From: a candidate division WOR-3 bacterium
GTDB taxonomy: Bacteria > Hydrothermota > Hydrothermia > LBFQ01 > DSFT01
Assembly: GCA_025060695.1 (NCBI GenBank)
Contig: JANXBH010000009.1
Span: 584-64,583, forward strand
DNA length: 64,000 nt
Direction of reading: 5' to 3'
Part shown: piece after piece, positions 1-64,000 of the stretch
Layout of the letters: each line of letters starts with the position of its first letter
Position numbering within the stretch: the stretch's first letter is position 1
The notes under the pieces: generated by a model
Seen by the model: only the letters and a program-made list of their open reading frames with translations
What the model was told of the DNA's origin: nothing
Databases searched by the model: none
Translations under genes and position numbers: made by a program

Positions 1-1
1 T

Positions 2-907
2 ATGAGAACTTTGAGAAGTACTTCAACGCACAGCTTTGGCTCTTCTGGTAGAGTGGCGCACGACTCGAGGAAGTTCTATGCCAGAAAAATGTTTGAAAGT
101 TTTCAGGTGAACTACGGTTGTGAATGTGAACCCATGGAGAATCCTATACCTCAGAACTATCTTGACCGAGTATTTTGCAAGTCTTCTGAAGACATGGCGG
201 AGCTCCCAGATAACAGCGTCCATCTTATGGTAACATCGCCACCTTACAACGTAGGCAAAGAATACGACCAAGACCTGAGCTTCGAGGAATACAGAGAGTT
301 TCTCAAAAGGGTTTGGAGAGAGGTTTATAGAGTTTTAGTTTGGGGTGGGAGAGCTTGTATAAATGTGGCTAATCTTGGCAGGAAGCCATACATACCCCTA
401 CATGCCTTTATCATTCAAGACATGCTTGAGATAGGTTTTCTCATGAGAGGTGAGATAATTTGGGTCAAGACTGGTGGAGGTGCACCTTCTACCGCTTGGG
501 GCTCGTGGATGTCTGCCAAAAATCCTGTCATAAGAGACGAGCACGAGTATATTTTGGTCTTTTCAAAAGGCTCATACGAAAGGAAAAAGCCAGAGGACAA
601 AGAAGACACAATAAGTAGAGAGGAGTTTTTGGAGTTTACCAGAAGTGTGTGGTATATAAGACCTGAGTCCGCAAAGAAAGTAGGACACCCTGCACCTTTT
701 CCTGTAGAACTACCTTACAGACTCATTCAGCTTTACACCTTCAAGGGTGAGATAGTCCTTGACCCTTTCATGGGTAGCGGTCAGACCGCTATAGCCAGCC
801 TAATGGCAAACAGATATTATGTAGGCTACGAAGTAAAGCCCGAGTATGTTAACCTTGCAAACCTGAGAATACAGGAGTATGTGAAAAGCTATGCATGTGC
901 TCGTTAG
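2..907 (+). CDS. DNA methyltransferase, N4-C/N6-A, beta class
   Basis: Catalytic VTSPPY precedes the SAM motif VLDPFMGSG; HPAPFP motif present. GC visibly higher than the rest of the window. Confidence 0.92.
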   Translation: MRTLRSTSTHSFGSSGRVAHDSRKFYARKMFESFQVNYGCECEPMENPIPQNYLDRVFCKSSEDMAELPDNSVHLMVTSPPYNVGKEYDQDLSFEEYREFLKRVWREVYRVLVWGGRACINVANLGRKPYIPLHAFIIQDMLEIGFLMRGEIIWVKTGGGAPSTAWGSWMSAKNPVIRDEHEYILVFSKGSYERKKPEDKEDTISREEFLEFTRSVWYIRPESAKKVGHPAPFPVELPYRLIQLYTFKGEIVLDPFMGSGQTAIASLMANRYYVGYEVKPEYVNLANLRIQEYVKSYACAR

Positions 908-1979
908 AGAACCTTTAACCGAATGTGTTAGCTTTAGAGACCTTTACGCCTATCCTTCCACCGGCTATTGTCTTTTCGGTCTTTACAGATACCCTGCCAA
1001 GTTTATTCCTCAGGTAGTCTTGTACGCCATTAAAGAATACGCACAGCATGGAGATGTGGTTTTTGACCCCTTTGCGGGAAACGGAACGGTGGGGATTGCG
1101 TGTAGGCTTTTGTGGTATGACTATGAACTCTGGGATATAAACCCTATGCTCTCTTTTCTGCACGACTTCTGTCGTATTAACCACATAGTGTCTATGAAAG
1201 AGGTAATAAAAAGCCTTGAAGAAGTTCAAAACTCAAAAGGCGTGTATTTACCCAAGTGGGACAATGTGGCTTACTGGTATCCAGAGGGCTTTCTTGAAGA
1301 GCTTGGTAGGTTAAGGCATGCCATAGAGAAGGTAGAAAATTATCAGGTCAAGCTCATTCTGTTGCTTGCTTTTCTTAAAACTGCCAAATACTTTTCCTAT
1401 GCGGACGAAAAAGTTCACAAGCTATACAAGTCAAAAAAGGCTAAAGAAAAAGTAGAAAAACTTCTGAGAGATAACTGGAGAAGCCTTATGAGGGAAAACC
1501 TGTGGTCTAATGTGGTGTATATTTTGGGAAAACTTCAGGAATACCTTTTGGAAAAACCGAAAGAAGTTCAAGGTGTGGTGATGGCAGGTGTGGATACTCT
1601 AAAGCAGGAACTTGATAGGGATGTGGACCTTTTGTTAACTTCGCCCCCTTATCTTCAGGCTCAGGAATATATAAGGTCAACAAAGTTGGAGCTTTTCTGG
1701 TTGGGACATACGCAGGAACAGGTGAGCCAGCTCTCTAAAAGGGAAATTCCTTATAGGAAGGATGTTCCTGAAGTCTCTATAAAATCAGAAACTTACCATG
1801 TGCTATACGAAGCCATAGGAGAGGAAAAGCTAAGGGAAGTTTACAAAAAATATTTTATGTCTATAATAGGTTCACTTCAGAGACTTTCGGAGAAGGTTAA
1901 AAAAAGAATGCTTATATTCGTAGGTCCTGTATACTCAGGAAATGTAAGAGTTGTTTTTATCGTCCCTATGAGGGATTGA
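891..1979 (+). CDS. DNA methyltransferase, alpha order (probably N4-C); C-terminus probably truncated
   Basis: YPAKFIPQ, FDPFAGNG, then LTSPPY. The last codons and the stop are supplied by a CRISPR repeat (1953-1982). Confidence 0.82.
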   Translation: MHVLVREPLTECVSFRDLYAYPSTGYCLFGLYRYPAKFIPQVVLYAIKEYAQHGDVVFDPFAGNGTVGIACRLLWYDYELWDINPMLSFLHDFCRINHIVSMKEVIKSLEEVQNSKGVYLPKWDNVAYWYPEGFLEELGRLRHAIEKVENYQVKLILLLAFLKTAKYFSYADEKVHKLYKSKKAKEKVEKLLRDNWRSLMRENLWSNVVYILGKLQEYLLEKPKEVQGVVMAGVDTLKQELDRDVDLLLTSPPYLQAQEYIRSTKLELFWLGHTQEQVSQLSKREIPYRKDVPEVSIKSETYHVLYEAIGEEKLREVYKKYFMSIIGSLQRLSEKVKKRMLIFVGPVYSGNVRVVFIVPMRD

Positions 1980-2427
1980 AACATTTAGAAGATGAAAAGA
2001 GTAAAAACACGTTTTGCTCCGTCTCCGACGGGGCAAATACACATAGGCAATTTGAAAATAGCATTAATAAATTATTTATATGCCAAGAAATAATGGATTT
2101 GCATATTATGTTTATTATACTGGCGATATAATAAAGCAAATAAAATTAGAGCAAATAAGAAATATTAGCAATGAAAATATTGAGAAAATAATAAACGATA
2201 TTTATAACGAAATCGAAAATGATCATAATGAACATTCAACAATTTTCCGATACAAAACTAGTTTTTATCATCCCTATGAGGGATTGAAATTCAGAAGTAT
2301 TTTTCACCTCCCTTTCTATCGTTATTTTGTTTCTATCATACTTATGAAGAATTGAAAAAGAAATGTGCTGTCTGTGAACTGGTATTGGGCTTTAAGCTTT
2401 TACATCTCTCCTATAGGAAATTAAAAC
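1953..2427 (+). CRISPR. Degenerate orphan CRISPR array (3 clear repeats plus 1 decayed)
   Basis: 30-bp repeats GTTTTTATCGTCCCTATGAGGGATTGAAAC (1953-1982), GTTTTTATCATCCCTATGAGGGATTGAAAT (2261-2290), GTTTCTATCATACTTATGAAGAATTGAAAA (2329-2358) and a decayed copy at ~2396-2427. Intervals are 278, 38 and 37 bp. The ATTGAAAC end is typical of type I-B/III repeats. No cas genes in the window. Confidence 0.8.
1992..2093 (+). pseudogene. gltX: 5' fragment of glutamyl-tRNA synthetase (33 codons)
   Basis: Manual translation [33 protein letters not shown] contains RFAPSPTG and the HIGH-type motif. Not in the ORF track. Confidence 0.85.
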
Positions 2428-2429
2428 TA

Positions 2430-3341
2430 ATGATAGAGAATGAAATAAAAAATCACATCTTGAAAAATGGTTTTGACCTTGTGGGAATAACCGATATTGA
2501 GATACCAGAGAAGATAAGGAATAGCTTTATAAATTGGATAAAAAATAATCATCATGGAGAAATGAAGTATATGGAAAATATGGAAAAGAGACTAAACTTA
2601 AAAGCTATCTGGGAAGATGTAAAAAGTGTAATAGTAGTTGCAAAGAACTACTATAAAAAAGTGCAATATAAAAATTACAAAATCTCAATTTATGCACTAT
2701 CAAAGGACTATCATAAGGTGATTAAAAAAAAACTTATAAAAATTTTTAGGGAGTTTTCAAGGAAGTATAGTTTTAACTTTAAAGTTTATGTAGATAGTGG
2801 TCCTGTACTTGAGAAAGTTTTAGCACAAAAGGCTGGACTTGGCTGGCAAGGTAAAAACTCACTTTTAATAAACCCAAAATTTGGCTCATATATATTTTTA
2901 GCAGTAATATTAGTAGATATAGAACTAAAACCTGACAAACCTTTTTTATATGACTATTGTGGAAAGTGTAATAAATGCATTAAATCTTGTCCTACAGGAG
3001 CAATTTTAGAAAATAGAACAATAGATGCAAAAAAGTGCATATCTTACTTAACAATAGAATACAAGGGAGAAAATATTCCAATACCATATAAAGACTGGAT
3101 ATTCGGATGCGATATATGTCAAATAGCATGTCCTTGGAATACAAAAGCAAAAGAAACAGACTGGGAAGAATTTAAAAAACTTGAAGTTTTAGAATATTCA
3201 CTATACGAGCTTTTAAAACTGAAAAAAGAAGAATATGATAGAATTTTTCAAGGAATGCCAATTAAAAGAGCAAATTTTGAAAGATTTAAAAGAAATATTC
3301 TTCACATTATGGAAATAGACCCCTCCTCCTATAAGCATTAG
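2430..3341 (+). CDS. queG: Epoxyqueuosine reductase
   Basis: CGKCNKCIKSCPTGA, KCISYLTIE, IFGCDICQIACPWN, VDSGPVLEK. Start moved to ATG 2430 because the upstream extension is CRISPR DNA. Confidence 0.93.
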   Translation: MIENEIKNHILKNGFDLVGITDIEIPEKIRNSFINWIKNNHHGEMKYMENMEKRLNLKAIWEDVKSVIVVAKNYYKKVQYKNYKISIYALSKDYHKVIKKKLIKIFREFSRKYSFNFKVYVDSGPVLEKVLAQKAGLGWQGKNSLLINPKFGSYIFLAVILVDIELKPDKPFLYDYCGKCNKCIKSCPTGAILENRTIDAKKCISYLTIEYKGENIPIPYKDWIFGCDICQIACPWNTKAKETDWEEFKKLEVLEYSLYELLKLKKEEYDRIFQGMPIKRANFERFKRNILHIMEIDPSSYKH

Positions 3342-4578
3342 CAATTCGCTCAATCGCAAGAATATAAGAAGAAGTTCTAAGATCTACTAAATATTTTTTA
3401 GAAGTAGAATAAACTTCGTTTATTACTCTAATTAGTCTTTTTTCTAAGCTTGCATTTACTTCCGCTTCATCCCAATAATATCCAATTTTATCCTGAATCC
3501 ATTCTAAATACGAAACAATTACTCCTCCAGAGTTTGCTAATATATCGGGAATTACAATTTTCCCATTTGAAAGTAAAATTTCATCAGCCTCAAAAGTTGT
3601 AGGACCATTTGCACCTTCTACTATATACCTTGCTTTTATATATCCTGCATTTTCTTCAGTTATTTGATTTTCCATTGCAGCTGGTACTAAAATATCTACA
3701 TCTAATTTAAATAATTCTTCATTTGTTATACTATCTGCGTTTGGATAACCTGCAACAGTTCTTCTTATTTTACCTTCTATATTCTTCTCGTAGTATGCAT
3801 ATTTTATTAAGTCCTGAATATCTAAGCCATTTTCATTATATACCCCTCCACCCGAATCAGTTATACCAACCACTTTTGCACCCATTTGAGTTAAAAACAA
3901 AGCAGTATAACTTCCTACATTTCCAAAGCCCTGAATTGCAACCTTTTTACCTTCAACACTATCTCCAAAAATTTTTAAAAACTCTCTAATGTTAATAGCT
4001 ACACCTCTTCCAGTTGCTTCCTTTCTTCCCTTTGAACCACCAAGGAAAACAGGCTTACCTGTAACAACTGCAGGCTCATTGTATCCCTTTATTACACTAT
4101 ATGTATCCATAATCCATGCCATAATTTGCTCATTTGTCAAAACATCAGGTGCAGGAATATCAAGAGAAGGACCAATTAAACTAATAATCTCATATGTATA
4201 TCTTCTTGTTAAGTTCTCAAGTTCTCTTAAGGACAGCTTCGTTGGGTCTACCTTTACCCCACCCTTCGCACCTCCAAATGGCAAATCTACAAGAGCACAC
4301 TTAAATGTCATCCACTGGGCTAATGCTATTACTTCGTCCCTGTCTAAATCAGGAGAATATCTAATACCACCCTTATATGGACCTAATGCATTGTTATACT
4401 GACATCTATAACCTTCAAAAACCTTTATCTCGCCATTATCCATTCTTACAGGAATATAAACTTCTACAACTCTCTCTGGATAGCTAAGTATTTCTCTTAT
4501 CCAGTTTTCAAGATGCATTATCTCTGCAGCCTTGTTAAATTGCTTCATTGCCTCAACTCTTGGATTTTTTTGCTCCAT
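3307..4578 (-). CDS. gdhA: Glutamate dehydrogenase (Glu/Leu/Phe/Val family)
   Basis: GPYKGGIRY, GGAKGG, DIPAPDV, QGFGNVG, EGANGP. Confidence 0.95.
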   Translation of the reverse strand: MEQKNPRVEAMKQFNKAAEIMHLENWIREILSYPERVVEVYIPVRMDNGEIKVFEGYRCQYNNALGPYKGGIRYSPDLDRDEVIALAQWMTFKCALVDLPFGGAKGGVKVDPTKLSLRELENLTRRYTYEIISLIGPSLDIPAPDVLTNEQIMAWIMDTYSVIKGYNEPAVVTGKPVFLGGSKGRKEATGRGVAINIREFLKIFGDSVEGKKVAIQGFGNVGSYTALFLTQMGAKVVGITDSGGGVYNENGLDIQDLIKYAYYEKNIEGKIRRTVAGYPNADSITNEELFKLDVDILVPAAMENQITEENAGYIKARYIVEGANGPTTFEADEILLSNGKIVIPDILANSGGVIVSYLEWIQDKIGYYWDEAEVNASLEKRLIRVINEVYSTSKKYLVDLRTSSYILAIERIANAYRRRGLFP

Positions 4579-4628
4579 ATTGAAAATTTTAAAGTAATAA
4601 TTAAATACTTTAAAATTTATAACTTCTT

Positions 4629-5741
4629 ATGGGTTTTGCATATACGCCCGGTTTAAAGGTTACAAAATATACAAGAATAGTAAAGGAAAGGAAATTACCA
4701 ATTAAGGGAAATGTTCTTGTAGATAAAGGGCAAAAGGTAGCAGCGGAAGACATAGTAGCAAAAACCGAAATTCCCGGAAATGTTAATATAATAAACATTG
4801 CAGGAATACTTGGAATAACACCTAAGGAAATTTATAAGTATATAACCAAAAAGGAAGGAGAAGAGATAAAAAAAGGAGAAATTATAGCAATAAACAAAGT
4901 ACTTTTTGGTCTAATTAGAAATCCAGTTCTATCTCCAATTGATGGATTTGTAGAGAATATTTCAGATATTACAGGACAAGTTATATTAAGAGAGCACCCA
5001 ATTCCTATACAAGTAAATGCATATGTAGATGGAAATGTAATAAAGGTTATTGAAAATGAAGGAATTGAAGTTGAATGCCATGGTGCTTTTATTCAAGGTA
5101 TATTCGGTATAGGCGGTGAAAAGATTGGAAAAATTAGAATTGCAGTAAAAAACCCTGAAGATAGTTTAAAAATAGAACATCTTTTAGAAGATGAAACAGG
5201 GAATATTATAGTAGGTGGTTCATATGCAAATAGCGAAGTAATAAGAGAAGCAATGAGAAGAAATGCTATAGGAATAGTTTTAGGAGGAATAGATGATTAT
5301 ACAATAAAGGAAATACTTGGATATGATATTGGAGTTGCAATTACAGGAAATGAAAATATTAGTACAACCATAATAATAACTGAAGGATTTGGAAAAATAC
5401 CAATAGCAAGTAGAACTTTTGATATATTAAGTTCATTAGATGGTAAAAAAGCTTCTATAAATGGAGCAACTCAAATAAGAGCAGGAGTTATGCGACCAGA
5501 GATAGTTGTCCCATTAAGCGTAGGAAAAGAGGTTGAAAATAAAGAGGATGGGACACTAAAAGTTGGAAAACTTGTAAGAATTATAAGAAGTCCGTATTTT
5601 GGTATGATTGGTAAAGTTGCGGAGCTTCCCATTGAACCTGTAGGTATAGAAACTGAATCAAAAGTAAGAATACTACGAGTTCAAATAGACGGACAAATTA
5701 TATCTGTCCCAAGAGCAAATGTAGAATTAATAGAAGAGTAA
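4629..5741 (+). CDS. Conserved hypothetical protein with barrel-sandwich hybrid repeats and a C-terminal KOW-like motif
   Basis: VLVDKGQKV, SPIDGFVE, TEGFG, GATQIRAGVMRPE, LKVGKLVRIIRSPYFG. Confidence 0.7.
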   Translation: MGFAYTPGLKVTKYTRIVKERKLPIKGNVLVDKGQKVAAEDIVAKTEIPGNVNIINIAGILGITPKEIYKYITKKEGEEIKKGEIIAINKVLFGLIRNPVLSPIDGFVENISDITGQVILREHPIPIQVNAYVDGNVIKVIENEGIEVECHGAFIQGIFGIGGEKIGKIRIAVKNPEDSLKIEHLLEDETGNIIVGGSYANSEVIREAMRRNAIGIVLGGIDDYTIKEILGYDIGVAITGNENISTTIIITEGFGKIPIASRTFDILSSLDGKKASINGATQIRAGVMRPEIVVPLSVGKEVENKEDGTLKVGKLVRIIRSPYFGMIGKVAELPIEPVGIETESKVRILRVQIDGQIISVPRANVELIEE

Positions 5742-5742
5742 A

Positions 5743-7689
5743 TTGGGCGAGTTTAGAAGACTACTAAAGTTTGTTCTTCCATACAAAAAATTTCTAATAA
5801 TCTCTATATTTGTAGTTTTAATCTCCGCATTTGTAGAACTTTCTATGCCGTACTTAATAAAAATAGCAATAGATAAGCATATATCTCCACAAGTTGTCCA
5901 ACTAAATAAAATACCAGAATGGAAAGATAAATATCCACAAGCATTTTATGAAAACTTCGTTCTCATATATGAAATACCAAATCATTTAAGAAGTGAATTA
6001 GAAAAGCTCGGTTATTTAAGCGAAAAGAAATACTATATTATATCAGATTCTATGGAAAATGCAATAAAGTTCAAGGATAAATACATAATTTCAGTTGAAG
6101 AATATAGTAAATTAGAAAATAAGTTTGCATTAAGGAAAGATGACATTAAGGCTATTATCTTTATTTCCGTAGTTTACATTGGACTTTTGGTTCTTGATTT
6201 TATTTTGGTATATTTACAGATTTTGATTTTAACGATATTGGGACAAAAAAGCGTATTTGAAATAAGAACTAAGTTATTTGAGCATTTGCTAAAGCTTAGA
6301 ATAGAGTTCTTTCAAAAGCAAAAGGTTGGAAGATTAGTAACGAGAGTTGCTAACGATGCAGATGCCATAAATGAATTTTATACTTCAGTTTTAGTAAATT
6401 TAATTAGAGACATAGTTTTAATTATTGGAATAGTAATTTTGATGCTAATTATGAATGTTAAAATTACGCTAATTGTGCTTTCAATTATTCCATTTTTAAT
6501 TATTGCAAGTGCTATATTTAGATACTATGCAAGAAAGGCATATGATAATGTAAGAAGGATACTTGGAGACTTAAATGCATTTTTAAACGAGAGTATAGTT
6601 GGAATTTCAGCTATTCAAGCATTTAATGGTCAAGCTCATATGTTTAAGAAATTTAGTAATGTTAACACTGATTTATATAAGGCATTTTTAAATGTTATTT
6701 ATGTATTTGGAATATTTATGCCAATAGTAAGTCTTGCATCCTCTATTGCAATAGCATTTCTAATTTACCAGGGAGGAATTGATATTATAAAACAATCATT
6801 TACATTTGGAAGTCTCGTAGCATTTATTAACTATATAGAAATGCTATTTAATCCAATTAGGGATTTGGCTGAAAAATACAATACTATGCAGTCCGCATTT
6901 ATTGCATCAAAAAGAATATTTTTACTAATGTCAGAAAAGACAGAAAACTACTCTCAAGGAAAGATAATTCAGGATGTAAAAGGTCGTATTGAGTTTAAAA
7001 ATGTATACTTTGCATATGAAGAAGAAAATTGGGTCTTAAAGGATTTTAATTTAACCATAGAACCTGGGCAAAAAGTTGCAATAGTTGGTCCAACGGGAAG
7101 TGGAAAAACTACCATTATGAATTTACTTTTAAGATTTTGGGATGTTCAAAAAGGTCAAATATTGCTTGATGGAGTAGATATTAGGGAATTAAATATTAGC
7201 TTTTTAAGAAGTCAATTTTCATGGGTTTTGCAAGATGTTTTTCTATTTTCTGGTAGTGTTAAGGATAATGTATTTTTATATAGGAAAAATGGGAAAATTG
7301 AAAACTACTTGGATTACTTTGGAGTAAGTGAATATATAAAGGTTGATAAATTAGTAAACGAAAGAGGAACTACTTTTTCGCAAGGTCAAAGACAAATTAT
7401 TTCATTCATTAGAGCAATTGCAAATAATCCTAAAATATTACTCTTAGATGAAGCAACAAGTAGCATAGACCAAGAAACTGAAAATATAATACAAAAGTCT
7501 TTAGAAAAATTACTAAAAGATAAAACTGCAATAATAATTGCACATAGATTATCTACTATAAAGAATGCTGATAAAATAGTAGTGCTATATAATGGAGAAA
7601 AGATTGAAGAAGGAAAGCATGAAGAACTAATAAATAAAAAAGGCTTTTACTATCATCTATATTCAATACAATTTGAAGCTATAAACTAA
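5743..7689 (+). CDS. ABC exporter, fused TMD-NBD
   Basis: TM domain, Walker A GPTGSGKT, signature FSQGQRQ, LLDEATS, IAHRLST. Confidence 0.93.
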   Translation: MGEFRRLLKFVLPYKKFLIISIFVVLISAFVELSMPYLIKIAIDKHISPQVVQLNKIPEWKDKYPQAFYENFVLIYEIPNHLRSELEKLGYLSEKKYYIISDSMENAIKFKDKYIISVEEYSKLENKFALRKDDIKAIIFISVVYIGLLVLDFILVYLQILILTILGQKSVFEIRTKLFEHLLKLRIEFFQKQKVGRLVTRVANDADAINEFYTSVLVNLIRDIVLIIGIVILMLIMNVKITLIVLSIIPFLIIASAIFRYYARKAYDNVRRILGDLNAFLNESIVGISAIQAFNGQAHMFKKFSNVNTDLYKAFLNVIYVFGIFMPIVSLASSIAIAFLIYQGGIDIIKQSFTFGSLVAFINYIEMLFNPIRDLAEKYNTMQSAFIASKRIFLLMSEKTENYSQGKIIQDVKGRIEFKNVYFAYEEENWVLKDFNLTIEPGQKVAIVGPTGSGKTTIMNLLLRFWDVQKGQILLDGVDIRELNISFLRSQFSWVLQDVFLFSGSVKDNVFLYRKNGKIENYLDYFGVSEYIKVDKLVNERGTTFSQGQRQIISFIRAIANNPKILLLDEATSSIDQETENIIQKSLEKLLKDKTAIIIAHRLSTIKNADKIVVLYNGEKIEEGKHEELINKKGFYYHLYSIQFEAIN

Positions 7690-9200
7690 TGCGTAAAATG
7701 CCTAATACCTGTAAATACAAGCTTTATATTATATTTCCTTGCTTTTTCTATAATTTCTTTATCTCTAATTGAACCACCTGGCTCTACTATTAAGTAAATT
7801 CCATTTTCATGTGCAAGTTCAATACTATCTGAAAATGGGAAAAATCCATCGCTTATTAAAATGCTATTTTTTGACCTTTCCCCTGATTTCATAATAGCAA
7901 CTTTAAGCGCGTCAATCCTACTTGTCTGACCTATACCCATACCAACCGTAGAAAAATCCTTTACTAATAAAATTGCATTTGACTTCATATACTTTATTAC
8001 TTTAAGACCAAACTCTATATTTTTTATTTCATATTCAGTTAAATTTTCACCACTTAAAAGCTCCATCTTTGAATACAAAACACTATCATCTTCACATATT
8101 AGAATATCTCCTCCAATATCTCTAATAAAAAACTTAGGCTTATTAAAATCTTTAACTTTTAACAGCTTTCTATTTTTCTTCTTTCTTAAAATTTCAATAC
8201 TATCGTTTGTATAGTCTTTAGCTATAATGATTTCATAAAACTGTTCGTTCAGTAAATGTGCAACTTCCTCATTTACTAAAAAATTAAATGCAACTATTCC
8301 ACCATATGCGGAAGTTTTATCGCTTTCATATGCTTTTAAATATACCTCAGTATCACTACTTCCTATTGCAACACCACATGGATTATTGTGCTTTACAATG
8401 GCACAAGCAAACTCACTAAACTCACTTACAATACTATAAGCATAAAAACTATCAAGAAGGTTATTATATGATAGCTCTTTTCCATAAATTAGTTCTATAG
8501 ACTGAGAAAAACCCTTATAGTAATTGTTAAACAATAAACTTGCATTTTGATGAGGATTTTCTCCATATTTTAATTTAAACCCCTTCCTATAAGAAAAAAC
8601 TACTTCACTATCAAATAAGCTATATTTCCACCTATTTAAAAGTTCGTTATAAATGAAACTATCATAGCTTGCACTCTTGTAAAATGCCTTTAATGCAAGT
8701 TTCCTTCTATCTTCAATACTAAGAATATTAGTTTTTAATTTCTCAATTACCCAGCTCAAATCATTTAAATCTACTATAACTATTACATCTTTATAGTTCT
8801 TTGCACCTGCCCTAATTAAAGAAATTCCACCAATATCAATAAATTCAAATAGTTTTTCCTCATCATATTCTATCTTTGAAAAATTTTCAAAAGGATATAA
8901 TTCTACTATTACTAATTCAATATTAGGAATATTGTTTTCCATTGCCTCTATTATATGTTTTTGAACATTTCTCCTATAAAGTATTCCACCAAATATATAT
9001 GAATTTAATGTTTTTACCCTTCCGTCAAATAGTTCTTTTTGACTAAACAATTCACCAATAGTATTAACATCTATTTGCAAATTTCTTAAATAGCTTGCAG
9101 TTCCATCTGTAGAGATAATTCTATATCCAAGATTTATTAGTTCTATTACATACTTCTCTATATTTTCTTTTGACCATACTGAAACGAGTGCATACTTCAT
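7686..9200 (-). CDS. purH: Bifunctional AICAR transformylase/IMP cyclohydrolase
   Basis: DGRVKTL, IDIGG, LKYGENPHQ, KHNNPCG, SDGFFPF, TGIRHFTH. Confidence 0.96.
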   Translation of the reverse strand: MKYALVSVWSKENIEKYVIELINLGYRIISTDGTASYLRNLQIDVNTIGELFSQKELFDGRVKTLNSYIFGGILYRRNVQKHIIEAMENNIPNIELVIVELYPFENFSKIEYDEEKLFEFIDIGGISLIRAGAKNYKDVIVIVDLNDLSWVIEKLKTNILSIEDRRKLALKAFYKSASYDSFIYNELLNRWKYSLFDSEVVFSYRKGFKLKYGENPHQNASLLFNNYYKGFSQSIELIYGKELSYNNLLDSFYAYSIVSEFSEFACAIVKHNNPCGVAIGSSDTEVYLKAYESDKTSAYGGIVAFNFLVNEEVAHLLNEQFYEIIIAKDYTNDSIEILRKKKNRKLLKVKDFNKPKFFIRDIGGDILICEDDSVLYSKMELLSGENLTEYEIKNIEFGLKVIKYMKSNAILLVKDFSTVGMGIGQTSRIDALKVAIMKSGERSKNSILISDGFFPFSDSIELAHENGIYLIVEPGGSIRDKEIIEKARKYNIKLVFTGIRHFTH

Positions 9201-9234
9201 AAGTTAGAAAATTTTAATCTTTAAAATTTTTTAT

Positions 9235-10026
9235 ATGTCAAAATTTCTTAGAGTATTAGCGATTGGAGATGTTTACGGACATCCCGGTAGAGATATTCTA
9301 AAAAGGTTTATTTTAGATTTAAAGAAAAAATATAATCCAAGCATCATTATAGTAAATGGGGAAAATGCGGCACATGGAAGGGGAATAAGTCCTAAAATCT
9401 ATGAGGAAATTATTTCTCTTGGTATCGATGTTATAACTCTTGGAAATCATACATTCGATGAGGAAAAAGTATTAGAAATCATTGAAAAGCCTGAAATACT
9501 TGTTCCATATAACTATCCCGATGGGACACCCGGAAGGAAGATATTTGAATTTGAATATTATGGTAGAAAGGTAAAGGTTTTGAATCTTCTTGGAAGATTA
9601 TTTATGGATGATTTTAGAATAGATGACCCTTTTAGAAAAGCTATAGAAGTATATGAAAAAGACCCAGATGCAATTTATATTTTAGACTTTCATGCGGAAG
9701 CTACAAGCGAAAAATTGGCAATGGGTTTATTCCTTGATGGTAAATATTCATTAGTATTTGGGACACATACGCATGTTCAAACTGCTGATGAAAGAATATT
9801 TCCAAATGGAACAGCGTATATTACAGATATTGGAATGACAGGAGGACTTCTCTCAGTTATTGGTGCGGACTATAAAGTAGTAATAGAAAGATTTCTATAT
9901 CCTCACATTAAAAAGAAAGCAGAGCCTTCTTATTTAGACTTACACATTCAAGGTATATACTGCGAAATCGATATTAATACTAAAAAAGCTTATAAAATTC
10001 AAAGAATCTCAGTTAAGAATATTTAA
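9235..10026 (+). CDS. ymdB: YmdB-family metallophosphoesterase
   Basis: GDVYG, NGENAAHG, TLGNH, DFHAEATSEK, GTHTHVQTAD. Confidence 0.92.
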   Translation: MSKFLRVLAIGDVYGHPGRDILKRFILDLKKKYNPSIIIVNGENAAHGRGISPKIYEEIISLGIDVITLGNHTFDEEKVLEIIEKPEILVPYNYPDGTPGRKIFEFEYYGRKVKVLNLLGRLFMDDFRIDDPFRKAIEVYEKDPDAIYILDFHAEATSEKLAMGLFLDGKYSLVFGTHTHVQTADERIFPNGTAYITDIGMTGGLLSVIGADYKVVIERFLYPHIKKKAEPSYLDLHIQGIYCEIDINTKKAYKIQRISVKNI

Positions 10027-10046
10027 ATGAGCTCTAAAATTTCAGT

Positions 10047-10979
10047 GTGATTTTAGTTATTTCTTTTCTTAATATCTACGATACTACAGGAAGCTTGAAA
10101 ATTTCTGATGAATTTGCTATCATTCATGGTAAAGTAAATGGTGATATTTCATTGCTTAATGGTTCAATATTGCTTACTGATAGTGGTTATATAAATGGAA
10201 ATATAGAATTTTTCGGTGATAGTTTAATATTGCAAGGTAGAGTTAATGGCTACGTATCATTTATAGGTAAAAAGGTTAATATTTCAGGAAGATTAGTTGG
10301 AGATGTTTTGCTTATTGGTTATGACGTAATTATTGATAGTTCTGGGTATATTAATGGCAATGCCGATATTGTTGCAATAAACTATGAAGATAATGGGAAA
10401 ATTACAGGTGAAAAGCGACTTATCTCAGTAGGCGCTCTATTACAAATTTTAGAGAAAAGAGAGAAAGCAGAAATTGCTAAGGATGCTAACAAAAATCCAA
10501 TAGCGCATATAATAACTCTTCTTATCTTTTTTATAATAACATTTATCACATTTTTATTTATAAAAAATCTCATTCCTAATCTGCTTGAAAAGTTTTACGA
10601 AAACCCAACAAGAACTGTTATTATAGGACTAATTTTTTCACTTCTTGTTGTCCCAATATTGATATTATTGATAATCAGTATTATAGGTATACTACTTATT
10701 CCTCTATACCTTATTTTTATAGCAGCTTTCACAATCTCATCTATTGCTGTAGGTCTTACTTTTGTTGGTAAGACTATATCTAAAAATCTTGGAATAAAGG
10801 ATAACCTATGGGCTTACTATTTTATTGGAGTTTTTATGACGATTTTGTTCTATGTACTGCATATTACATTTAACTTAATTAATCTTGATTGGTTAGGTTT
10901 TACTTTGCTTGGTTCATATGCAGGTATTTTAATTATAATTGGTCTTGGTAGTTTATCAAGAGCTGCATTTAAGATTTAG
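10047..10979 (+). CDS. Membrane protein with N-terminal beta-helix (polymer-forming/bactofilin-like) repeats
   Basis: Repeated G.I/V.G.I/V units followed by about 5 hydrophobic helices. Confidence 0.65.
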   Translation: MILVISFLNIYDTTGSLKISDEFAIIHGKVNGDISLLNGSILLTDSGYINGNIEFFGDSLILQGRVNGYVSFIGKKVNISGRLVGDVLLIGYDVIIDSSGYINGNADIVAINYEDNGKITGEKRLISVGALLQILEKREKAEIAKDANKNPIAHIITLLIFFIITFITFLFIKNLIPNLLEKFYENPTRTVIIGLIFSLLVVPILILLIISIIGILLIPLYLIFIAAFTISSIAVGLTFVGKTISKNLGIKDNLWAYYFIGVFMTILFYVLHITFNLINLDWLGFTLLGSYAGILIIIGLGSLSRAAFKI

Positions 10980-10985
10980 AGAAAC

Positions 10986-11351
10986 TTACTTTCTATCTAT
11001 TGAAAATTTACCTGCTCCAAGAAAAATAAGGGAAGTATATAATATTAGATATAAAATCTCCATTTCATTTTCTTTAATAGTTTCTCCTAAAACAAAAAGC
11101 TTAAAGTATACAACGAATATGAAATTTATAGTTAAAATAATGGCAGATACTCTGGTAAAAAGTCCAACAATTATAAAAACTGCAAATAGCGTTTCTGATA
11201 AAACAGAAGCCCAAGTAAAGAGCTCAGGAAATGGAAGACCAATCATCTTTACTGCCTTATAGTGAGGATTTTGTATTTTCGGTAAACCATGGTATACTAA
11301 AAGCATAAAGCTTGGGATAGCTCTGATAAGTAAAATTCCAATATCTCTCAT
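10986..11351 (-). CDS. DoxX family membrane protein
   Basis: HGLPK, GLFTR, GAGKFSID. Confidence 0.88.
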   Translation of the reverse strand: MRDIGILLIRAIPSFMLLVYHGLPKIQNPHYKAVKMIGLPFPELFTWASVLSETLFAVFIIVGLFTRVSAIILTINFIFVVYFKLFVLGETIKENEMEILYLILYTSLIFLGAGKFSIDRK

Positions 11352-11364
11352 ATCTTTTATTTAC

Positions 11365-11380
11365 CCGCCCCAAAGGGCGG
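11365..11380. terminator. GC hairpin downstream of the S8 protease gene
   Basis: CCGCCC-CAAA-GGGCGG in an AT-rich intergenic gap; U-tract weak on the transcribed strand. Confidence 0.5.
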
Positions 11381-11386
11381 AAAGTT

Positions 11387-14014
11387 TTAATTATTTATTA
11401 GCTTATATAACTTATCATCTATTTTTAAAATGTATATTCCCTTTAATTTCAAAGGAATTTTATGTATACCGTATTTTGCACCATTAATCTTAGTACTATA
11501 TATTTTTGCTCCACTCACTGAATAGAGCTCTATATTTAAGTCCTTACTCTCTTTAAAGTGATACTTGATTACAAGTTTTGAATTTGTAATAGTTGGATAT
11601 ATACCAAAAGGTATTAAGCCAACTTCATCAGAAGAAACGTTTACAAAACAATTTAAAATTGCAGAAAGTAAGTCCTCTCTTTTATTCCAACCAGAATGAT
11701 TATTACTTATGGCTTCAAATGGACCTGCTAAGAATACAGTTTTACACATTCCATTACTTAATTGATATACAATAGCACCTCCATAATCACCTGAACCTGT
11801 AAGTGTGGTCCATCTAAATGCCCTTCTTGAGTTTGGATTGTTAGGAGCTATATTATCATCTGAATTGGCATTTTGAGCACCATCAGGATTTACCAATCTA
11901 AATCTCATGTTATTTCCTAAGGGGTCATTTGCATCCGCAACCATAGCCCTATAGGCTATGCCCGTTTGAACTATATTCGCACCTAAGTGGTTTTGAATAA
12001 AAGCTGAACCAATTGGATCTTCTGCAAGGTACTGACTTGATATGAATAATTTCTTATTAGCATTTAGCCAAGATATAAGAGAGTCTCTTTCTTGGGATGT
12101 CATTACGTTTACATTTCTATTCCCTGTATGCCAAATTATTATATTTCTTGTAGAAGAAATAAACAACTGTGGTTCATTGAACTTGACAATTTCATAAACT
12201 TTATTTAAATTCTCAAGTGTCTGGGAATAGTAAGTTTCAAAGTTAGTCAAAGTATCACCATCTACCACAAGTATATCAGGATAACCTATAATAAGTCTTA
12301 AGTTTATTAAAGTATCTGCATTTTGAGGAGTTGAAATTATTTTCACTTTAAAGTCCCAAAATCTTGGTTGTGTTCCTGAAACAGAAAATTCAAAAAAGTC
12401 ATTAGGCTCAAGAGTTTGATCCGTACTAAGAGAACTAACACTTATAGTTCCATCTATCACATTTATATTAGGGTCATTATTTATAAGTTGAATTTGAATA
12501 TTACTTGCATTTCTATAGCATCTTAAGTTCGTAAGTGTTAAATATAATTTTACTTGCTCATTAACTTCTGCTCTTTTATTATTATTATAATTACTATCAT
12601 CTACTCTCATTTTTATAACATTTATACCTGCAAATTTTGCCATTCTTACTGCCTTGAACATATTAACTCTTCCCGAACCAAGCTTTCCTACATATGAAGG
12701 GTTTAATGCATCTATATTATCCGCAGAACATACCAAAATTGTATCTACATCATCTACACTTAAACTTGGATTTGCAGCTTTTATCATAGCACCAACACCC
12801 GCTGCTGATGGACTTGCCATAGATGTTCCAGAGTATGCAGCATAACCGAAAGTATTATTTGAGGAGTTCCAAGCTGTTGAATATACAGGATCACCTGGTG
12901 CGGAAACATCCACACAACTTCCATAGTTTGAAAAAGATGCCCTTATATCACTTTGCATAGTAGCTGCAACACATATAGTTGCATCATTATAACAACAAGG
13001 ATATCTTGGACTAACACCTACATCTAAATCTTGATTACCTGCTGCAGCATAGTTATTAGCTCCCATACTCCTTGCATAGAGAAGTGAATTTCTCGCCGAA
13101 CCGCTATATCCGGAACCACCATAGGAATGATTAGTTATATGAGCTCCTTTATTTGCAGCGTAATAAGTCGCATTTATTGGTTGAGTTATATAACCACAAG
13201 TTCCCGCCTGTATAGCCATATTCTTTGCATTCCATGCTTCACCTGCTACACCAACACCATTATTAGTCCAAGCAGCCATTATACCTGTTACGTGTGTTCC
13301 GTGGTCATCATATAAACTATTGCAGGGATTAGGTTTGGGGTTTCTATCATTTCCTGTAAAATCCCAGCCGATTAAATCATCAATAAATCCATTACCATCA
13401 TTATCTACATTATTCAAGTCTCCAGGGTCAAAAACCCAAGTAGAACCATTAAATATAATAGTCTGTCCATTACCATTGGCATCTTCTCCGAGATTGTTCC
13501 ATATTACTCCACCTAAGTCAGGATGGTCCCAAGCCACACCACCATCTATTGCAGCAACAACTATATTATCCGCCTTATTAATATCCCAAGCACTATATGC
13601 CTGAATTTTACTTAAGTGCCACTGATTATTAATTAGAGGATCATTTGGAGTTAGTTCTATTTTGTATATATACCAAGGTTCAACATAGTCAAATAAACCA
13701 GTAAACTGAAGTTCTTTTACTATTTTAGGTACATCCACTTCGTTATTAAAGTAAATTACAATAATTCTATCTAAGCCAAACTCCATTGCTTTAGGTGTTA
13801 TTTTACCAAGAACTAAACCCTCTATGGACTTTATACTATAATTAGAAAGCAACGTGTTTACACTATGGGGAAGTTTGTAAAATCTTGTAAGAGCACCATT
13901 TACATATTTCATGTCTGAAAGCTCAAATAAAGGAAGATATTCACTCTTTATCTGAGCTATTACCCTATCCTTAAAATACAGAACATCATTTAAATTTAAA
14001 ATAATTAAAAGCAT
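11387..14014 (-). CDS. Secreted subtilisin-like S8 protease with T9SS-like C-terminal domain
   Basis: Triad AAIDGG / HGTHVTG / GTSMASP; DNDGNGFIDD insert; tail IYP...IELYSVSG...KGIYILKI. Confidence 0.92.
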   Translation of the reverse strand: MLLIILNLNDVLYFKDRVIAQIKSEYLPLFELSDMKYVNGALTRFYKLPHSVNTLLSNYSIKSIEGLVLGKITPKAMEFGLDRIIVIYFNNEVDVPKIVKELQFTGLFDYVEPWYIYKIELTPNDPLINNQWHLSKIQAYSAWDINKADNIVVAAIDGGVAWDHPDLGGVIWNNLGEDANGNGQTIIFNGSTWVFDPGDLNNVDNDGNGFIDDLIGWDFTGNDRNPKPNPCNSLYDDHGTHVTGIMAAWTNNGVGVAGEAWNAKNMAIQAGTCGYITQPINATYYAANKGAHITNHSYGGSGYSGSARNSLLYARSMGANNYAAAGNQDLDVGVSPRYPCCYNDATICVAATMQSDIRASFSNYGSCVDVSAPGDPVYSTAWNSSNNTFGYAAYSGTSMASPSAAGVGAMIKAANPSLSVDDVDTILVCSADNIDALNPSYVGKLGSGRVNMFKAVRMAKFAGINVIKMRVDDSNYNNNKRAEVNEQVKLYLTLTNLRCYRNASNIQIQLINNDPNINVIDGTISVSSLSTDQTLEPNDFFEFSVSGTQPRFWDFKVKIISTPQNADTLINLRLIIGYPDILVVDGDTLTNFETYYSQTLENLNKVYEIVKFNEPQLFISSTRNIIIWHTGNRNVNVMTSQERDSLISWLNANKKLFISSQYLAEDPIGSAFIQNHLGANIVQTGIAYRAMVADANDPLGNNMRFRLVNPDGAQNANSDDNIAPNNPNSRRAFRWTTLTGSGDYGGAIVYQLSNGMCKTVFLAGPFEAISNNHSGWNKREDLLSAILNCFVNVSSDEVGLIPFGIYPTITNSKLVIKYHFKESKDLNIELYSVSGAKIYSTKINGAKYGIHKIPLKLKGIYILKIDDKLYKLINN

Positions 14015-14066
14015 AGCTAAATTTTAAAGGTAAAAAGTGATAGTCTTTAAAATTTTAATTAAATTT

Positions 14067-14915
14067 ATGCATAAGCCTGTAATGGTAAGAGAAGTAATTG
14101 AGCTAACTAAACCAAAGATAGATAGTATAGTAATTGATGCAACTTTTGGATTTGGAGGACATGCAAGAGCATTTTATGAAATAGTAAAAAATGGACTTAT
14201 AGTTGGTTTTGAAAAAAATCCATTTACATATGAAATAGCCAAAGAGCTATACAAAAATTATGAAAGAATAAGAATTTTTAATGTTGGATATGAGAATATG
14301 TTAGAAGTTATTGAAAAATTAGAATTAGTCGGTAAAGTTGATATTGTAATTTTCGATCTTGGACTTTCTTTGTTTCTAATTAAAAAATCTAATCTTGGAT
14401 TTAGCTATAAAAGTGATGAAGTACTGGATATGAGATTCAATCCAAATGAGGGGAAACCACTATATGAAATATTAGAAAAATTAGAACAAAAGGAAATAGA
14501 GAAAATATTAAGAAATTACGGAGACATAAAACATGCACGGAAAATTTCATATGAAATAGTAAGGAATAAACCTATAAGAAGAACTATTCAATTAAGGGAA
14601 ATTGTAGAAAGATTAGCACCAAGAAATAAGAAGGATAAATTATTGAAGAAAACTTTTCAAGCCTTTAGAATTTTTGTAAATGATGAGGTAAATACTATAA
14701 AAAAAGGATTATTAAATGCTTACAAATGCTTAAAAATTGAAGGAAGACTTGCAGTTTTAAGCTATCACTCTATTGAAGATAGAATAGTAAAAAATCTATC
14801 TAAATCTCCACTCTTTATTCCACTTTTTAAAAAACCATTAACACCATCACAAGAAGAAATATTAGAAAATCCGAGGTCAAGAAGTGCAAAACTAAGGGTT
14901 TTTCTTAAGAAATGA
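14067..14915 (+). CDS. rsmH: 16S rRNA m4C1402 methyltransferase
   Basis: MHKPVM, DATFGFGGH, FDLGLS, LDMRF, YHSIEDR, NPRSRSAKLR. Start placed at MHKPV. Confidence 0.95.
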   Translation: MHKPVMVREVIELTKPKIDSIVIDATFGFGGHARAFYEIVKNGLIVGFEKNPFTYEIAKELYKNYERIRIFNVGYENMLEVIEKLELVGKVDIVIFDLGLSLFLIKKSNLGFSYKSDEVLDMRFNPNEGKPLYEILEKLEQKEIEKILRNYGDIKHARKISYEIVRNKPIRRTIQLREIVERLAPRNKKDKLLKKTFQAFRIFVNDEVNTIKKGLLNAYKCLKIEGRLAVLSYHSIEDRIVKNLSKSPLFIPLFKKPLTPSQEEILENPRSRSAKLRVFLKK

Positions 14916-15775
14916 TATCTTATATTTTAATTTCCTCAATAATCCTTATTCTCGGTTTTAGCTTTGTAGCATTTGAAATTGCCTATTTATCTTGCACTTA
15001 TCCTATAATATTTGAAAATACAAAAAATAAAATATTCATTGAAAACCCAGCAGGTATATTATTTACTATACTTTTAGGAGTAAATTTACTTGCTATATCT
15101 TATGCTATTATTAGTTTTGAATTTTTCAAAAAAATTCTACCTTTGGAAAGTGCAATAGTTTTTAGTGGAATATTTTCAACAGTTAACTTCGTATTCTTTT
15201 CGGAATATATTCCAAGGTTTTTTGCAAGAAGACATCCTGAAATAATTCTTAGATATTTCAAAGGTTTAATTTCTTTGTCTTACTATATAGTCTATCCAAT
15301 AAATTACTTAATTGGTAAGCTTTTGCCAAGAAAACCAGAGGGAATTTTAGAATTTTATTTAGACGAGCTTGAAAGGTCAAAAATTATAGATAGTTCTCAA
15401 AAAAGTTTAATTCAAAAAAGTATGAAATTAATAGATATGCCCGCAAGCTTAGTAGTTAAACCCTATAGCGAGTTTGATATAATTGACATAGAAAAGTTTA
15501 AATTAACCAATTACAAATCGGATATTATTGTCATAAAAAAAGAAAACGATATCTTAGGATTTATCTACAAAAAGGACTTATTAAAGTTAGAAGACATGGA
15601 CTTAAAGGACATCATTAGAAAACCAGTATTTCTTGAAAAGAATAAAAGTATATACGATGCCATAAATTTGATGAAAGAAAGAAAAACAAGTGTAATTTTT
15701 ACTAATGAGGGTATTTTAACCATTGAGGATATTTGGGAATCAGTTAGTGTTGCTATTTCCTCATTTTCTAAATAA
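14912..15775 (+). CDS. CNNM (DUF21)/CBS domain membrane protein
   Basis: FFSEYIPR TM motif; C-terminal GILTIEDI CBS end. Confidence 0.75.
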   Translation: MISYILISSIILILGFSFVAFEIAYLSCTYPIIFENTKNKIFIENPAGILFTILLGVNLLAISYAIISFEFFKKILPLESAIVFSGIFSTVNFVFFSEYIPRFFARRHPEIILRYFKGLISLSYYIVYPINYLIGKLLPRKPEGILEFYLDELERSKIIDSSQKSLIQKSMKLIDMPASLVVKPYSEFDIIDIEKFKLTNYKSDIIVIKKENDILGFIYKKDLLKLEDMDLKDIIRKPVFLEKNKSIYDAINLMKERKTSVIFTNEGILTIEDIWESVSVAISSFSK

Positions 15776-15976
15776 AAAGAAAATTATAGTTAAAATAATG
15801 CTTAGTATTATAGAAAGAAGTATAGAAGTGCCCAATGGAAAATAAAAAGTAAAGTTATCTTTTTGTATCAATATATCACCGGGAAGCTTAAATTTTGGTA
15901 AAAATAGAAATATAAGACCAACTATTATAAATATAAAACCAATAATTATCAATAACTTTGAAACTTCAGAAAACAT
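15761..15976 (-). CDS. DUF2905-like small membrane protein
   Basis: KLPGDI...NFTFYFPLGTSILLSIILS; start set at MFSEV. Confidence 0.85.
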   Translation of the reverse strand: MFSEVSKLLIIIGFIFIIVGLIFLFLPKFKLPGDILIQKDNFTFYFPLGTSILLSIILSIILTIIFFLFRK

Positions 15977-16089
15977 ATTAAAACAGCAATTTTTAAATTT
16001 TAAAGTATAATTCAATTTGCTAAATTTAGGTTATGTAAATTTAATTTTTAGGTAATTTTAAAATTTAGAACTTTAAAGGAGGTTAAAAC

Positions 16090-17955
16090 ATGTTAATATT
16101 AGTAATATCTCAACTACAAAATACAGACTTTGAAAATTGGTCCTATATTACAAGAAGTATACCTTTTGCATGGGATACCATAAAAAATTCACCTGCATCT
16201 TGTTCTTGGCAGATAGAGCAAAATACAGTAAGGTTAGGTAGCTATTCCGTGAGGATTACCATAAATTCTACTGCAAGTGGATACGACTGTGCTATAGGTC
16301 AAGCAAAGGGTGTAAGCCCATCTACAAATTATAACGTATCCGCATGGGTTTATGATAATGATAACAGAATTAGCGCACAACTATATGTTGCTTGTTATGA
16401 CAATAACGAAAATCTATTGAATTCTCAACTCATAGGTTCTCAATCAACTGACAACCCAAGCTGGCAACAACTTACAGGCACATACACGACACCTAACAAT
16501 TGTAGATACATGGATGTTCAAGTAAGAACATACGACGATAATAGTCCAAATGGGGTAATTTATATAGATGGGATAAGTTTAACAACAGGAACTGCTCCGA
16601 ATGAATTAAGAGAAAGTTTTGGTTCTTATCCACCATCTCAGTGGAGAGAATTTGACATCGGAACAACTCCTGATGGACTTTTACAAAGAAGAACTAGTGC
16701 ATGTCCATTTTCTAATAACGATAATTCCTGCTTTGGTATAAAGTTTAGACAGCAGGATGCAGATTCAAGTGTAGTAGGATTAAGTTTTCTTATGACTGAT
16801 ACTTTGGACTTCACTTCAACTTCTGCTGAAACATTAAGATTTAGTTGGAGAGTTAATCAAACAAATGAAAATATTCCTCCATCTGACTCAATAGTAATAC
16901 AAATATCAACGGATTTAGGAAATTCTTGGACAAGAATATGGAGATGGAATGGAAATTTATCTATGTCAAGAATAGATGAAAGTATCCCACTAAACCAATA
17001 TAATGGTATAGAACAGGTCTTGCTAAGAATTGCTTTTTATAAGCATTCAACGAATGGAAGCTCAACTTTACAAAATAGATATTTTAATTTGGACTCCTTT
17101 ATAGTAAGAAACTCATATGTTTCAAGATATAACAGATTAACTAACAGTTCAGTAGAAAGATGGCTAATTGCAAACCAGGACATGATGCCCAATCATTGGA
17201 GAAGGTGGAACAACAGAGCACCAGAGAATAACGGAAGAAGTGCTCAACTATGGATTACAAGGGAAAACTCTAATTATTCTGGAAATTATTCAGTCAAGGC
17301 ATTTTTTACAACTATACTTAATCCGTTTATTGAACAAAAGTTTTCAAATCCATTTAATAGTTGTGCAGGATATCCAATTAGCTTAGTAGATAGTTTTGTT
17401 GCAATATCTAGTATTAGATTTTACGATAATGATCCAAAGGCAAGAGCAAGAACTGGTATAGTTTGGTACTATCAAAATTTAACGCAAAACGACTATCCAA
17501 ACAACTATACAACAGATAACACTAACTGGCAAAGCTATACTAATAGAGCGGTGTTTCTTGGACCAAATCAACCAGGTGGAAATAATTTTGATTCTATAGC
17601 CTTTAGAATTAGATTTTATAATCAAGGCTCTTTTCAAGAAGCTGAGGATGGAGGAACAATTTTCGCAGATAGTCTTAATTTTAGATTACTTTGCTTTGTA
17701 GGTGGAACTACACCTGTGGATATAGTTGAGTTTCCTATGAATGAATATTTTACCTATATCAGAACTAACAATTTTGGAATTGAAATTATGCCAAGAAGTA
17801 ATGTTAACATTAGCATATACTCCATAGATGGAAGAAAAGTATACTCAAAGCATATAAATACTAAAACTCATATTCCTTTAAGAAGTGGAATATATACAAT
17901 TGTAGCATATAGAGATAATAAACTTGTGTTTTCAAAGAAATACATAGTAAAATGA
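16090..17955 (+). CDS. Exported protein with carbohydrate-binding-like jelly-roll domains and T9SS-like C-terminal domain
   Basis: N.DFE.W repeats, STDNPSWQQL and TTDNTNWQSY; tail ISIYSIDGRKV...SGIYTI; SD AAGGAGG upstream. Confidence 0.7.
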   Translation: MLILVISQLQNTDFENWSYITRSIPFAWDTIKNSPASCSWQIEQNTVRLGSYSVRITINSTASGYDCAIGQAKGVSPSTNYNVSAWVYDNDNRISAQLYVACYDNNENLLNSQLIGSQSTDNPSWQQLTGTYTTPNNCRYMDVQVRTYDDNSPNGVIYIDGISLTTGTAPNELRESFGSYPPSQWREFDIGTTPDGLLQRRTSACPFSNNDNSCFGIKFRQQDADSSVVGLSFLMTDTLDFTSTSAETLRFSWRVNQTNENIPPSDSIVIQISTDLGNSWTRIWRWNGNLSMSRIDESIPLNQYNGIEQVLLRIAFYKHSTNGSSTLQNRYFNLDSFIVRNSYVSRYNRLTNSSVERWLIANQDMMPNHWRRWNNRAPENNGRSAQLWITRENSNYSGNYSVKAFFTTILNPFIEQKFSNPFNSCAGYPISLVDSFVAISSIRFYDNDPKARARTGIVWYYQNLTQNDYPNNYTTDNTNWQSYTNRAVFLGPNQPGGNNFDSIAFRIRFYNQGSFQEAEDGGTIFADSLNFRLLCFVGGTTPVDIVEFPMNEYFTYIRTNNFGIEIMPRSNVNISIYSIDGRKVYSKHINTKTHIPLRSGIYTIVAYRDNKLVFSKKYIVK

Positions 17956-19214
17956 TAAACTTATTATTTCTTCAAATATCGGTATTTTTCTCAAGAGACA
18001 CAAATTTAGAAACTATAATTCTAAATGCCATAGATAATGCCCAAAAGACTATAGATATAAGCATATATAGTTTTTGGGGAAGTCCAACAGCGGACAATAT
18101 AAAAAATGCAATTATAAATGCAAAGAATAGGGGCATAAGGATAAGAATTATTGCAGAAAATTACATTGCAAATTCAAACTCAAATAGCTATCCATACATA
18201 AGTCAAATAATTAACAGTGGAATACCTGTGCTCTTTGATAGTACAACTAATATAGGATATGGTTGTCAATACAATAGTGGATATTTAAACCATCAAAAAT
18301 TCATAGTAATAGATAGTCAAATTGTAATATTAGGTTCGTTTAACTTAACTTACAATGCATTAAATGTAGATGCAAATGATTTAGTAATAATAAATGATAA
18401 AAATTTTGCAAATAGATTTATAAAGGAGTTTGAAATGATATGGGGAGGAAACGGGAATATACCAAACACTTCGCATTGTAAGTTTCAAAACTATAAATCA
18501 AACCTTGGAAATAATACTTTCTATTACAACACTCCTATAGTAGACTCTATGAAGGTATTCTTTTCACCAACTGGAAATACCTACAATGTCCTTGCAAGTT
18601 TAATAAGTAAAGCACAAAGTTCTATATATATTGCATTAAGTAAATTTACACTATGTAATTATAGAGACTCTTTATATCCAAAGAAAAATTTTTCATACTT
18701 TGTAGTAGACTATGGAACTTGGAATGATAAGCCTGCAATGAATATTAGAGGATTAAATATCACACCTGATCCATATTGCACTAACTTCCCTTGGCAACCA
18801 CCAGGAAATATTCTATTGGACAATGTCCCAAATAACGGACTATTACACTATAAATTTGCAGTATTTGATAGATATATAGTTCTAACAGGCTCCATGAATT
18901 GGACATTTAGTGGAGCTTATAGAAACGATGAAGTTGTTTTGGTTATATATTCAAACTATATTGCAAATAAGTACTTTAATGAGTTTTCAAAAAGATGGCA
19001 AGAGGCTGGAGGTCAATCTAATACCAAAGAATATATAAATATTAAAGATGGCAACTTGGTAATTAAAAACTATAAGGGCTCTATTGAAATATATAGCATA
19101 GATGGAAAGCTAATTAGAAAAGTCTTAATAAATAATGATTTTCAGATAAAATTACAAAAAGGCATTTACATAGTAAAAGCGGAGAAATTAAGAAAGTTTA
19201 TTGTAGTTCCTTAA
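17952..19214 (+). CDS. Phospholipase D/nuclease superfamily protein with T9SS-like C-terminal domain
   Basis: Two HKD motifs (HQKFIVID, HYKFAVFD); tail IEIYSIDGKLI...KGIYIV. Confidence 0.9.
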   Translation: MINLLFLQISVFFSRDTNLETIILNAIDNAQKTIDISIYSFWGSPTADNIKNAIINAKNRGIRIRIIAENYIANSNSNSYPYISQIINSGIPVLFDSTTNIGYGCQYNSGYLNHQKFIVIDSQIVILGSFNLTYNALNVDANDLVIINDKNFANRFIKEFEMIWGGNGNIPNTSHCKFQNYKSNLGNNTFYYNTPIVDSMKVFFSPTGNTYNVLASLISKAQSSIYIALSKFTLCNYRDSLYPKKNFSYFVVDYGTWNDKPAMNIRGLNITPDPYCTNFPWQPPGNILLDNVPNNGLLHYKFAVFDRYIVLTGSMNWTFSGAYRNDEVVLVIYSNYIANKYFNEFSKRWQEAGGQSNTKEYINIKDGNLVIKNYKGSIEIYSIDGKLIRKVLINNDFQIKLQKGIYIVKAEKLRKFIVVP

Positions 19215-20189
19215 TAAGCTACTTACAAAATTATTTACAAAATCATATTTTTCTCTTAGCCATTGAATATTTTCTAAATACCATTCAATTGTAATTTTTA
19301 AACCATTATCCAACTTGTATTTTGGTATAAAACCAAGAGATTTTATCTTTTCGTAGTTTAGAGAATATCTAAAGTCATGCCCTGGTCTATCAGAAACAAA
19401 TTCAATTAGTTCAAAAGGCTTTTTTAAATAATTTAAAATCTTCTTTACAACTTCTAAGTTTTCATATTCTTCATCTGAAGATATATTGTAAATTTCTCCA
19501 ATATTACCATTTTTTAAAATTAATTTCAGAGCATCTACAAAATCCTCTACATATAGCCAAGTCCTTCTTTGCTTTCCATTTCCATAAATAGGAATTTTTT
19601 GATTATTTACAGCTTTTAGTATTGTAAGTGGAATAAGTTTTTCTGGATATTGAAAAGGTCCATAGTTGTTAGTAGGTCTAAGGATTATAGAGGGAATTTT
19701 ATATGTTCTATAGTAAGACTTCACTACTAAGTCTGAACTTGCCTTTGAAGAAGCATATGGAGAGCTTGGAGAAAGAACACTATTTTCCATAAAGCTTCCT
19801 TCAAATATCTCACCATATACTTCATCTGTAGAAACGTGAACGAACTTACTAATAGATATATCCTTTATAGCTTCAAGTAAATTGAGAGTTCCTATAATAT
19901 TGTTTTCAATGGTTTCTCTTGGAAACATAATGCTTCTGTCAACATGGGTATAAGATGCTAAGTGAATTACTATACTTGGTTTTTTTTCTAATATCAATTT
20001 TCTTAGTTTTTCATAGTCTAAAAGGTCTAATCTATAAAATTCAATTTCGTTTAAAACATGTTCTAATCTTTTAATATCTCCACTATAGTCAAGCTTGTCT
20101 ATTACAATAATTTCAAAACCTTCTTTCAATAAACCTTTTACTACAAAACTTCCCATAAAACCTGCACCACCTGTTATTAATACCTTCAT
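19188..20189 (-). CDS. rmlB: dTDP-glucose 4,6-dehydratase
   Basis: TGGAGFMG, THVDRSI, STDEVYG, YASSK, DRPGHDFRY. Confidence 0.93.
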   Translation of the reverse strand: MKVLITGGAGFMGSFVVKGLLKEGFEIIVIDKLDYSGDIKRLEHVLNEIEFYRLDLLDYEKLRKLILEKKPSIVIHLASYTHVDRSIMFPRETIENNIIGTLNLLEAIKDISISKFVHVSTDEVYGEIFEGSFMENSVLSPSSPYASSKASSDLVVKSYYRTYKIPSIILRPTNNYGPFQYPEKLIPLTILKAVNNQKIPIYGNGKQRRTWLYVEDFVDALKLILKNGNIGEIYNISSDEEYENLEVVKKILNYLKKPFELIEFVSDRPGHDFRYSLNYEKIKSLGFIPKYKLDNGLKITIEWYLENIQWLREKYDFVNNFVSSLLRNYNKLS

Positions 20190-21034
20190 ACGCTATAAAT
20201 CTTATAAGCTTTCTTAGTCTTTACGTGAAAACCTAAATTTGGAATATCAGTAAAAATATAAACTAATTTTACGTTTTCTAAAATCAAGCTCTCAAGAATC
20301 TTTAAAAAACCTAAATTTCTAACTTCTTCATTAGCTTCATAATGCCAAATATAAGCCCTTGATTTATACACAAAGGTTATAAAGTAAAACTCTTTATCTA
20401 TGCTAAATATCCTTAAAAATCCATTAGTTTTGCATATAGAAATTAAGTCTGAGATAAAAAGTTGTAGTTTTTGAGGGAGCAAGTATAGTTTAGCCTTTAT
20501 TAAAACTTCGTAGAAGTCAAAATTATTAACTAATTCAAAATTATGATGTTTTGCTGACTTTTTCAAAATTTTCACTAAGTCGTCTCTTCTTTTTGATTTA
20601 TAAATTAGCTCTTCCAACATTTTAGGCAATTCTAAATAGTAAATCTCCGAAAAAACCTCCTTTTTTATATTGAAATTTTCAGATAGAATTTTAACAGTTG
20701 GGCTATCTTCAAGTATTGGAAATAATATAAATTTCTTACCCTTTAAAACGTTGACTATAAAATCCTTTCTAAATCTATTATCTACTATAAAATCTTGATA
20801 TGGATTTACACCTTCGTAAGTTGGGAACATAAAATAGTCTTCTTCTATTCTTAAGGCAGAAATACCAGAAAGCTTATTCTCATAATAATATCCATAAAAC
20901 TCACAAAAGTCATCTTTCAATATATCATAAAGAGGTATTTGAAAATATGGAGATAGAATAAAATCATCTTTTGAGATTAACTCAAATTCTTTGAATTCTG
21001 AATAAATTTCTTCTATTTTTATGATTCTAATCAA
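20186..21034 (-). CDS. Hypothetical protein, possibly a divergent GNAT (CelD/BcsL-like)
   Basis: Long ORF coupled to rmlB with weak resemblance only. Start set at TTG 21034, 8 nt after a CTTTAAAAT box. Confidence 0.5.
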   Translation of the reverse strand: MIRIIKIEEIYSEFKEFELISKDDFILSPYFQIPLYDILKDDFCEFYGYYYENKLSGISALRIEEDYFMFPTYEGVNPYQDFIVDNRFRKDFIVNVLKGKKFILFPILEDSPTVKILSENFNIKKEVFSEIYYLELPKMLEELIYKSKRRDDLVKILKKSAKHHNFELVNNFDFYEVLIKAKLYLLPQKLQLFISDLISICKTNGFLRIFSIDKEFYFITFVYKSRAYIWHYEANEEVRNLGFLKILESLILENVKLVYIFTDIPNLGFHVKTKKAYKIYSV

Positions 21035-21088
21035 TTTTAGAAATTTTAAAGGTTTTTCAGAGTAAACTACTTTAAAATTTAGCAAGAT

Positions 21089-22462
21089 ATGAAGTGGAAT
21101 AGAGAAGTTTTTAGAATGTACGATATTAGAGGAATCGCTGAGGTTGATATAAATGAAGAATTTGCATATAAGCTTGGTCTTGCATACGGAATTTATATCT
21201 CAAATAGTGGAAAAGTTGTAGTAGGAGGAGATGTAAGAAGTACTACGGAAAAATATAAAAAAGCTTTAATTGAAGGATTAAGAGATAGCAGTTTAGATGT
21301 AATAGACATTGGTATAGTCCCTACACCCTTAATGTATTTTTCACTATTTAATTTAGATGCAATAGGAGGAATACAGGTAACCGCAAGTCATAATCCTAAG
21401 GAATACAATGGATTTAAAATCGCAATTGGAAAAGAAACAATATATGGAGATGAGATACAAAAATTAGGATATCTTATGGAAAGTGAAATTTTTCCGTCAA
21501 AAATAAAAGGAACATATGAAAGATTTAATATAGCTGAAGTTTACGTTAATTTTATAAGGGAAAAATTTAGATTTGAAAGGAATTTTAATTTAGTAATAGA
21601 TACAGGAAATGGAGTGGTTGGAGTTATTATTGAAGAAATATTAAAAAGCTTGAATATAAAATACAAAGGACTTTTTATAGAGCCAGATGGGGAATTTCCA
21701 AACCACTTACCCGACCCAACAGTAGTTAAATACATGTCATACGCTATTGAAGAAGTAAAAAGAAATAATTATGATGGAGGTTTTGGATATGACGGAGATG
21801 GTGATAGAATAGGTATAATTGATGAAAAAGGTAATCTAATATTTGGAGATAAAATTACCGCAATAATAGCAAAAGGTATCTTAAATAAATACAAAAATCC
21901 TAAAATTATATTAGATGTAAAGTCATCTAAAGGAGTAATTGAATATATCAAAAACTTAGGTGGAGACGTAGTGTTATATAAAACAGGTCATTCGCTTATG
22001 AAAGCAAAACTAAAAGAACTAAATAGTCCGCTTGCTGGAGAAATGAGTGGACATATATTTATAAAAGATGAATTTTTTGGCTACGACGATGCAATATATA
22101 GCTCTTTAAGATTTCTAAAAGAAGTCGAAAAATCCGAAAAAAGCTTTTTTGAAAATTTTGAAGAAATACCATTCTATTATTCAACACCTGAAATTAGAGT
22201 AGAAATTACACCTGAAAGTAAAAAATTTGAAATTGTAAATGATTTAGTATTAAAATTTAAAGAAAAAGGATATGATGTAATAGATATTGATGGGGCAAGA
22301 ATTGAATTTGATGATGGATTTATTTTAGTTAGGGCTTCAAATACTCAACCAGTCTTAGTTTTAAGATTTGAGGCAAAAACTAAAGAAAAATTAGCCGAGT
22401 ATCAAAATCTTTTATATGATGAATTAAAAGTGTATAATAAATACATAAAAAATGAAAATTAA
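21089..22462 (+). CDS. Phosphomannomutase/phosphoglucomutase
   Basis: YDIRG, TASHNP, DGDGDR, GEMSGH, RASNT. Confidence 0.95.
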   Translation: MKWNREVFRMYDIRGIAEVDINEEFAYKLGLAYGIYISNSGKVVVGGDVRSTTEKYKKALIEGLRDSSLDVIDIGIVPTPLMYFSLFNLDAIGGIQVTASHNPKEYNGFKIAIGKETIYGDEIQKLGYLMESEIFPSKIKGTYERFNIAEVYVNFIREKFRFERNFNLVIDTGNGVVGVIIEEILKSLNIKYKGLFIEPDGEFPNHLPDPTVVKYMSYAIEEVKRNNYDGGFGYDGDGDRIGIIDEKGNLIFGDKITAIIAKGILNKYKNPKIILDVKSSKGVIEYIKNLGGDVVLYKTGHSLMKAKLKELNSPLAGEMSGHIFIKDEFFGYDDAIYSSLRFLKEVEKSEKSFFENFEEIPFYYSTPEIRVEITPESKKFEIVNDLVLKFKEKGYDVIDIDGARIEFDDGFILVRASNTQPVLVLRFEAKTKEKLAEYQNLLYDELKVYNKYIKNEN

Positions 22463-22521
22463 GAAGGCAACTTGTGTTTACCATTTTTTGTTATCGGGTA
22501 AGAAACTTTCTTTAACTAAGG

Positions 22522-22758
22522 ATGAAATATATAAAAAAATTCTTAAAACAACTCGTTTTGAAACTAAAGAAGCCTATTGAAGGTATAGAGGTTTTGAGTA
22601 CAAAAAACCATCATGAACACTACTGGTGGTGTAGTCATGGAGTTTTCCCTAAAGGAGTTGTAGAGATTGATTACGAGTTTAAAGTAGATAAAAAGCTTAA
22701 GGAAAGCTCAAAACTTACAAAAATGGAAGGAGTATTTTTTAGGTCATTGGAAATTTAG
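22522..22758 (+). CDS. Small hypothetical protein
   Basis: 78-codon ORF with no recognisable motif, in a decayed island. Confidence 0.35.
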   Translation: MKYIKKFLKQLVLKLKKPIEGIEVLSTKNHHEHYWWCSHGVFPKGVVEIDYEFKVDKKLKESSKLTKMEGVFFRSLEI

Positions 22759-22973
22759 TGGGGCAAAGAAAGCAAATAGAGTTTGTAAACTACAAGCCAA
22801 GGGTTAAAGATGTTAAGCCTAAATTAAACGTTAAATTAAAACCACACAAGAATAAACAACTATATAATGTAGTAAATGAAAAAAAGTTTTTACTTTCCGA
22901 TGGAAGAAGAGTAATTCTAGGAAGCATAAGGGAAGACAAAGTTCCAGAAGCTATAAACTATCTAAATCAATAA
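22758..22973 (+). CDS. Small hypothetical protein
   Basis: 71-codon ORF overlapping the previous stop by 1 nt. Confidence 0.35.
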   Translation: MGQRKQIEFVNYKPRVKDVKPKLNVKLKPHKNKQLYNVVNEKKFLLSDGRRVILGSIREDKVPEAINYLNQ

Positions 22974-22999
22974 GTAATAGCGTAAGGGTATTCTTGAAA

Positions 23000-23346
23000 A
23001 ATAGGTAGCAATTTAATAGACCATAAGAAGCATGTCAAACCTCAAAAGTATTTAGAAATGTGAAAACCAAAAGCTATATAGAAGCTATTTCTTAGGAATG
23101 GAGGTGTACAAAAAAATTGAGGATTGCGTAAATTACATAAAAAACCTCATTTTTGATAGAACTTTTCAATGTTTTAAAAAAGAAAAAAGGATTGAGTTAA
23201 ATGAAGTGAGTGATGAATGGGTTAAGAAGTATAACATTGACTATTATATAGAATGTGAAAAAGGATACATAGGTATTCAAATAAAGCCAACAGGCACCCT
23301 AGATATACAAGTAAGGAAACTCATGAAAGGTTTAAGAAAGAAATAG
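23000..23346 (+). pseudogene. Degraded PD-(D/E)xK restriction endonuclease, MjaI-like
   Basis: EDCVNYIKNLIFDRTF...DEWVKKYNIDYYI...YIGIQIKP; upstream part is broken by stops. Family assigned from memory. Confidence 0.5.
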
Positions 23347-23403
23347 TGGGAAAAATACAAAGAAAGGAACTGCCATAAAAAGATAAAAAACCAACTTAAA
23401 ATT

Positions 23404-24762
23404 CTAATTCTCAATAGCCTTAAATTCCTTAATCTCTACTCTATCAAAACCTTTAACATTAGGTTTATATTGTGTAGTATCTGCCAAGACTACAACTACA
23501 AAATTCTTAGGTAAATATTCCTTTGCAGTTTTATTTACTTCTTCTAATTTCAAGTCCTTAATTTCCTGAATATCCCTTAACCAGTAGTCATATGGAATTT
23601 TCCATATTTTAGCATTTATTATAATACTTGCGACTTGAGAATACGTCTGAACTTGTCTTGCAATGGAACCTTCATAGTAACTTTTTGATGCATCCAATTC
23701 CTCCTGAGTAAATCCCTCATTAATTGCCTTATTTAACTCTTCTAATAAAAGCTCAATCGCATGATTAGCACTTCCAATTTTTGTAGAAAAACCTGCAATA
23801 AAAGCACCTTCATATATAGCATTATTTCTTCTATACCCTGGATCTAAACTACTATATGACCAATATGCATAACCATATTTAACTCTAATAACTTTAGTAA
23901 TTCTTGAAGAAAATCCCGAACCACCGAACATATAATTTACTACTCTTAACTTAGTAAAATCCTTGTTAGTTCTTGATATTCCCTTTGCTCCTAAAAATAC
24001 ATATGCCTGATTTATACCCGGAAAATGATAAACTAACATCTCTTTTTCCTTTGGATATTCAATATTTTCAATATACTCCCTCTTTAGCTCACCTCTTTTC
24101 CATTTAGAAAGATACTTTTCCACTAAGGAGATTGCCTTTTTAGGTTCTAAACTTGAAACCACAACTAAGATGGAATTATTGGGAAGGTAAAATTTACTAT
24201 AGAAATTAACAATATCATCTCTACCTATATTCATTATAGTATTTTCATATCCTTCAATAGGATGAGAAAGAGGGTGTTTCCGGTATAATTCTTTGTCTAA
24301 TAGTAGCCTCACTACATAGTCTGGATCACCTTTTTGAGATATGATATTGCTAATTGTTCTTTTTTTTAGTTTCTCAAGTTCTTCACTTGGAAATGTTGGA
24401 TTTAATAGAACTTCTGAAAATATTTCAAGTGATTTCTCTGCATTTTCAGTGAGTGACTTTAAACTAATTGTTGTTGACCAATTTCCTGCAGAAATGGAAA
24501 ATTCTGTTCCAAGTTCTTCAAATTTTTCAAATATTTCAATTGAAGTATATTTTTTTGAACCTTCATCTAAAAGAGAAGCAGTTAAATTAGCCAAACCTTC
24601 CTTTCCTCTTGGATCGTCAACTGAACCTGCACTTATTACTAAACTTAACTGAAAAATTGGTAGATTATCTTTCTTTACGGCTACTATCTCAAGACCATTT
24701 TCTAATATCTTTTCCTCTACCTTTTGCATTGTTTTTACCTCCGCAAGAATAAAGTATATCAT
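23404..24762 (-). CDS. M16 peptidase, non-catalytic subunit
   Basis: GLANLTASLLDEGS lacks HxxEH; SSRITKVIRVKYGYAY. Confidence 0.9.
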   Translation of the reverse strand: MIYFILAEVKTMQKVEEKILENGLEIVAVKKDNLPIFQLSLVISAGSVDDPRGKEGLANLTASLLDEGSKKYTSIEIFEKFEELGTEFSISAGNWSTTISLKSLTENAEKSLEIFSEVLLNPTFPSEELEKLKKRTISNIISQKGDPDYVVRLLLDKELYRKHPLSHPIEGYENTIMNIGRDDIVNFYSKFYLPNNSILVVVSSLEPKKAISLVEKYLSKWKRGELKREYIENIEYPKEKEMLVYHFPGINQAYVFLGAKGISRTNKDFTKLRVVNYMFGGSGFSSRITKVIRVKYGYAYWSYSSLDPGYRRNNAIYEGAFIAGFSTKIGSANHAIELLLEELNKAINEGFTQEELDASKSYYEGSIARQVQTYSQVASIIINAKIWKIPYDYWLRDIQEIKDLKLEEVNKTAKEYLPKNFVVVVLADTTQYKPNVKGFDRVEIKEFKAIEN

Positions 24763-24765
24763 ATC

Positions 24766-26088
24766 TTACCTCTCCATCTCAGTTGCTTTTTTTAAACCCT
24801 CAAAATATACCTTAATATCTGAAGGTGGTATCGGATGAACTATAATTGTAGATTTGTTATCTTCAGTTAGATAGTTGTTTATAACGTTATTTATATCTTC
24901 AATAGTAGCTCTTTGAATGAGTTTTGGATATTCATTTATGTAGTTTGGGTTTTCTGTGTTTATAAGTGCATCACCAAGCTGAAAACCTATTCTTACTACT
25001 GATTCTCTTGAATATATGAAACTTGCTAATGTGCTGTTTTTTGCTCTTTTTAGTTCTTCATTAGTTATAGGATTAGTTTTTAAATTTTCTATTTCTTCAT
25101 TTATTGCTTTTTCAAGGTCATGTATATTTTTTCCTTGTTGTAAAATTGCAAAAATTACAAGCATTCCGTCATCTTTTAAACCATAGTAAAATGCACTTAT
25201 TGAAGTTGCAAGCTGTTTTTCATGAACTATTGACCTGTATAATCTTGAAGTCTTTCCACCTCCCAATATATCTGAAAGCAAAGAAATTATGGGAGCATCT
25301 GGACTTGAACTTTTTGTAGTTCTATATGCAATAGCAATATATGTAGCAAAACCCTCCTTTTTAATTTCTACTCTTCTTTGACCCTTTTGCTTAGGTTCCA
25401 AGGTATAAAACTTCGGTATTTCCTTTGGTTCGTACTTCCCAAAGTATTTTTCAGCCAACCTGAAAATTTCTTCAGCTTTCACGTCTCCTACAACTATTAA
25501 ATATGCATTATTTGGAGCATAGTATTTTTCATAAAATTCCTTAACTTGTAAAAGTGATACATTTTCTAAATCACTTCTCCAACCAATTACGGGATTTTTA
25601 TAGGGATGTGCCCAAAATACCGTTGAAAACAAAGCCTCCCACAAAGCACCCCTTTGGTCATTCTCTGTTCTCCATCTTCTTTCTTCAATTACAACATTTC
25701 TTTCTTCCTCAAATCCATTAAAGGTAATATTTCTCATCCTGTCTGCTTCCATCATTAATACCTTTTCAACAGCACTTGAAGGTATTTCACACCAGTATGC
25801 GGTCTCATCAAAACTTGTAAAGGCATTATCAGTTCCACCAAGCTGGTCTATTATCTCTGAGTAGTCCTTTATTTTTTCTGTCCCTCTAAACATCATATGT
25901 TCTAAAAGATGTGCAGAACCTGTAATTCCTGGATATTCATTTTTAGAGCCAACTTTATACCATACTTGAACAGATGCAACAGGAGAAGAATGTTCTTCAA
26001 TTACAAAAACCCTAAGCCCATTGTTTAAGCTTTTTTCCTTTATTTGTATTGGTTTAACATCTATTAAAGTTTCAATCATAAGAAACAT
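24766..26088 (-). CDS. M16 zinc peptidase, catalytic subunit
   Basis: AHLLEHMMFRGT, NAFTS, ERNVVIEERR. Confidence 0.94.
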   Translation of the reverse strand: MFLMIETLIDVKPIQIKEKSLNNGLRVFVIEEHSSPVASVQVWYKVGSKNEYPGITGSAHLLEHMMFRGTEKIKDYSEIIDQLGGTDNAFTSFDETAYWCEIPSSAVEKVLMMEADRMRNITFNGFEEERNVVIEERRWRTENDQRGALWEALFSTVFWAHPYKNPVIGWRSDLENVSLLQVKEFYEKYYAPNNAYLIVVGDVKAEEIFRLAEKYFGKYEPKEIPKFYTLEPKQKGQRRVEIKKEGFATYIAIAYRTTKSSSPDAPIISLLSDILGGGKTSRLYRSIVHEKQLATSISAFYYGLKDDGMLVIFAILQQGKNIHDLEKAINEEIENLKTNPITNEELKRAKNSTLASFIYSRESVVRIGFQLGDALINTENPNYINEYPKLIQRATIEDINNVINNYLTEDNKSTIIVHPIPPSDIKVYFEGLKKATEMER

Positions 26089-26130
26089 TTAAAAATTTTA
26101 AAGTAAAACAATAACCTTATAATTTTCCGA

Positions 26131-26796
26131 ATGATAAAACTGAAGAATATTTCAAAAAGTTTTGGAGATAAAAAAGTATTAGAAAATGTAAATTTTGAGG
26201 TGAATAAGGGAGATTTTATCTTTATAATAGGTGAAACTGGAATAGGTAAGACAACTCTATTGAAGCTTTTATATTTAGAAGAATTTGCTGACAGCGGAGA
26301 AGTTTATATATTTGAAAAGCTAATTAGAAAAGACATGAAGATGAAGGAAATACAGGATTTAAGAAAAAAGATTGGTGTAATTTTTCAAGACTATAAGATA
26401 TTACCAAATAGGACAGTTTATGAGAATGTAGTTTTACCACTAAGATATATGGGACTTTCTAAAAGTGTAAGTGAAGAAAGGGTAGAATTTGCACTAAAAA
26501 TTACAAAGCTTATAGATAAAAAAAATGACTATCCCTATTACCTATCAGGTGGAGAACAGCAAAGAATATCAATAGCAAGAGCGGTTGCAAGACAACCTGA
26601 AATTTTAATAGCAGATGAACCAACCGGCAATTTAGATATAAATACCTCTACTGAAATTTTGAAAATTCTAATAGATTTAAACTTTCAAGGTATGACAGTA
26701 ATAATAGCCACGCATGATTTGGAACTTCTAAATTATTACGAAAAATCAAAAGTATACAAGATTGAAAACTTTAAACTTATTAAGATTTCTCAATAA
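26131..26796 (+). CDS. ftsE: FtsE-like ABC ATP-binding protein
   Basis: GETGIGKT, IGVIFQDYKIL, LSGGEQQR, ADEPTGNLD. Confidence 0.8.
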   Translation: MIKLKNISKSFGDKKVLENVNFEVNKGDFIFIIGETGIGKTTLLKLLYLEEFADSGEVYIFEKLIRKDMKMKEIQDLRKKIGVIFQDYKILPNRTVYENVVLPLRYMGLSKSVSEERVEFALKITKLIDKKNDYPYYLSGGEQQRISIARAVARQPEILIADEPTGNLDINTSTEILKILIDLNFQGMTVIIATHDLELLNYYEKSKVYKIENFKLIKISQ

Positions 26797-27229
26797 TAGC
26801 TAAAACTTCCCTAATGTTCACATTCTTTCCCTTTTGAACTTTCACATATTTTACTATTCCATCAGCTGGAGACCTTACTTGATTTCTCATCTTCATTGCT
26901 TCTATAATAAATAAAATATCATCCTTTTTCACTTCTTGACCTTCACTAATAAGAACATCTACTATCAAACCCGGTATAGGGGACAAGATTTCGTATATAC
27001 TATGCACTTTTGTAATATCTTCAGTATTTGAAAAGTGATAGATTTGAAATTGCCATTTATTTATGCCATCATCTAATACTACTCTGCTTCTTTCTTTCTC
27101 TAACTTAAATAAAAAAGGTTTATTGTTGAAAAATACTAAATATATGTTTTTTGAAATTTGTTGAAATTCCAAATTTTCAAGTTTTTCTAATTCTAAAATT
27201 TCTCCATATATCTGAGTATAGCTTTTCAT
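26780..27229 (-). CDS. Biotin carboxyl carrier protein
   Basis: SPIPG, EAMKM. Confidence 0.92.
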   Translation of the reverse strand: MKSYTQIYGEILELEKLENLEFQQISKNIYLVFFNNKPFLFKLEKERSRVVLDDGINKWQFQIYHFSNTEDITKVHSIYEILSPIPGLIVDVLISEGQEVKKDDILFIIEAMKMRNQVRSPADGIVKYVKVQKGKNVNIREVLAIIEKS

Positions 27230-27999
27230 TCTCCGATATATTTAGGAGTTCTTTTTTCAAGAAACGCACTTATGCCCTCAAGTGCATCCTTAGTGGAAAA
27301 CAAGTAGTAAAACATTTTTCTTTCATATTCAAGACCATCTTGCAAATTTAACTCATAACTCATCTTGATACTATCCTTTGCAATATTTAGAGAAATAGGA
27401 GGTTTATCTAAAAACTGCCTCGCAAACTTTATAGTCATTTCAAGATATATTTCAGTCGGGACTATTTTATTGACTATTCCTAATTTATATGCTGTCCAGA
27501 CATCTATGTATTTACCAGATAGTATATATTCCATTGCTCTCTGCTTTTGAATAAGTTTAGTAAGTCTTTGAGTTCCACCTGCTCCTGGCATTAGCCCTAC
27601 ATTAATTTCGGGCTGTCCAAATACAGCACTATCGGATGCAACTATCATATCACATATCATTGCAAGCTCGAAACCTCCACCAAGTGCATATCCACTTACT
27701 GACGCAATTAAAGGCTTATAACATTTATATACTCTTTCCCACTCTAAAAATCTATAATTTTCAAACATTTCATTTGGTGTTTTCTTATTAAATTCTAATA
27801 AATCTGCACCTGCTGCAAATGCTCTTTCATTTCCCGTTAAAATAATAATCCTTATATCCTTATCTTGTTCAAACTTTTCCACGGCATCAGCAACCTCTTT
27901 CATAAGTTCTTTACTTAGAGCATTTAAGGACTTTGGTCTATTGAACTTTATTATACCTATTTTATCTTCCTTAAAAACCAAGATGTTTTGATAACTCAT
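27226..27999 (-). CDS. Enoyl-CoA hydratase
   Basis: AFAAGAD, ALGGGFEL, FGQPEI, PGAGGTQRL. Confidence 0.94.
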   Translation of the reverse strand: MSYQNILVFKEDKIGIIKFNRPKSLNALSKELMKEVADAVEKFEQDKDIRIIILTGNERAFAAGADLLEFNKKTPNEMFENYRFLEWERVYKCYKPLIASVSGYALGGGFELAMICDMIVASDSAVFGQPEINVGLMPGAGGTQRLTKLIQKQRAMEYILSGKYIDVWTAYKLGIVNKIVPTEIYLEMTIKFARQFLDKPPISLNIAKDSIKMSYELNLQDGLEYERKMFYYLFSTKDALEGISAFLEKRTPKYIGE

Positions 28000-28051
28000 A
28001 TGAAAATTTTAAAGTCGTATCAATGCTTAAAACTTTAAAATTTCAATAATT

Positions 28052-30355
28052 ATGAAAATTAAAAAAGTTGCAATTTTAGGTGCAGGAACAATGGGTTCGC
28101 AAATAGCAGCTCATATTGCAAATGCTGGTTTTGAAGTTTTACTATTGGATGTAAGTAAAGAACTTGCAAGAAATGGACTTAGAAAAGCACTTGAAATAAA
28201 CCCACCTGCATTTATGGATAAGGATTTTAAATATTATATAAATATTGGGTCTTTTGAGGAAGATTTTGAAAAAATAAGAGAATACGACTGGATAATTGAG
28301 GCTGTTGTGGAGAATGTAGAAGTAAAAAGAAAGATTTTTGAAAAGGTTGAAAAATATAGAAAAAATGACTCAATAGTATCAAGTAATACATCTGGTATTC
28401 CAATAAAACTGCTTGCAGAAGATAGAAGTGAAGAATTTAGAAGCTATTTTTTAGGAACTCACTTTTTTAATCCACCAAGATACATGAAACTCTTGGAAAT
28501 TATACCTACTGAATGGACAAAAAGTGAAGTAATTGAAGAGATTAAGTTATTTTGTGAAGACTACTTAGGAAAAGGCATAGTATTTGCAAAAGACACACCT
28601 AACTTTATAGCAAATAGAATTGGTATATTTTCCATAATGACAATATTTAAGCTTACAAAAGAAATGGACTTAAGTGTAGAGGAAGTAGACTATTTAACAG
28701 GAGAGCTTATAGGAAGACCAAGAACTGCAACTTACAGACTGGCGGATTTAGTTGGTATTGATGTTTTATACAATGTTGCTACGAATTTAAAAAATCTATT
28801 AAAAGAAGATGAATTTAAGGAAATTTTTGAAATACCAAATTTTCTTGAATTTATGATAAAAAACAATCTTTTAGGTGATAAAACGAAAGGTGGTTTTTAT
28901 AAGAAGGAAGGTGATAAAAGGTTCGTTCTGGATATAAATACTCTTGAGTATAGAGAGCAAAAAGTTGTAAATTTACCTGAATTTTTACAAATTCAAAATA
29001 TTGAAAGTGTAGAAGAGCGAATTAGAACAATATTCAAGTTAGATTCTAAGTATGCCGAGTTTTTAAAAAAGCTTTTAACGTCCATTTTTGTATATAGTAT
29101 AAACAGAGTTGGAGAAATATCCGACGATATTGTAAATATAGATAATGCTATGAAATGGGGATTTAACTGGAAAATTGGTCCATTTGAAACTATAGATGTT
29201 ATTGGAAAGGAAAAATTATTAGAGCTTTCTAAAAAATACGGATATAGCTTAAATCGTAGCATACCTGAAAGATTTTATATAGAAAACAAGTATTATGACT
29301 TTTTAAAGGATAATTACGAAGTGATTTCAAGGAGAAAAGAAATTATTGTAATTTCAGAATTAAAAAAGAGAGGGGATGTAATTTTAGAAAATGCTGATGC
29401 AAGCTTAATAGATTTAAAAGATGGAGTACTACTTTTAGAATTTCATTCAAAAGCAAACACTATAGGAATAGGGACTATTAGCATGTTAAATACAAGCTTA
29501 GATATATTAGAGAAAGAAAAATCATATAATGGACTTGTAATAACTAACGACGATGAGAGGAACTTTTCTGCTGGTGCAAATTTAGGATTAATTGCTATGT
29601 CAATTGGAGAAAGTGCATACGATGAAATTGAGAGAGCAGTTATTAATTTTCAAAAGTTAAATATGCGTATGAAGTATTTTAAAAAGCCAATAGTAGCAGG
29701 TGCATTTGGTATTGCAGTTGGAGGCGGATGCGAAATACTATTACATACACACAAAATAGTAGCACACGCTGAACTATATACAGGTTTAGTAGAAATTGGT
29801 GTGGGACTTATACCTGCAGGTGGAGGTACTAAAGAGCTTACAATTAGAGCTTTAAGTCATCCTGAAAATTTAGAAAATTACGATGAATTACCAATTTTGA
29901 GATTTTATTTAGAGAATATAGCAACAGCAAAAGTTAGCACATCCGCATATGAAGCAAAGAAAATGGGAATAATAAGAGAGGGTGATATTATAATTGCAAA
30001 TAGAGACTTCATGACTTACTATGCAAAGAATTTAGTAATAGGACTATATAATAGTGGGTTTAGGGGTTTTAGACCAAAAAAAGTAAGAGTTCTGGGTTGG
30101 GATGGATACAGTGCGGTATTAGCAAGTTTAGTAAATTTAAAGACAGGTAAATTTATAACTGAATACGATGCATTTATTATTGAAAAATTGGCATATGTAA
30201 TGACAGGTGGACCTGATATTGCACCTAATACTCTTGTAGATGAATGGCAAATATTAGAATGGGAAAGAAAGGCATTTCTTGAGCTTGTAAAACAACCAAG
30301 AACACAAGAAAGAATATTTTATTTTCTAAAAAATAGAAAACCTCTAAGAAACTAA
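28052..30355 (+). CDS. 3-hydroxyacyl-CoA dehydrogenase/enoyl-CoA hydratase (FadN-like)
   Basis: GAGTMG, SSNTSG, HFFNPPRY, C-terminal crotonase (FSAGANL, GGGCE), KPLRN end. Confidence 0.93.
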   Translation: MKIKKVAILGAGTMGSQIAAHIANAGFEVLLLDVSKELARNGLRKALEINPPAFMDKDFKYYINIGSFEEDFEKIREYDWIIEAVVENVEVKRKIFEKVEKYRKNDSIVSSNTSGIPIKLLAEDRSEEFRSYFLGTHFFNPPRYMKLLEIIPTEWTKSEVIEEIKLFCEDYLGKGIVFAKDTPNFIANRIGIFSIMTIFKLTKEMDLSVEEVDYLTGELIGRPRTATYRLADLVGIDVLYNVATNLKNLLKEDEFKEIFEIPNFLEFMIKNNLLGDKTKGGFYKKEGDKRFVLDINTLEYREQKVVNLPEFLQIQNIESVEERIRTIFKLDSKYAEFLKKLLTSIFVYSINRVGEISDDIVNIDNAMKWGFNWKIGPFETIDVIGKEKLLELSKKYGYSLNRSIPERFYIENKYYDFLKDNYEVISRRKEIIVISELKKRGDVILENADASLIDLKDGVLLLEFHSKANTIGIGTISMLNTSLDILEKEKSYNGLVITNDDERNFSAGANLGLIAMSIGESAYDEIERAVINFQKLNMRMKYFKKPIVAGAFGIAVGGGCEILLHTHKIVAHAELYTGLVEIGVGLIPAGGGTKELTIRALSHPENLENYDELPILRFYLENIATAKVSTSAYEAKKMGIIREGDIIIANRDFMTYYAKNLVIGLYNSGFRGFRPKKVRVLGWDGYSAVLASLVNLKTGKFITEYDAFIIEKLAYVMTGGPDIAPNTLVDEWQILEWERKAFLELVKQPRTQERIFYFLKNRKPLRN

Positions 30356-30356
30356 C

Positions 30357-31301
30357 ATGATATTTAATATCATCAAGGGATTTATATTAGTTTTCGGAGT
30401 TCTAACAGGTTCAGCTTATATGGTTTGGCTTGAAAGAAGAGTATCGGCATGGATACAAGATAGAATCGGTCCAAACAGAGTTGGGCCTTTTGGACTATTA
30501 CAACCTCTTGTAGACGTTGTTAAACTACTATTTAAAGAAGAAATTGTTCCTATTACAGCAGAAAAATTCATTCACTTCCTTGCTCCGGGTATTATAATAG
30601 TTAGTGTCATAACCGCATCGGTTCTAATTCCTGTAGACCCAAACTTTATTATTACAAATCCAGGTATTGGCATTTTACTCATAATGGGATTAAGCTCACT
30701 TTCCGCTTACTCAGTCGTACTTTCTGGCTTTGCATCACTTACAAAATATCCCGTTTTAGGAAGTCTAAGAGCTTCCGCACAAGTGGTTTCCTATGAAATA
30801 CCAATAGCACTTAGTGTTCTTTCAGTTGTCGTTTTATCTAATAGTTTATCTTTAGTGGATATAGTAAACGCTCAAAAAGAAACATGGTTTATATTAATAA
30901 ATCCTATTGGATTTATAGTGTTTTTAATTGCTTCCTTTGCAGAAACCAATAGAGCACCATTTGACTTGCCTGAAGCAGAGAGTGAGCTAACAGGTGGTTA
31001 TCATACTGAGTTTTCATCCATGAGATTTGCTTGGTTTTTTGCAGGAGAATACGGACATATTATAATATCATCAGCTGTTATTACTACCTTGTTCTTGGGC
31101 GGTTATCATGGTCCAATAGCAAGTGGACTTTGGTGGTTTCTTATTAAAGTCTTTATACTTTGCTATATTTTCGTTTGGGTAAGGTGGACATTCCCAAGAC
31201 TTAGATATGACCAACTTATGAAATTCTCATGGAAGCTTCTAATACCAGTCTCACTGATAAATCTACTTATCATTGCATTAGTAAAAATACTACAACTTTA
31301 A
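30357..31301 (+). CDS. nuoH: NADH-quinone oxidoreductase subunit H
   Basis: QDRIGPNRVGPFGLLQ, ETNRAPFDLPEAESEL, PRLRYDQLM. Confidence 0.96.
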   Translation: MIFNIIKGFILVFGVLTGSAYMVWLERRVSAWIQDRIGPNRVGPFGLLQPLVDVVKLLFKEEIVPITAEKFIHFLAPGIIIVSVITASVLIPVDPNFIITNPGIGILLIMGLSSLSAYSVVLSGFASLTKYPVLGSLRASAQVVSYEIPIALSVLSVVVLSNSLSLVDIVNAQKETWFILINPIGFIVFLIASFAETNRAPFDLPEAESELTGGYHTEFSSMRFAWFFAGEYGHIIISSAVITTLFLGGYHGPIASGLWWFLIKVFILCYIFVWVRWTFPRLRYDQLMKFSWKLLIPVSLINLLIIALVKILQL

Positions 31302-31313
31302 AATTTAAAAGTC

Positions 31314-32567
31314 ATGCTTATATGGACAATTATCCTTACCCTTATCATAATAGGTATATTGATATTTGTCCATGAGCTTGGACATTTTCTATTTGCAAAA
31401 CTATTTAAAGTAAAGGTTGAGACATTTTCTATTGGATTTGGACCAAGTATATTTTCATTTAAAAAAGGCGAAACAAAATACACAATTTCAATATTACCAA
31501 TTGGTGGATATGTAAAAATGGCTGGAGATGAACCAAGTAGTTATAGTGGACTACCTGATGAATTTTTATCTAAAAAGAACTATCAAAAAATACTTATAGT
31601 TTTCGCAGGACCACTATTTAATATAATTTTTGGTATTCTTCTATTTTTCCTCGCTTTTAAGTTCTTTGGAGTATCTAATATAAAATCAAACGAAATTTAC
31701 AAAAGTGAAATTGCACAAATTCAAAAGGGTGATAAAATAATCCAAGTAAATGATAAACCATTTAAAGGATGGTTTTTTCTTGAAAGAGAAAACCAATACG
31801 AGAGCACAAAACTAAAAGTAGTAAGAGGTATAGATACCTTAATAGTAAACTTAAAAAAGGGTGAAGTATACAAACTAAGACCTAAAATTGAACCTGTTGT
31901 AGATAAGGTTTTAGTAGGATATCCCGCACATAATGCAGGAATTAGAAAAGGAGATAAGATACTGGAAATAGACGGGATAAAGATTGAAGACTGGTCAGAT
32001 ATACATAGTATAGTTGCAAATAAGGTAAATCAAGAAATAACAATAAAGTATGAAAGAAATAATCAGGTTTTTGAAACAAAATTGAAGGTAAGAGGAGAGA
32101 TAGTAGACCAGAAAGGAAGAAAAGAAGGCAAATTAGGAATAATAAGAGAGTTTGAAACATACAGACCAGATGTCTTCTCATCTATAGTTTTTTCTATAGA
32201 TAGAACAATTAATGCATCACTTTTAATTTTTAAGGTAATAATTGGATTATTTACTGGTGAAACTTCACTTAACGTTATTGGTGGTCCTGTCATGGTAGGA
32301 AAGACTTTAGGTGAAGGTGCACAGATGGGAATACAAATGCTTATTTTAATTACTGCACTAATATCTATAAATCTTGCAGTAGTAAATTTACTCCCTATTC
32401 CTGCACTTGATGGAAGTCATATTTTAATATTTCTCATAGAGTCAATTATTAGAAAAAGAATAAATCCAAAACTTTATTTTGCAATTCAGATGACAGGTTT
32501 CGTTATTCTTATGGCCCTAATGTTCATTATTGTAATTTTTGATTTATATAGAATACTTATTCCATGA
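31314..32567 (+). CDS. rseP: RIP metalloprotease
   Basis: HELGH, GGYVKM, PDZ domain, [10 protein letters not shown]. Confidence 0.95.
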
Positions 32568-33562
32568 AAGTTTCCGAAATTTCAAAATATGTAAATAAGC
32601 AATTTGAAGGAGAAGATATTGATATTTCTTATGTAAGGGATATTAAGGATGCGGATGAAAAATCATTGGTATTTTTATTTGATAAAAAAAATGATATTGA
32701 GAAAAGCGTAGGTCTTGTAATTAGCACTATAAAGCCCGAAAGATTAAAATATAAATCCATAATAATAGTAGAGGACATAAAATTAGCTATGATAGACATA
32801 TTAAAATTATTTGATTGGCATAAGTCCTCAAATAAAGGTTATATATCAGAAAAAGCCAAAGTAGAAGAAAATGTTGAAATTGGAGAGAATACCACAATCA
32901 TGGATTTCTCTTATATATCAAGCAATTCAAAAATAGGAAAAAACTGCCTAATTTATCCTTTTGTATTTATAGGTGAAAATGTAAAAATCGGAGATAATTG
33001 TATAATATATCCCCACGTATACATAGGTGAGAATTGTATAGTTGGGAACAATGTAATACTTCACTCAGGAGTAAAGATTGGAGCAGATGGTTTTGGATAC
33101 TACAAGAATAGAAAAGTTCCCCAAATAGGAAATGTAATAATTGAAGATAGCGTTGAAATTGGTGCAAATACTTGTATTGATAGAGCTACGATTTCAAGCA
33201 CTATTATTATGGAGGGAACGAAGATAGACAATTTGGTTCAAATAGCACACAATGTTATTATTGGGAAAAATTGCTATATTGCTTCACAAACAGGTATAGC
33301 AGGTAGTAGCAAAATTGGAAATAATGTAATAATTGCTGGACAGGTAGGCATAGCTGATCATACCATTGTTGAAGATAATGTAATTTTACTTGCAAAAACT
33401 GGAGTAAATGGAACATTGAAAGCGAATAATATTTACGGGAGTGCCTTACCTCCCTTTGAAAGAAACCAATACTTAAGATTAATAAACATTATAAAGAAAT
33501 TACCTGAAATCTACGAAGTATTCAAAAGGCTAATTTCTTCAAACAGAGAAGAATCCAAGTAA
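32564..33562 (+). CDS. lpxD: UDP-3-O-acylglucosamine N-acyltransferase
   Basis: Hexapeptide repeats, [23 protein letters not shown]. Confidence 0.95.
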
Positions 33563-35439
33563 AAACTATAATACTTATCATCTACGATAATATCATAACC
33601 ATCTACAAAATATATATAATCTTTATAATTCATAGAGCCATAGAAGTTATTACCTCTTTTAACAATATATCCATTTTCAAATGCCAAGAATTCCAAGTCA
33701 GACTCTATATTACACTTATCACTCATAGAACCCTTTGTTTTTATTTGAGATTTTAAAGAACCGTCCTTATGATATGTGGATATTTTCCCATTTTCATAAA
33801 CTATAGATACATAGTCATCAAACCTTTCAATGTACTTAATAGGTTTTGATATATCCCTTGAAAGAACTTGCTCTACTTCCCAAAAAGGTGTAAATATCAA
33901 GATGCCATCACCATCTACTATAAGAATATATTTTTTATATGGAGAAATAACCTTTATTTCACTACCTGAAACTTTATATTCTTTGTGTATTGATAAATCG
34001 TTTAAATTCAGAAATTTCACGATGCCTTCCTTTGTGCCCAAAATAACCTCTCGGTTATATATTAAATAAGAAGACACATTCAGATCATAACTTGTCTGAA
34101 CTTGACCATTTAATTTACAAACATCAAATTTTTCATTATAAAATAAAATCAAGTAATTTCCTGTCCATACAAAATCCTTAATATTTACTTTTAGAGTGTG
34201 TAGTTCAGAAAAATCGTTGGCGCTTACAACTTTTAACACTCCATCATCTGCATATGCGAACAAGTAATTGTCATATAACTTTACTTTTACTACATTACCC
34301 TTAGAAATGGGAATTTTCCTATATTCCTTGAAAGTATTAAAGGTTTTAAAAAGCAATTTATCTCTTAACTTGTATACTATTAAATATCCGTTAGAACCTA
34401 CTACTACATAATTTTCATTAAAGTCAATACTATAAACCACTTCATTTATGGAACTAATACTTTTCATCTTTAAATCTCCCAAGTCCAACAATTTCAAACT
34501 ATTCAGCTTATCAACACTAATCATAAGATTGTTTCTAAATGAAAATGCCACTTCATCTGAAAGTGAAATCACTACTGATCTTTTTTCAAAATCGTAGAGG
34601 TAAAGAATATTATCTTTCATAGCAATATAGCTTTCAAGTGCAAAGACTATATTTTCTGTCGTAAAGTCTATTTTATAAATATTTGAGAAAGCTCTTTCAT
34701 TTTCCTTGGCATAAAATATCTGCCCTTCATGAACAATTACAAAATATTCATTTATATCAATCTTTGTACGTTGCTGAGGTAGTTTTTCATAGACATCCGC
34801 TAAGTCATAAACTACTTCATTGTCAGATATTCTTATACCTTGCTTTATTTTTCCATAGAATACATAAACGATATCTCCATTAGATTCTAAAGCCTCAATT
34901 TTATAGGGAAAAACTTTTTCAGTTATCTTTGTCTCAGATTTAATATTATAAACGATAAGTTTTTCACCTAATGCATAATATAGATAATCTCCAAGGACTT
35001 CGTATGGTCCATAGCCTGCATTCAATACCCCTATTTCCTTTAGAAAGTAAAAATAGTTATCGTAATAAATCCAAAACCTTACTAATCCATCTTCACCTCT
35101 ACTATAAAGTAGATTATCCTTGAATTTTATATCTTTATAAAAACTTCCTTTTGGAAATTTAAACTTTAAAACGGGATAAGAAAACCCCTGCTTTTTAAGG
35201 TTTTCTATAAGTTCTTGCGATATTATACCATTTAGAACCTCAGAAGCTGATAAATCAATAGAAAGAGCTCCTTTTAGTAAACTATAAAAACCACCTAAGA
35301 CCTTATTAGTATCTATACCCATCTCCTTAGATAGAATTTCTGCAACAACTTGCATCCTTATGGAACTTCCCATATATAAATTATAGTACTCTACAAATCT
35401 TTCTATAAAGGCTTTCTCCCAATCGTTTAGCTTTATCAT
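33511..35439 (-). CDS. WD40-like beta-propeller protein
   Basis: [30 protein letters not shown] repeats. Confidence 0.65.
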
Positions 35440-36431
35440 ATTTCACCTCCCATTTTAACTATAACCTTAATGGCCTCTGGTTTTTTTGCAGTTTTAAATG
35501 CTTGGTCTATTTCATTAAAATTAAATCTATGGGTTATAAGTTCTGATGGTCTTATTAAGCCTGATACAATTAAATTTAGAGCTATCCTTGTATCAAGCGG
35601 TCCTGAGGAATAACTTGGAATTATAGATATTTCATTAAAATAAATATAGTTTACATCTAAGTCTAATGTTTCAGAAGGAGGAGTTGGAGCAAATAGTATA
35701 ATTTTTCCTCCTCTATCAACGATTTTTAAAGAAAATCTTATTGCATCAATCGAAGGGGGACCAACTACAACTATATTAAACTTTTCCTTATAATCAAAAT
35801 TTTCTGGGTGAAATACCTCATCTAATCCTGACCAATTAGTTCCTAAAGTTCTTCTATTTTCGTAAAAATCAAAACCCACAACTTTACCTACTCCAAATTG
35901 TTTCAACAACTTTGCATTTAAAAGACCCATAAATCCAAGACCTATTACCGCTACTTTATCTAAGTAAGTTATTTTTAGTTTTCTTATTGCTTTTACTGAA
36001 CAAGCAAGCGGTTCTATTAAAGCAGCGTCTTCATCACTCACAAAATCAGGAATTTTTAAAATATCTGTTTTATATATATTCTCAGGAACACTTATTATTT
36101 CACTAAAGCCACCAGGATATATTTTATTTTTTCTCCAGATATCACAGGAAGTATATTCTTCGCGCTTGCAATAAATACATTGCATACACGGACCATGATG
36201 ATGAACAAAAACTCTATCTCCTATGGAAAAATTATGTATATGTTCTGGAAGTTTTATTATTCTGCCGACAATTTCATGACCCGGCGTATAGGGAGATTTG
36301 GACTTGACGTACCATTCCATTAGCTCTCCAGTGCAAATTCCACACAGAGTAACTTTAACTAAAAATTCATCATATATTGCCTCTTCAAGAAAACGCAGAT
36401 CATCATATCCATTAAATAATAAATATTTCAA
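35436..36431 (-). CDS. Zinc-binding alcohol/polyol dehydrogenase
   Basis: CGIC, GHE, CMQCIYC, IEPLAC, GLGFMG. Confidence 0.92.
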   Translation of the reverse strand: MKYLLFNGYDDLRFLEEAIYDEFLVKVTLCGICTGELMEWYVKSKSPYTPGHEIVGRIIKLPEHIHNFSIGDRVFVHHHGPCMQCIYCKREEYTSCDIWRKNKIYPGGFSEIISVPENIYKTDILKIPDFVSDEDAALIEPLACSVKAIRKLKITYLDKVAVIGLGFMGLLNAKLLKQFGVGKVVGFDFYENRRTLGTNWSGLDEVFHPENFDYKEKFNIVVVGPPSIDAIRFSLKIVDRGGKIILFAPTPPSETLDLDVNYIYFNEISIIPSYSSGPLDTRIALNLIVSGLIRPSELITHRFNFNEIDQAFKTAKKPEAIKVIVKMGGEI

Positions 36432-36904
36432 TGATTTTCTTTTAATGCGTTAATTATTTGCTGTTCAAACCATTCTTTTGGACGATAGCCTACAGCTTTT
36501 GATTTTATTCTTCTATCCTTACCAATTATAAATGTAGTGGGAAGACCAGTAATACCTCCAAATAAGTTTTCTATTTTTTCATCGGAATAACCAATAGTAT
36601 AGTTTATACCCATGGACTTTGCAAACTCTATAACCTTATCCGGCTCTTCATTAACGTTCAATCCTATAAATTTTACTTCATTTTTATATTTTTCTTGAAG
36701 TTCTATAAAGTGAGGTATTTCTTTTAAACAAGGGGGACACCACGTCGCCCAAAAATCCACAACTAAAACCTTCCCATCAAAATTAGACGTTTTTACTAAA
36801 TTACCATGCACAGTTTTAAACTCAAAGTATATTTTTTCCTCTTTAGTATTTACTTTATTACAATTTAATACAAAAAGTAGAGCAAAAAGGATACGGTTTA
36901 TCAC
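36428..36904 (-). CDS. TlpA-family thiol-disulfide oxidoreductase, probable lipoprotein
   Basis: DFWATWCPPC, GLPTTF; N-terminal LFVLNC. Confidence 0.92.
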   Translation of the reverse strand: MINRILFALLFVLNCNKVNTKEEKIYFEFKTVHGNLVKTSNFDGKVLVVDFWATWCPPCLKEIPHFIELQEKYKNEVKFIGLNVNEEPDKVIEFAKSMGINYTIGYSDEKIENLFGGITGLPTTFIIGKDRRIKSKAVGYRPKEWFEQQIINALKENH

Positions 36905-36907
36905 CTT

Positions 36908-37822
36908 TTACTTAAATTTAAATACAATTTTTTCTAACTTTATTCCTCCTCCTTCATAATAACCAGGCTTTAGAACAAGGTTTCCTTCTTCAACAGGTAG
37001 TCTAGACATTATAAACTGCCTTAACATTCTCATTCTTTCCTCCATTACAGCCATACCTTCTGGGCTTGGATAATAAGTTATTTCAATAGGGGAAGTCCAA
37101 GGATAGTTTTCCTTCAATATATTTAAAGCTTCAATTATTCTATCTTCTTGACCCTCTCTAAATACCGCAAAACCTCTCTCAAATACGTCTCCAATATCTA
37201 CTATAGTGTATTTATATCCGCCCTCTTCATAGTAATAGCCCTTTACTGAAAATGGCTTACTTAGTTCCCTTCTTGTTTCTCTCCCATCAGAAACTGTAAT
37301 TCTATAGTGGAATAATTGTCCAGGTTCTGTTACCGCTTTTCCTTTAGTATCTTTTCCATCCCAATAAACGAATTCTGGTAACTTACCCTTACCTGAATAC
37401 TCTTTTAGCTTATTACCCCAAGAGTCATAGATTTCTATCTTCCATTCTTTTACGTTTTTATACTTTTTGTTGAATTCACCGACATTAAGAGGAATATCCT
37501 TATAGACATTTATAGGGAAAATAGGCTGTCTTATAAATAAATTTTCAAGTTTGATTACTTTCCTAATTTCATCTTCTATAGTTTTTGGAAGTCTGAGTTC
37601 TAATTTCCTTTCCTTTCTATATAAAAGTGAGTCAATTGGCTCAAATGGCTCAAGAGAAACGTCAGTTATTGGCTTTAAAGCATCATCTATGGAATACTCT
37701 GCTTTCTCAACTACTTCTTCCTCTTGTTCTGTACCCGCACCCTGACCCGTTGGAGCTTCCTGACCTTGAGACATAAGTATTCCTATAAATCCAAATAATA
37801 TTAAAATCTTAAAGATTCTCAT
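36908..37822 (-). CDS. Exported protein with FlgD-like Ig domain and degenerate OmpA-like C-terminus
   Basis: Signal peptide; WKIEIYD..G..LK.YSG...VYWDGKD..G; C-terminal DVFERGFAVF...ERMRMLRQFI. Confidence 0.6.
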   Translation of the reverse strand: MRIFKILILFGFIGILMSQGQEAPTGQGAGTEQEEEVVEKAEYSIDDALKPITDVSLEPFEPIDSLLYRKERKLELRLPKTIEDEIRKVIKLENLFIRQPIFPINVYKDIPLNVGEFNKKYKNVKEWKIEIYDSWGNKLKEYSGKGKLPEFVYWDGKDTKGKAVTEPGQLFHYRITVSDGRETRRELSKPFSVKGYYYEEGGYKYTIVDIGDVFERGFAVFREGQEDRIIEALNILKENYPWTSPIEITYYPSPEGMAVMEERMRMLRQFIMSRLPVEEGNLVLKPGYYEGGGIKLEKIVFKFK

Positions 37823-37834
37823 AATTATAACCTC

Positions 37835-38959
37835 TTACGTTAAAACAAACCTTACAGTTAATCTTCCTTTTTCCTCTGCTTTACCGGGTTTTGGAGCAAA
37901 CTTCCATTGACTTAGTGCCTGAATTGCAGAATTATCCAAGTCGGGATATCCAGATGACCTTATTACCTGTATGTTAAATACACTTCCATTAGCATCTACT
38001 GAAAACGAAAGCACAACAGTTCCTTCCCAACCCTGCTGTTTTGCCCTCTTTGGATATACAGGTTTTACTCTATTTAGAATTTGTCTATTCGCTACTTCTC
38101 CTTCTAACTGCATACCAGCAGGTGAAGAAACACTAGCTACTTCTTGGACTGCAGGAGCAGTTACTGTAGGCTTACTCACCTCAATCTTAACTTCACTCGC
38201 AAGACTTGGGTTTTGGGCTAAGCTAACCGCTTTTCCGCCTCCTCCTATTCCACCTCCCACGTCAGTTCCAAGACCAAGACCTCCACTTGCTCCACCTTCA
38301 ATACCTCCACCGAGTGATATAGCAGGAACTGCTTCCTGTGATAATATATCAGATATACTTGCTCCCCTACCTGTCACACCTACCACTACGTCAGCCACAC
38401 CAACATCAGCCAAGTTAGCAGAACTTATATCTATTTCGGCTTGTAAATTAGCTATACCTTCTATATTCATTTTATTTAAATCAACCTTAACGTCAAGTTG
38501 CTCAGTTTGAATAGAAGGTGAACTAAGTAGTCTTGGATCTATGTTTACATTAATATCAAGTTTTGGACCTCCTCCAAGACCAGGGGTAGGCTTTGGTAAT
38601 TCTGTAGATTGCGTTTGAAGCTTAGGACTTAAATCTATTTTCTTTTGATCACCTGGCTTATCATCTTTCTTTGCTGTTTCTTGTTGTTTCTTCGGTTCCT
38701 CTTTCTTCTGGACTTCTTTCTTCATTTGTTCAACTTTTCTTTGGAGTTTAGGATTGATAAATTTACTCTTCATCGCTCTTTCTTCAAGTAGTTGTATTTC
38801 TCTTAATCTAGCTTCTTCAATCGCCCTAGCTATTTGACTCCTTAAAGTCCAAAGGATGCCTGCATGTATCAAGATAGCAAATAGAAGGAATATTATGAAC
38901 CTTTTCTTTGAACCCTTGTCTTCTTGCCACTCTGGCAAAACCACTTGTCTCTCTCTCAT
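37835..38959 (-). CDS. TonB-family energy transducer
   Basis: TM helix with His (AILIHAG), long Lys/Pro/Gly linker, TonB_C PVYPKRAKQQGWEGTVVL...SSG...LD..A...WKF. Confidence 0.93.
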   Translation of the reverse strand: MRERQVVLPEWQEDKGSKKRFIIFLLFAILIHAGILWTLRSQIARAIEEARLREIQLLEERAMKSKFINPKLQRKVEQMKKEVQKKEEPKKQQETAKKDDKPGDQKKIDLSPKLQTQSTELPKPTPGLGGGPKLDINVNIDPRLLSSPSIQTEQLDVKVDLNKMNIEGIANLQAEIDISSANLADVGVADVVVGVTGRGASISDILSQEAVPAISLGGGIEGGASGGLGLGTDVGGGIGGGGKAVSLAQNPSLASEVKIEVSKPTVTAPAVQEVASVSSPAGMQLEGEVANRQILNRVKPVYPKRAKQQGWEGTVVLSFSVDANGSVFNIQVIRSSGYPDLDNSAIQALSQWKFAPKPGKAEEKGRLTVRFVLT

Positions 38960-38969
38960 ATTCTACCTC

Positions 38970-39401
38970 CTATGTTTTCTTAACAACTGCCAACGTTATT
39001 CTCTTACTACCACCTCTTTTTACTGCGTCAATAGTATTTAAAACTGTTTGCCAGTCAACTGATTTATCTGCTCTTATTACAACTAATTGTTCTCCAAGTT
39101 CCGCATCTGGATTTTTTGCTTTATATTCTTCCTGCGCTGATTTTATAAGTTGAACTAATTCTTGCAAACTCACCTGTTTGTCTTTTAAATATACAGTTTT
39201 ATCTTTCTTTATAGAGACTGCCAAGCTTTGCTCTAAATCAGCCTCTATAACTCTTGCTTTTGGAACTTCAACCTCTACACTAGTACTCTGAAACATCTGC
39301 TTTGACGCAATAATCAACGTTATGAAAATGAATGCAAATATATTAGCAAGGTTAAATACCGCTTGTGCTACTTCTCCTTCTCCACCTTTTGCCTTGGCCA
39401 T
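38970..39401 (-). CDS. ExbD/TolR family protein lacking the conserved TM Asp
   Basis: VVIRADKSVDWQTVLNTIDAVK; TM FNLANIFAFIF. Confidence 0.88.
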   Translation of the reverse strand: MAKAKGGEGEVAQAVFNLANIFAFIFITLIIASKQMFQSTSVEVEVPKARVIEADLEQSLAVSIKKDKTVYLKDKQVSLQELVQLIKSAQEEYKAKNPDAELGEQLVVIRADKSVDWQTVLNTIDAVKRGGSKRITLAVVKKT

Positions 39402-39404
39402 AAT

Positions 39405-39839
39405 TTAACCTCCCCTCTTCATTATCAAAACATCACCCGCTCCTTTACTTTTTAGAAAATCGATCATTTGAACAACATTTTCATAAACAACTTCAGGATC
39501 AGCAGACAGTAAGGCATTTTTTTCTATACTTCTAGCTAATAACTTTGGTACAAGGTCTTCAAGTTGTTCCTGAGTAACAGGTTTTTTATTTAACTCAATT
39601 ATTCCGTCTGCTCTCATATGTATACTAACCTTTACGTCAGTTTTAACTTGTTTTTGTTGTATAGGTCTATTTAACTTAGCAGCCATTGACCTACTTATAA
39701 AAATTCCAGATTCTACAATAAATGGAATAGTTAGAACGAAAACCTTAACCAAAGAACCCATTACATCTGTCAAAGAAATGAGGCCCGCTGCTGGGACCTC
39801 TGCTTCAACACTACCGTGTTCTAACCTTCTTTTTGGCAT
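39405..39839 (-). CDS. ExbD/TolR family protein
   Basis: SLTDVM TM motif; LSADPEVVYENVVQMID. Confidence 0.88.
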   Translation of the reverse strand: MPKRRLEHGSVEAEVPAAGLISLTDVMGSLVKVFVLTIPFIVESGIFISRSMAAKLNRPIQQKQVKTDVKVSIHMRADGIIELNKKPVTQEQLEDLVPKLLARSIEKNALLSADPEVVYENVVQMIDFLKSKGAGDVLIMKRGG

Positions 39840-39844
39840 TTAAA

Positions 39845-40501
39845 TCACCCCCTCGCAGTCTGATACTCTTTCAAAATAACTAAAAATTCTTGAACAGATG
39901 CTTCTATTCTTGAAATAAGAACCTCTACACTTCTATTGAAAATATTAAAGAAAATTATTGCCAAAACTGCTATTATTAGACCTGTCCAAGTAGCAACAAG
40001 CGACGTAGAAATACCTTCTCCTACAACTTCAGGACCACCTGTTCCAGTTACCGCTATCTCGTGGAATGCGTGAATAAGACCATCAACTGTTCCAAATAGA
40101 CCAAGAAGAGGAGCCAAAACGCTTATAACACTAATTGCAGTTAATCTCTGGGTTAATCTATCTTTCTCGTTGAGTATTCTTGCATACATTAACTTTTCCA
40201 CTTCCTCAGGAGGTAGTTCTGCGTTTTGAAGACCTACTCTTAGAACATTTCTTACAGGAGTATCTGCATCTCCTAATCTCTTCATTGCACCTTCAATATC
40301 ACCTTCCCTTAGATGAGTAAGAGTTTCCTTTACTATCCTATTGGCATCAGCCTCCTTCCTTCTGTTATAAGCTATAAATCTCTCTATAATAAGAGCTATG
40401 AGAAGTATGGAAACAACAAGCAATATGAACATCGGGAAACTTGAGAAGTAGGTTTTGGGTCCTACCACACCATCCCAAACTGCATATAGTTTAAATATCA
40501 T
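39845..40501 (-). CDS. MotA/TolQ/ExbB proton channel family protein
   Basis: APLLGLFGTV.G, GIS.SLVAT..GL. Confidence 0.93.
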   Translation of the reverse strand: MIFKLYAVWDGVVGPKTYFSSFPMFILLVVSILLIALIIERFIAYNRRKEADANRIVKETLTHLREGDIEGAMKRLGDADTPVRNVLRVGLQNAELPPEEVEKLMYARILNEKDRLTQRLTAISVISVLAPLLGLFGTVDGLIHAFHEIAVTGTGGPEVVGEGISTSLVATWTGLIIAVLAIIFFNIFNRSVEVLISRIEASVQEFLVILKEYQTARG

Positions 40502-40518
40502 CCTCTCGCACCTCCTTT

Positions 40519-43116
40519 TTATTTAGGTAAGATTTCTAAAATTTGATCTATTTGGCTAACCATTTGAGTATTTCCTTCCTGTTCATATAAGGTTCTCGCC
40601 TGTTGTAAATAATTTATCGCTTCTCTTGAATTTCCTAATTGCGAATAAGCCCATCCTATGTTAAAGAGTATTTTGGATTTGTTCTTAGTTTGAGGAAACT
40701 TCTGTAATGCTTCCTGACCAATTTGTATAGCAGAACCAAAATCGTTTGTAGCCAAATATGAAGTCATCAAATAGTTATATACATCCTCTATATTAGTCCC
40801 ATCCGGGAAAAAGTCCTTATATTTCTTCAAAGCTTGTATAGCTTGCTGATATTTCTTGTGCTTTAAATACAATGCTCCAGCAGTATATAATGCTTCTGGT
40901 GTTTTCGGACTTTTTGGAAACTCATTTGCAACTCTAAAGAATAAATCTGCTGCTTTTTCCTCATCACCAGCTTGATAACTCTGTGCTGCTTGATAATATA
41001 AAGCTTCTGCTGCTTTATCGCTTGCAGGATATTTCTGTGCAAGTTGCTCTGCATATTTAGGATCTTGAGTAGATGCTGCAAGATAAACATCCTCAACTCT
41101 CCTCCTTACATCTGGAGCAAGTTCGTGATCAGGATATAAATATAGGAATTTTTCATAAACCTGTATAGCCTTGTCAAATTCCCTGTTAATAGTATAGTTT
41201 CTACCTAATGCATACATTGCTCTTGGAGTTGTTGGATGCCCTGGAAAGTGCTCAACTTCCCACTCTAATAGAGCAATTGCTTTATCAACTTGCCCCGCCT
41301 TTAAATAAATATCCGCAGCTCTAAAAGCAGCAAGTGCAGCCCTTGGGTGATCTGGATATTCGTTTACCACTCTCTCCCAAAGTTTAACTGCATCACCATA
41401 AGATTTTAAAGCTAATGCAGCAAATCCTTGGAAATAAAGGGCTTCACCACTTTCATATCTTGGTGTATACAAAGCAGAGATTGCAAAGTCCTTAAATGCA
41501 TCCATATATTCACCTTTATTAAATTTCGCAACACCTTTGCCTAAGAATAATGCAATTATAAGTGAAGTATCACCTCTTGCTCTAACAGCACCATCTATGG
41601 AATTAAAGTGTGACAATGCATCATCGTATCTCTTTTGATGATAAGCAATCCATCCAAGTCCAAGTCTTGAAAGTATTACTAAATCTCTTGTTAATTGTTT
41701 TTTGATATTTATATTATATCTTAATTCTGCCTCAGGATAAGCTCCTGCATAGTAGTGTGCTTCTGCTAAACCGTAAACGTACCATCCTTTCCATAGGTCA
41801 AAAGAAGTATCTTGGACTTCTGGTCTTAAGGTATCTTGCATTTCAGCATAATAAATATTACCTTTTAATAATGCTTCTTTGAATTTTCTATCACGAACAA
41901 GTGATAGCATTTCCATAGCCATGGAAGGTTTTCTAAGAAATGTCTTTTTATAGTTTTCTATTACTAGCTCAAAGTTTTTTGCAGCAGCTGTATATTTACC
42001 TAAAGAATAATCAATAGCACCCCTTCCATACTCGCCTATACCTGCTTCTTCAGGTGGGAACTTCATCTGTCTTAACTGATCTGCCATGGTATAGGATTTT
42101 AGAGTATCTCCCACATAAAAGTTGGCTTGCATTAGCCTAATAAATGATACATTGTATATATCTTGGTCATTTGCCTTTGCTAAGGCAGCTTCATAATACT
42201 TTACAGCTTCTTTATATTTTGCTTTCGCGTCATCTAATTTTCCTTCGGCTTTATACTGACGACCCCATTCCTTCTCAGCATTACCAGCAAAGTATGCTGC
42301 TAAGTTTGCAAATTCAAAATTTTGCTTTTTAGATATCAGAGTTAGCTTTTCTATTGCAGATTGATATTCCCTCATTCTATATAGAGATATTCCCCAATAG
42401 TACTGAACCCAATCTGAAAATAATGAACCATGATATTTTTCTATAAAACTCTTTGCCAATTCAGCAGTACCTTTATAGTCTGCATATATGAAATTTGCTT
42501 CTACCATAGCATATGCAATAAATGGTTCTCTCGGTGTATTTTTATATCTTTCTAATAGGACTTTATAAACACCAATTGCTTCTAATGGTCTTTGTAAAAG
42601 CGCCAAACTTCTTGCATAATAAAATTGAGCTTCAGGAATATCTTTGATATCTCTTAATTTTTCAATTGCTTCATCGTATCTTCCCTCTCTATAGTCTATA
42701 ATACCTAATAGCATCTTAGTTCTATTAGAGTTTTTATAATAAGGATATTTCTGAAGCTCCTGAATTACCTGCTTTGCTTCCTTTGGATCTCTAAAATTAG
42801 TAAAGAATACAGCAATAGCATATGCAACTTCACCTTTTAAATATGGAAGCTTCTTCTCAACATATCCATCTTTATATAATGCCATAAATCCATCGTAAGC
42901 ATTTTTATAATTACCCTTATTGAAATTACACTCAGATATTCTATATAAAAATTCCTTTTCATATCCGAATTTCCTTGCATCAGAAAGAAGTCTCTTGTAT
43001 ATTCTTTCAGCTCTATCGTATTTACCAGCAAAGAAGAGAGCCTCAGCTTCCCTATACGACTTATAAAATTCTTCATATGTTAAGCTTATAAGCACATTTA
43101 AGAACATATTCATCAT
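40519..43116 (-). CDS. Large periplasmic TPR protein (BamD/CpoB-like repeats)
   Basis: TPR repeats throughout; YPDHP..A.A.F/Y type turns. Confidence 0.88.
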   Translation of the reverse strand: MMNMFLNVLISLTYEEFYKSYREAEALFFAGKYDRAERIYKRLLSDARKFGYEKEFLYRISECNFNKGNYKNAYDGFMALYKDGYVEKKLPYLKGEVAYAIAVFFTNFRDPKEAKQVIQELQKYPYYKNSNRTKMLLGIIDYREGRYDEAIEKLRDIKDIPEAQFYYARSLALLQRPLEAIGVYKVLLERYKNTPREPFIAYAMVEANFIYADYKGTAELAKSFIEKYHGSLFSDWVQYYWGISLYRMREYQSAIEKLTLISKKQNFEFANLAAYFAGNAEKEWGRQYKAEGKLDDAKAKYKEAVKYYEAALAKANDQDIYNVSFIRLMQANFYVGDTLKSYTMADQLRQMKFPPEEAGIGEYGRGAIDYSLGKYTAAAKNFELVIENYKKTFLRKPSMAMEMLSLVRDRKFKEALLKGNIYYAEMQDTLRPEVQDTSFDLWKGWYVYGLAEAHYYAGAYPEAELRYNINIKKQLTRDLVILSRLGLGWIAYHQKRYDDALSHFNSIDGAVRARGDTSLIIALFLGKGVAKFNKGEYMDAFKDFAISALYTPRYESGEALYFQGFAALALKSYGDAVKLWERVVNEYPDHPRAALAAFRAADIYLKAGQVDKAIALLEWEVEHFPGHPTTPRAMYALGRNYTINREFDKAIQVYEKFLYLYPDHELAPDVRRRVEDVYLAASTQDPKYAEQLAQKYPASDKAAEALYYQAAQSYQAGDEEKAADLFFRVANEFPKSPKTPEALYTAGALYLKHKKYQQAIQALKKYKDFFPDGTNIEDVYNYLMTSYLATNDFGSAIQIGQEALQKFPQTKNKSKILFNIGWAYSQLGNSREAINYLQQARTLYEQEGNTQMVSQIDQILEILPK

Positions 43117-44222
43117 ATTCCCCTAACCCCCTTTTTAACATTTACTAAGCCTCCTCTCCTTTTATATATTTTACCATCTTCAGTCCTAACTATAAAATCA
43201 TAGTAATAAACACCTTTCCCCACATATCTACCCTCTTCATCTACTATGTGCCAATATATACACTCACTTGGGGGATTATCATCACCCCAATAAGTTTTAT
43301 AAACTTTACCCCATCTATTAGTTATATTAAATGTCCATCTAGTAATTTTTGAAGGTAGAATGTATCTAAAGCAAATTTTCGTTACGCTTGCTTCAGCTTC
43401 TGGTATAACCTCTACGATTTTAGGAGAGGACTCTGCCCATACCGTATGACCAAAAAACTTCACTGTCAAACCAAAAGTATAGACTTTATCTTTACTTTGT
43501 GCTTGAATATCATTAACACTTACATCACCAAGTATATCAACAGTATTATAAACATATAAGATGCCTAAACCTGCTGGAATTTTATGACCCAAGTCAGGAT
43601 TATATAAATAACCAAATCTTAAAAACAACGGATAAAGTGGAGATAACTCCATTCCTATAGACGCTAAATCCTGACTTTTTACATTTCTTGCCATAGTAGA
43701 GTTTAAATCCATAGTAAATGTCAAACTTCTTCCTATTACAGGTAATGGATAGTTTGCAACTTGAATACCAAATCTCAACTTTAACGCATTAGGTGTATCC
43801 AAATTTTCTGCAGTGAAACCAAACATAAAGTAATCACTAAAATAGAAACTAAACCCTCCATAAACATGAGGTCTTGGTTTTAGACTATCCTTTAACATAG
43901 TATCCTGAATATACAAATATTGAATACCCAAACCTATATTAAACCCACTAAAGTTCCTTGCTAATACTCCATAAATCATAGCGTTCCTTGTAGTATCCAA
44001 AACTCCACCTAGTCCAAGAGCTACAAATCTATTAGGAATAGCTATACCTCCACCATAATAGCCACTTTGAGAGTAAAAACCACCAATCATTACCCTCGTA
44101 GCCATAGAAGCTGCAGAAGGATTAAAGAATATACCATCTACTCTTTCTGCATAAGCATTATACGCATTAGCCATAGATACAGGATGCGGACCAAACATTA
44201 AACTATAAATTAAAATAAGCAT
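43113..44222 (-). CDS. PorV/FadL-like outer-membrane barrel fused to an FlgD-like Ig domain
   Basis: N-terminal GPHPVSMANAY.A.....GIFFNPSA plug motif; amphipathic beta strands (LFLRFGY); C-terminal WTFNI.N..G...K..W...IYW...D..G..V..GVYYY. Confidence 0.7.
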   Translation of the reverse strand: MLILIYSLMFGPHPVSMANAYNAYAERVDGIFFNPSAASMATRVMIGGFYSQSGYYGGGIAIPNRFVALGLGGVLDTTRNAMIYGVLARNFSGFNIGLGIQYLYIQDTMLKDSLKPRPHVYGGFSFYFSDYFMFGFTAENLDTPNALKLRFGIQVANYPLPVIGRSLTFTMDLNSTMARNVKSQDLASIGMELSPLYPLFLRFGYLYNPDLGHKIPAGLGILYVYNTVDILGDVSVNDIQAQSKDKVYTFGLTVKFFGHTVWAESSPKIVEVIPEAEASVTKICFRYILPSKITRWTFNITNRWGKVYKTYWGDDNPPSECIYWHIVDEEGRYVGKGVYYYDFIVRTEDGKIYKRRGGLVNVKKGVRGI

Positions 44223-44225
44223 CTT

Positions 44226-44762
44226 TTATAATTTTAAAGGATAAGTTTTAAGAATTTCATACTTAGGCCCTGAAGGATATAGAAAACTCTGAAAAAGAGC
44301 TATTTCTTTTACTTCAAAATCATCATTGAATTTTAGATTTACTACTTCCAAATTAAACGAATACAACGAATTCTTATTCCTTGCTATAGTTATATGAGGA
44401 CTAAAAGGTTTACTATCACCTAAATTATAAAAACTATCCATAACCTCTCTTGCAAGACAATCCAATTCTCTTGTGTTTTCAATACCTATCCAAATTACTG
44501 AAACTTTATCACCATAAATAGGAAATTTTCCAAGAGTAGCAAGTTTTAGACTAAACTTAGTATGATTCTTTGAAATTTCTTTTAGTTTATCGTCAATTCT
44601 ATAAACCATATCCTCTTCTACCTCACCAAGAAATTTTAAAGTCAAGTGATACAAGTTTGGAGAAACCCACTTAAAATTGTATTTTTTCATAAGTGGTTTT
44701 ACTAAGTTGTATATGCTATTTTTTATATGAAGTGGTAAATCAATACCTATAAACAATCTCAT
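44226..44762 (-). CDS. thpR: RNA 2',3'-cyclic phosphodiesterase (2H family)
   Basis: MRLFIGI, HLTLKFLG, PHITIAR. Confidence 0.93.
   Translation of the reverse strand: MRLFIGIDLPLHIKNSIYNLVKPLMKKYNFKWVSPNLYHLTLKFLGEVEEDMVYRIDDKLKEISKNHTKFSLKLATLGKFPIYGDKVSVIWIGIENTRELDCLAREVMDSFYNLGDSKPFSPHITIARNKNSLYSFNLEVVNLKFNDDFEVKEIALFQSFLYPSGPKYEILKTYPLKL
44231..44240 (-). promoter_or_regulatory. -10 box heading the PorV-like/Ton operon
   Basis: CCTTTAAAAT on the minus strand, 8 nt before ATG 44222, inside the 3' end of thpR. Confidence 0.65.
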
Positions 44763-44777
44763 TTAAAAACGCCAAAA

Positions 44778-47282
44778 TTATAAAGCCTCCACTCTACCAT
44801 AAGGTAAAAGTATTACATTATTTTCCTCAACAATCACTTTTTTATAATTACTATAAACTAACTTCAACTTGAAAGCTTTTATTAAATTTTCCAACTGCTT
44901 TGGTATATCTCCAAACCTATCTTTTAACTCCTCTTCTACTATTTCTATTTCTTTTATGAATTTTGCATTAACTATTTTTTCATAAAAATAAATCCTCATT
45001 TCCTCATCCTCTATGTATTCCTTTGGAATATACGCGGGCACTTTAATTTCTAATTCATTCTCGGAGTATTCTATATTCCTTAGTTCATAAATTGCCTTTT
45101 CAAGCATATCAAGATATAAATAAAATCCTACATTATGAGCATGACCTGATTGTTCAAAACCAAAAATATTACCTGCACCTCTAATTTCTAAGTCAGAAAG
45201 TGCAATATCATAACCACTTCCAAGATAGCTAAAATTTTCAATAACTTTTAATCTCTTAATAGCATTCTCATTTAAGTTATCATCTTCTATTAAAAAATAT
45301 GCATAAGCCTGCTTATCACTCCTTCCTACTCTACCCCTTAGTTGATGCAACTCGGAAAGTCCAAGTATTTCCGCTCTATGAACTATTATAGTATTTGCAT
45401 TAGGAAAATCTAAACCCGCATCAATTATATTGGTTGATACAAGAATATCTATCTTTTGCTCATAAAAGTCTAAAAATACACTTTCTATATCATTTCTTTT
45501 CATTCTTCCATGTATTAATCTAATCCTTGCACCTTTAAACATATTCTGAAGTTTATGAAAAATATCGTAAATACCATCAATTCTATTATATACATAGAAA
45601 ACTTGCCCTTTTCTTATTAATTCGTTTGAAATGGCATTTTTTACAATTTCATCACTATACTTATATACAAAAGTCCTTATGTCCTTTCTGTCCTTTGGAG
45701 GTGTTCTTATAATGCTAATATCCAAAAGACCCTTTAAAGCACTTGCTAAGGTTCTTGGAATTGGTGTAGCTGAAAGATATATAGTATCTACTAATAGATT
45801 TAAATTTCTTAACTTTTCTTTTTGTAAAACACCAAATTTATGCTCTTCATCAACTACAAGCAGTCCTAAGTCTCTAAATACAATGTCCTTGGATAAAAGT
45901 TTATGCGTCCCAATAACAATGTCTATACTTCCTCTTCTTAAGCCTTCTTTAATCTTTCTTACTTCCTCTTTTAATGTTAGTCTGCTAAGCATTCTTACTT
46001 CAACGCCAAATCTTTCTAATCTTGTCTTGAAGTTCCTATAATGCTGGTAAGCCAAAACTGTTGTAGGGACTAATACAGCAACCTGCTTATTATTCAATAC
46101 TGCTTTTAAACTTGCTCTTATTATAATCTCAGTTTTGCCAAAACCTACATCTCCAACAATTAGCCTATCTACAACCTTCTCACTTTCCATATCACTCAAA
46201 ACTTCCTCAATAGCTTTCTTTTGGTCCTGTGTTTCCTCATATGGAAAAGTTAATTTTAAAATTTCTTCTTCCTGAAATCTTTTGAACTTAAAACCTTTTT
46301 GACTTTTCCTTATTGATAACTTTGAAATTATTATACTTGCCTGTTTTTTTGCATGTTCATAAGCTTTTTTATAAACTCTCTTCCAAGTATTATCTGACAG
46401 GCTACTCATTTCTACATTTTTATCACCGAAATATTTTTTTATAAAATGTAAATTGTATATAGGAACAAAGAGAACACCATCTTTATATTGAATTTTAAAA
46501 AACTCTATTATTCCTCTAACTTCAGTTCCTAAAAATTTTCCTATACCATAGTCTTTATGGACAACTAAATCCCCTACACTAAGTGTTTTATAAACTTTAT
46601 AACTTCTCAAGTTTCCATGAAATCCAAGAGAAAATAGTGCAATTTTCTTCTTCATGTCAATAAAACTCTCACTAAACTCGCCCTTTATAACTTTAATTTC
46701 TTTATAAATTTTCTTAACGCTCTTAGCCCTCTCTCTATCTGAAGTTGCAAAATATACCCTATAACCTTTCTTTAAATAGTAGCTTATATCAATATTCTCC
46801 AGTTCATTCTTCAAAATTACTAATTTTATACTTTTTCTTACTGGTTTTACTACTTCCCTTACAACTAAAAAATTTTCACAATTTCCCTGACCTTTTATAA
46901 CTATATCAATTTCCTTTAAATTCATAAAACTTCTTTGATTATATACATCAAATGCCCTAATACTTTCTATAATATCGCCATCATACTCAACTCTAACTGG
47001 ATACTCATAACCATCAGGATAAATATCTAAAATATTTCCTCTTCTTGAGAATTCTCCTTCCTTTTCTACAAAATCTACTCTTAGATATCCACTGTCTATA
47101 AGAATGCTTATCAATTTATCCTGACTTAAACAACTTGAAACTGAAATTTTCAAAGTATTAAAATTGTGTATTTCATAATCACTTTTGATAAACTTTATTC
47201 TCCTTAAAATCTTTAACTCTCGGTCTTCATCTCCTATGTAAAAAATAATACTATACTTTTTTAGCAGTTTTCTTAGAATCAA
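44778..47282 (-). CDS. mfd: Transcription-repair coupling factor (short form)
   Basis: GEFSRRGNILDI, GDLVVH..YGIG, GDVGFGKT, DEEH, SATPIPRT, QLRGRVGR, TRCF domain. Confidence 0.93.
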   Translation of the reverse strand: MILRKLLKKYSIIFYIGDEDRELKILRRIKFIKSDYEIHNFNTLKISVSSCLSQDKLISILIDSGYLRVDFVEKEGEFSRRGNILDIYPDGYEYPVRVEYDGDIIESIRAFDVYNQRSFMNLKEIDIVIKGQGNCENFLVVREVVKPVRKSIKLVILKNELENIDISYYLKKGYRVYFATSDRERAKSVKKIYKEIKVIKGEFSESFIDMKKKIALFSLGFHGNLRSYKVYKTLSVGDLVVHKDYGIGKFLGTEVRGIIEFFKIQYKDGVLFVPIYNLHFIKKYFGDKNVEMSSLSDNTWKRVYKKAYEHAKKQASIIISKLSIRKSQKGFKFKRFQEEEILKLTFPYEETQDQKKAIEEVLSDMESEKVVDRLIVGDVGFGKTEIIIRASLKAVLNNKQVAVLVPTTVLAYQHYRNFKTRLERFGVEVRMLSRLTLKEEVRKIKEGLRRGSIDIVIGTHKLLSKDIVFRDLGLLVVDEEHKFGVLQKEKLRNLNLLVDTIYLSATPIPRTLASALKGLLDISIIRTPPKDRKDIRTFVYKYSDEIVKNAISNELIRKGQVFYVYNRIDGIYDIFHKLQNMFKGARIRLIHGRMKRNDIESVFLDFYEQKIDILVSTNIIDAGLDFPNANTIIVHRAEILGLSELHQLRGRVGRSDKQAYAYFLIEDDNLNENAIKRLKVIENFSYLGSGYDIALSDLEIRGAGNIFGFEQSGHAHNVGFYLYLDMLEKAIYELRNIEYSENELEIKVPAYIPKEYIEDEEMRIYFYEKIVNAKFIKEIEIVEEELKDRFGDIPKQLENLIKAFKLKLVYSNYKKVIVEENNVILLPYGRVEAL

Positions 47283-47353
47283 ATATTTATAACTGTTTGG
47301 AAGAAACTTTGAAAGAAGGATTTTAAAATTTTAATGGCTTTAAAATTTGGACT

Positions 47354-49030
47354 ATGGAAAATAAAGATTTAGAAAAAGTATACAGTGAGTGGTTAGAAAA
47401 AAAGAAAAAATTTCAAGACACTTCTAGACCTTCATATAGAACTATTTCAGGCATTCCTATAAAGGACATTTATACTCCAAAAGATATTGAAAATACAGAT
47501 TATCTTAAAGATATTGGCTTTCCGGGAGAGTATCCATACACAAGAGGTATTCACTATAATATGTATAGAGGTAAAATTTGGACAATGCGTATGTTTGCAG
47601 GATTTGGTAGAGCAAAAGACACAAACGAAAGATTTAAATTTTTAATTAAGCAAGGTCAAACAGGACTATCTACAGCATTTGATATGCCAACACTTATGGG
47701 CTATGATTCAGATGACCCAAGAGCTGAAGGAGAAGTAGGAAGAGAGGGTGTTGCAGTTGACACATTAGCCGACTTTGAAATTCTATTTGACGGAATAAAC
47801 CTTGCTGAGGTATCTACTTCATTTACTATAAACTCTCCTGCTATATTTATATATGCACTATATTTAGCTATTGCGGAAAAACAAGGTGTACCTTTTGAAA
47901 AAATTAGAGGAACATTACAAAACGATATACTAAAGGAATATCATGCACAAAATGAATTTATCTTTCCTCCTGAACCATCTGTTAAATTAATTGTAGACAT
48001 AATGGAATTTTCAAGTAGACATACTCCAAAGTTCAATACAGTTTCAGTTTCAGGTTATCATATTAGAGAAGCAGGCTCAACTGCTGTTCAAGAACTTGCA
48101 TTTACACTTGCGGATGGATTTGCATATGTTGAAGCGGGTATAAGAAGGGGTTTAGATGTAGATAGCTTTGCTCCAAGAATATCATTTTTCTTTAATGCAC
48201 ACATTGATTTCTTTGAGGAAATTGCAAAATATAGAGCAGCAAGGAGAATATGGGCAAGAGAAATGAAAAATAGATATAAGGCAAAAAATCCACAAAGTTT
48301 ATTATTAAGATTTCATACTCAAACTGCAGGCTGCTCTTTAACAGCACAACAACCTCTAAATAATATTATAAGAACTACAATTGAAGCTCTTGCAGCAGTT
48401 TTAGGTGGCACACAAAGTCTACATACCAATTCTTACGATGAAGCATTACAATTACCAAGTGAAGAGGCGGTAACCATAGCATTAAGAACACAACAGATAA
48501 TTGCGTACGAAAGTGGAGTAATTAACACTGTCGATCCATTAGCAGGAAGTTATTTTGTAGAAGCTTTAACTAACGAAGTAGAAAGACAGGCGTATGAATA
48601 TTTTAATAAGATTTTGGAAATGGGTAATGGCTCATTTTTGGATGGTGTAATAAATGCAATATATAGTGGTTATATCAAAAAGGAAATAGCTGATGCAGCA
48701 TATGAGTTTCAAAAAAGGGTAGAAGAAAAGGACTTTATAATTGTAGGAGTAAACGAATATATTGATGAAAACGAAACAATAGAACCACCTAAGTTTAAGA
48801 TAGAACACAAGACTGAAATAGAACAAAGGGAATTTTTAAAACATATAAAGGAAACAAGAGATAATTTATTAGTAAGGCATAAAATTGAAGAACTTAAAAA
48901 CGCAGCAAAAAGAGGAGACAACCTTGTTCCATATGTATTAGATGCAGTTAAAGTATATGCAACTGAACAAGAAATTATTGAAACATTAAAAAGTGTATAT
49001 GGAGTATTTAGAGAAGTGGTAGTATTGTAA
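47354..49030 (+). CDS. Methylmalonyl-CoA mutase family, N-terminal catalytic subunit
   Basis: [39 protein letters not shown]. Confidence 0.94.
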
Positions 49031-49033
49031 AGT

Positions 49034-50695
49034 TCATTCTTTATTTAGAAGTTTCTTTAAAATTTCGTAATGATTTCTAATTTCGCTATCATTCTGGTCT
49101 TTTTCATAAGCGGTTTTGATATACTTAAAGGCTTCTTCATATTCTCCCTTTTTAAATAGTGCCCATCCGAATGAATCTAATATTTTAGGATTGGTAGGAT
49201 CTAATTGTATTGCCTTTTTTAATAATTCAAAACCTTTTTCAATATCTAAATTCTCATTTACAAGCAAATAGCCATAGTTATTGTATATTTTTGAAGCAAA
49301 ATTTAGAATTTTCTTATCCACTGTTGTATCTATTATTGCTTGTATTGATTTTATACTCATTTCATAATACTTAATAGCAGTTTGAATTTTCCCCTCCTTA
49401 AAATACTCCTGTGCAAGTTGAAAATTCGCTTCATAGTCATCTGGTCGTTTTTGAACATATTCAATTAGTATCTCTTTATATAGAACATAATTTCCGCGTC
49501 TTTTATAAAAGTCCGCTAAATTTTTGTACCTTGTAGGGTTATTCTTATCAGCTCTTAATGCATTTTTAAAGTATTTTTCAGCAAGCTTTAGTTTATTCTG
49601 ATATTCAAAACTGTATGCAAGAATTGAATATGCGGAAGAATTCATCTTATTCAAGGTTAAGGCTATTTCCTTTAATTGCTCAAATTCTTTTTTATCTAAA
49701 AGTATATACATTTTCAAGATTTTATACTCATCACCGTAGTCTAAGACTTTATCTATCAAATCTAATGCCTTATCTTTCAAACCCAAGTTGTAATATGCTT
49801 CAGCTAAGAAAAAAACTATATGGGGTGAAAAAACTATTTCGTTAGCTATTGTGAAACTCTCTATTGCTTTTAAATATAAACTATCTAATTTTACTTTCTT
49901 TGCAAGATTATAATATGCATAGCCCATATACTCATAGAAAAAGCTCTCATCGCTATAGTGCTCTAGCACGGACTTACACACTTCAATAATGTCTTTGTAC
50001 TTCTCATATTTGTATAACATCTTTACTAAATACTCATAAAAATTTTTTCTTTCAGGTGTTGCATAAATATAAGCTCTCATCCCATAGTATATTGCGCTAT
50101 CTTTTATGCCGTTTTGATTATACATAGCAGTAAGTGCAAACAGAATTCTAAAGTGCTCGCTTTGGTATTTTAAAAATGTGTCAAAATTACCAGATAACTC
50201 TGCTTTACTTATTATACTATCTGATAGCCTCAAATAATATAGCGCTTTTGCATAGTCATGACTACTTTTAGAATGGACAAACTTGCTATATAATCCAATA
50301 GCATAATTTACCAAATTTTCTATTGAACTATCTATCTCGTAAACCTTTTTATAAATTACCAATGCATCATCAATTTTAGATAGTTTTTCTAAAAAGATAG
50401 CCTGATATTTTAAAAAGTTTATATTTTTAGGCATTAACAAGTATGCTTTCCTTGACCAATTATACGCACTTTTATAATCTCTCTGCGTTGAATATATCCT
50501 TATAATTAAATCATATGCACTATCATCGTCCTTTCTATATTTTATGTAATTTTTGAGAGTTTTTAAAGCTTTCTTATATTGCTCTTTTTTTATATAATAA
50601 TAAGCAAGCTGTTTTAAGGCTGAAATATTACCTTCTTTAAAGTCTTTTTTGTACTTAATTTCTAATGTATCGCTAAGAAGAATTAAAAATATCAC
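49034..50695 (-). CDS. TPR repeat protein
   Basis: NNYGYLL...[13 protein letters not shown] and multiple TPRs. Confidence 0.88.
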
Positions 50696-52077
50696 TCCAT
50701 CGGTTTATAAAACTTATCTAAGTACTCTTTTGATATTCTTACCAATTCGCTTCTTGGGAGTATAGACAGGAGTTTCCAACCAATCTCAAATGTTTGCTCT
50801 ATACTTCTTCCTTCCCTTCTTTGATTTATCATTAACTTCTCAAATTCATCAGCAAATCTTATATACTTTCTATCTATTTCAGAAAGTGCGTCCTCTCCTA
50901 CAATAGCCGCAAGCCTTCTATTGTCCTTGCCTCTTGCATAAGCAGAAAATATCTGGTCGGACCACTGCCTGTGGTATCTTTCAGTCTTACCTTCACCAAT
51001 ACCATTATTCATCAATCTGGATAGTGAAGGTAAAATATCTATTGGTGGAAATACACCAATTCTATGCAATTCCCTTGAGAGAACTATTTGACCTTCTGTG
51101 ATATAACCTGTTAAATCTGGTATAGGATGGGTAATATCATCATCGGGCATAGTAAGTATTGGTATTTGTGTTACTGAACCCTTCTTGTTTTTAATTCTTC
51201 CTGCTCTTTCATAAATATTAGCTAAATCCGTATACATATAACCTGGATAGCCTCTTCTTCCGGGAACTTCTTCTCTTGCAGAAGATATCTCTCTTAATGC
51301 TTCGCAGTAGTTAGTAATATCAGTTAAAATTACAAGAACATGGTAGTCTAATTCAAATGCAAAGTATTCAGCTACCGTTAGTGCAAATCTCGGCGTTAGT
51401 ATTCTTTCAATAGTTGGATCATCAGCAAGATTAATAAATGCAATTAGTCTATTACTTGCTCCCATTTCTTCAAATTCTTGCTTAAAAAATGCATACTCCC
51501 TTTGAGTTATACCAATTGCACCAAATACTACCAAAAATTGTTCTCCCTCTCCCCTTACAGTTGCATATCTCATTATCATTGCAGCAATTTCATTTGCAGG
51601 CAATCCTGAACCTGAAAATATTGGCAATTTTTGACCCCTAACAAGTGTATTAAACCCATCTATCGCGGATATACCTGTTTGTATAAAGTCAGATGGCTTT
51701 TCTCTTGCAACAGGATTTATCGGAGAACCAACAATTGGTATTCTTTTTTCTGGAATTACAGGACCAAGTCCATCAATAGGTTCACCTCTACCATTGAATA
51801 TTCTACCTATCATATTTCTACTTACACCAAATCTTATAACGTCCTCAACAAGTCTTACTTTACAAGTCTTTACATCAAGTCCTAATGTTCCCTCAAGCAC
51901 CTGAATAACCGCAAAATCCTCAGTAATTTCTAAAACTTGACCACTCCTAACTATTCCTGTTTCAGTTTCTATCTGAACTAACGCTCCATAAGAAAGTTCC
52001 TTAGCATTTCTTACTACAAGTAGAGGTCCTGATATATAATCTACTGACGTATATTCCTTAATTGAAAGGTCAGTCAT
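50692..52077 (-). CDS. ntpB: V/A-type ATP synthase subunit B
   Basis: [50 protein letters not shown]. Confidence 0.95.
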
Positions 52078-52118
52078 GCTGAAATTTTAAACTACAAAAT
52101 AGCTTTAAAATTTTCCAA

Positions 52119-53060
52119 ATGCCTAAAAAAATTTTTTGGTTAATTTTTTTAAATAGTTGCATTAACCCATATGAAGGTATTTTATACCACCACCCTAAAA
52201 ATTGTGAGTTTAGGGTTTTAACAACTATTACTATTTTATACGATCTTGCAAAAGAAATTGGTGGCAATAGAGTATGTGTTGAAAGTCTTGTCCCTGTTGG
52301 AGGTGACCCACACAAGTATGAACCTATTCCATCAGATATAGTAAGAATTTCCAAAGCAGACATTATACTTGCCAATGGACATAACCTTGAAAATTGGCTA
52401 TTAAAATTACTATCTAATAAAAGAGAAGATGCAGTATATTATGAGGTAGCAGGAAATATAGAACCAGTAAACGATGATCCGCACTTATGGATGGATGTAA
52501 ACTATGCAAAATTATATGCAAAGAACATAAAAGAATTATTTTCTAAAATTGACAGAGAAGGAGCAAGAACTTACGAAATAAATTACGAAAGATATATAAG
52601 AAACTTAGATGAACTGAATAATTTTATAGTTTGTGTAGTTTCAAAGATATCAAAGGAAGATAGAAAGTTAGTGACAACACACGATGCTTTTAGTTATTTT
52701 GCAAGAAGATATGGCTTTGAATTTGTTGGAAGTATATGGGGTATATCCACTGAAGATGAACCTTCTATTAGGGAAATTAAAAATCTTATTGATTTAATTA
52801 AAAAAACAAATACCAAAGCTCTATTTATTGAAACAACTGTAAATCCAAAAATTATGGAGAGTATATCTAAAGAAACTGGTGTTAGAATGGGTGGGAAACT
52901 ATATGGCGACTCAATAGGCAAGGAAGGCTCTAATGCGGAAAATTATATAAAAATGCAAATATACAATATAATTACTATTTACGAAGGAATAACTAAAAAT
53001 AGATATAAAGGTGAGTGTGATGGTGAGCTTAAGAATATCAAATCTTACAGTATACTATGA
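52119..53060 (+). CDS. Mn/Zn/Fe ABC transporter substrate-binding lipoprotein (TroA-like)
   Basis: Lipobox LNSC, DPHKYEP, DPHLW, HDAFSYF. Confidence 0.93.
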   Translation: MPKKIFWLIFLNSCINPYEGILYHHPKNCEFRVLTTITILYDLAKEIGGNRVCVESLVPVGGDPHKYEPIPSDIVRISKADIILANGHNLENWLLKLLSNKREDAVYYEVAGNIEPVNDDPHLWMDVNYAKLYAKNIKELFSKIDREGARTYEINYERYIRNLDELNNFIVCVVSKISKEDRKLVTTHDAFSYFARRYGFEFVGSIWGISTEDEPSIREIKNLIDLIKKTNTKALFIETTVNPKIMESISKETGVRMGGKLYGDSIGKEGSNAENYIKMQIYNIITIYEGITKNRYKGECDGELKNIKSYSIL

Positions 53061-53736
53061 TATAAATCCGATTTTAATAGATGTTAACTTAGAATTTGAA
53101 AGTGGGAAGATTTATGGAATAATTGGACCTAATGGTGCAGGAAAAACTACTTTAATAAAGTCAATTTTAAATCTTGTTAAATACGAGGAAGGTGAAATAG
53201 TATTTTTTGATAGTATGAAATTTGAGAATGTAAGAAACAAAGTAGCATATATTCCCCAAAAGGAAGTTGTAGATTGGGATTTTCCTATTACAGTCTTTGA
53301 AGTAGTTTTAATGGGTAGATTTGTTCATTTAGGTTTATTTAAAAGACCTAAAAAATATGATTTGGAGATAACTGAGAAAGCACTAAGAGCATCAAATATA
53401 TATCATCTAAGGGATAGACAAATTTCAGAGCTTTCTGGTGGTCAACAGCAAAAGGTTTTAATTGCAAGAGCCATATGCCAAGAAGCTGATATATATCTAC
53501 TTGATGAACCATTTACTGCTATCGATATTTTAACTGAAAAAAAGCTAACTGAAATTTTAAGAAACTTAAAAAACCATGGAAAAACTATAATAATAATAGA
53601 TCATGACTTATCAAGAGCAAAAACTTACGATGAATTGGTTTTACTAAATAGGAGAGTTATAGCAAAAGGAAAGCCATCAGATGTATTAAATGATAAAAAC
53701 CTCTTTGAGCTATATAGTGAAAAGCTCTTAGTATAG
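53011..53736 (+). CDS. Metal ABC transporter ATP-binding protein
   Basis: GPNGAGKT, VDWDFP, LSGGQQQ, LDEPF. Confidence 0.93.
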   Translation: MSVMVSLRISNLTVYYDINPILIDVNLEFESGKIYGIIGPNGAGKTTLIKSILNLVKYEEGEIVFFDSMKFENVRNKVAYIPQKEVVDWDFPITVFEVVLMGRFVHLGLFKRPKKYDLEITEKALRASNIYHLRDRQISELSGGQQQKVLIARAICQEADIYLLDEPFTAIDILTEKKLTEILRNLKNHGKTIIIIDHDLSRAKTYDELVLLNRRVIAKGKPSDVLNDKNLFELYSEKLLV

Positions 53737-53737
53737 T

Positions 53738-54871
53738 ATGTTTGAACCATTTCAGTATGGATTTTTTATTAAAGCATTAATTGCTTCTATAATCATATCC
53801 ATCACTAGTTCCTTTATTTCTCCCTTTTTAATAAGTAAAAGATGGTCATTATTAGGTGATACAATATCACACGCAGTTCTTCCTGGAATAGCAATAGCCT
53901 ATATTTTAAAAATTCCATTTTTTATTGGGGCAGTTGCTAGTGCAGTTTTAACAGCTATATTCGTAGGGTTCATTGAAAATAAAACGAAAATAAAAGGTGA
54001 TACTGCACTCGGCATTGGCCTAACAGGCGCTTTTGCACTTGGCATAGCTATTATGAGTATTATTAGAACAAAGGATATTGACCTTTATCATATACTATTT
54101 GGTAATGTGCTTGCAATTAGATTATCTGATATCTTGTTAGTTTCAATAATTGGAGCAATAGTCGTATTATCAATAATTATTTTGTATAAGGAATTTGTTC
54201 TTTGGACATTCAATCAAACCTTATTTAAATTATACGGATTTCCAGATAAACTATTTAGATATGTGCTTATAGTTTTAGTATCAATTAGCATAGTTTCTGC
54301 AGTTGTAGCGGTAGGAGTAGTATTAGCAGTTGCTCTTGTTATTATCCCAGGAGCAATAGGATATTTAATCTTTAGGAAAATCTCAGACATTATTAAGTTT
54401 GGCATTTTAATTAGTTCAATTTCAGTAATTTTAGGTTTATATAGTTCATATTATTTAAATGTTTCAAGTGGTCCTGCTATTGTTGTTATACTGACGCTAT
54501 TTTTCTTACTCTTTATGTTTGTCTCACCAAAAGAGGGTATCATAGCAAAAACTATACGTACATACAAAAGTAGAAAATTCATTGAACTGCAGGATGAACT
54601 AAAATTAATATATGAGTTGTCAAGAAGTGAAATTAAGCTTTCAAATCTTAAAAATAGTAAAATTTCCAAATTTATAAAGCTTGGAATAATAGAGCTTGAA
54701 AATGACAAGATTAAGTTCACAGAAAAAGGGAAAAAAGCTGTAGATAAACTTATTAAAGCTCATGAGTTATGGGAAGAATATCTTAAAAGTCATAATGTAG
54801 CAGAAAAACTTGAACACTATACCGACGATGAAATAATGGAAATTTTAGAAAAACTAACAAAAAACCGATAA
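53738..54871 (+). CDS. Metal ABC permease fused to a DtxR-like C-terminal domain
   Basis: GDTISHAVLPG permease motif; tail FTEKG...HELWEEYL...AEKLEH. Confidence 0.88.
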   Translation: MFEPFQYGFFIKALIASIIISITSSFISPFLISKRWSLLGDTISHAVLPGIAIAYILKIPFFIGAVASAVLTAIFVGFIENKTKIKGDTALGIGLTGAFALGIAIMSIIRTKDIDLYHILFGNVLAIRLSDILLVSIIGAIVVLSIIILYKEFVLWTFNQTLFKLYGFPDKLFRYVLIVLVSISIVSAVVAVGVVLAVALVIIPGAIGYLIFRKISDIIKFGILISSISVILGLYSSYYLNVSSGPAIVVILTLFFLLFMFVSPKEGIIAKTIRTYKSRKFIELQDELKLIYELSRSEIKLSNLKNSKISKFIKLGIIELENDKIKFTEKGKKAVDKLIKAHELWEEYLKSHNVAEKLEHYTDDEIMEILEKLTKNR

Positions 54872-54888
54872 CTTTAAACTTTTAGTCT

Positions 54889-55701
54889 TTGAAAAGAAAA
54901 TTTATTTTATGTCCACCATGTTATTATAGAGTTGAATACGATTTTTCAGACGATAATGAATTTTATGATATTTATAGAGGAAAACAAGTGGACCAAAAAA
55001 AGTCAAATAATCAATGGCTTAATGTTTACCATAGTTATTTAAAGCATGGAATTGATATAGAAATTGTTCCACCAGCAGAAAATTTACCGGAACTTACATT
55101 TATAGGAGATTCAATATTTTTAATGAAAGACAAAGCAATAATAAGTAACTTTAAACACCCTATAAGACAAAAGGAAGCGGAATATATAAAAACATGGGCA
55201 TATAGCAAAAACTTTGAAGTTATAGAAACTCCGAAAAACCTAACTTTTGAAGGAAATGCAGAAACCATTTATATTTATTCTAAAAATGTTATTTTAATGG
55301 CATATGGTAAAAGAACTTCATTAGAAATGAAAGATTTTTTAGAAAAGACCTTAGGTATTAAAGTTATACCTATTGAAACATATAGATTTCATCTTGACAT
55401 TTGTTTATTTGCAATAAACGATATAATCATATATGCAGAAAATACTATCAGTGAAAAGTCATTAGAATTACTAAAAGAGAACAAATTTTATCTAATTAAA
55501 GTTCCAGAAGAGTGGACAATTCATTTTGGATTAAATAATACGTATTATGAAGATGTAATCTTTTGCAATCAATCTAAAATTAGCGATAAATTATCAGAAA
55601 TACTTCTAAATTTTGGATATAAAACTGAGTGTCTTGATTTATCTGAATTTCATTTAGTAGGTGGCGGAGTCAAGTGTTTAACATTAGAACATTATAAATA
55701 A
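54889..55701 (+). CDS. Amidinotransferase/DDAH family protein
   Basis: LPELTFIGD, FEG, FHLD, GGGVKCLT. Confidence 0.85.
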   Translation: MKRKFILCPPCYYRVEYDFSDDNEFYDIYRGKQVDQKKSNNQWLNVYHSYLKHGIDIEIVPPAENLPELTFIGDSIFLMKDKAIISNFKHPIRQKEAEYIKTWAYSKNFEVIETPKNLTFEGNAETIYIYSKNVILMAYGKRTSLEMKDFLEKTLGIKVIPIETYRFHLDICLFAINDIIIYAENTISEKSLELLKENKFYLIKVPEEWTIHFGLNNTYYEDVIFCNQSKISDKLSEILLNFGYKTECLDLSEFHLVGGGVKCLTLEHYK

Positions 55702-55727
55702 TTGATAATCTAATATTTAAGGGGGTA

Positions 55728-55756
55728 TTGACTTTGAGGGGGAGAAGCTTTAAAAT
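55728..55756 (+). promoter_or_regulatory. Sigma70-type promoter, leaderless
   Basis: TTGACT-N17-TAAAAT; the ATG begins 7 nt after the -10 hexamer. Confidence 0.8.
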
Positions 55757-55762
55757 TATAAT

Positions 55763-57739
55763 ATGTTAGTTTATATACTTTCACAAGTAAGTGTAATACA
55801 AACTGATTGGTATAATGGGCCAGAGAGGGCAAATCTTTCACCATTCTGTCAAAACAATCCTACCAACTTAATTTGTTCAAATGATTGTCCCTTAGTTACA
55901 AACCCACCACATGGTAGCTTCTCCAATAAATTTTGCAAGCACGACGGAAATATATTCTACTTATTTCAGGGAAAACTTAGACTAAAAGGAGTTTTTAGAA
56001 CAATATTAGAACATTCTTTAGATCCAAGTGTTGGAGGATGGGATAATGACCCTGATATTTTCGACGTAAATAAAGACGGATTTTTAGACTTAGTAGTAAC
56101 TGATGAACAAAGCCCGAACAGACATGCTTGGGTTTATTTCAATCCATACGGATGTGGTAATTTCTCGCAAGCAAATAGAGTGACAGCAGTAAATGATATA
56201 GAAAGTATAGATGAAATAGATGAAGGCGATGCTGATAGGGATGGTGATATTGATTTATTTACTGTTGGTCATAGTAATCACGACGAAGATGTAGTACTGC
56301 TAATAAATAACGGTAATTCTACAAATTGGTCAAAGTGCGTCATTTGTATGGACTTGAACGGTAATAATTGTTCGAATGGAACTGGTGAAGCTGAAGGCAT
56401 AGCAGTTGGAGATTTAGATAATGACGGAGACCTTGATATAGCCGTCACGCAATTAAACGATGGTAGAGTATACTGGTTTGAAAAACTACCAAATAATTCA
56501 AACTTAGGCTTTGGATGTAATAATATTGACGGCAAAAATCACAGATATAATAGATATGAAATTTATAGTGGAGGGACAGGCACAGCATGGGATGCTTGGA
56601 TAGCTGATATGAATAACGATGGAAGAAGAGATATTATAGTAACAACGCAAAGGGAAGTAATGTGGTTTAGAAACAATGGAGGAAGTCCATTAACATTTAC
56701 AAGGTTTACAATCGAAAATAACAATAATGCGAACTTCTATGCACTATGGGTAAAAGATATAAATAATGACGGTGATTTAGATATAGTAGTAACAGATAGA
56801 GCAGGAAGAATAAGAATATATAGAAATGATGGTTTAGGAAGCTTTCCAAATAATTGGCAAATTACGATAAATGTCAATAACCCTATGGGTGTTGTAATAG
56901 CGGACTTAGAACCAGACGGAGATCAGGATATATTTGTAGCAAGCTATGTGCCAAACGATAAAAGGATATACGCATACGAAAATACAAGTGGAAATGTTTT
57001 AGATAACCAAAATATAAACTTTACGCAAATTATTCCAGCGAATGTTCCACAGAGAAGTTATTTTGGACTTGGTGTTGGTGATGTAGATAGTGATGCTGAC
57101 CCTGACTTGGTTGTAAGAGCAGGAACAAATGGAAATCCAGAGGGTCTATATTGGTATTCAACTGAACTGCTTTACGTCAATCGAGGTATAATGATTTCAA
57201 ATGTAGTAGACATAAATGGTATAATGAAAACTTGGAAATTACACAGAATTGAACTAATAGGCTTTGATCCGTTAAATTGTCAAGCCATAGTACCAAATGA
57301 GCAATTTTATTATAGATATACAAGCAGTTCTAACTGGACGGATATATATAATCAAAACTGGATAGGACCAATAACGAACTTTCCATATACACCACCATCA
57401 ACACAAATGGTAAAATACATACAATATATGCTAATTTTAAACTCACTTAATAATAATGAACGAACTCCAGTAGTTGAGGAAGTTAGGTTTATCTTTGATA
57501 CTCTTATAACTCCTGTAAGTGCAGAGGAAAACGAAAATAAGCACTATTACAAGCTAATTAAAAATAAAATCCAATTTAACATGGAAGGTCATGTAAGGAT
57601 ATTAAAACTTGATGGCACAGTATATAAAGAAATGAAAGTTAAAACAGGAGATGAAATTACATTGAAGAAAGGAATATACATTATACAGTTTACAAATAAT
57701 TACCTAAAACTTCAAAGGAATAAGATAGTAATTAAATAG
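55763..57739 (+). CDS. Exported FG-GAP/VCBS repeat protein with T9SS-like C-terminal domain
   Basis: Seven D.D/N.DG..DI/L motifs; tail VRILKLDG...KKGIYII. Confidence 0.88.
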   Translation: MLVYILSQVSVIQTDWYNGPERANLSPFCQNNPTNLICSNDCPLVTNPPHGSFSNKFCKHDGNIFYLFQGKLRLKGVFRTILEHSLDPSVGGWDNDPDIFDVNKDGFLDLVVTDEQSPNRHAWVYFNPYGCGNFSQANRVTAVNDIESIDEIDEGDADRDGDIDLFTVGHSNHDEDVVLLINNGNSTNWSKCVICMDLNGNNCSNGTGEAEGIAVGDLDNDGDLDIAVTQLNDGRVYWFEKLPNNSNLGFGCNNIDGKNHRYNRYEIYSGGTGTAWDAWIADMNNDGRRDIIVTTQREVMWFRNNGGSPLTFTRFTIENNNNANFYALWVKDINNDGDLDIVVTDRAGRIRIYRNDGLGSFPNNWQITINVNNPMGVVIADLEPDGDQDIFVASYVPNDKRIYAYENTSGNVLDNQNINFTQIIPANVPQRSYFGLGVGDVDSDADPDLVVRAGTNGNPEGLYWYSTELLYVNRGIMISNVVDINGIMKTWKLHRIELIGFDPLNCQAIVPNEQFYYRYTSSSNWTDIYNQNWIGPITNFPYTPPSTQMVKYIQYMLILNSLNNNERTPVVEEVRFIFDTLITPVSAEENENKHYYKLIKNKIQFNMEGHVRILKLDGTVYKEMKVKTGDEITLKKGIYIIQFTNNYLKLQRNKIVIK

Positions 57740-58800
57740 AATTTCTTTTAAGTAGTAAATATGCTCTAATGAATTCGTCAATTTCGCCATCTAATACTAA
57801 ATCTGGGTTAGTATGTTCAAAATTAGTTCTATGGTCCTTTACTAATTTATATGGGTGGAGTATATACGACCTAATTTGGTGACCCCATGCAATATCGGTT
57901 TTTTGCTCCTCAATTTCCTTTAATTTTTGTTCTTCTTGCTGTTTATAATAATCATATAACTTAGATTTTAAAATCTTTAAAGCAATTTCTTTATTTTTAT
58001 GTTGAGAACGCTCACTTCTAATTGTTACTACTATACCTGTAGGAATATGGGTAATTCTTACTGCACTTTCTGTTTTATTTACATGCTGACCTCCTGCCCC
58101 ACTAGACCTAAAAGTTTCAATTTTTAAATCATTTTCATTTATACTAATTCTTAAGTCTTCCTTTTGAGGATAAACGAAGACAGAAGCAAAAGAAGTATGT
58201 CTTCTACTATTTGCATCAAAAGGTGATATTCTTATTAATCTATGAACACCCACCTCACTCCTTAATAAGCCATATGCATATTTACCCTTAACAAGAATTG
58301 ACACTGATTTAATTCCTACAACTTCACCAGGGATAATATCCAATATCTCGTATTTAAAATTTTTCTTTTCTATCCATCTTAAATACATGCGCATCAACAT
58401 CTGTGCCCAATCGTGACTTTCTGTTCCACCCGCACCGGGATGAATTTCTAAAATAGCATCAAGTTTATCATCTTCATTTCCCAAAAGCGTACTTATTTCA
58501 AGCTCATTTAATTTCTTTTCAAACAACTTTAACTTTATTTCATATTCTTTTTGAAAATCAGTATCTTCTAATGCCAATTCAGATAAAAGCATTATTTCTT
58601 CATGAAGCTTTTTTATAGTATCAATCTCTTGAAGTTTTTCCTTTAAATTTGAAAGTTCTAATAATAATTCTCTTGCTCTTTCCTTATTCTTCCAAAATTC
58701 TTCACTGTTGGAAAGACTCTCAATTTCACTTATTCTGTGTCTTATCTTTTCCTCTTCAAAGATAGGAAATTAATTTTTTGTATCTTTCAAAAATATCCAT
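57732..58800 (-). CDS. prfB: Peptide chain release factor 2 with programmed +1 frameshift (~355 aa)
   Basis: SPF and GGQ motifs. ATG 58800 gives MDIFERYKKLISYL then CTT TGA (58761-58756); the +1 frame (EEEKIRHRI...EEFW) is open into the tracked ORF. Confidence 0.95.
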
Positions 58801-58822
58801 AAGCTTTAAAATTTTAAAGCTT
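58801..58822. promoter_or_regulatory. Perfect 22-bp palindrome holding back-to-back -10 boxes for prfB and tRNA-Ser
   Basis: AAGCTTTAAAATTTTAAAGCTT fills most of the 26-bp intergenic gap. Confidence 0.7.
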
Positions 58823-58826
58823 TCTT

Positions 58827-58915
58827 GGAGGGATGGCCGAGCGGACGAAGGCGGCGGCCTGGAGAGCCGTTATTCCCTTAAAAGGGAATCGTGGGTTCAA
58901 ATCCCACTCCCTCCG
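58827..58915 (+). tRNA. tRNA-Ser(GGA)
   Basis: Acceptor GGAGGGA/TCCCTCC+G, anticodon arm GCGGC-CTGGAGA-GCCGT, long variable arm ATTCCC..GGGAAT, T-loop GTTCAAATC. CCA not encoded. Confidence 0.96.
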
Positions 58916-58919
58916 CTTT

Positions 58920-59300
58920 ATGAATAATCCCTTGGAACATCCACTGTATGTTTATTATAAATATCCTAGATATAGAGGAAAATTAGATAATTATAATAAA
59001 ACTGCTCATAAAGGAAATCCAAGTTGTGGAGATGAAATTATATTTTATGTAGAAGTTGAAAATAATATAATTAAACAAATAGGCTATGAAGGTCATGGGT
59101 GTTCAATAAGCCAGGCATCAGCCGATATCTTATCAGATTGGGCATTAGGGAAACATGTAAATGAAATAATAAATTTAGAAGAAAGGCAATTTTTAAATAT
59201 GTTAGGAGAAATAATACAAACAAGAATAAAGTGTGCACTTTTGAGTCTTGAAGTATTAAAAACTGCTTTAAAAAGAGGAGGAGAGAATGAAGGACATTAG
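58920..59300 (+). CDS. SufU/IscU-like Fe-S scaffold
   Basis: GNPSCGD, GCSISQASA, RIKCALL; start corrected to ATG 58920. Confidence 0.9.
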   Translation: MNNPLEHPLYVYYKYPRYRGKLDNYNKTAHKGNPSCGDEIIFYVEVENNIIKQIGYEGHGCSISQASADILSDWALGKHVNEIINLEERQFLNMLGEIIQTRIKCALLSLEVLKTALKRGGENEGH

Positions 59301-60453
59301 AGAAATAGGAGAACCTGTGTTTAGCTCAGGTCTTGAAAATATATACTTCTCAGAAACTAAACTTTGTTATATTGATGGTGAAAATGGAAGATTGTATTAC
59401 TTAGGTATTCCTATTGAAGAACTTGCTGATAATTCAACATTTGAGGAAAGTTCATATTTACTTCTTTATCAGAAACTACCTAATAAAGAAGAACTTGAAA
59501 ATTTTGATAGAAAACTAAGAGAGAATAGAGAGATTTCAGAAATACTACTAAAGGAGGAAGAGTTAATTCCCAAAAATGCTCATCCCATGGATGTAATAAG
59601 AACAATTGTATCATTTAATGGAATGCTAGATGAAAAAGCAACATCAAGAAATGAAGAAGAACTATTAGAAAAGGCAAATAAGCTAATAGCTATGCTACCA
59701 ACGATAGTCGCATACTTCCACAGAATAAGAAATAATCTAAATACCGTTAAACCTGATAGAGAATTAAATCATGCAGGCAACTTTCTATACATGCTAAGAG
59801 GAGAAAAACCATCAGATATTGAAATTGAAATTTTTGATAAAACATTAATCTTATATTTGGAACACGGAATGAATGCATCTACATTCTCCGCAATAGTTAC
59901 AGCATCAACTCAATCTGATATTTATTCATCAATTACAAGCGCAATAGGAACACTTAAAGGTCCACTTCATGGAGGTGCCAACGAAGAAGCTATGAAAATG
60001 TTGTTTGAAATTGATGAAAAATATAATGGGGATGTTGAGAAGTATTTAAAAGAAAAACTTGCAAGAAAAGAAAGAATAATGGGTTTTGGTCATAGAGTTT
60101 ATAAAGCATACGATCCAAGAGCAAGAATACTTAAAAACTTAGCTTTAAAATTAGCGGACTACACAAACAATAGAAAGTGGATAGATATGCAAATTCAATT
60201 AGAAGAAAAGGCAGGACCAATTCTTGGAGAAAAGCAAATCTATCCAAATGTAGATTATTATGCTGCAAGTATATACTACATGTTAAAAATACCATTCGAT
60301 TTGTATACGCCCATTTTTGCAATTGCGAGAATTGTAGGATGGATATCACACATTTTAGAATATTGGAAGTCTTCAGGGAGGCTTATAAGACCGAGAGAAA
60401 AGTATATAGGAGAATTAAACAAGCCATATATAAAAATTAACGAAAGGAGGTAG
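59287..60453 (+). CDS. Citrate synthase / 2-methylcitrate synthase family
   Basis: EHGMNASTF, GPLHGGANE, MGFGHRVYK, PNVDYY. Confidence 0.94.
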   Translation: MKDIREIGEPVFSSGLENIYFSETKLCYIDGENGRLYYLGIPIEELADNSTFEESSYLLLYQKLPNKEELENFDRKLRENREISEILLKEEELIPKNAHPMDVIRTIVSFNGMLDEKATSRNEEELLEKANKLIAMLPTIVAYFHRIRNNLNTVKPDRELNHAGNFLYMLRGEKPSDIEIEIFDKTLILYLEHGMNASTFSAIVTASTQSDIYSSITSAIGTLKGPLHGGANEEAMKMLFEIDEKYNGDVEKYLKEKLARKERIMGFGHRVYKAYDPRARILKNLALKLADYTNNRKWIDMQIQLEEKAGPILGEKQIYPNVDYYAASIYYMLKIPFDLYTPIFAIARIVGWISHILEYWKSSGRLIRPREKYIGELNKPYIKINERR

Positions 60454-60654
60454 ATGATGGAAGAGTTAAAGAAAATGTGGTTGCTAGCAAAGGAAGAAGA
60501 GGAAGAGGAAGAAGAATGGGAAGAGGAAGACTGGGACGAAGAGGAAAATTGGGACGACGAAGAAGACTGGGAAGATGACGAAAACTGGGAAGATGAAGAG
60601 GATTGGGAAGAGGAGGAAGACTGGGACGAGGAAGAGGAGGAAGAAGAGAAGTAG
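60454..60654 (+). CDS. Polyacidic Trp-repeat microprotein
   Basis: AGGAGG SD at 60445-60450; 45 of 66 residues are D/E; W recurs every 5-6 residues; hairpin follows. Confidence 0.75.
   Translation: MMEELKKMWLLAKEEEEEEEEWEEEDWDEEENWDDEEDWEDDENWEDEEDWEEEEDWDEEEEEEEK
60517..60624 (+). repeat. Imperfect 18-bp tandem repeat TGG-GAN-GAN-GAN-GAR-RAY
   Basis: Seven TGG codons with (D/E)-rich spacers; third positions vary. Confidence 0.85.
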
Positions 60655-60665
60655 AAAAGAACATT

Positions 60666-60682
60666 GGGTGGCAAAGCCACCC
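60666..60682. terminator. GC hairpin after the acidic microprotein
   Basis: GGGTGGC-AAA-GCCACCC; no U-tract on the + strand. Confidence 0.5.
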
Positions 60683-60692
60683 CATAAAAGCT

Positions 60693-61220
60693 ATGAATAT
60701 AGTAATTCTATATTTAGAGATAGATAGTGCAAAAAGTGTTGATTTAAAAAATGACTTTATTATAAAAGTTCTTAAACCTGAAAGCCTTTATATTAGAATT
60801 TCTAACAGATATTACTACTTTTTTATGGGTTATACGCCATTTGAAATGAAATTACCAGAAGGCTTTTACTACATCGAATATCAGAATAAAAAAGATAGCC
60901 TCTTTTTAAAAGGAGGATATATTTACAATATTGAAATACCACAAGATTTAAAAGCAAATAAACCTAAGAAAGTAGGATACGAATATCAAATTAGAAAAGA
61001 GTTTAATAAAGATATAAGCAGAGATAGTTGTTATCTAGTTCTTGAAGGAGGAACTGATAGTTTAACAATTGAAGTTGATACAATGAAATACTCATATAAG
61101 GTTCCTTCGGAATTTTACTTCATAGCAAAGAAGAAAATAAAAATTATAACAAAAGACGTTGAAAAAGAAATATTTTTAGAGCCTCAGTTTATATACTATA
61201 TAAACATAAAATCAAGATGA
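60693..61220 (+). CDS. Hypothetical protein
   Basis: Start corrected to MNIVILYLE; two-fold internal similarity (YIYNI / FIYYI); stop overlaps the next ATG. Confidence 0.6.
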   Translation: MNIVILYLEIDSAKSVDLKNDFIIKVLKPESLYIRISNRYYYFFMGYTPFEMKLPEGFYYIEYQNKKDSLFLKGGYIYNIEIPQDLKANKPKKVGYEYQIRKEFNKDISRDSCYLVLEGGTDSLTIEVDTMKYSYKVPSEFYFIAKKKIKIITKDVEKEIFLEPQFIYYINIKSR

Positions 61221-62278
61221 GAAAATTAGTTTTCATATTTTTAATTTCATGCTCTGCTCTAAAACTACAAACGATTGAAAAAGAAAGTGAGAAGCTTGAA
61301 GTATACTGCGATGAAAATAAGTATGTGGAAGATACTATTATTACTATTGCAAGTTATAACGTAGAAAACCTATTTGATGATATTGAAGACGGATATGAAT
61401 ATAAGGACTATTCAAAAAATACAAGTAATTATTCTACTGAGTTCTTTATAAAGAAAATAAACAATATAAAAAAAGTTCTAACCGATATTAATCCTGATAT
61501 TGTAGGTTTTCAAGAAATAGAGAACAAAAGAGCACTAAGTAAACTCTTTGAAAATATAAAAGATTTAAATTACAAATGTTTTGTTATTGCAGATAAACCC
61601 CAATTTTCAACGGTAAAAACCGCATTAATATCAAAATATGAAATTATAGAAGCCATAGGATATAAAACCATACCCGATGTAAGAAATATACTCTTTGCAA
61701 AAATTTCAGTAAATGGTAATATATTATATGTTTTTGTAAATCATTGGAAAAGTAAAAAAGGACCAGAATCAGAAAGAATCAAAATAGCAAAAATTCACAG
61801 AAAAATTATAGATAGTTTGCTTAAAGTTGAGCCAGATGCAGATATTGTTTCAATAGGAGATTTCAACACACATTACGATGACAAACAAAGCGATGTTATT
61901 GAAGGTAATGCATTTAACTACAAACCAATAATAGGTCTTATAGACATACTAAAAACAACTGGAAACATAGATTCACTAAAATACGGATACCTATACAACT
62001 TATGGTACGATATACCAAAAGAAGAGAGGGGAAGCCATTATTATAAAGGAAACTGGGGGACGTTGGACCACATATTAATTAGCAAAGGACTGCTTGATAC
62101 CATTGGAATTAGTTATATAAAAAATAGTTTTAGGGTGTTTAAAGCAAGCTATCTTTTAGATGAAGCGGGAATTCCATATAGATGGCAAGTAGAATTTGAA
62201 GGTGATAGAACTATACATCTTGGAAAAGGATTTGCTGACCATTTACCTATATATGCAAAGTTTAAATTAAGAAAATAG
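61217..62278 (+). CDS. Endonuclease/exonuclease/phosphatase family lipoprotein
   Basis: LISC lipobox, YNVENLFD, QEIEN, NHWKS, GDFN, LDHI, DHLP. Confidence 0.92.
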   Translation: MRKLVFIFLISCSALKLQTIEKESEKLEVYCDENKYVEDTIITIASYNVENLFDDIEDGYEYKDYSKNTSNYSTEFFIKKINNIKKVLTDINPDIVGFQEIENKRALSKLFENIKDLNYKCFVIADKPQFSTVKTALISKYEIIEAIGYKTIPDVRNILFAKISVNGNILYVFVNHWKSKKGPESERIKIAKIHRKIIDSLLKVEPDADIVSIGDFNTHYDDKQSDVIEGNAFNYKPIIGLIDILKTTGNIDSLKYGYLYNLWYDIPKEERGSHYYKGNWGTLDHILISKGLLDTIGISYIKNSFRVFKASYLLDEAGIPYRWQVEFEGDRTIHLGKGFADHLPIYAKFKLRK

Positions 62279-62300
62279 TTTACTTTAAAATTTTCACACT

Positions 62301-62615
62301 ATGAAATATGCTATAATTGAAATTTCTGGAAGGCAAAATAAAGTGGAAGAGGGTAAAGAAATAGTTGTAAATAAAGTCAATAAAAACGAAGGAGAATATG
62401 TGGAAATCAATAAAGTACTTTTTATAAAAAATGGAAATAGTTTTCTATTTGGAAATCCAACTATATCAAATGCAAAAGTTATAGCAAAAGTTATACAACA
62501 TTTTAAAGGACCGAAAATTCTAGTATTTAAATACAAAAGAAAAAATAACTATAGAAGAAGGAAAGGTCATAGACAATTTTTGACAAAACTTTTGATTGAA
62601 AAAATTGAGTATTAA
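62301..62615 (+). CDS. rplU: 50S ribosomal protein L21
   Basis: [27 protein letters not shown]. Confidence 0.96.
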
Positions 62616-63667
62616 TGGATCTTGAAAAAATTTTAGAAAAGTATAAGGAATTAGAGAAAAAACTGTATGAACTAAGTAGTGAAAAGAAATTTGAAGAACT
62701 AAAAGAAGTTGCAAAAGAATACGAATATCTAAAAGAATTAGTCTTGAAAATTGAGGACTATAAAAAATTAAAAGAATACATAGAAGAATTGGAAAAACTA
62801 AAAGAATTAGAAAAAGACCCAAAGATGAAGTCAGAAATCACAGAAGAAATTGAAAATTCAGCAAAAAGCTTAGAAAAGATAGAAAATGAACTAAAGGAAT
62901 TGATAAAACCCAAAGATCCAAATGATGAACTAAATGCGATAATTGAAATTAGAGCAGGAGCAGGTGGAGATGAAGCAGGAATATTTGCAGGAGATTTATT
63001 TAGGATGTATTCAAAGTATGCAGAAAAAAAAGGCTGGAAAATTCATGTAATTGATAGTCATCCAAACGATTACGGAGGATTTAAAGAAATAGTATTTATA
63101 GTGGAAGGAAGAGGAGCTTATGGAAGATTAAAATACGAAGGTGGAGTTCATAGAGTTCAAAGAGTACCAATTACTGAAGCAGGAGGCAGAATACATACTT
63201 CAACTATAAGCGTAGTAGTTTTACCTGAATACAAAGATACTTCCGATATTGAAATAAAAGAAGAAGATTTAAAAATTGAAACTTTTAGATCTAGTGGAGC
63301 AGGAGGTCAGCATGTAAATAAAACAGAAAGTGCAGTAAGAATTACCCATATCCCTACAGGTATAGTTGTTAGTGTCCAAGACGAAAGAAGCCAGCATCAA
63401 AATAAAGCAAAAGCCCTAAGAATCTTAAGAGCAAAATTGAAAGAAATAAAGGAAAGAGAAAAATTTGAAGAAATAGGACAAAAAAGAAAAAGCATGGTAG
63501 GAAGTATGGAAAGATCAGAAAAAATTAGGACATACAACTGGCCGCAAAATAGAGTCACTGACCATAGATTAGAAGGAGAAAATAAAAACTATTCCTTAGA
63601 GTTAATAATTGAGGGTGAATTAGATGAGCTTTTAGACGCACTTAGCTTGAAATTTTCAAATATCTAA
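62615..63667 (+). CDS. prfA: Peptide chain release factor 1
   Basis: PIT (PxT) motif, [12 protein letters not shown]. Confidence 0.96.
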
Positions 63668-64000
63668 CAAGCTTAAAATCATTTTCTTAAACTCTTTGAT
63701 AATTTTAATAACCTTAATTTTTACCCTCTGACCAAGGGTAAATACTTTTCCATTTATATAGGCAAGATATCTATTTTCATCAATAGTTATATTATCCTCA
63801 GGGACAATACCCTCAACTAAATGTTCCTTTATTTCAACATATATACCCTCATTAGAAAAACCACTAACTATTCCTTCAAAAACTTCACCAATTTTGTTTT
63901 TCATAAAATCAAGTTTTTTACTTTCCCAAAGATCCCACTCAGCATCCTCAGCTATTTCCTCCATCTTTGAACAATGCCTTGCAATTTCATCCAACTCCTC
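63656..64000 (-). CDS. rnr: Ribonuclease R family, C-terminal S1 part (runs off the window)
   Basis: E..AE..E...KK..FM...IGEVFEG.VSG...GIYVE...VEG. Confidence 0.8.

Follow-up and report, generated by a model that had tools for sequence, protein, structure and literature searches.

What kind of motor is encoded by the minus-strand genes ExbB, ExbD1 and ExbD2 (218, 144 and 143 aa) at positions 38970-40501 of the window, the 64,000-nucleotide stretch of DNA analysed here, and do its altered membrane residues amount to a rewired ion path? An earlier note on this locus had seen in it an asymmetric ExbD pair, a relocated carboxylate and perhaps a different driving ion. We find that the Hydrothermia/WOR-3 motor is a real, conserved new variant of the known Tol/Ton-type motor, and that the "rewiring" separates by conservation into three layers: one old and broad, one clade-wide and one confined to a single family.

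A Tol-Pal-like module in Hydrothermia/WOR-3 bacteria

The motor genes form part of a Tol-Pal-like trans-envelope module whose seven genes are conserved in Candidatus Hydrothermia / WOR-3 bacteria, in the order PorV-like outer-membrane protein, CpoB-like TPR protein, ExbB/TolQ, ExbD1, ExbD2, TonB/TolA-like link and Pal-like OmpA-fold protein, all on the minus strand. The module is a tight operon, with intergenic gaps of -4 to 17 nt, and its synteny is conserved at 9/10 genome-contig loci; loci L033-L041, cited below for gene retention, were excluded from the genome counts because they probably duplicate species already among L003-L032. The first gene, p369 (43113..44222), is an open reading frame whose product is probably a PorV/PorQ-like outer-membrane protein ending in a FlgD-Ig-like domain: the Pfam search gave no match and the NCBIfam PorV/PorU matches were weak and under cut-off, the atlas lead was "PorV/PorQ family" (score 0.95), and the C-terminal part is retained upstream of the TPR gene in L033-L039. 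The 865-aa TPR protein that follows (40519..43116) carries CpoB/YbgF-type repeats, matching TIGR02795 (tol_pal_ybgF) in five stretches at 155.3 bits against a cut-off of 90.1, as well as numerous TPR Pfam families, and a relative of it lies upstream of ExbB at 30/30 loci (L003-L032).

ExbB (39845..40501) is a TolQ-like pentamer subunit (PF01618, 103.5 bits, cut-off 22.9), whose AlphaFold model (pLDDT 86.7) matches ExbB and TolQ chains in Foldseek at TM 0.66-0.73 and E about 3e-6. ExbD1 (39405..39839), the Asp-bearing axle subunit, and ExbD2 (38970..39401), its putative Asp-less axle paralogue, match PF02472 at 49.6 and 57.8 bits (cut-off 25.4). Beyond them lies a 374-aa TonB/TolA-like protein (37835..38959) with an N-terminal membrane helix, a long linker and a TonB_C domain (PF03544, 79.9 bits; TIGR01352, 78.2 bits), retained downstream of ExbD2 in L033-L041. 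The last gene, p304 (36908..37822), is Pal-like, its disordered N-terminus followed by FlgD-Ig-like and OmpA-like (peptidoglycan-binding fold) domains. Its profile reached OmpA-family chains among PDB sequences only at E 0.12 and 0.24 and the Pfam search returned nothing useful, so the OmpA-like assignment was taken from the fold search: the AlphaFold model has pLDDT 78-92 across residues 111-304 and matches OmpA-like, MotB-C and FlgD domains in Foldseek (E 4e-5 to 7e-3, target TM 0.45-0.68). Atlas leads are a further basis, and the gene is retained in L033-L040. The host is a hot-spring bacterium.

Membrane residues of the motor subunits

ExbB aligns without gaps to E. coli ExbB (5sv0) in phmmer, each residue n corresponding to ExbB n+10, which puts D140 on W150, T166 on E176, and T138 and T171 on T148 and T181; against TolQ (8odt), D140 falls on W147, T166 on E173 and H144 on His151. 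The protein is without the TM3 glutamate, the site being T166 (codon ACG, 40004..40006), and bears an acid, D140 (GAT, 40082..40084), at the tryptophan position. Its other key residues are T138, H144, H147, T171 and E162 (GAA, 40016..40018), which aligns with ExbB P172 one helical turn ahead of T166 and is the candidate mouth carboxylate in this family (f1). H144 stands where sister families have D144, and the pore threonines T138 and T171 (TolQ T145/T178) are invariant in a 28-sequence alignment (A1).

In ExbD1 the membrane Asp is present: D25 (GAT, 39765-39767) aligns with D25 of ExbD 7ajq, the equivalent of TolR D23, and is invariant together with E43 in a 19-sequence alignment (A4). The same subunit carries K32 (AAG, 39744-39746). 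ExbD2 has no membrane Asp; its residue n corresponds to ExbD n+5, and N20 (AAT, 39342-39344) falls on D25 through a 3-residue ungapped extension, with which a MAFFT alignment including canonical ExbDs agrees. Direct reading of the five codons, phmmer and MAFFT place D140, T166, D25, K32 and N20 where the earlier note had put them and align them to the E. coli positions that it named.

Three layers of conservation

The old and broad layer is a line of Asp-less ExbD2 paralogues partnered by a D25 ExbD1, found even alongside canonical ExbB. Among the genome loci, ExbD1 has the Asp in 24 of the 27 in which it was located, all 24 ExbD2 copies are non-acid (N 4, G 20), and the 24 loci in which both were located all combine an Asp ExbD1 with a non-Asp ExbD2; the sister genus pairs D25 with S20. 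Both ExbD genes could be read in 38 of 55 metagenome loci, 37 of which have an Asp/non-acid pair (N 10, S 3, G 18, C 5, A 1) and one an Asp/Asp pair, and a canonical TM3-Glu ExbB accompanies 9 of those 37. Family f3 (3 loci) has N or S in the first ExbD and an Asp in the second, which was read in one locus (L030), so that this pair is again one-Asp. The residue states of the locus turn up again in further genomes of the genus as well as in metagenomes, and are therefore neither chance nor sequencing error. The proposed asymmetry of the ExbD pair is thus conserved; N20 itself, which had been likened to an inactivating Asp-to-Asn change, belongs to a paralogue line that lacks the Asp throughout. 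Column 20 reads N, S, A, G or C across the orthologue group: most members have G, the sister genus S or A, some C, and this genus alone N. A simple G-to-S-to-N path for this column was considered and rejected, the Ser codon of the sister genus being TCG.

The clade-wide layer is the loss of the TM3 Glu from ExbB; in each lineage of the clade one acid remains close to the periplasmic mouth, its column being 166, 144 or 162 (E162 here). Column 162 is E in f1 and f3, K in f2 and f5, and H or R in f8, and D140 is an additional acid in three families (f1, f2 and f5; Asp at this column in 19/30 genome loci). Column 166 is merely any non-acid (T, S, A, V, I), which leaves T166 no specificity of its own. 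The family-only layer is ExbD1 K32, which co-occurs with ExbB H144 and E162 and is found in one family of two genera, f1, rather than as a general feature. Conservation among orthologues, expected for all the substitutions of the earlier note, holds for the Asp-less ExbD2, for the TM3-Glu loss and, in three families, for D140, but not for the family-only K32 or the genus-only N20.

Loss of the TM3 glutamate and a proposed shift of the mouth carboxylate

The TM3 Glu of E. coli TolQ marks the periplasmic mouth of a proton wire, in which water runs from E173 via T145/T178 to TolR D23, and E173A is lethal (excerpts of PMC12583513). We scored 210 of 243 ExbB relatives for acids, the other 33 falling outside the motif patterns: 143 have the 176-equivalent acid (column 166), 52 have the 154-equivalent acid (column 144) without it, 16, all in the Hydrothermia/WOR-3 clade, have the 150-equivalent acid (column 140), and 8 have no acid at any of four columns, so that not every relative has a mouth carboxylate. 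The 154-equivalent acid is present in 55 sequences, 52 of which lack the TM3 Glu, which suggests a role shared with the mouth Glu, and the idea of a relocated carboxylate is borne out to the extent that TM3-Glu loss accompanies acids elsewhere in ExbB. In the D140-equivalent column L, T, V, I and S predominate among the 210; W occurs in only 2, and "GTVWG" is not the norm it had been taken for. Relatives with the motifs GMIEIF / GISVAL are likewise without the TM3 Glu and have the acid at the 154-equivalent TM2 position, as the sister families do at column 144. None of these GMIEIF / GISVAL relatives has a D140-equivalent acid; the combination of a 154-equivalent acid with neither a 150-equivalent acid nor the TM3 Glu accounts for 41/210. 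Some of these relatives are labelled Hydrogenophaga, Limnohabitans or Burkholderiales by their sources.

The link between TM3-Glu loss and a TM2 acid has strong raw counts but few independent events. An independent-pairs test on supported branches yielded 8 pairs, with 3.5 changing in the same direction, 0.6 in the opposite direction and 4.0 unchanged (sign-test median p 0.375), at a power that is low for 8 pairs and on a FastTree tree that included the trait columns. Counting against the motor proposed below, the title of a 2013 paper by Baker and Postle reportedly excludes the membrane residues of E. coli ExbB from a proton pathway. Our literature search found no paper discussing ExbB E176, and a search of PMC12965293, PMC11658791, PMC5903867, PMC12215075 and PMC9389320 for E176, W150, E173 or W147 gave no result.

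Position of D140

D140 had been assigned to the channel. In the E. coli TolQ5R2A structure, TolQ Trp147 and His151 are among the residues that touch the TolA helix, Trp147 doing so on the outside of the pentamer (bioRxiv 10.1101/2024.11.27.625625), and because D140 is homologous to Trp147, it is probably not pore-lining. By homology, then, it probably sits outside the pore, a position that the earlier note had itself named as telling against its proposal. This can be taken further, to a reading that we hold possible but doubtful, in which D140 and column 144 would both be unrelated to ion conduction, lying on the outer TM2 face and docking the TonB/TolA-like anchor helix or lipid head groups, so that the change in ExbB would be one of partner interface. 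H144, as the counterpart of His151, would belong to the same set of TolA-helix contacts, D140 comes two residues past the pore-facing T138 and so would lie some 200 degrees round the helix, and lipids fill the grooves between ExbB subunits (PMC12215075, in part). Against this, the TonB-like helix has a His in f1 (own genus), f5, f8 and f3 that is absent in f2 and the sister genus and does not track D140, no residue of that helix covaries with D140 across the orthologue families compared, and the 154-equivalent acid is found mainly where the TM3 Glu is missing.

Axle composition and proposed mechanism

The best explanation, to which we give a probability of roughly 0.55, is an ion-driven inner-membrane motor of a Tol-Pal-like module, ExbB5-ExbD1-ExbD2, proton-driven, with a shifted mouth carboxylate and D140 facing outward. 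Such a motor would have one protonatable axle site instead of two, with ExbD2 as a passive partner helix; the mouth carboxylate would merely be relocated, and D140 would occupy the outward TM2 face, in the anchor-helix or lipid groove, and be no pore ligand. K32 would share a helical face with D25, two turns higher up, as a family-level addition that may tune D25 or pair with the ExbB acids. D140, E162 and K32 were placed by sequence alignment, helical periodicity and the E. coli structures. The ExbD1/ExbD2 heterodimer is weakly suggested by modelling: it scored 0.48, whereas none of 3 controls rose above 0.00, with at least 40% of contacts in common between runs and a partner pLDDT of at least 64. 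The pass mark was reached by 116/157 solved complexes and 2/215 mismatched pairs, and at scores <=0.60 by 18/157 solved complexes and both passing mismatches; the pass may also reflect likeness, because ExbD and TolR homodimers are solved.

A single Asp-bearing paralogue is also compatible with an axle of the usual kind, an ExbD1 homodimer with two Asps inside ExbB5, and an accessory ExbD2 that regulates, plugs spare pentamers or serves as a periplasmic adaptor for the TonB-like and Pal-like proteins. ExbD2 does have conserved periplasmic features of its own (an insert relative to ExbD1 and invariant E53, E57, R110 and D112), the heterodimer passed only weakly, and the other ExbB-ExbD-ExbD system of the class has Asp in both paralogues in the 13 genomes compared outside the genus, so that paired ExbDs need not imply one-Asp axles. 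We nevertheless think this arrangement rather unlikely, as ExbD2 retains an ExbD-type N-terminal membrane helix and starts 3 nt past ExbD1 in every locus, and as in f3 it is the opposite paralogue that bears the Asp, which in a heterodimer would be an easy trade between partners but in this arrangement would require the paralogues to swap jobs. The heterodimer can in turn be pressed to an obligate ExbB5-ExbD1-ExbD2 machine with one ion-binding Asp per axle, half of that in every described 5:2 motor, the Asp being gated, in this family, by K32 two turns above it and by D140/E162 acid rings of the pentamer. The genome has four ExbD paralogues and only ExbD1 among them has the Asp; this motor may therefore be the only working energiser of the cell's TonB-dependent receptors. 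This fuller version is speculative and in our judgement improbable; were it true, a single site would be enough to drive rotation, or each ion would power a step of twice the size.

Na+ coupling, with the relocated carboxylate and the Asn forming a sodium site, had been floated in the earlier note and is very hard to sustain. The organisms are thermophile-associated MAGs, and the sole V/A-type c subunit (L082 1381-1692) reads ...AQS... and ...PET..., which we take to be a Na+-type signature; but the 94.9%-complete genome has no Rnf/Nqr and no OAD-beta, N20 is unconserved (other lineages have S, A, G or C), D140 probably lies outside the pore, and proton motors rely on the same set of T138, T171 and D25, the pore threonines being identical in H+ and Na+ motors. 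We regard as similarly remote the view that the changes are drift under relaxed selection in an AT-shifted small-genome genus whose motor is losing function. It would suit the base composition (genus loci 29-36% GC, against 41-59% in all relatives), the codon AAT for every Asn at the Asp column, and the genus's other Ton system, which is fast-evolving and without Asp in both ExbDs. The three proteins of the window are, however, 87-97% identical within the genus, D25 and D140 stay GAT despite that low GC, which points to selection, and D140, the TM3-Glu loss and the Asp-less ExbD2 are all older than the genus, being present in GC-rich relatives too.

Comparison with known motors

E. coli Tol-Pal is among the closest known systems: in both NCBIfam and the PDB, ExbB is matched best by TolQ, the pore threonines are identical, and the module likewise includes a TonB/TolA-like link together with a TPR protein of CpoB type and a Pal-like protein of OmpA fold. 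It differs in that there are here two different TolR-like genes, one of them Asp-less, no equivalent of E173, an acid at the Trp147 position, and equivalog scores far under cut-off (NCBIfam tolQ 84.4 bits against 221, tolR 31 and 43.6 against 127.3); TolB_N (PF04052) had no match in the 94.9%-complete genome. With E. coli ExbB-ExbD-TonB the motor shares an identical fold and family, and a TonB_C-domain gene adjoins it, whereas no TonB-dependent receptor is adjacent, E176 is replaced and ExbD2 lacks D25; the exbB models give 54.8 and 62.7 bits (cut-offs 206 and 135) and the ExbD models 24-33 (cut-offs 123-216). The genome's receptor-linked ExbB-ExbD-ExbD-TonB set is on another contig (C5), and Plug-domain genes lie elsewhere, one beside the C5 system.

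GldL-GldM / PorL-PorM, the type IX secretion motor, pairs a basic residue of the axle helix with a pentamer acid, a way of working that one possible reading of K32 would resemble; the GldLM axle is a homodimer. Myxococcus xanthus AglR-AglQ-AglS likewise combines one TolQ-like with two different TolR-like proteins, the order here being ExbB-ExbD1-ExbD2, and has TPR and TonB_C-type partners; the AgmX/PglI tail model scores 31.5 bits against our TonB-like protein, short of its cut-off of 40. Prediction places an AglQ/AglS heterodimer within AglR5 (PMC11761067), and according to excerpts of a review both AglQ and AglS have the conserved Asp (PMC9389320), whereas only one partner, ExbD1, has it here, and no gliding-gene evidence was found.

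Significance of a one-Asp ExbD pair

A literature search on paired ExbDs, covering open-access and bioRxiv main text, yielded no description of an Asp-less ExbD partner. Current models of Ton, Tol and flagellar-stator motors, as given in excerpts of PMC9389320 and PMC12583513, have two axle aspartates alternating in ion binding. A lineage in which one axle subunit never had the Asp would be a natural single-site motor, which makes testable the need for both sites and the number of ions per turn, and a mouth carboxylate that shifts between columns 166, 144 and 162 would map the positions able to serve as such.

Operon organisation and module identity

The motor genes sit in a tight seven-gene operon on the minus strand (gaps of -4 to 17 nt), which opens with p369 (43113-44222) and continues with an 865-aa TPR protein (40519-43116), the ExbB/TolQ-like subunit (218 aa, 39845-40501, PF01618), the paralogues ExbD1 (144 aa, 39405-39839) and ExbD2 (143 aa, 38970-39401; both PF02472), a 374-aa TonB_C protein (37835-38959) and p304 (36908-37822), with FlgD-Ig-like and OmpA-like domains. 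The three motor proteins scored well above the cut-off of their Pfam families; none passed an NCBIfam equivalog cut-off, the best equivalog names being tolQ (84.4 bits, cut-off 221) and tolR, and the ExbB model (pLDDT 86.7) reached TM 0.66-0.73 against solved chains of ExbB and TolQ. Close relatives are named Candidatus Hydrothermia, candidate division WOR-3 or Candidatus Caldipriscus; the full gene order is conserved in 9 of 10 genome_contigs loci, and ExbB has a TPR relative upstream in each of the 30 loci that 41 related genomes supplied. The TPR protein matches the CpoB/YbgF model (155.3 bits, cut-off 90.1), the modelled p304 fold comprises a FlgD-Ig-like and an OmpA-like domain with Foldseek matches to OmpA-like and MotB-C domains (E 4e-5 to 7e-3), and by Atlas leads alone p369 looks PorV/PorQ-like. 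No TolB_N was found in the genome (1.50 Mb, completeness 94.9%). A second ExbB-ExbD-ExbD-TonB set adjoins a Plug-domain receptor gene on contig C5, and we therefore read the set in the window as a Tol-Pal-like module, not as the receptor-linked Ton system.

Both p369 and p304 contain the FlgD-Ig-like domain (at residues about 250-364 and 122-185, respectively), and the Atlas lists look-alike FlgD-Ig plus OmpA proteins for Elusimicrobiota and Spirochaetota, so the module may range wider than WOR-3. In the TonB-like protein, the membrane helix (residues about 21-40) carries a His but lacks the Ser that precedes it by four residues in the SHLS motif, reading A...H instead of S...H; among families of the class, S...H occurs in f5, f8 and f3, and the His is missing in f2 and in the sister genus.

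One aspartate per ExbD pair

Codons confirmed ExbB D140 and T166, ExbD1 D25 and K32 and ExbD2 N20, all as the earlier note had placed them. A gapless alignment to ExbB (5sv0) equates D140 with W150, T166 with E176, T138 with T148 and T171 with T181, E. coli TolQ (8odt) gives W147 and E173 for D140 and T166, and D25 of ExbD aligns with D25 of ExbD1 and with N20 of ExbD2. That note, which saw rewired ion-conducting residues, is confirmed in its observation and supported in part in its interpretation.

The proposed asymmetry of the ExbD pair is borne out. Across 30 genome loci (L003-L032), ExbD1 was found in 27, the other three contigs ending too early, and carries the Asp in 24, with N or S in the three loci of family f3; ExbD2, found in 24, has no acid in any of them (four have N and 20 have G), and the sister genus has D25 in ExbD1 and S20 in ExbD2. 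Both genes were readable in 38 of 55 metagenome loci, possibly redundant among themselves and with the genomes, and 37 of these pairs are Asp/non-acid and one Asp/Asp; in nine of the 37 the neighbouring ExbB keeps the canonical TM3 Glu. The f3 exceptions (L030-L032 in genomes G019, G036 and G025) lack the Asp on the first ExbD, and L030, the only one with a second ExbD read, has it there, so that pair again holds exactly one Asp. The asymmetric axle, one paralogue with Asp and one without, is old and broad. Next to the sole Asp/Asp metagenome pair (L137), ExbB has its TM3 Glu, the canonical state.

N20 does not represent the Asp-to-Asn knockout that the earlier note had implied. In a set of 57 database proteins, the genus has N at column 20 and a group at 58-62% identity has S or A; the wider ExbD2 orthologue group (E <= 1e-24) shows N, S, A, G or C there, and most of the weaker matches that follow have the canonical Asp. 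ExbD2 is a paralogue line without Asp, in which the identity of the residue can vary freely. E43 (39711-39713, motif PF.VE.G), where the ExbD1 membrane helix meets the periplasm, is invariant in 19 of 19 aligned orthologues; family f3, whose three loci lie outside that alignment, has Q instead.

The C5 system (L050, G000:C5:17848-21213, outside the window) has the canonical Asp in both ExbD paralogues in 13 genomes of other genera, and the first paralogue keeps it in the sister genus. The window's genus (four genomes) has lost it in both, with seven cases of N, each an AAT codon, and one of S (the window's genome has S and N, its three congeners N in both), so ExbD1 is the only Asp bearer among the genome's four ExbD paralogues. 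The C5 ExbB of this genome keeps its TM3 Glu; within the genus the C5 ExbDs diverge fast (48-60% identity versus 80-84% for ExbB). Loci of the genus (L003-L006, L050, L062-L064) have 29-36% GC versus 41-59% in all relatives, a strong shift to low GC; the sister genus has 51-52% and the window about 30%, apart from its first 2 kb (42%). Two CRISPR direct-repeat matches (Rfam RF01315) lie at 1953-1982 and 2261-2290.

A probably shifted carboxylate in ExbB

The earlier note leaves out two further ExbB residues, H144 and E162, the latter a helical turn ahead of T166. At columns 140, 144, 162 and 166, families f9 and f6 are canonical (V/I, K/N, S/G, E), f8 has T, D/E, H/R and I, f2 and f5 have D, D, K and T/V, f1 (the window's genus and its sister) has D, H, E and T/S, and f3 has V, Q, E and V/I. 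There is therefore one acid per lineage among columns 166, 144 and 162, and D140 is an additional acid of f1, f2 and f5 (19 of 30 genome loci). Two database searches gave 243 relatives, of which 210 fitted the motif patterns and were scored and 33 were not. The acid lies at the 176 equivalent in 143 of the 210, at the 154 equivalent only in 40, at 150 plus 154 in 11, at 150 plus 172 in five, at 172 only in two and at 154 plus 172 in one, with none at these four positions in eight; the 150-equivalent acid is confined to this clade. Loss of the TM3 Glu and gain of a TM2 acid show a strong raw association from few independent events, and a phylogenetically independent test on eight supported pairs gave a median p of 0.375, on a FastTree tree that included the trait columns.

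D140 is present and the TM3 Glu absent, as had been claimed, but D140 is probably not a pore ligand. The single-file water chain of TolQ, as described in PMC12583513, runs between TM2 and TM3 of one subunit from E173 at the periplasmic entrance through the T145/T178 ring to TolR D23, and E173A is lethal; E173 corresponds to column 166. The contacts given for the TolA membrane helix include Phe143, Trp147 and His151 of a neighbouring TolQ (bioRxiv 10.1101/2024.11.27.625625), the latter two equivalent to D140 and H144. Helical periodicity agrees: D140 is two positions on from T138, which faces the pore, a rotation of about 200 degrees. D140 therefore probably lies on the outer TM2 face, in an anchor-helix or lipid groove. 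In the TonB-like helix, no position covaries with D140 across the families compared. The role of the mouth Glu would more likely fall to E162, which shares a helical stripe with column 166 and lies one turn higher.

K32 is a family-only change, restricted to the window's genus (4/4 genomes) and its sister (2/2), the column being V, I or L elsewhere. It co-occurs with the ExbB changes D144 to H and K162 to E, and the three are one evolutionary event. Lying seven residues after D25, K32 shares its helical face and falls in the segment equivalent to the helix-helix leucine motif of E. coli TolR (PMC12583513); it could pair with D25 within the helix or with an ExbB acid.

Axle composition and coupling ion

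The ExbD1 plus ExbD2 complex model scored 0.48, against three controls of which the best scored 0.00, with at least 40% of contacts in common between runs and partner pLDDT of at least 64. Of 157 solved complexes, 116 attained the modelling mark, as did 2 of 215 mismatched pairs; with scores of 0.60 or below, only 18 of the 157 did so, along with both passing mismatches. The score may reflect likeness to the solved homodimers of ExbD and TolR, and the model hints weakly at a heterodimer. An AglQ/AglS heterodimer is predicted in AglR5 of Myxococcus AglRQS (PMC11761067), where a review describes a conserved Asp in both AglQ and AglS (PMC9389320), whereas in the window's pair ExbD1 alone has it.

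We found nothing in support of Na+ coupling, which had been suggested earlier: N20 is not conserved and D140 likely lies outside the pore. Neither Rnf/Nqr nor OAD-beta was found in the genome (94.9% complete). Its single V/A-type c subunit (L082 1381-1692, G000:C11) has a Q...PET pattern, which we take, as a weak pointer, to be Na+-type; a V/A-type catalytic subunit lies in the window at 50692-52077.

Literature searches of open-access and bioRxiv main text found no motor of this make-up in print, and that of the window is probably a single-site motor with a heteromeric axle and a shifted mouth carboxylate.
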